Assembly (NCBI GenBank): GCA_051382305.1
Contig: JBBCAV010000245.1
Span: 1-19,313 of the forward strand
DNA: 19,313 nt
From: Bdellovibrionota bacterium FG-2
GTDB lineage: Bacteria; Bdellovibrionota; UBA1018
Direction: 5' to 3'
The notes under the pieces are model-generated. The model searched no databases and was not told the origin of the DNA. It worked only from the letters and a program-made list of their open reading frames with translations. The translations under genes and the position numbers were made by a program. Position 1 is the first letter of the stretch; each line of letters opens with the position of its first letter. This document shows positions 1 to 19,313 of this stretch, one piece after another.

Positions 1-111
1 TTACTATGCTGAGAGGTGGAGGTCGCGTTCCATGGCTAACTACGCGCCAAAATTATGAAATATGAGTTCACCGAAGACATGGCTCTGCATAATCAAGCGC
101 TCCGCATAACA
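1..111. mobile_element. Terminus of a mobile element inserted in the glutathione peroxidase gene; resembles a RIT (recombinase-in-trio) element end, or alternatively a TG...CA transposon end
   Basis: Two direct repeats, GCTCTGCATAA (82-92) and GCTCCGCATAA (99-109), have a 17-bp period and end in ...CATAACA at 111. An inverted copy TATGCTGAG lies at 5-13. The right boundary coincides with the loss of Gpx similarity. Confidence 0.6.
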
Positions 112-480
112 TTTGATCGCTTCACTACCCAGCACGCCGGGCGCTGATTTTTTTAGATGCTGGTACATCGGATGTGTGGATGGGCCGTTGACCTCGATTT
201 TTGAAAACATCGGGAATTCGACTCCAAACAGTGTTGTGCAGAAGGATTGGATTTCGTCCGCTGTCCCGGGCTCTTGTGCTCCAAACTGATTGCAGGGAAA
301 ACCTAAGACCGCAAAGCCTTGGGCTCTAAATTCGCCGTAAAGAGCCTCAAGTCCTTTGTATTGAGGGGTGAAGCCACAATGGCTTGCAACGTTTACGATG
401 AGTAGCACTTGCCCGCGAAAGGGCGCGAGCGTCGTTTTTTCTCCAGAAAGCCTTATAATTTCAGTATCGTAGATAGACAT
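40..480 (-). pseudogene. gpx: Glutathione peroxidase (Cys-type, BtuE/Gpx family), 3'-truncated; native sequence ends at about 110 and the ORF reads through into foreign DNA to 40
   Basis: Motifs LIVNVASHCGFTPQY, LGFPCNQFGAQEPG, FPMFSKIEVNG and HPMYQHLK are present. The expected IKWNFTKFL is replaced by IKCYAERL... Confidence 0.88.
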
Positions 481-619
481 AGGCCCTCATCTTATCAGAA
501 ATATACCGCAAAAGTGTTCGAAAATCTTCACAATGCGACCAGCACATTTTTGTGGATTTCTCATGAGTCGGTCGGTAGCATTTTCGGGATTGCGCTATGG
601 GTATATGCGGGGGCATTGG

Positions 620-1702
620 ATGACTTTTCGTTCTTATGATTGCAAGAAACTTATTTTCGTTCTTGGTTTTTCCTCTGTGGCGTGGAGTGTTGGCGGCTGT
701 GGTCAAAACCCTCATTTAATTGGGGCAACTGAATTAAACTCTTTTCTTCCTTCACCAAGACCAGAGCAGGCGCAGCCCCCTGTGGGCGATGGCGCGGAAG
801 CGGGATTTAAGACAGACGATTGTGCATTGACCTCAAGTTGTCCAGTACCGAGCGTTACTCCCGCTCCGGAGGTGAGCCCGTTACCGAGTCCGTTGCCCGA
901 GGCATCGCCAAGTGTTTCGCCAATCGCAGTAACAAGCCCGACACCCACCGTAACCTGTCCTAGTTCGCCGGTTGCTCCTGTGCCCACCTCGCAAGTGATA
1001 GTGATTACTTCGCAAGCTCGCCCTTTATCTGCCCAAGAAACGTCGAGCGTGATCTTGCCTTATCGCTCCATGGGCACCCAAAAAGTTAAAGTCGCTCAAA
1101 TCCGAGAAGGAGCGCCGCTTGCGGGTGGAGCTGCGGCGGATTGGAAATGGGTAAAGGACACCCAGGTCTTGTTTGCTTTTGATTTCGACCTTCCTTCTCG
1201 TGCAGATGTGATTGAACCTGAAAATGCGGCGGCGAAATTTCAGCTGAATTTTGTGAAATACACCGCCGAAACCAATCCATATTCACCCACCGAAATTTTT
1301 TGTCTCCTCGATCCTAAGGTCTGTTCCGGGGTTTTGTATTTTGGCGCGTGGGAGAAGAATCGTAACCCTGCTTTTTGGGGATATAGCGGACAGCTCTTGA
1401 GTCGCATGTTCTCAGATGTGGTGCTTTCTTCTCTGATTCCTTTGCCAGGAGACTCGCAGCATCACCTATATTATGGCAATGCAGTGCCTCTGGAGTGGCA
1501 GGACGTTTTTGCAGGTAAGAAGGTTGTAGATGTTCTGTATTCTGGGCAAGTAGAACCTGACCGAGCATCGCTTCGAAAAACTCTGAGGCTTGTCCTTGCA
1601 GATGATACCTATCTTTCGGCGGCAACGTTATCGATTACATTGAAAGTTCGGGCCGGCGCTGTTGTGAGTGGAGCGCAGGTGCTGCCCGAGGTGATTCCAT
1701 GA
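620..1702 (+). CDS. Hypothetical lipoprotein with Pro/Ser/Thr-rich N-terminal linker
   Basis: Long ORF (track start 533). ATG at 620 gives KK + hydrophobic stretch + lipobox-like VGG-C, followed by PSVTPAPEVSPLPSPLPEASPSVSP and a globular C-terminal region. The stop overlaps the next start (ATGA). Start position is uncertain. Confidence 0.7.
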   Translation: MTFRSYDCKKLIFVLGFSSVAWSVGGCGQNPHLIGATELNSFLPSPRPEQAQPPVGDGAEAGFKTDDCALTSSCPVPSVTPAPEVSPLPSPLPEASPSVSPIAVTSPTPTVTCPSSPVAPVPTSQVIVITSQARPLSAQETSSVILPYRSMGTQKVKVAQIREGAPLAGGAAADWKWVKDTQVLFAFDFDLPSRADVIEPENAAAKFQLNFVKYTAETNPYSPTEIFCLLDPKVCSGVLYFGAWEKNRNPAFWGYSGQLLSRMFSDVVLSSLIPLPGDSQHHLYYGNAVPLEWQDVFAGKKVVDVLYSGQVEPDRASLRKTLRLVLADDTYLSAATLSITLKVRAGAVVSGAQVLPEVIP

Positions 1703-3033
1703 CAAATTTTGTGGCCCTCTTGATGTTATTACTGCTGAGTAGTTCTGTCGCTTTCGCTAACGGAATCAGCGTTCAGCTTTATTCGCCTTCCTCTTCTGAT
1801 CAGTTTTTGCGGTCAGAAACGGCTGTGCGCGATTTTTTGCGGATGGACTCCGTTTCGAGTGCAAACCGAAGATTCATGTTTGGGATGACTTATAATTTTG
1901 TCCGCAATCCACTTGTGGAGCTCAGTGAGGAAAATGGAACGCGGGTGAATACCTGGGTCAGTGGAATTCAAACTTTCGACGCAGTGGGGAGTCTTCGTGT
2001 TTCGGATCGAGTCGATTTTAATTTTGATGTTCCCGTGAACTGGGTTGCGGTTCCTGATCAAGCCAACAAAAGCGCGCTCGGAGATGTTAAAGTTTTTCCA
2101 AAAATTCATCTCTCGGATTCTGTTTCTCCCGTGCATTTTGCCTTGGTTCCGGGGCTTTGGCTCCCGACGGGCAATAAGGAGTATTTCGTTTCGGACCATT
2201 CTCTGGGCTGGGGAATGCTTGTTTCTGTTCAGCGAGATTGGGGTTACTTCTCGACTGTCGGGAATTTTGGCTTTCGTAGAGCTGCCGACGCCTCCTTCTA
2301 TAACATTGATTATCGCAATCGCTTGCCGCTGAGTTTCGGCGTCAGTGCGCCGCTTACGCCTACTTGGTCTGCTAACGCTGAGGTGGCGGGTGCTGTGGTG
2401 GTGCCGTTGACAAAATTTCAAAATCCGGCTGAATTCTCTGTGGGGACCAATTATCGCATCACGAAAGATTTTGCCATGCAGGGCGGTGTTGGGTTTGCGA
2501 GTCTCCAGGGGCGAGACAGTACGGATTATCGCATGATCGTGGGCCTTAGATTTTGGCCTTCTTACACCCCTGCATCGACGCCGGCCGCGGGTTTTCTAGT
2601 TGCGCAAGGAGCGCGAACTCCTGCTGCGCCAGCGCCTCTTCCTAAGCCTGCGGATGCGCCACCTTTTCAATTGGATCTCCGAGAGGAAATTCGATTTGAG
2701 CACAATAGTGATGTGCTTACTGCTTCTGCCCGCAACTTATTGGATGAGGTTGCACAGACGCTTAAGGTCAATCGGGGGCGTTATCGGAGTCTTCGTATTG
2801 AAGGACATACCAATGATCTGGGGTCGGTGGATTTTAATTTGAGGCTCTCGAAAGCGCGCGCTCTTTCGGTGCGGACTTATCTTGCGGGGCGCGGTGTGGA
2901 TTCAGTGCTTTTGGATTCTGAGGGTTTTGGCAAAGAGCGTCCTAAGTTTCCACTCGACCCCAAGAGTGTCGGGATGTCGGTTGCCGCGATTCGGGAAGCC
3001 AATCGGCGGGTGGAATTTAGACTGACTTTCTAG
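1699..3033 (+). CDS. OmpA-family outer membrane protein (N-terminal beta-barrel, Pro/Ala linker, C-terminal peptidoglycan-binding OmpA_C domain)
   Basis: Signal peptide ending AFA and amphipathic beta-strand pattern ending VGLRF. OmpA_C motifs IRFEHNSDVL, IEGHTNDLGSVDFNLRLSKARALSV, GFGKERP and NRRVEF. Confidence 0.9.
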   Translation: MTNFVALLMLLLLSSSVAFANGISVQLYSPSSSDQFLRSETAVRDFLRMDSVSSANRRFMFGMTYNFVRNPLVELSEENGTRVNTWVSGIQTFDAVGSLRVSDRVDFNFDVPVNWVAVPDQANKSALGDVKVFPKIHLSDSVSPVHFALVPGLWLPTGNKEYFVSDHSLGWGMLVSVQRDWGYFSTVGNFGFRRAADASFYNIDYRNRLPLSFGVSAPLTPTWSANAEVAGAVVVPLTKFQNPAEFSVGTNYRITKDFAMQGGVGFASLQGRDSTDYRMIVGLRFWPSYTPASTPAAGFLVAQGARTPAAPAPLPKPADAPPFQLDLREEIRFEHNSDVLTASARNLLDEVAQTLKVNRGRYRSLRIEGHTNDLGSVDFNLRLSKARALSVRTYLAGRGVDSVLLDSEGFGKERPKFPLDPKSVGMSVAAIREANRRVEFRLTF

Positions 3034-3080
3034 GGCCTGATTTTCTAGGGTAAACAAAGAAACCCTATTGCTTCTAGGGT
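3022..3080 (+). repeat. Short tandem repeat CTGA(C/T)TTTCTAGGG x2 plus a third TTCTAGGG core
   Basis: CTGACTTTCTAGGG (3022-3035) and CTGATTTTCTAGGG (3037-3050); TTCTAGGGT at 3072-3080; inverted ACCCTA at 3062-3067. Confidence 0.6.
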
Positions 3081-3132
3081 GATTTTGAGCGAATTTGGGT
3101 ATCTCTCACACCCTTACTTAAGGAGCACCGTT

Positions 3133-3651
3133 ATGACCGCTAAAGTTGATTTTACAAAGATTTCACTTCAAGACGCCCTGGATCTTGCCATTTTGATCGA
3201 AGAAGAGGCGCGAGAGCGATACATCGAGTTTACTAAAGTGGTGGGTGGGGGGTACGAAGGGGATGCGGCTGATGTGTTTGAGAGTATGTCTCGTAATGAG
3301 GCGAAGCACGGTCAGCAACTTCAGGAGCGTCGAAAAAAACTCTTTGGAGCGACGCCTTCGCGAGTCAATCGTTCGATGGTTTTTGATATAGAAGCTCCAG
3401 ATTCGGGCGCGCCGCGACCTTTCATGGGGCCTAGGCAGGCTGCGGAAGTTGCGATGGAAGGTGAGAAAAAAGCTTGGGCCTTTTTCACCGAAGCATTACA
3501 GCACGTCAAAGATGCTGAGGTGAAATCGCTTTTTGTTGAGCTTCAAGGCGAGGAGCTTGAGCATCAAGCCGTTCTCCAGAGACTCATGGAGCATTTGCCT
3601 GAAGGTGCTGATGTCGCGGAAGAAGACGCTGACGAGCCGTCAGCTCTTTAG
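3133..3651 (+). CDS. Rubrerythrin / ferritin-like di-iron protein without rubredoxin domain
   Basis: AGGAG RBS at 3121-3125 before ATG 3133. Two E...ExxH halves (LAILIEEEARERY...EAKH; AMEGEKKAWAFF...ELEH); acidic tail; no CxxC motifs. Confidence 0.88.
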   Translation: MTAKVDFTKISLQDALDLAILIEEEARERYIEFTKVVGGGYEGDAADVFESMSRNEAKHGQQLQERRKKLFGATPSRVNRSMVFDIEAPDSGAPRPFMGPRQAAEVAMEGEKKAWAFFTEALQHVKDAEVKSLFVELQGEELEHQAVLQRLMEHLPEGADVAEEDADEPSAL

Positions 3652-3701
3652 AGTTAAGTCGCCGGTATCAAACCGCACTGTCCAAGTTTTTTACACTTAC
3701 A

Positions 3702-3730
3702 CTGTCATTTTTACAAAAGTGTGCTATGAT
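3702..3730 (+). promoter_or_regulatory. Putative sigma70 promoter P1 (distal, upstream of carD)
   Basis: CTGTCA (3702-3707) - 17 bp - TATGAT (3725-3730), with extended -10 TG at 3722-3723. Confidence 0.45.
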
Positions 3731-3739
3731 GCATTGGTT

Positions 3740-3804
3740 GGTGCCATAACTACTCCAGTAAATTCAATGAATTGAATTATTTGCTGTGCGTTATTTTAGG
3801 CACC
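3740..3804 (+). other. Long imperfect stem-loop in the carD upstream region (candidate structured RNA)
   Basis: Nested complementary pairs GGTGCC/GGCACC, ATAAC/GTTAT, CAGTA/TGCTG (one G-U) and AATTCAA/TTGAATT. Confidence 0.45.
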
Positions 3805-3898
3805 TTAATTGCTTATAGCGCGCCGATGCGTGATGACTCCTCATCTCATATTCGCGGTTTTACGTTTGCAGAATTCGTGTCGATCGGTTCTAGTGGGT

Positions 3899-3928
3899 TT
3901 GACTTTTTAGATCTCACCATGCTAGAGT
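3899..3928 (+). promoter_or_regulatory. Putative sigma70 promoter P2 for carD
   Basis: TTGACT (3899-3904) - 18 bp - TAGAGT (3923-3928), with extended -10 TG at 3920-3921. RBS GGAGGT at 3965-3970. Confidence 0.5.
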
Positions 3929-3980
3929 CCGGTGGTCAAAATTCTGCCTCAACTAGGCGGAGTCGGAGGTCCTTCTAAGT

Positions 3981-4463
3981 ATGTTCAAAGTTGGAGACAG
4001 TGCTGTATATCCTGCTCATGGTGTTGCTGTAATCAAGCGGATCGAGGAAAAGGATGTCGGTGGCAAGAAGAAGACGTTCTACGTTCTTCAAGTCGTCGAT
4101 AATCTCATGACGATCATGGTTCCAACGGACAACGTTGCCTCAGTGGGGCTTCGTCAAATCGTCTCCACCAAAGATGTGAAGACCGTTTATGAAATTTTGA
4201 AAGATCGTAACGTCAAGATCGATCAAACGACCTGGAATCGTCGGTATCGCGAATACATGGAAAAGATCAAGACCGGATCGATTTTTGAAATCGCTGAAGT
4301 GTTGCGCAATCTCTTTTTATTGCGCCATAGCAAAGACCTTTCCTTCGGGGAAAGAAAAATGCTGGACCAAGCCAAACACCTGCTTGTGAAAGAAATTTCG
4401 TTGGCCAAAAAAGCCAATGAATCATTTGTGGAACAAGAAATTCAGACGATTTTTGCTTCTTGA
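3981..4463 (+). CDS. carD: CarD/CdnL family RNA polymerase-binding transcription factor
   Basis: N-terminal RID FKVGDSAVYPAHGVAVI...IMVP...VGLR, conserved Trp in DQTTWNRRYR, and LSFGERKML. 160 aa with no HMGA tail, so CdnL type. Confidence 0.96.
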   Translation: MFKVGDSAVYPAHGVAVIKRIEEKDVGGKKKTFYVLQVVDNLMTIMVPTDNVASVGLRQIVSTKDVKTVYEILKDRNVKIDQTTWNRRYREYMEKIKTGSIFEIAEVLRNLFLLRHSKDLSFGERKMLDQAKHLLVKEISLAKKANESFVEQEIQTIFAS

Positions 4464-4467
4464 TCAG

Positions 4468-4494
4468 GCTTGGGTTAATGTTTAACCCAAGTTT
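4468..4494 (+). terminator. Hairpin filling the carD-cysS spacer (weak terminator, attenuator or processing site)
   Basis: CTTGGGTTAA-TGT-TTAACCCAAG is a perfect 10-bp stem (4469-4491), followed by TTT and the cysS ATG. Confidence 0.5.
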
Positions 4495-6006
4495 ATGACG
4501 CCAAAAGAAACATCAGAAATCCAAGAAATATTCGTAACTAATTCCATATCCCGCCGCAAAGAGCGGCTCGAAACTCGTGTGCCCGGAAAGCTTACGATGT
4601 ATTCGTGCGGCCCGACGGTTTATGGTTTTATTCACATCGGAAACCTCAGGGCTTTATTGACCGCGGATATGTTTTTCCGCGTCTTCAAACGCGCGGGGTA
4701 TGACGTCACTTATGTTCGAAATTATACGGACGTGGACGACAAAATTATTAAACGCGCCAATGAAGAGGGGATTTCGTCCGAAGAAGTCGCGCGAAAATAT
4801 ACGCTTGAAGTTGAAAAGGATTGTCAAACTGTAGGAGTGCTCGAGCCTACTCATAAGACCACCGTTACGACTCACATCGCAGAAATTATCACCATGGTTG
4901 AGCGAATCATCGCAGCCGGCAAGGCCTACGTAGTTGACGGCGAAGTTCTTTTTTCGATTGCGGATTTTCCGGGCTATGGAAAACTTTCGGGCAAGAACAT
5001 TGAAGACCTTGTGGCGGGAGCACGTGTCGAAGTGAGAGATATGAAGCGAAATCCTCTGGATTTCTCCTTGTGGAAACCTGCGAAACCGGATGAACCTTCT
5101 TGGGATAGTCCGTGGGGAAAGGGGCGCCCGGGTTGGCATATCGAATGCTCTGCCATGTCTTCGAAATGGTTGGGGGATCAGATTGATGTGCATCATGGGG
5201 GCGAGGATTTGATTTTTCCACATCATGAAAACGAAATCGCGCAAAGTGAGGCGGCCTCCGGAAAAGCCCCGTTTGTGAAGTATTGGCTTCATCACGTGTT
5301 TGTGAATATGGCCAAAGAGAAGATGTCCAAGAGTTTGGGTAATGTGCTGACGGCTCGGGATTTTTTAAATACTTATTCAGGGGAATTTGCACGCTACCTT
5401 TTGCTATCCGTTCATTATCGTTCCATCATTGAATTTGGAGAAGAAGCAGTTGATCAAACGCTGAACTCTTTGCAGCGAATCTATGAAGCGAAGCAGAAGG
5501 CGTGCGAAGTTGCGGCTCGTCCTGCTCTGGTAGAAGCCCCAGAGTGGGCTGCGTTTCGGGTGACGTGTGCGAAGACCCGAAAAGACATGGGCGACGCGTT
5601 TGCTCATGACTTCAATACTCCGGGAGCAATGGCGGCGGTGTTTGTTTTGATCAGGGAGTTTAATCGTATTTGCGCAACCGGCGCTCAAGGCGGCAATGAG
5701 GCTGCGCGGTTGCTGACTGAGATCCTAGAGGAAGACTTAGACGGGGTTTTAGGCGTGGGACAACGCCCGCCCGAAGATGCACTTAAGGATTTACAGCGCA
5801 TTCGAGGCGCTCGACAGACTGCGGTGAGTGGTGCGGCGGCCGTGAGCAAAGACGAAATTGATGCCCTTATTGCCGAGCGCCTTGCAGCGCGAAAAACAAA
5901 GAACTTTGCCCGCTCGGATGAAATCCGGAAAGATTTGCAAGCGCGCGGTGTGATATTAAAAGACGGACCAGGGGGAACAACCTGGGAATATGGCAATATT
6001 CACTGA
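4495..6006 (+). CDS. cysS: Cysteine--tRNA ligase
   Basis: CGPTVY, HIGN (HIGH motif), [50 protein letters not shown], and C-terminal [14 protein letters not shown]. Confidence 0.98.
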
Positions 6007-8176
6007 ACGTAAATTCGATCTTCATACACTTTTTCAACCCACCGGGGATCAGCCACAAGCTATTGAGGCGCTGGTGCGTGGGCTTAATCAGAACAAAGAT
6101 TCACAGGTTCTTTTAGGGGTAACGGGTTCTGGTAAGACGTTTACGATTGCCAACGTTATTGCGCAAGTAAATCGACCTACATTGATTTTAAGTCATAACA
6201 AAACGCTGGCGGCCCAGCTTTTTAGCGAATTTCGGGAGTTCTTCCCTAATAATGCGGTGGAGTATTTTGTCAGCTATTACGATTACTACCAACCCGAAGC
6301 CTATATTGCGTCGACGGATACCTACATTGAGAAAGATTCTCAGATCAACGACGAGATTGATAAGCTCCGGCATTCGGCTACACGTTCGTTGCTTGAGCGA
6401 AATGATATCATTATTGTTTCTTCGATTTCATGTATCTACGGTTTAGGATCTCCCGAAGCCTATGAGGGGATGCTGCTTTATTTGGAGCAGGGGCGGGAGA
6501 TCAAACGCCAAGACATGCTTCGAAAACTTGTAGAAATCCAATACAAACGCAACGACGTGGATTTTCACCGAGGCACCTTTCGGGTTCGTGGCGATGTGGT
6601 GGAGATTTACCCAGCCTATGAAGAAGAGCGCGCGATACGCGTCGAGTTTTTTGGCGACGAAATTGAATCGATCTCGGAAGTGGACCCCTTGCGTGGGGTA
6701 CGGTTAGCACGGATTCCGAAAGTAACACTTTATCCTGCCAGTCATTATGTCACGACTTTGGAAAGTCGGAAGCGCGCGATCGATTCTGTTCGGGCAGAAT
6801 TGCAGCCGCGCTTACAAGAACTAGAGGGGCAGGGAAAACTGGTTGAGGCTCAGCGCTTGGGGCAGCGCACGCTTTTTGATCTCGAGATGATTGAGGAGCT
6901 GGGTTTTTGCTCGGGGATTGAGAACTATTCGCGGCATTTGACGGGGCGTGCGCCGGGGGAGGCTCCGCCGACCTTATTGGAGTATTTTCCGAAAAACTGG
7001 CTTTGTATCGTAGATGAAAGTCACGTGACGGTCCCACAGATTGGGGGAATGTATCGCGGCGATCGCGCGCGAAAAACTTCTTTGGTCGAACATGGTTTTA
7101 GGCTTCCTTCGGCGCTTGATAATCGGCCGCTGAATTTTGAGGAATGGGAAAAGGGCCTTCATTCGACCATTTATGTCTCCGCGACTCCTGGAGAGTACGA
7201 GCTTACTAAAGCGGGCGGTGAAATCGTTGAACAGGTGATTCGGCCTACAGGGCTACTCGACCCCGTGGTTGAGGTGCGACCCGCCAAAACCCAGGTGGAC
7301 GATCTGCTTGTGGAGATTCGAAAACGCGTGGAGCGGCATGAGCGTGTCCTAGTGACGACTCTGACTAAAAAGCTCGCGGAAGATTTGTCTAAGTACTATC
7401 TCGCACAGGGCGTGAAGGTGAAGTATCTGCACTCGGATATCGATACGCTCGAGCGTATTGAGATTTTGCGAGATTTGCGGCTGGGAACGTTTGATGTGTT
7501 GGTGGGCATCAATTTGTTGCGAGAAGGCTTGGATCTGCCCGAAGTGTCGCTGGTTGGGATTCTCGACGCGGATAAAGAAGGGTTCTTGCGATCCGCGCGT
7601 TCCTTGATTCAAACGATGGGGCGAGCCGCGCGTAATGCCGATGGATTTGTCATTTTGTATGCCGACAAAATCACGGACAGCATGCGCAAAGCGATTGATG
7701 AGACAAGTAGAAGGCGGGCGCTGCAGGAACGTTACAACACAGAGCATGGCATCACCCCTCAGACCATCCAGAAGAAGATTGCGGCGCCGATTTCAATGGG
7801 CGGCGAGAATGATGACGAGGAGATGGGGGGCCCGTCGGGTGCGCGCGGTTCGCACAGATCTAAGAGTGAACGTGCGCAGGCAACCAAGCATGCTCTTCGA
7901 ACAGGAGGAGACCAGGGAAGGCGCGCAAGCCTTTGGGCGGCGGCAGACTCGGGTGCCGCTATCGCGGCCTTGGATTTTGTGGATGGTGCGAGTTGTGTTG
8001 AGCAGATTCGAGAGGCGGCGGGCGAGTTTTTTACTAAGATCGAAGATCTCAGTCGTATCATTCGCGAGATGGACGCCGAAATGAAAAAGGCTGCGAAAGC
8101 TCTTGAGTTTGAGCGCGCCGCAAATCTTCGAGATCGAGTAAAACGGCTGGGGATTTTGAAGTTGAGTTTGGGTTGA
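5990..8176 (+). CDS. uvrB: Excinuclease ABC subunit B
   Basis: PTGDQPQAI, Walker A GVTGSGKT, beta-hairpin [42 protein letters not shown], and C-terminal UVR domain. Overlaps cysS by 17 bp. Confidence 0.98.
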
Positions 8177-8180
8177 AGCC

Positions 8181-9452
8181 CTATCGAATCCATCCCACCA
8201 ATCGGGCAAAATACCCGGCGCTCAGGGGCCATGGCCAATGCAAGAAGACTTGATGATCTAGCTGTAAACAAAAGAAGAGTACTGCGATAGACCCGGCGAT
8301 GCGATCCGCTTTTTTGGGAGAAGAGCCAGACGCGGCGAGGATAGGCAAGATAAAGAGGCCATGCCATGGCCTTCGGTCGGGAGTCTGAATCAGCATAAAG
8401 AGTTGCCAAAGGCAGAGTGAGGCAGGAAGCCAGAGTCGCCTGGCGCCCAAGAAAAGCAAAACCACGCCTAGGCAGACAACTAGGCTATACCAGGCTTCGC
8501 TCGAGCGTGCGGCATTGACGAAGGTATAGTGAAGTGGGTTTGTGATGGCATAGGTTTGGATATCGGGAAGGGCCAAACTTAGCGAGTAGGCTGAGGCGCC
8601 TAGGAGGAAGCACGAAAAGAGAAGGGGAGTGAGTCTCCGAAGAGCGAGCAATGTGTTTAGGCGCGGCTTGGCGGCTTGTTGGAATGTTACCCATAACCCC
8701 GCTCCAAGGAGAGGGAGCATCCAAAGGGCGCGATAATGAAGAAAAACAGCGATGGAATACGATACCACCGAGAGAATCCCCTTTTTTTGCCGCAAGAAAT
8801 AGACCGACAAAAAAAGAAACAAAATAGAAGCAGGGTCATAAATCCCATAGATGGACCAAAAACAAAGTTCTATGAATACCAAGGGCAAAAGTACCAACCA
8901 TGCCAAGGCCTTCCAGTCGGAGGTTTTTGATTCGGCATGATCAGCTTCCGGCGTGAAGAGTAGGCAAAAGAGAAAAATCGCTGCTGCGCAATGAGCGGCA
9001 AAGAGGTGCTTGAACAGGGTAAATTTCTTGATCAAAGAAAAGGGCGCGAGAAAAACCGAGTGCAGTAAAGCCTCAGGCGCCGAATACAAAAACGCACCCG
9101 GTGGATAGTTCTGAACTCGGGTCTGCCAATTCACTAAGAATCTCGGGATTTTCATGTGCCCGGGGACCGCGCACGAAAGATCGGGCCTTACAAATTCGCG
9201 AGCATAGCGATTTTGGGCGCTCAAATCAGATGGAGCACAAAACTGGCTAGAGGGGAGGCGATAGACATCGAAGCCATTAAAGTAGAACAGAATTGCGCTT
9301 CCCCAATGGGAAATGTGATCTGTATTTTCAAGTCTGTAAGATCCTGTTCCATTATCGAAGACCTTTGTGGCAATGTTTGTGAAGAATAGGATTGATAGAC
9401 CAAAAACCGCGATAAGAATCCAGGGGCGCCGCATGAGAAATAGATTTCCCAT
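8181..9452 (-). CDS. Polytopic membrane protein, probable GT-C fold glycosyltransferase (GT87/PMT-like)
   Basis: About 10-11 hydrophobic segments. Acidic residues in the first external loop (ENTDH), a YPPG motif, and GIYD followed by a TM helix, as recalled for GT87-like enzymes. Confidence 0.6.
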   Translation of the reverse strand: MGNLFLMRRPWILIAVFGLSILFFTNIATKVFDNGTGSYRLENTDHISHWGSAILFYFNGFDVYRLPSSQFCAPSDLSAQNRYAREFVRPDLSCAVPGHMKIPRFLVNWQTRVQNYPPGAFLYSAPEALLHSVFLAPFSLIKKFTLFKHLFAAHCAAAIFLFCLLFTPEADHAESKTSDWKALAWLVLLPLVFIELCFWSIYGIYDPASILFLFLSVYFLRQKKGILSVVSYSIAVFLHYRALWMLPLLGAGLWVTFQQAAKPRLNTLLALRRLTPLLFSCFLLGASAYSLSLALPDIQTYAITNPLHYTFVNAARSSEAWYSLVVCLGVVLLFLGARRLWLPASLCLWQLFMLIQTPDRRPWHGLFILPILAASGSSPKKADRIAGSIAVLFFCLQLDHQVFLHWPWPLSAGYFARLVGWIR

Positions 9453-9504
9453 GAGATCAATACTTCTTCCAGCTAAATCCGTCTTTGTTGTGGTTTCTTA
9501 GAAT

Positions 9505-12500
9505 TTACTCTGGACTATAGGCTTCTGTGGGGACTGAGAATTTTGAGCTCCCCCTGAGGATTTGCGAGATCCGTAGCTCGTCTAGGTCGCCATCTAAATT
9601 TTCGCCGGAAGAAGATGCGCCGATTCGAAGCGGCGCCGTGGATTTGAACAGAGCCGCGGATCCTGCAGTCCCAATGGTCGCAGATCCTTTGGCGAGGCCA
9701 TCATAATAGAATTTCACTGTTCCTTGATTCCAGGTCACGGCCACATGGTGGAACTTCGTGATGTCAACGGTGATTGCCGAAGAGTTTTTCCAGGTGATTG
9801 TACTTCCGTTGAGACTGGCCCCAAAGGACAAGTAATAGCTCGTGCTGATTTTTTTGAGTTTAAAGACCCACCCCATTTGTGGGGAGGTATCACTTTTGCT
9901 GACAAGCGTGTAGGCCGTTGTGGTTGTGGGCAATGAACCGAGCCGCACGAAAGCCTCTGCGGTAAGTGTCTTTGTGGAAAGTTGTAGCGCGGCCGTGTCT
10001 GGGGCCTGCATGGATTGCGAGGCTGCTGCGGTGAATCTGCGCGAATTTCCGAACTTGGCAGCCGATCCAGCGGTCGTACCGTTGTCGGTAAGGGTGTTGT
10101 GAAGGGCTCCTGTGAAAGCGCTGCTGTCGAGTGTGGGACCCGGGTTACTGTCGAAGTGGTATAGGGCTAAAGTATTGTAGGCTTCTTGGTTCCATGTGTG
10201 ACTTTTGGTGGGTCCTTGGTTCCCAAGGAGATCAGCGGAGAATGCCTCAAACGTATGGGTTCCATTGGGCATAGTTGAGAAACTCGTGGGTGATAGGCAG
10301 TTAGAATAGGCGGCTCCGTCAATACGGCATTGAAAAATTGTATTCGTCTTGCTTGTCGAAAAACTAAAACTTGCGGAAGTCGCGAGGTTTTGTCCGGGCG
10401 GTGTTGAAGTGATGGTGGTCACGGGCAAGACCGTATCGCGAGTCCACTGAACGGAGATGAGTCCGGAGTTAATTCCGCTGGGGCTTGTTTGCCTAATTGC
10501 GAAGGTATACACGCCGTCGAGGGTCTTGCTTACGACAAACCCGTAGCTTTGCTGATTACAAAGCTGTGTTTGAGTTAAATCTCCGGACACTGTGACCGTA
10601 TGACCGTCATTGCACCCACCCGCCAGCGGTAAGGTTGAGGTATTCGTCGTGATGGGATTTTGAGCGAGCGAAGTGAGGGTGGGGGTTGAGGGCATAGTGG
10701 AGGTTCTGATCCAGGAGATAGGCGCAGCAGGAGATGGGTTTCCAGCGAGGCTGATCTGCGAGATGCTGAAATTGTAGGTTCCATCGACGCTTTTTGAAAC
10801 TTCAAAGGAGTAGGATTGTGAAACACAAAGTGTGCTGGCCGTCGCATCTCCTGTGAGATAGACGGTAGCGTTGCTTAGACATTTTCCCGAGAGCGTAACG
10901 GTTGAGTTCGAATAGACAGGGCTTGAGGCAGGGTTGGTTATCGTCGGAGGCGTCGGCGTTTGGGTGTCCCGGATCCACGTCAGATTTGCCGCGGCGGAGG
11001 TTGTGCCTGCAGGATTGGTTTGGGAGACTGCGAACCAATAAGTGCCATCTTGGTCTTTCGAGGAGTTGAAGCTGTAAGTGGAGTTGGCGCACGTTGTGGT
11101 TTGATCGCTCGCGCCAGACAGAGTGACGCTGTTACCGCTTTGACAAATTCCTGCAATTGAAACTTGCGAGGTGTTAGAGGTGGTCGCAGCATTTGAGGGT
11201 TGGGTGATCGTCGGTGTTGCTGGCACTGAGGTGTCTCGAATCCAGGTAAAATGCGTGGCGCTCGAAGCGTTTCCAGCGAGATCGACCTGGGTGATGGTGA
11301 GGGGGTAAACTCCGTCGATCGTTTTTATAAAATCCAAGCTATACCAAGATCCGATGCACATGTCTTCGCTCGATGGCGTGCTGGGTGCGTCGTCCTCAGC
11401 GATTGAGACTTTTGCAAAGGGTTCGCAGGCTCCACTGAGTGACAGTGTTGAATCAGAAGAAGTGAGGGGGTTACTCATTGGGAACGCGAGTACGGGTGCA
11501 GCGGGAGAGACCGAGTCTTTGATCCAACGCAAAGAAGAGGCGGCTGATTGCGTGCCGGAAAGATTGGTTTGGGTGACGTTAAAATCGTAACTCCCGTCGT
11601 TTGACTTACTGATTGCGAAATTAAAGGTTCCATTGTCGCCACAAAGGACATCGGCAATTTCGGAGCCCTTGAGGTTCACTTTGGCGCCCATGATGCAGCT
11701 CCCGGTTATGTTTAGGGTGGAATTTGACGAGTAAAATGGATTGGCAGCGGGACTTTGAATTTGTGGCGCCGAAGGAAGTGAGGTGTCTCGCGTCCAGGTG
11801 AATGTGATGCTCGGAGAGATGTTTCCAGCTTTGTCTTTTTGTAAAAGTGAAAAAAGATAAGTGCCATCTTCTTTGATGAGGTCGATCGTAAAGGAGTAGC
11901 TTCCGTCGGACTTGCAAGTTTGGTTAGCAGTAAGGGCACCTGCAAGCGCGACTTCGGCACCCGCTTCGCACAGCCCTGCGAGATTGAAGGATGAGTCCCC
12001 TGAGACGTAGGGATTGACGGCGGGAGTGAGAATTGAAACTTTCGAAGGTGCAGCTGTGTCTCTTGTCCAGGTGAAGCTCACCGCCGCGGAATGCGTTTGC
12101 GCTGGGTCGACTTGGATGAGGTTAAAGACGAATGTTTCGTCAGTCGTTTTCTTGACTTCAAAGGTGAATGCTCCTGCTTCACAGGGTTTTGATTGAAAGT
12201 CTCCTCCGCTAAGAATGACTGTGTTTCCGGCGGTACAGGCGCCGTTGCAGGCGAGAATCGAGCTGTTGTTTGTGATTTGGGCCCCGGTGGGGCTGGTGAG
12301 TTTCGGCGCGTCAGGCGCGGGTAAAGGGGGTGTGGAGGCTTCGACGCTCGCGTTTTGTTCTACCGATGGCGAAGGCGGTGTCCCGTTGGGTTGTTGCGGG
12401 GATGTTGGCGTTCCTCCGATTGAAACAAGGGGTTTTCCCGATGTGCTTTTTGAGCGCGTGCATCCATTGAGCACAAGGCAGAGCATAAAGCTCACGGACG

Positions 12501-12540
12501 CGATGGCGCAAAATAGCGTAACTTTCCCCCTAGTGATCAC
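9505..12540 (-). CDS. Large surface lipoprotein with seven tandem Cys-containing Ig-like repeats, an eighth Ig-like domain and a C-terminal LamG/ConA-like lectin domain
   Basis: GTG at 12540 with AAGGGGG RBS gives MITRGK + hydrophobic stretch + LNG-C lipobox (track start 12582). About 90-aa repeats end W(T/I)(R/K)D. FQCRIDG...CLSP Ig domain. LamG motifs LALYHFD, LTAEAFV, FHHVAVTW, FYYDG, LRIG and GDLDELRIS. Confidence 0.88.
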   Translation of the reverse strand: MITRGKVTLFCAIASVSFMLCLVLNGCTRSKSTSGKPLVSIGGTPTSPQQPNGTPPSPSVEQNASVEASTPPLPAPDAPKLTSPTGAQITNNSSILACNGACTAGNTVILSGGDFQSKPCEAGAFTFEVKKTTDETFVFNLIQVDPAQTHSAAVSFTWTRDTAAPSKVSILTPAVNPYVSGDSSFNLAGLCEAGAEVALAGALTANQTCKSDGSYSFTIDLIKEDGTYLFSLLQKDKAGNISPSITFTWTRDTSLPSAPQIQSPAANPFYSSNSTLNITGSCIMGAKVNLKGSEIADVLCGDNGTFNFAISKSNDGSYDFNVTQTNLSGTQSAASSLRWIKDSVSPAAPVLAFPMSNPLTSSDSTLSLSGACEPFAKVSIAEDDAPSTPSSEDMCIGSWYSLDFIKTIDGVYPLTITQVDLAGNASSATHFTWIRDTSVPATPTITQPSNAATTSNTSQVSIAGICQSGNSVTLSGASDQTTTCANSTYSFNSSKDQDGTYWFAVSQTNPAGTTSAAANLTWIRDTQTPTPPTITNPASSPVYSNSTVTLSGKCLSNATVYLTGDATASTLCVSQSYSFEVSKSVDGTYNFSISQISLAGNPSPAAPISWIRTSTMPSTPTLTSLAQNPITTNTSTLPLAGGCNDGHTVTVSGDLTQTQLCNQQSYGFVVSKTLDGVYTFAIRQTSPSGINSGLISVQWTRDTVLPVTTITSTPPGQNLATSASFSFSTSKTNTIFQCRIDGAAYSNCLSPTSFSTMPNGTHTFEAFSADLLGNQGPTKSHTWNQEAYNTLALYHFDSNPGPTLDSSAFTGALHNTLTDNGTTAGSAAKFGNSRRFTAAASQSMQAPDTAALQLSTKTLTAEAFVRLGSLPTTTTAYTLVSKSDTSPQMGWVFKLKKISTSYYLSFGASLNGSTITWKNSSAITVDITKFHHVAVTWNQGTVKFYYDGLAKGSATIGTAGSAALFKSTAPLRIGASSSGENLDGDLDELRISQILRGSSKFSVPTEAYSPE

Positions 12541-12595
12541 GTTCAAATTCCCCCTTAAGCTACACCCTCTATAGTCTCGCAAAAGGTGGGATTAG

Positions 12596-12607
12596 TAAAG
12601 TACTTTA
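12596..12607. promoter_or_regulatory. Perfect 12-bp palindrome in the divergent promoter region
   Basis: TAAAGTACTTTA lies between the divergent lipoprotein and Cache/MCP genes. Confidence 0.35.
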
Positions 12608-12780
12608 GTCAGGTATTGTTTTCTAAAAAGATTCAATGATTTCAAAGTGTTAAAGCTGATGGTTGTGTAGTGGTTCGGTTTTCTTGATTACGCTGGTCGT
12701 CTCTGTAATACTTGGAGGATCTAAACCAAAGTATTTTTAACGCCCTCTTCTTAGGAGAAGAAATATAAGCCTTTTCACTC

Positions 12781-13254
12781 TTGTCGCTTGCGGCCTTGTT
12801 TTTGTGTTTTTCCAACGGCGCTTTTTCCGCAGATACGAAAAAATCTCTGGAATCTCTGGAAGCCAAATTGACGAAGATTGGGGCTCCTCGGGTTGAAGGG
12901 ACTGATACCGTTGCAGGTAAAGAAGTGCCCGCGGTCTATTTTGGAAAAGTGAAGATCAATAATAATTATGACGTCGTGGATGATGTAAAAAAATTGCATG
13001 GCGGAACCGCCACGGTTTTCGTCAAAGCGGGTGAGGAATTTATTCGAGTCAGCACCAATGTTCTCAAGGACGATAGCACGCGCGCGGTGGGGACCCCTTT
13101 AGCGAGAAACAAGGCTTATGAGTCTGTGATGAAGGGTGAAACCTTTTGCGGTGAAGTGGAGATTCTCGGGGCGCCTTATGACACTTGTTATAAGCCCATT
13201 AAGGATGGGGCAAACATCTTAGGAATTTATTACGTTGGTTTCAAGAAAAGATAG
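12781..13254 (+). CDS. Stand-alone secreted Cache 3/Cache 2 fusion-type sensor domain protein; native start codon (about 12765) appears damaged
   Basis: GGTATVFVK...FIRVSTNV...RAVGTPL...[19 protein letters not shown]...GIYYVG; signal-peptide h/c-region ending AFS-AD. AGGAG at 12753-12757 is followed by ATAA instead of ATGAAA. Confidence 0.82.
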
Positions 13255-13259
13255 CCGCA

Positions 13260-14867
13260 ATGAATGAGCGGATTCACCGATTCATTGGTGTATTTAGAAG
13301 TCTAAGTTTTCGCGGAATACGGGGGAGGATGATCGCGATGTCCGCAACGCCGGTCATCCTCATGGTTCTCGTCGTATCTTATGTTTTCTTTCAGGTGGGC
13401 GTGCTTTCCAAGGATCTCAATAATGTCATAGATAACATGGTTCCCGCAGTGACCACGAGCAAGGAACTCAGCTCAGAAATAAATACCGCGTCGAGGTATT
13501 TGTGGAGCGCCTATCTTTTTAGAAAAGAGCCGGCGCCGTTTTCGGCAAACGTTACGCTTTTTGAGAGAGCGGTTGAGCGAATGAAGAGCGCGCGGGAGCG
13601 CTACTTGCAAATTCCAATGAATGCTCGCGCGGAAACCCTCAGGAAAGAGGCGGAAACGCTTCTCAAAGAACTCGATCCGGTTTCGGAGTTGATTCTAAAA
13701 ATGTTCAATGAAAAGCGGGCGGATGATGTTCCGACTTTGGCGAATGAAAAGTTGATGCCCGGGTTCAAGAAACTCGAAGACATTTTCTCCAATATCGAGA
13801 TGAATAACGCGGATACGATCGAGGCCGAAAAGGAATATGCCACGAGAATCACAAAGAAGGCCTGGACATCAATCGTGTTTGGTTCCCTTTTTGCGGTCTT
13901 GGCCTCCATTTTGTTTTCCGTATTGTATTCAGAAAAAATTGCTTCGGCGCTCGGGGAGATCTGTAAAAACTTGTCACGAGAGTCGAATTCGACGAAGAGT
14001 CAGTCCGCCAGTATTGCGGCCTCTTCTAAGGAGCTTGCAGAATCATCGACCCGGGCTGCCTCTGCTCTTCAAGAGACGGCCGCCGCGATCGAGGAAACGA
14101 GCGCGATGATTCAAAAGAATGCCAATAATGCGAATCAGTCCTCCGCAGTTTCGCGGGAGAGTGTTGAGCAGGTCGATGCCGGGAAGAATTCGATGAACGA
14201 CATCAAGGCGGCAGTTAATGGAATTAAGGCTGCCAGTGCGGATATGCAAAGTGTCGTAGGCGAGAGCAATAATCAGTTTTCGGATATTTTGAAAATTATT
14301 AACGAGATCGGCCAAAAAACCCAACTCATTAACGATATTGTTTTCCAGACGAAACTCCTTTCTTTTAATGCGTCAGTTGAAGCGGCTAGAGCGGGCGAGC
14401 AAGGCAAGGGCTTTGCGGTCGTGGCGGAGGAGGTGGGGAAGTTAGCAAGGAGCAGTGGAAGTGCATCTGACGAGATTTCTACACTGTTGGATGCGAGCAA
14501 ATCCCGTGTTCAAGGGATCGTGGAGCAAACGAAGCAGAGTATGGGTGGGGTCACCGAAACGATTCAGTTGAAGGTGAATGCAAGTGAGGCAGTTGTGGGT
14601 GCGAGTGTTGAACTCTTGGAGAAGATTGCTGAGAAGTCCAAAGAGGTAAATCGGCTGGTTGATGAAATTGCCAGTGCGTCAGTGGAACAGTCCAATGGCG
14701 TTGCCGAGATTGGAAAATCGATGCATGAGCTCGATCAGGTCTCCAATCAGAATATGAGCGCAGGGCAACAGATCGCGAATTCTTCTCAGCAGTTGCTTAA
14801 GCAATCTGAAAGTTTGGATCAAATCGTAGGCGAACTCGCCGCTATTATTGAAGGCAAGGCGGTTTGA
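13260..14867 (+). CDS. Methyl-accepting chemotaxis protein with periplasmic four-helix-bundle sensor and no evident HAMP domain
   Basis: Two TM helices flank a helical periplasmic domain of about 155 aa. Signalling hairpin [36 protein letters not shown]; methylation helices [11 protein letters not shown] and [12 protein letters not shown]. Confidence 0.95.
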
Positions 14868-14885
14868 GACAGTCGGCAGCGAAAT

Positions 14886-15344
14886 TTACTTTGCTTCGGG
14901 CACGCCACCATGAATTAGGATCTTCATGTCGTTACGGAAGATCACTTCAATCTTGTTGGGATAGATCAAGCGGCCGACGATGCCTTCGCCAAAGTTCGTG
15001 TGCTTCAATTTGTCGCCCAAGGTGAACTGGCCCTTCATGGTATAGGACTTCATCGGTGCATCTTTATGGGTGTTCATGAGCTTCTCCCATTCGGCTTCGA
15101 TGGAGCTCTCAGGGGTAGTGCCGTCTGCTGCTTTCTTTTTGCGAGGCGCGCGGGTTGGCTTGGCTTTGGGTTCGGTGACGCCTTTAGGGGCACGATAAAC
15201 GTGCTCTTTTTTGCAAGTGAAGCATTGTACTTTAGCAATCCGATCGCCTTTCATAGCAACAATTATGGAGTTCAAATCCATCTTGCAGCTCATGCAGTAG
15301 GCTAATGTTTCTTTTGCAACTTCGTTTGTGGGGGTCCCGGCCAT
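14886..15344 (-). CDS. Conserved hypothetical protein: N-terminal zinc ribbon, basic linker, C-terminal PcrA/UvrD-CTD-like Tudor domain
   Basis: AAGGAG RBS; CMSC...CFTC...H; KAKPTRAPRKKK; FTLGDKLKHTNFGEGIV...IEVIF...KIL. Confidence 0.82.
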   Translation of the reverse strand: MAGTPTNEVAKETLAYCMSCKMDLNSIIVAMKGDRIAKVQCFTCKKEHVYRAPKGVTEPKAKPTRAPRKKKAADGTTPESSIEAEWEKLMNTHKDAPMKSYTMKGQFTLGDKLKHTNFGEGIVGRLIYPNKIEVIFRNDMKILIHGGVPEAK

Positions 15345-15384
15345 TTTTATCTCCTTAATTTTTGCGTCACTTTGGTTATAGTGG

Positions 15385-17193
15385 ATGTGGATGGAAAATC
15401 AAGTGTCCAAACGAGCACTTCTCCTAGATTTAGCAAAATCTGCTCCAAATTCGCCTGGGGTGTATCTAATGAGGGAGCCTGAAGGCGGAATTCTCTACGT
15501 CGGCAAGGCCAAAAACCTCAAAAACAGGCTTACGACCTACTTTCAGCCAGCCCCACATGAAATGGGCCGGACCGAGATGCTGGTGGGCCGCATCGATCGG
15601 TTTGATGTGATTCTCACGGAAACCGAAGTCGAAGCGCTAATTCTGGAATGTACGCTGATCAAGAAGCATCGCCCGCGCTTCAATGTTCGACTCAAAGATG
15701 ACAAGGCGTACCCCTATCTCAAAATCCAGCTCAGTAGGCCTGAAGAGGCGTTTCCACGGCTCGAATGGACGAGGCGGGTTCAAAAAGACGGAGCGCGGTA
15801 TTTCGGCCCTTTTCCTTCGGCGTGGTTTGCCAGGCAGGCAATGGAACTCTTGACCCGTAGTTTTCGCCTGCGCGCGTGTTCGGACAATACCTTTCGCCAT
15901 CGCTCCCGACCCTGTATTTTGTTTCAAATGGGACAGTGCTCGGGATCGTGCGTGGGTGAGGTGTCTCAAGAGGACTACCGCCGGGTGATTGAGCGAGTCG
16001 TCGCAATTCTCGAGGGACGTGAGACTGCTTGGCTGGATGGGCTTCGGGCCCAAATGGAGCAAGCATCCCAAATAGAAGATTACGAACAAGCCGCAGAAAT
16101 CCGTGACCAGCTCCGCTGCCTTGAAGCGGTGACCCAGACCCAAGGCGTTCTAGAGGCAGGTTCAGAGCGCGATCGGGATGTTCTGGGGCTTGCGCGCGCG
16201 GAGGGGGCGGAGGGAGGAGGAGAGCAGGCGCATGCAACGGTCCTTCGTATTCGGGGTGGCAAATTGATTTCGGCTGAACACTTTCATCTGCAAAACACAG
16301 ATCCGGGGCTTACGGAGAGTGAAATCAGTTACGAGTTTTTGGCGCAATATTATGTGGATCAAGCGCAGCCTGGAAAGAAGGGCGTTGCCTTGGTGCCGCC
16401 CAAGGAGATTTTGGTTTCGGTGATGCCTGAGGCTGAGACGGAAGGTAAGACGGATATTTCAGTTCTCGAGGATGCCACCGGCGTTCCCGTACATCTACCT
16501 GATCCCGAAGATCGTACGGCAATGCAACTGTTGAATGTCGCACAAATCAATGCGCGCCATGCACTCGATCATTTGCTTGCCAAGGGCAAGGCTCTTGGAG
16601 GGCATGGTTTTGCGGCGCTTGAAGAAGTGCAGGAGAAGCTTCATTTGCAGAAGTTTCCACGACGGATGGAGTGTTACGATATTTCGAATATTCAAGGGCA
16701 AGACGCGGTGGCCTCGCGTGTGGTGTTCATAGATGGAGCTCCGGATAAGAATCTCTATCGTCGTTACAAGATACGAACGGTAGAGGGCGCTAATGATTTT
16801 GCGATGATGAAAGAAGTGCTTTCGCGGCGGTTTTTGGCAGCGCTAAAGGAAAGCGAAGGCGCGGCCGGTGCAGGGGGAGATGCGCTCCCCGATCTCATTG
16901 TGGTCGACGGAGGCAAAGGGCAGCTCGCGCAAGCATTAGCGGTTTTAGAGGAGTTGGGCGTGCAGGGGGTGCCGGCGGTGGGACTTGCGAAGGCGAGGAC
17001 GGAAGGGGATTTCACTGCCAAAGAGGTTAAGGTATCTGCGGAACGAATCTTTTTACCCAACCGCAAAAACCCTGTGATTTTGTTGCCTCATACTGCTTCG
17101 TATCGCGTACTCACGCACTTGCGGGATGAAGCGCATCGGTTTGCAGTCAGTTATCATCGCGTGGTGCGGTCGAAGAGGATATTGGGGCAGTGA
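15385..17193 (+). CDS. uvrC: Excinuclease ABC subunit C, lacking the C-terminal HhH domain
   Basis: GIY-YIG (PGVYLM...LYVGKAKNLKNRL...EALILE...FNVRLKDDKAYPY), four-Cys region, UVR domain (DYEQAAEIRDQL), and RNase H-like domain (ECYDISN, VDGGKGQ, RDEAHRFA). Stop follows about 14 aa later. The start could be 15385, 15391 or 15403. Confidence 0.96.
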   Translation: MWMENQVSKRALLLDLAKSAPNSPGVYLMREPEGGILYVGKAKNLKNRLTTYFQPAPHEMGRTEMLVGRIDRFDVILTETEVEALILECTLIKKHRPRFNVRLKDDKAYPYLKIQLSRPEEAFPRLEWTRRVQKDGARYFGPFPSAWFARQAMELLTRSFRLRACSDNTFRHRSRPCILFQMGQCSGSCVGEVSQEDYRRVIERVVAILEGRETAWLDGLRAQMEQASQIEDYEQAAEIRDQLRCLEAVTQTQGVLEAGSERDRDVLGLARAEGAEGGGEQAHATVLRIRGGKLISAEHFHLQNTDPGLTESEISYEFLAQYYVDQAQPGKKGVALVPPKEILVSVMPEAETEGKTDISVLEDATGVPVHLPDPEDRTAMQLLNVAQINARHALDHLLAKGKALGGHGFAALEEVQEKLHLQKFPRRMECYDISNIQGQDAVASRVVFIDGAPDKNLYRRYKIRTVEGANDFAMMKEVLSRRFLAALKESEGAAGAGGDALPDLIVVDGGKGQLAQALAVLEELGVQGVPAVGLAKARTEGDFTAKEVKVSAERIFLPNRKNPVILLPHTASYRVLTHLRDEAHRFAVSYHRVVRSKRILGQ

Positions 17194-17203
17194 GTTTAGG
17201 GGG

Positions 17204-17236
17204 TTGCACAGTCCATTTTAGATGCTAAAATGGACT
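17204..17236 (+). promoter_or_regulatory. Sigma70 promoter overlapped by a perfect 12-bp inverted repeat (candidate operator); predicts a leaderless mRNA
   Basis: TTGCAC (17204-17209) - 16 bp - TAAAAT (17226-17231) with extended TG. AGTCCATTTTAG-ATG-CTAAAATGGACT spans 17210-17236. ATG at 17238 has no SD. Confidence 0.65.
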
Positions 17237-17237
17237 T

Positions 17238-18380
17238 ATGTACTCCAGATTGTTTAAGCCGCCGTTGAACAAAAGTTTTTTTCTTTTCGGGCCTCGCGGC
17301 ACGGGAAAAACGACATGGATTAAGCAAAATCTGCCTGAGTCCGCTCTTCTCAATCTGCTTGATGACGAGCTGTATCGCCGTTTATTGGCGCGTCCAGAGT
17401 CGCTTCTCGATTGGGTTCCAAAATCGCAGCGCTCCAGGCCCATAGTGATTGATGAAGTCCAAAAGATTCCGGCGCTACTTAATGAGGTCCATCGGCTCAT
17501 TGAGGATGAAAAACTTGTTTTTGTCCTCACGGGCTCAAGCGCAAGAAAATTGAAAAGAGGGGCGGCAAATCTTTTGGCTGGCCGGGCTTATCGGTATGAG
17601 ATGTACCCTTTAACAAGCGTTGAAGCGCAAAAAGATTTTGATCTAAAGCACGCACTTCAACATGGGATGTTGCCCGCCATAAATACGGAACCTAATCCCA
17701 AAGCCTTCTTAAGCGCCTACGTCTCAACCTATCTCAAGGAGGAGATTCAGCAGGAGGGGTTGACCCGAAACCTTGCGGCTTTTGCTCGGTTTCTAGAAGT
17801 TGCCAGCTTTTCGCAAGCGCAGCCTCTCGTCGTCTCAAATGTCGCGCAAGACTGTCAGATTGAACGTAAAGTCGTCGAGGATTATTTTTCAATCCTGGAA
17901 GACCTCATGATCGCCGCGCGATTGCCCGTATTTTCAAAGCGGGCAAAGAGAGAGCTTTATTCCAAGAGTAAGTTTTACTTTTTTGATGCAGGAGTTTTTC
18001 AAAGTATTCGTCCAAAGGGGGCTTTGGATTCGACCGAGGAGCTTCAAGGCGCATCGCTTGAGACCCTGGTTTTTCAGGAACTTCGAGCCCTTAATTCTTA
18101 CCTCGAATGGGGGTATGATCTTTTCTATTGGCGCGCGAAATCGAAACATGAGGTCGATCTTATCCTTTACGGCGAAAAAGGCCTCCATGCCATTGAGGTG
18201 AAATCCTCGTCGCGCGTGAGAAAAGAAGACCTGGCTGGCTTAGAACTTTTTGCTTCAGATTATCCGGTGGCCTCTCAGACCCTCGTCTATTTGGGGCCCA
18301 AGCAATACGTCGAATCCGATATTCGAGTCATTCCTGCTGCTGATTTTTTTCAACAGACGAAAAGTCTTTTTGGAGCTTAA
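17238..18380 (+). CDS. AAA+ ATPase (AAA_14) with DUF4143 / C-terminal PD-(D/E)XK nuclease-like domain (COG1373-type)
   Basis: Walker A GPRGTGKT, Walker B IVIDEVQK, LTGSSARKL, LAGRA, KFYFFDAG, and LFYWR...EVDLI...AIEVKS. Confidence 0.92.
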   Translation: MYSRLFKPPLNKSFFLFGPRGTGKTTWIKQNLPESALLNLLDDELYRRLLARPESLLDWVPKSQRSRPIVIDEVQKIPALLNEVHRLIEDEKLVFVLTGSSARKLKRGAANLLAGRAYRYEMYPLTSVEAQKDFDLKHALQHGMLPAINTEPNPKAFLSAYVSTYLKEEIQQEGLTRNLAAFARFLEVASFSQAQPLVVSNVAQDCQIERKVVEDYFSILEDLMIAARLPVFSKRAKRELYSKSKFYFFDAGVFQSIRPKGALDSTEELQGASLETLVFQELRALNSYLEWGYDLFYWRAKSKHEVDLILYGEKGLHAIEVKSSSRVRKEDLAGLELFASDYPVASQTLVYLGPKQYVESDIRVIPAADFFQQTKSLFGA

Positions 18381-18528
18381 TTCTCTAAGACTGAGACTTT
18401 GAAACGAAAGGGCCTCTATTCATTCCCTCCAGGAATGATTCGCATTACTTCTATCTATTTTAGTTTATCCGCTTTTGTGATCATACACTGTATCAGAAAC
18501 GAAAACCTTTAATTTGAGGATCTCAGTC

Positions 18529-19068
18529 ATGTTCCAAAAGTCATTCTTAGTTTTGGTACTTTGCGCTCTTGTCACGTCTTCGGCTCTGGCTCCGAAGAGG
18601 GCTCACGCCGTTGTCGGACTTGCCACCGCCAACGTCCCTGCAATGATTGTGGGCGGCGCGCTGCTTGCGGTGGGTGGGGGCTTGGTGTTGGATGCGGCGA
18701 TCCCTCGCAAGCCTATCAATCCTGTGGGTGAGGTTTTGCGGGCATTTGTCGGCGCAGTCGAACTCCTTGCGGGCGGCACGCTCGGAATCGCAGGCCTTGT
18801 GGTTTTAGATCAAGAGGGATCCAAAGAAATAGCTTTTTCAGAGCTTTCGATTGAGCAAGCCACTGCACTGAGCGTGACGGATGAATCACGAGAAGTTTAC
18901 AACCAAGAACTTGAAGAGCTAAACGCGATCAAGGATTCTGTGGCCTCAGATCTCTCAGGCGATCAGCACCCCACAATTGAAAAATCAGCAGAACTTTGGA
19001 ACAGCTACAAAGCAAATCTGAGTCCCGCGACGCTTGAAGTGATGGGAAAAGTATTGAGCCAAAAATAA
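18529..19068 (+). CDS. Hypothetical exported/membrane protein with Gly/Ala-rich hydrophobic segments
   Basis: GAGGA RBS at 18516-18520 and ATG at 18529. Signal peptide ending AHA, two Gly-rich hydrophobic stretches, and an acidic helical C-terminus. Confidence 0.75.
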   Translation: MFQKSFLVLVLCALVTSSALAPKRAHAVVGLATANVPAMIVGGALLAVGGGLVLDAAIPRKPINPVGEVLRAFVGAVELLAGGTLGIAGLVVLDQEGSKEIAFSELSIEQATALSVTDESREVYNQELEELNAIKDSVASDLSGDQHPTIEKSAELWNSYKANLSPATLEVMGKVLSQK

Positions 19069-19106
19069 GTTGGAAATAAGTTACTGTATAGCTAGGGCGT
19101 AGCAAT

Positions 19107-19313
19107 TCAGCCCGCCGTGAAGCGCTTTGGATTCCCGGTTTTTGGTACCCTTTTCCAAGTAGGATTGAGCAGGCGGCGGCGCAATGGGCGCAGGGTCGGT
19201 GGGATCTCATTTGCGATTTTCGTGATCATCTCCTGGTGGGAAACATTGCTGAGCGCGATATCGATTTCATCCGCAGTGTGTTGGCCGCACAATAGCGGTA
19301 TCACGTAGACCAA
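19107..19313 (-). CDS. 3' end of a gene running off the window, probably a transposase
   Basis: Frame is open to the edge. The pattern LV..IP.L.G..T..EI..AL..V...P.TL...RRR.L plus a basic tail resembles, from memory, C-termini of unclassified large DDE transposases. Candidate end sequence CTAGGGCGTAGCAATT (19092-19107) abuts the stop. Confidence 0.45.
   Translation of the reverse strand: MVYVIPLLCGQHTADEIDIALSNVSHQEMITKIANEIPPTLRPLRRRLLNPTWKRVPKTGNPKRFTAG

Follow-up and report, generated by a model that had tools for sequence, protein, structure and literature searches.

A protein of 152 amino acids encoded by Bdellovibrionota bacterium FG-2 ends in a Tudor domain of the PcrA/UvrD type that stands free of any helicase, and it belongs to a family without a name in any library. 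As the docking domain of UvrD is present, this protein probably sits on RNA polymerase, and we give roughly even chances to the role inferred for it, that of a small basic RNA polymerase accessory protein. In PcrA and UvrD, the Tudor domain is the handle that brings a repair helicase to RNA polymerase; what it does in transcription-coupled repair is a matter of continuing debate. The gene lies in a window, the whole stretch of 19,313 nucleotides that was analysed, with the following features:

3981 to 4463: CarD
5990 to 8176: uvrB
14886 to 15344, minus strand: open reading frame (ORF) of 152 amino acids plus stop, read from the translation, with a four-Cys domain, a basic linker, a helix and a UvrD-type Tudor domain
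14904 to 15053, minus strand: C-terminal Tudor barrel of PcrA/UvrD type (residues 98-147), from profile, hhalign and fold searches
15069 to 15110, minus strand: helix (residues 79-92) with the conserved W86, from DSSP and a pLDDT of ~88-93
15111 to 15197, minus strand: disordered basic linker (residues 50-78), from a pLDDT of ~48-65
15198 to 15311, minus strand: N-terminal four-Cys beta domain (residues 12-49), from Cys conservation and pLDDT
15345 to 15384, no strand: intergenic gap of 40 bp between divergent start codons, from the sequence
15385 to 17193, plus strand: uvrC (602 amino acids), the divergent neighbour, without a C-terminal (HhH)2, from Pfam and TIGR00194

Translation of the ORF gave the protein as originally predicted, and an AAGGAG ribosome-binding site (the complement of 15351-15356) is found 6 nt ahead of its ATG. 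With uvrC starting at 15385 on the opposite strand, the two start codons are 40 bp apart, in agreement with the head-to-head arrangement first described. A TATAGT box (15377-15382) abuts the uvrC start within this gap, and among the 29 related intergenic regions listed, 11 carry a TTATAG(T) box at the equivalent spot. A consensus scan of positions 14600-15700 returned 0 promoter-like and 0 terminator-like sites, and the pattern TTACNNNGTAA, which we take to be the LexA box of Bdellovibrio, had five one-mismatch matches in the window versus 3.5 expected by chance, none of them near the ORF. Among sequencing runs, no RNA data set containing the sequence was listed; the one DNA data set listed may be the source sample. 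Pfam analyses of UvrC identified GIY-YIG, UVR and two RNase-H-like domains, the last ending at residue 588 of 602; no HhH was found by Pfam, with 14 residues remaining after this last domain, and the matches to UvrC family models end at position 537 of 574 (TIGR00194, 475 bits) and 590 of 652. These truncated matches bear out the earlier description of a UvrC devoid of HhH, and the CarD and uvrB genes reported for the same window are both present. The adjoining uvrC is regarded here as genomic context, and its product as a candidate partner only.

The likeness of the C-terminal segment to UvrD goes beyond chance. Residues 107-143 of the ORF protein read FTLGDKLKHTNFGEGIV...IEVIF...KIL, and the AF2 model of the full protein (pLDDT 81.7 on average and >90 within the barrel) places the barrel strands at residues 98-100, 112-115, 119-127, 131-136 and 140-144. 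When a profile of 37 family members was searched against 177,635 PDB sequences, only four matches had an E-value <1, and all were UvrD C-terminal domains (7egs_B, 0.0023; 6yi2_A, 0.0029; 7egt_B, 0.11; 4c2t_A, 0.44); a single-sequence search of the PDB returned chance matches only (E 0.16 and 0.78). Comparison by hhalign with seven UvrD C-terminal domains from this phylum reached a probability of 85% (E 5.9e-6, 30 columns), against 1.9% for the window's own CarD.

Fold searches pointed in the same direction with modest scores (VIA-align Z <=5.7; Foldseek E-values >0.1). Foldseek placed 7egs_B first, a chain from the complex between the C-terminal domain of UvrD and the lobe of RNA polymerase (E 0.17 and probability 0.99; rmsd 1.7 across 44 columns, with a TM of 0.64 by target length). 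VIA-align ranked the Tudor domains of UvrD1 (Z 5.7), UvrD (5.6) and PcrA (5.5) first to third, with an rmsd of 2.0-2.7 over 42-44 residues, and those of Thermus thermophilus UvrD and Mycobacterium tuberculosis UvrD1 fifth and sixth (Z down to 5.0); CarD (Z 4.9 and 4.7) and the NusG KOW domain (4.8) lie within one Z unit of the UvrD matches and are ties for this tool. At cut-off, no Pfam or NCBIfam model matched the ORF protein, which also gave no match to PcrA_UvrD_tudor (PF21196) at E-values up to 1; this model matched 4 of the 37 family members, all below threshold (best E 0.026). In the ESM Atlas, unnamed clusters were found at 0.95 and the nearest named cluster, PF21196, at 0.77, which serves as a lead only. 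Profile, hhalign and fold searches thus support the helicase-free PcrA/UvrD-type Tudor domain of the original prediction, with UvrD/PcrA Tudor domains coming first in both Foldseek and VIA-align.

Features shared with the PcrA/UvrD Tudor domain (PF21196; 5DMA, 6YI2, 7EGS, 7EGT, 9DQS) comprise the five-stranded barrel, the pattern GDx(3)Hx(2)[FW]GxGxV...F...KxL with the four RNA polymerase-binding residues and, in the model presented below, the same RpoB TGE hairpin as the predicted docking site. Unlike its counterpart, the barrel has no helicase in front of it: it closes a protein of 152 amino acids in which a four-Cys domain, a basic linker and a helix come first. It also falls below the Pfam cut-off and coexists with a Tudor-bearing UvrD in the same genome.

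RNA polymerase-binding residues have been mutated in Geobacillus PcrA (H681, W684, K712 and L714), and K708 is among those of Escherichia coli UvrD (PMC5397179). Aligned via E. coli UvrD, the four PcrA residues correspond to H115, F118, K141 and L143, a predicted RNA polymerase-binding face that is kept in full across the 37 members: H115, F118 and L143 are invariant, and position 141 is always K or R (37 of 37). The partner motif is the published helicase interaction motif [VIL]-D-x-x-T-G-E-[VIL]-[VILT], described in RpoB SI1 and UvrB (PMC8318588). A six-frame translation of this genome contains it three times, once in RpoB (VDEKTGEVL, 311-319). Of 30 genomes of the phylum, 23 have TGE in RpoB and 29 have the Glu.

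A complex of RpoB 140-460 with residues 78-152 of the ORF protein was modelled in three runs with three controls, and yielded an ipSAE of 0.77 (runs 0.79, 0.77 and 0.77) versus 0.00 for the best control; in the calibration of the tool, 116 of 157 solved complexes attained the ipSAE mark, as did 2 of 215 mismatched pairs. At least 81% of the contacts were common to the runs, and the pLDDT of the partner was at least 84. The predicted contacts involve positions 170-182 of the RpoB fragment (the TGE hairpin) and residues 115-118, 126-131 and 141-144 of the ORF protein. Since a similar solved complex, 7EGS, exists, the score may reflect memory rather than binding by this copy. The contact with RNA polymerase proposed at the outset finds partial support in this model, which would seat the Tudor domain on the RpoB hairpin used by UvrD and PcrA.

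The region preceding the barrel carries the motifs C17-x2-C20 and C41-x2-C44-x3-H48, followed by a K/R/P-rich stretch at about residues 50-78. Four strands (12-17, 22-32, 35-41 and 47-49) build the N-terminal domain, in which C17, C41 and C44 occur in 37 of 37 members and C20 in 36 of 37, giving two CxxC knuckles that are presumed to bind zinc. In the CxxC...CxxC-xxx-H motif noted earlier, H48 is not conserved (H in 26 of the 37 members) and therefore need not be a metal ligand. This domain is modelled with a pLDDT above 90 (84.6 when isolated), and fold searches with the isolated domain gave weak Tudor/SH3-like or zinc-ribbon matches (Z <=4.9), Tudor-like barrels first, the best Foldseek match having an E-value of 0.17 and a probability of 0.98. 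Elf1-type zinc ribbons (PF05129) likewise have a small beta domain bearing two CxxC knuckles; 15 of the 37 members match this model below threshold (best E 0.0064), and none reaches the cut-off. The linker is basic in every member although its length (16-38 residues) and sequence differ, with a net charge of +3 to +9 (median +5). Position 86, in the helix, is W in 31 members and Y in 6, and Y101 is Y in 36 of 37.

The family is present in 166 of the 201 sampled genomes of the phylum and also occurs in Myxococcaceae. Its homologues, 83-304 amino acids in length and with no helicase attached, form 340 clusters at 90% identity and 1056 representatives at 50% identity; a search of longer proteins for fused forms was negative, although this counts as weak evidence. 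Identity ranges from 57 to 77% among 13 other genomes of the same taxonomic family, and the gene is single-copy in most genomes searched. One source names one homologue 'ribosomal protein L14E/L6E/L27E', and a literature search, with subscription journals outside its coverage, found no paper on the family.

Gene neighbours give the link with repair partial support. A divergent uvrC is found at 29 of the 30 closest loci and at 23 of 80 more distant ones; by lineage, it is found in 20 of 20 f19 loci and 2 of 3 f11 loci. Overall, uvrC adjoins the gene in three lineages, and no such linkage was seen in f15, f25, f13, f12, f20, f22 or f18. All 17 loci of f18 have, directly downstream and on the same strand, a Rep/PcrA-like helicase of ~670 amino acids that has no Tudor domain, and the same arrangement occurs in single f26 and f28 loci, for a total of 19 of the 80 distant loci. 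A Tudor-less helicase, of 732 amino acids, is also encoded by the present genome, and in Bdellovibrio the Tudor-less helicase is the operon partner. In addition, uvrB is located within ~2.3 kb in two f11 loci, a divergent alr is found in 7 of 7 f20 loci, and 28 of the 80 distant loci have none of the tested repair genes nearby. A conserved protein of ~300 amino acids with no Pfam or NCBIfam match is encoded upstream of the gene in f18, f22, f26 and f28. Outside the phylum, where loci were collected with a single myxobacterial homologue as query, uvrC, uvrB or the helicase occurred within 5 kb at 0 of 64 loci; the neighbours there include MlaE/ABC transporter genes, NUDIX, pseudouridine synthase (three loci) and PPDK, and endonuclease V adjoins the gene in one MAG. 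Related genomes being non-independent, the uvrC and helicase links may each stem from one ancestral arrangement. The linkage with repair genes that had been anticipated is seen in some lineages, but the uvrC linkage does not extend to the whole family.

For an RNA polymerase accessory protein, these data suggest the following mode of action. The Tudor face formed by H115, F118, K141 and L143 would dock on the TGE beta-hairpin of the RpoB lobe/SI1 (311-319), at the PcrA/UvrD site, leaving the four-Cys domain and the flexible basic linker free for nucleic acid or a second protein. Once on the polymerase, the protein could recruit a further factor to transcription complexes that have stalled or are in conflict, or regulate the access of UvrD to the site. 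The gene order, with either uvrC or a Tudor-less Rep-like helicase as neighbour, points to excision repair or the handling of transcription conflicts. A bolder version, which we regard as quite doubtful, is a detachable RNA polymerase-docking subunit whose zinc domain and basic linker would carry a repair enzyme that itself lacks a docking domain; this enzyme would be UvrC in lineages with the head-to-head arrangement, and the Tudor-less Rep-like helicase in those with an operon.

The same predicted interface, being that of UvrD, could also serve a decoy that occupies the RpoB hairpin, competes with the cell's own UvrD and tunes its loading while recruiting nothing. The genome encodes a UvrD of 747 amino acids with its own Tudor domain, and 165 of the 201 genomes of the phylum have such a domain; both proteins would therefore target one hairpin. 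Preventing the association of PcrA with RNA polymerase was reported to raise R-loop levels, and the strain table of the same study includes strains expressing the C-terminal domain alone (PMC8318588). Yet a competitor needs no strongly conserved four-Cys domain, helix or basic linker, and the slow evolution (57-77% identity) and mostly single copy of the gene suit a positive role of its own, so that a decoy appears unlikely.

A general nucleic-acid binder, acting on the nucleoid, RNA or the ribosome, was also considered, with the likeness to UvrD reduced to a common fold and an SH3/KOW-like barrel and basic tail that would bind RNA or DNA. The median pI of the family (9.6) and the basic linker fit this reading, as do the KOW, PWWP, ProQ and ribosomal SH3-like domains among the fold matches (Z 3.8-4.8), the ribosomal label of one homologue and the pseudouridine synthase beside three loci outside the phylum. 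It is nevertheless rather improbable: the invariant positions trace the four residues of the protein-binding face of PcrA rather than a generic basic surface, and the profile finds, at E <1, UvrD C-terminal domains only, with hhalign at 85%.

Action through UvrB or UvrC instead of RNA polymerase, as an excision-repair adaptor, is in our view quite improbable. Here, the Tudor domain would bind UvrB as does that of Thermus thermophilus UvrD in 7EGT, or the protein would supply DNA binding to a UvrC without HhH. The 7egt structure (UvrD C-terminal domain with UvrB N-terminal domain) is indeed among the fold matches of the barrel (chain B by Foldseek, rmsd 1.2 across 34 columns with a TM of 0.61 by target length; chain D by VIA-align, Z 5.1), and uvrC is a divergent neighbour in three lineages, with the present UvrC devoid of HhH. 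Against the first variant, only 3 of 30 genomes of the phylum have the key Glu of TGE in the UvrB hairpin, whose sequence is DPLRGVR in the present genome; this makes the suggested UvrB binding doubtful in its published mode. The second, by which the protein would replace the missing HhH of UvrC, was rejected: among the 150 matches listed, with split matches and ends between positions 604-640 left out, the protein accompanies an HhH-bearing UvrC in 31 of 36 genomes and one without HhH in 28 of 39, and it does not track the loss of this domain. A UvrC devoid of HhH is also encoded by the 9 f16 genomes, in none of which the protein was found. Finally, the idea that the protein is the detached Tudor domain of a UvrD now devoid of it is dismissed by the matches of PF21196 to ORFs of ~750-800 amino acids in 165 of 201 genomes, the present one among them.

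Several known systems resemble the accessory protein envisaged here. DUF3553 (PF12073) and the C-terminal Tudor-like domain of mycobacterial DinX likewise represent a PcrA/UvrD-like Tudor outside a helicase, proposed to target RNA polymerase (PMC6511836); DUF3553 matches 2 of the 37 members below threshold (best E 0.03), and DinX is a polymerase, whereas the ORF protein is devoid of any catalytic domain. A small Tudor-like barrel is also placed on RNA polymerase beta by CarD/CdnL and the Mfd RID (PF02559), to which Myxococcus CarD adds a DNA-binding tail (PMC4374960 and PMC2919716), but they are described as binding the beta1 region and not the SI1 hairpin (PMC5397179). The CarD_CdnL_TRCF RID model matches 5 of the 37 members below threshold (best E 0.042), the fold match of the ORF protein to CarD has a Z of 4.7-4.9, and the window has a separate CarD gene, apart from the ORF.

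What is new in this family is a free-standing and slowly evolving UvrD-type Tudor domain combined with a putative zinc domain and a basic tail, in most of the Bdellovibrionota sampled and in Myxococcaceae. It would represent a new RNA polymerase-associated factor in two groups with genetic tools (Myxococcus xanthus, Bdellovibrio bacteriovorus), and offers a direct test of the consequences when a protein other than UvrD takes the place of UvrD on the beta lobe. If the docking-subunit version were true, transcription-coupled repair or conflict resolution could proceed without Mfd or the Tudor domain of UvrD. More broadly, the accessory role would assign a function to more than 1000 sequence clusters now labelled hypothetical.

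The predicted 152-aa protein was borne out by translation: its CxxC pairs are C17/C20 and C41/C44, one stretch is rich in K/R/P, and FTLGDKLKHTNFGEGIV...IEVIF...KIL is present. Its ATG is preceded, at a distance of 6 nt, by an AAGGAG ribosome-binding site. On the opposite strand the divergent uvrC ORF begins after a gap of 40 bp, in agreement with the expected value of about 40 bp, and the uvrB and CarD genes announced for the same window were both found upstream, with cysS, in a tight plus-strand array.

Features of the window
3981-4463, plus strand: CarD, first gene of the CarD-cysS-uvrB array
4495-6006, plus strand: cysS, between CarD and uvrB
5990-8176, plus strand: uvrB, overlapping the cysS ORF by 17 bp as listed
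9505-12582, minus strand: ORF of 1025 aa whose N-terminus is signal-like and in which units of ~90 residues (pattern '...F(T/S)W(T/I)RDT...') are repeated many times; the product is probably a repeat protein that is secreted or surface-located
14886-15344, minus strand: ORF of the 152-aa protein
15385-17193, plus strand: uvrC

A consensus scan near the 152-aa gene revealed no promoter or terminator. A TATAGT box (15377-15382) lies 2 nt 5' of the annotated uvrC ATG and 8 nt 5' of a second in-frame ATG (15391), and a TTATAG(T) box stands immediately 5' of uvrC in 11 of the 29 corresponding gaps compared in related loci (loci L002-L012 and L022). This suggests a leaderless or near-leaderless uvrC transcript, with a promoter that would overlap the divergent gene's 5' end.

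The AF2 model of the protein (mean pLDDT 81.7) comprises four parts: residues 12-49 fold into a Cys-bearing beta domain of four strands, residues ~50-78 form a disordered linker, residues 79-92 a helix, and residues 98-144 a five-stranded barrel. Three concordant lines (profile, profile-profile and fold) indicate that the C-terminal domain is a Tudor domain of the PcrA/UvrD type, as originally proposed. Searched against the PDB, the profile of the family, as we refer to its unnamed homologues, reached E < 1 for UvrD C-terminal domains only (best 0.0023 and 0.0029), and profile-profile comparison gave a probability of 85% (E 5.9e-6) for same-phylum UvrD C-terminal domains versus 1.9% for the window's own CarD. 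The top Foldseek match was 7egs_B, the E. coli UvrD C-terminal domain on the RNA polymerase lobe, and VIA-align, searching 48,161 representative chains, placed the Tudor domains of mycobacterial UvrD1, E. coli UvrD and Geobacillus PcrA at ranks 1-3 (Z 5.7, 5.6 and 5.5). These fold scores are modest, with CarD and the NusG KOW domain less than one Z unit from the UvrD/PcrA Tudor domains; the fold alone therefore leaves the type undecided, and it is the sequence evidence that decides for UvrD.

The N-terminal part is presumably a zinc-binding, four-Cys beta domain. Modelled alone it adopted a confident fold (pLDDT 84.6), for which VIA-align found no clear structural relative (Z at most 4.9, high rmsd); its best Foldseek matches were Tudor-like barrels (E 0.17), and Elf1-type zinc-ribbon models matched 15 of 37 members, every one below threshold. 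The linker (16-38 residues) is variable in sequence, yet basic in every member, with a net charge of +3 to +9.

No Pfam or NCBIfam model matched the protein at its cut-off. The family comprises 340 clusters at 90% identity and 1056 representatives at 50% identity; all named clusters among the 340 are labelled 'hypothetical protein', except for one JGI label, 'ribosomal protein L14E/L6E/L27E', and literature searches, in the portions of text retrieved, turned up no paper on it. Matches occur in 166 of the 201 sampled genomes of the phylum and, when only the 166 genomes at least 90% complete are counted, in 145, the close homologues belonging, by source names, to Oligoflexia and Bdellovibrionales MAGs. 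Outside the phylum, the family is found in Myxococcaceae and Archangiaceae (Corallococcus, Myxococcus xanthus, Archangium, Cystobacter and Hyalangium) and in a small number of MAGs that carry the labels Desulfuromonadales and Acidobacteriota. When 37 members spread across the phylum are aligned, C17, C41, C44, H115, F118, G119, G121, F136 and L143 are invariant, C20 and Y101 almost so, and position 141 is K or R throughout. Variant proteins (P0222, P0188 and P0259) also exist, one of 219 aa with two tandem copies of the four-Cys domain ahead of the Tudor domain, others of 260-304 aa with linkers of 100-150 residues containing acidic stretches. A search of longer proteins, which is weak evidence, found no fused forms.

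The genome encodes a pair of UvrD-family proteins: the UvrD of 747 aa has a Tudor domain of its own, which its 732-aa paralogue lacks; such pairs of Tudor-bearing and Tudor-less helicases are seen in genomes of the phylum (loci L034:5462-7495 (+) and L118:1697-3895 (+)). The 152-aa protein is thus an addition to a Tudor-bearing UvrD and not its replacement. That the domain had split off from UvrD was considered and rejected, as the Tudor-bearing UvrD is intact here and PF21196, the Pfam model of this Tudor domain, matches in 165 of 201 phylum genomes, mostly in ORFs of ~750-800 aa.

The available text of Sanders et al. (PMC5397179) reports that point mutations at the PcrA C-terminal domain's surface greatly reduce RNA polymerase binding, the mutants tested being H681A, W684A, K712A and L714A, and adds that K708A had an effect in E. 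coli UvrD. Aligned through E. coli UvrD, the four PcrA residues correspond to H115, F118, K141 and L143, which rank among the most conserved positions of the family. On the partner side, the site described in the accessible part of Urrutia-Irazabal et al. (PMC8318588) is a beta-hairpin, [VIL]-D-x-x-T-G-E-[VIL]-[VILT], present in RpoB SI1 and UvrB, whose Glu pairs with the conserved Tudor Lys. The six-frame translation of the genome contains three copies of this motif, one of them in RpoB (VDEKTGEVL, residues 311-319), and of 30 phylum genomes, 23 have TGE in RpoB and 29 retain the Glu there. In UvrB the corresponding hairpin contains the Glu in only 3 of 30 (DPLRGVR in the window's UvrB). With the motif mostly degenerate in the phylum's UvrB, binding of UvrB through it appears doubtful. 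This hairpin lies at 6680-6706 (UvrB residues 231-239), and among the 30 genomes compared (stretches L213-L242), the 27 that have lost the Glu still keep a Tudor-bearing UvrD.

A complex of RpoB 140-460 with residues 78-152 of the protein, modelled with separate alignments, reached an ipSAE of 0.77 (three runs: 0.79, 0.77 and 0.77), while the best of its three controls scored 0.00. It passed a mark that, in the method's calibration, 116 of the 157 solved complexes attained, as did 2 of the 215 mismatched pairs. The runs shared at least 81% of contacts, with a partner pLDDT of at least 84, and contacts linked the RpoB hairpin (residues 170-182 of the fragment, including T176, G177, E178 and V179) to 115-118, 126-131 and 141-144 of the protein. 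Since 7EGS is a very similar solved complex, which the predictor may have remembered, this pass demonstrates likeness to 7EGS and not binding by the present copy.

Divergent uvrC adjoins the gene in 29 of the 30 closest loci, all of the window's order; in the thirtieth (L048) it is 1.4 kb away. A further 80 phylum loci were compared, including L048, which is counted in both sets.

Gene order in 80 phylum loci (5-kb flanks; f numbers denote families of genomes within the phylum)
23 loci: divergent uvrC within 5 kb (20/20 in f19, 2/3 in f11, and L048)
19 loci: ~670-aa UvrD-family helicase downstream on the same strand (17/17 in f18, one in f26, one in f28)
7 loci: divergent alr within 5 kb (7/7 in f20)
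3 loci: only a ~300-aa unknown protein and fumC upstream (f22)
28 loci: none of these (f15, f25, f13, f12; including L099, where the protein itself was unmatched in the locus scan); one f11 locus among them has uvrB 2.1 kb away

The ~670-aa helicase is Rep/PcrA-like by NCBIfam, below cut-offs, and lacks a Tudor domain; in 3 of its 19 loci, ~0.8-1.1 kb or one gene intervenes. In f18, the genes for this helicase and the small Tudor protein appear to form an operon (L034:5462-7495 (+)). Beyond the phylum, 64 loci were compared: uvrC, uvrB and the ~670-aa helicase are absent within 5 kb in every one, and alr is present in 8; Pfam-scanned neighbours in seven of them included MlaE/ABC transporter, NUDIX, RluA-type pseudouridine synthase and PPDK genes, with endonuclease V once. 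The linkage to repair genes, whose survey among homologues the original prediction called for, is thus real in several lineages (uvrC, helicase) but not family-wide, and because related genomes share ancestry, it may amount to only two or three independent arrangements. A conserved protein of ~283-310 aa, usually after fumC, is encoded directly upstream on the same strand in f18, f22, f26 and f28 (L034:4035-4967 (+); counterparts in L035, L044-L047, L083-L091, L103, L104, L107, L108 and L112-L114); it has no Pfam or NCBIfam match, and a tblastn search of the window's own genome gave no counterpart. Pyruvate phosphate dikinase adjoins the family gene in f19 (L031:2192-4867) and in a Desulfuromonadales-labelled MAG (L206:2179-4839), and NUDIX genes recur near it in f15/f25 loci and Acidobacteriota-labelled MAGs; such shared neighbours may be left over from an old synteny or may have arisen by chance.

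The window's UvrC contains GIY-YIG, UVR and two RNase-H-like domains, followed by 14 residues; it lacks the C-terminal helix-hairpin-helix (HhH) domain, UvrC family models matching up to 537/574 and 590/652. The suggestion that the protein replaces this domain did not hold, as its presence does not track HhH loss. With UvrC classed by the 652-position model, from the single full-length matches among those listed (HhH present, match to position 641 or beyond; absent, match end at 582-603; split matches and intermediate ends excluded), the protein occurs in 31 of 36 genomes with an HhH-bearing UvrC versus 28 of 39 without, and in none of nine f16 genomes, whose UvrC lacks HhH. Entire families typically have an HhH-less UvrC (the window's order, f11, f16, f13 and f12), and the (HhH)2 domain is kept in f18, f22, f15 and f25.

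The best-supported mechanism, to which we attach about an even chance, is that of an RNA-polymerase-docking accessory factor. Its UvrD-type Tudor face would dock on the RpoB lobe hairpin, the zinc domain and basic tail could hold nucleic acid or a partner, and the docked protein might recruit a factor (UvrC or the Rep-like helicase), compete with UvrD, or both. The remaining probability is shared by a pure decoy, an adaptor acting via UvrB or UvrC, and a protein that binds nucleic acids generically. PcrA/UvrD's C-terminal domain is a known module, found here stand-alone, and DUF3553 and DinX are precedents for its portability, according to the accessible text of PMC6511836. What is new is a stand-alone Tudor domain combined with a four-Cys domain and a basic linker, the breadth and conservation of its distribution, and the presence of a complete UvrD alongside it.
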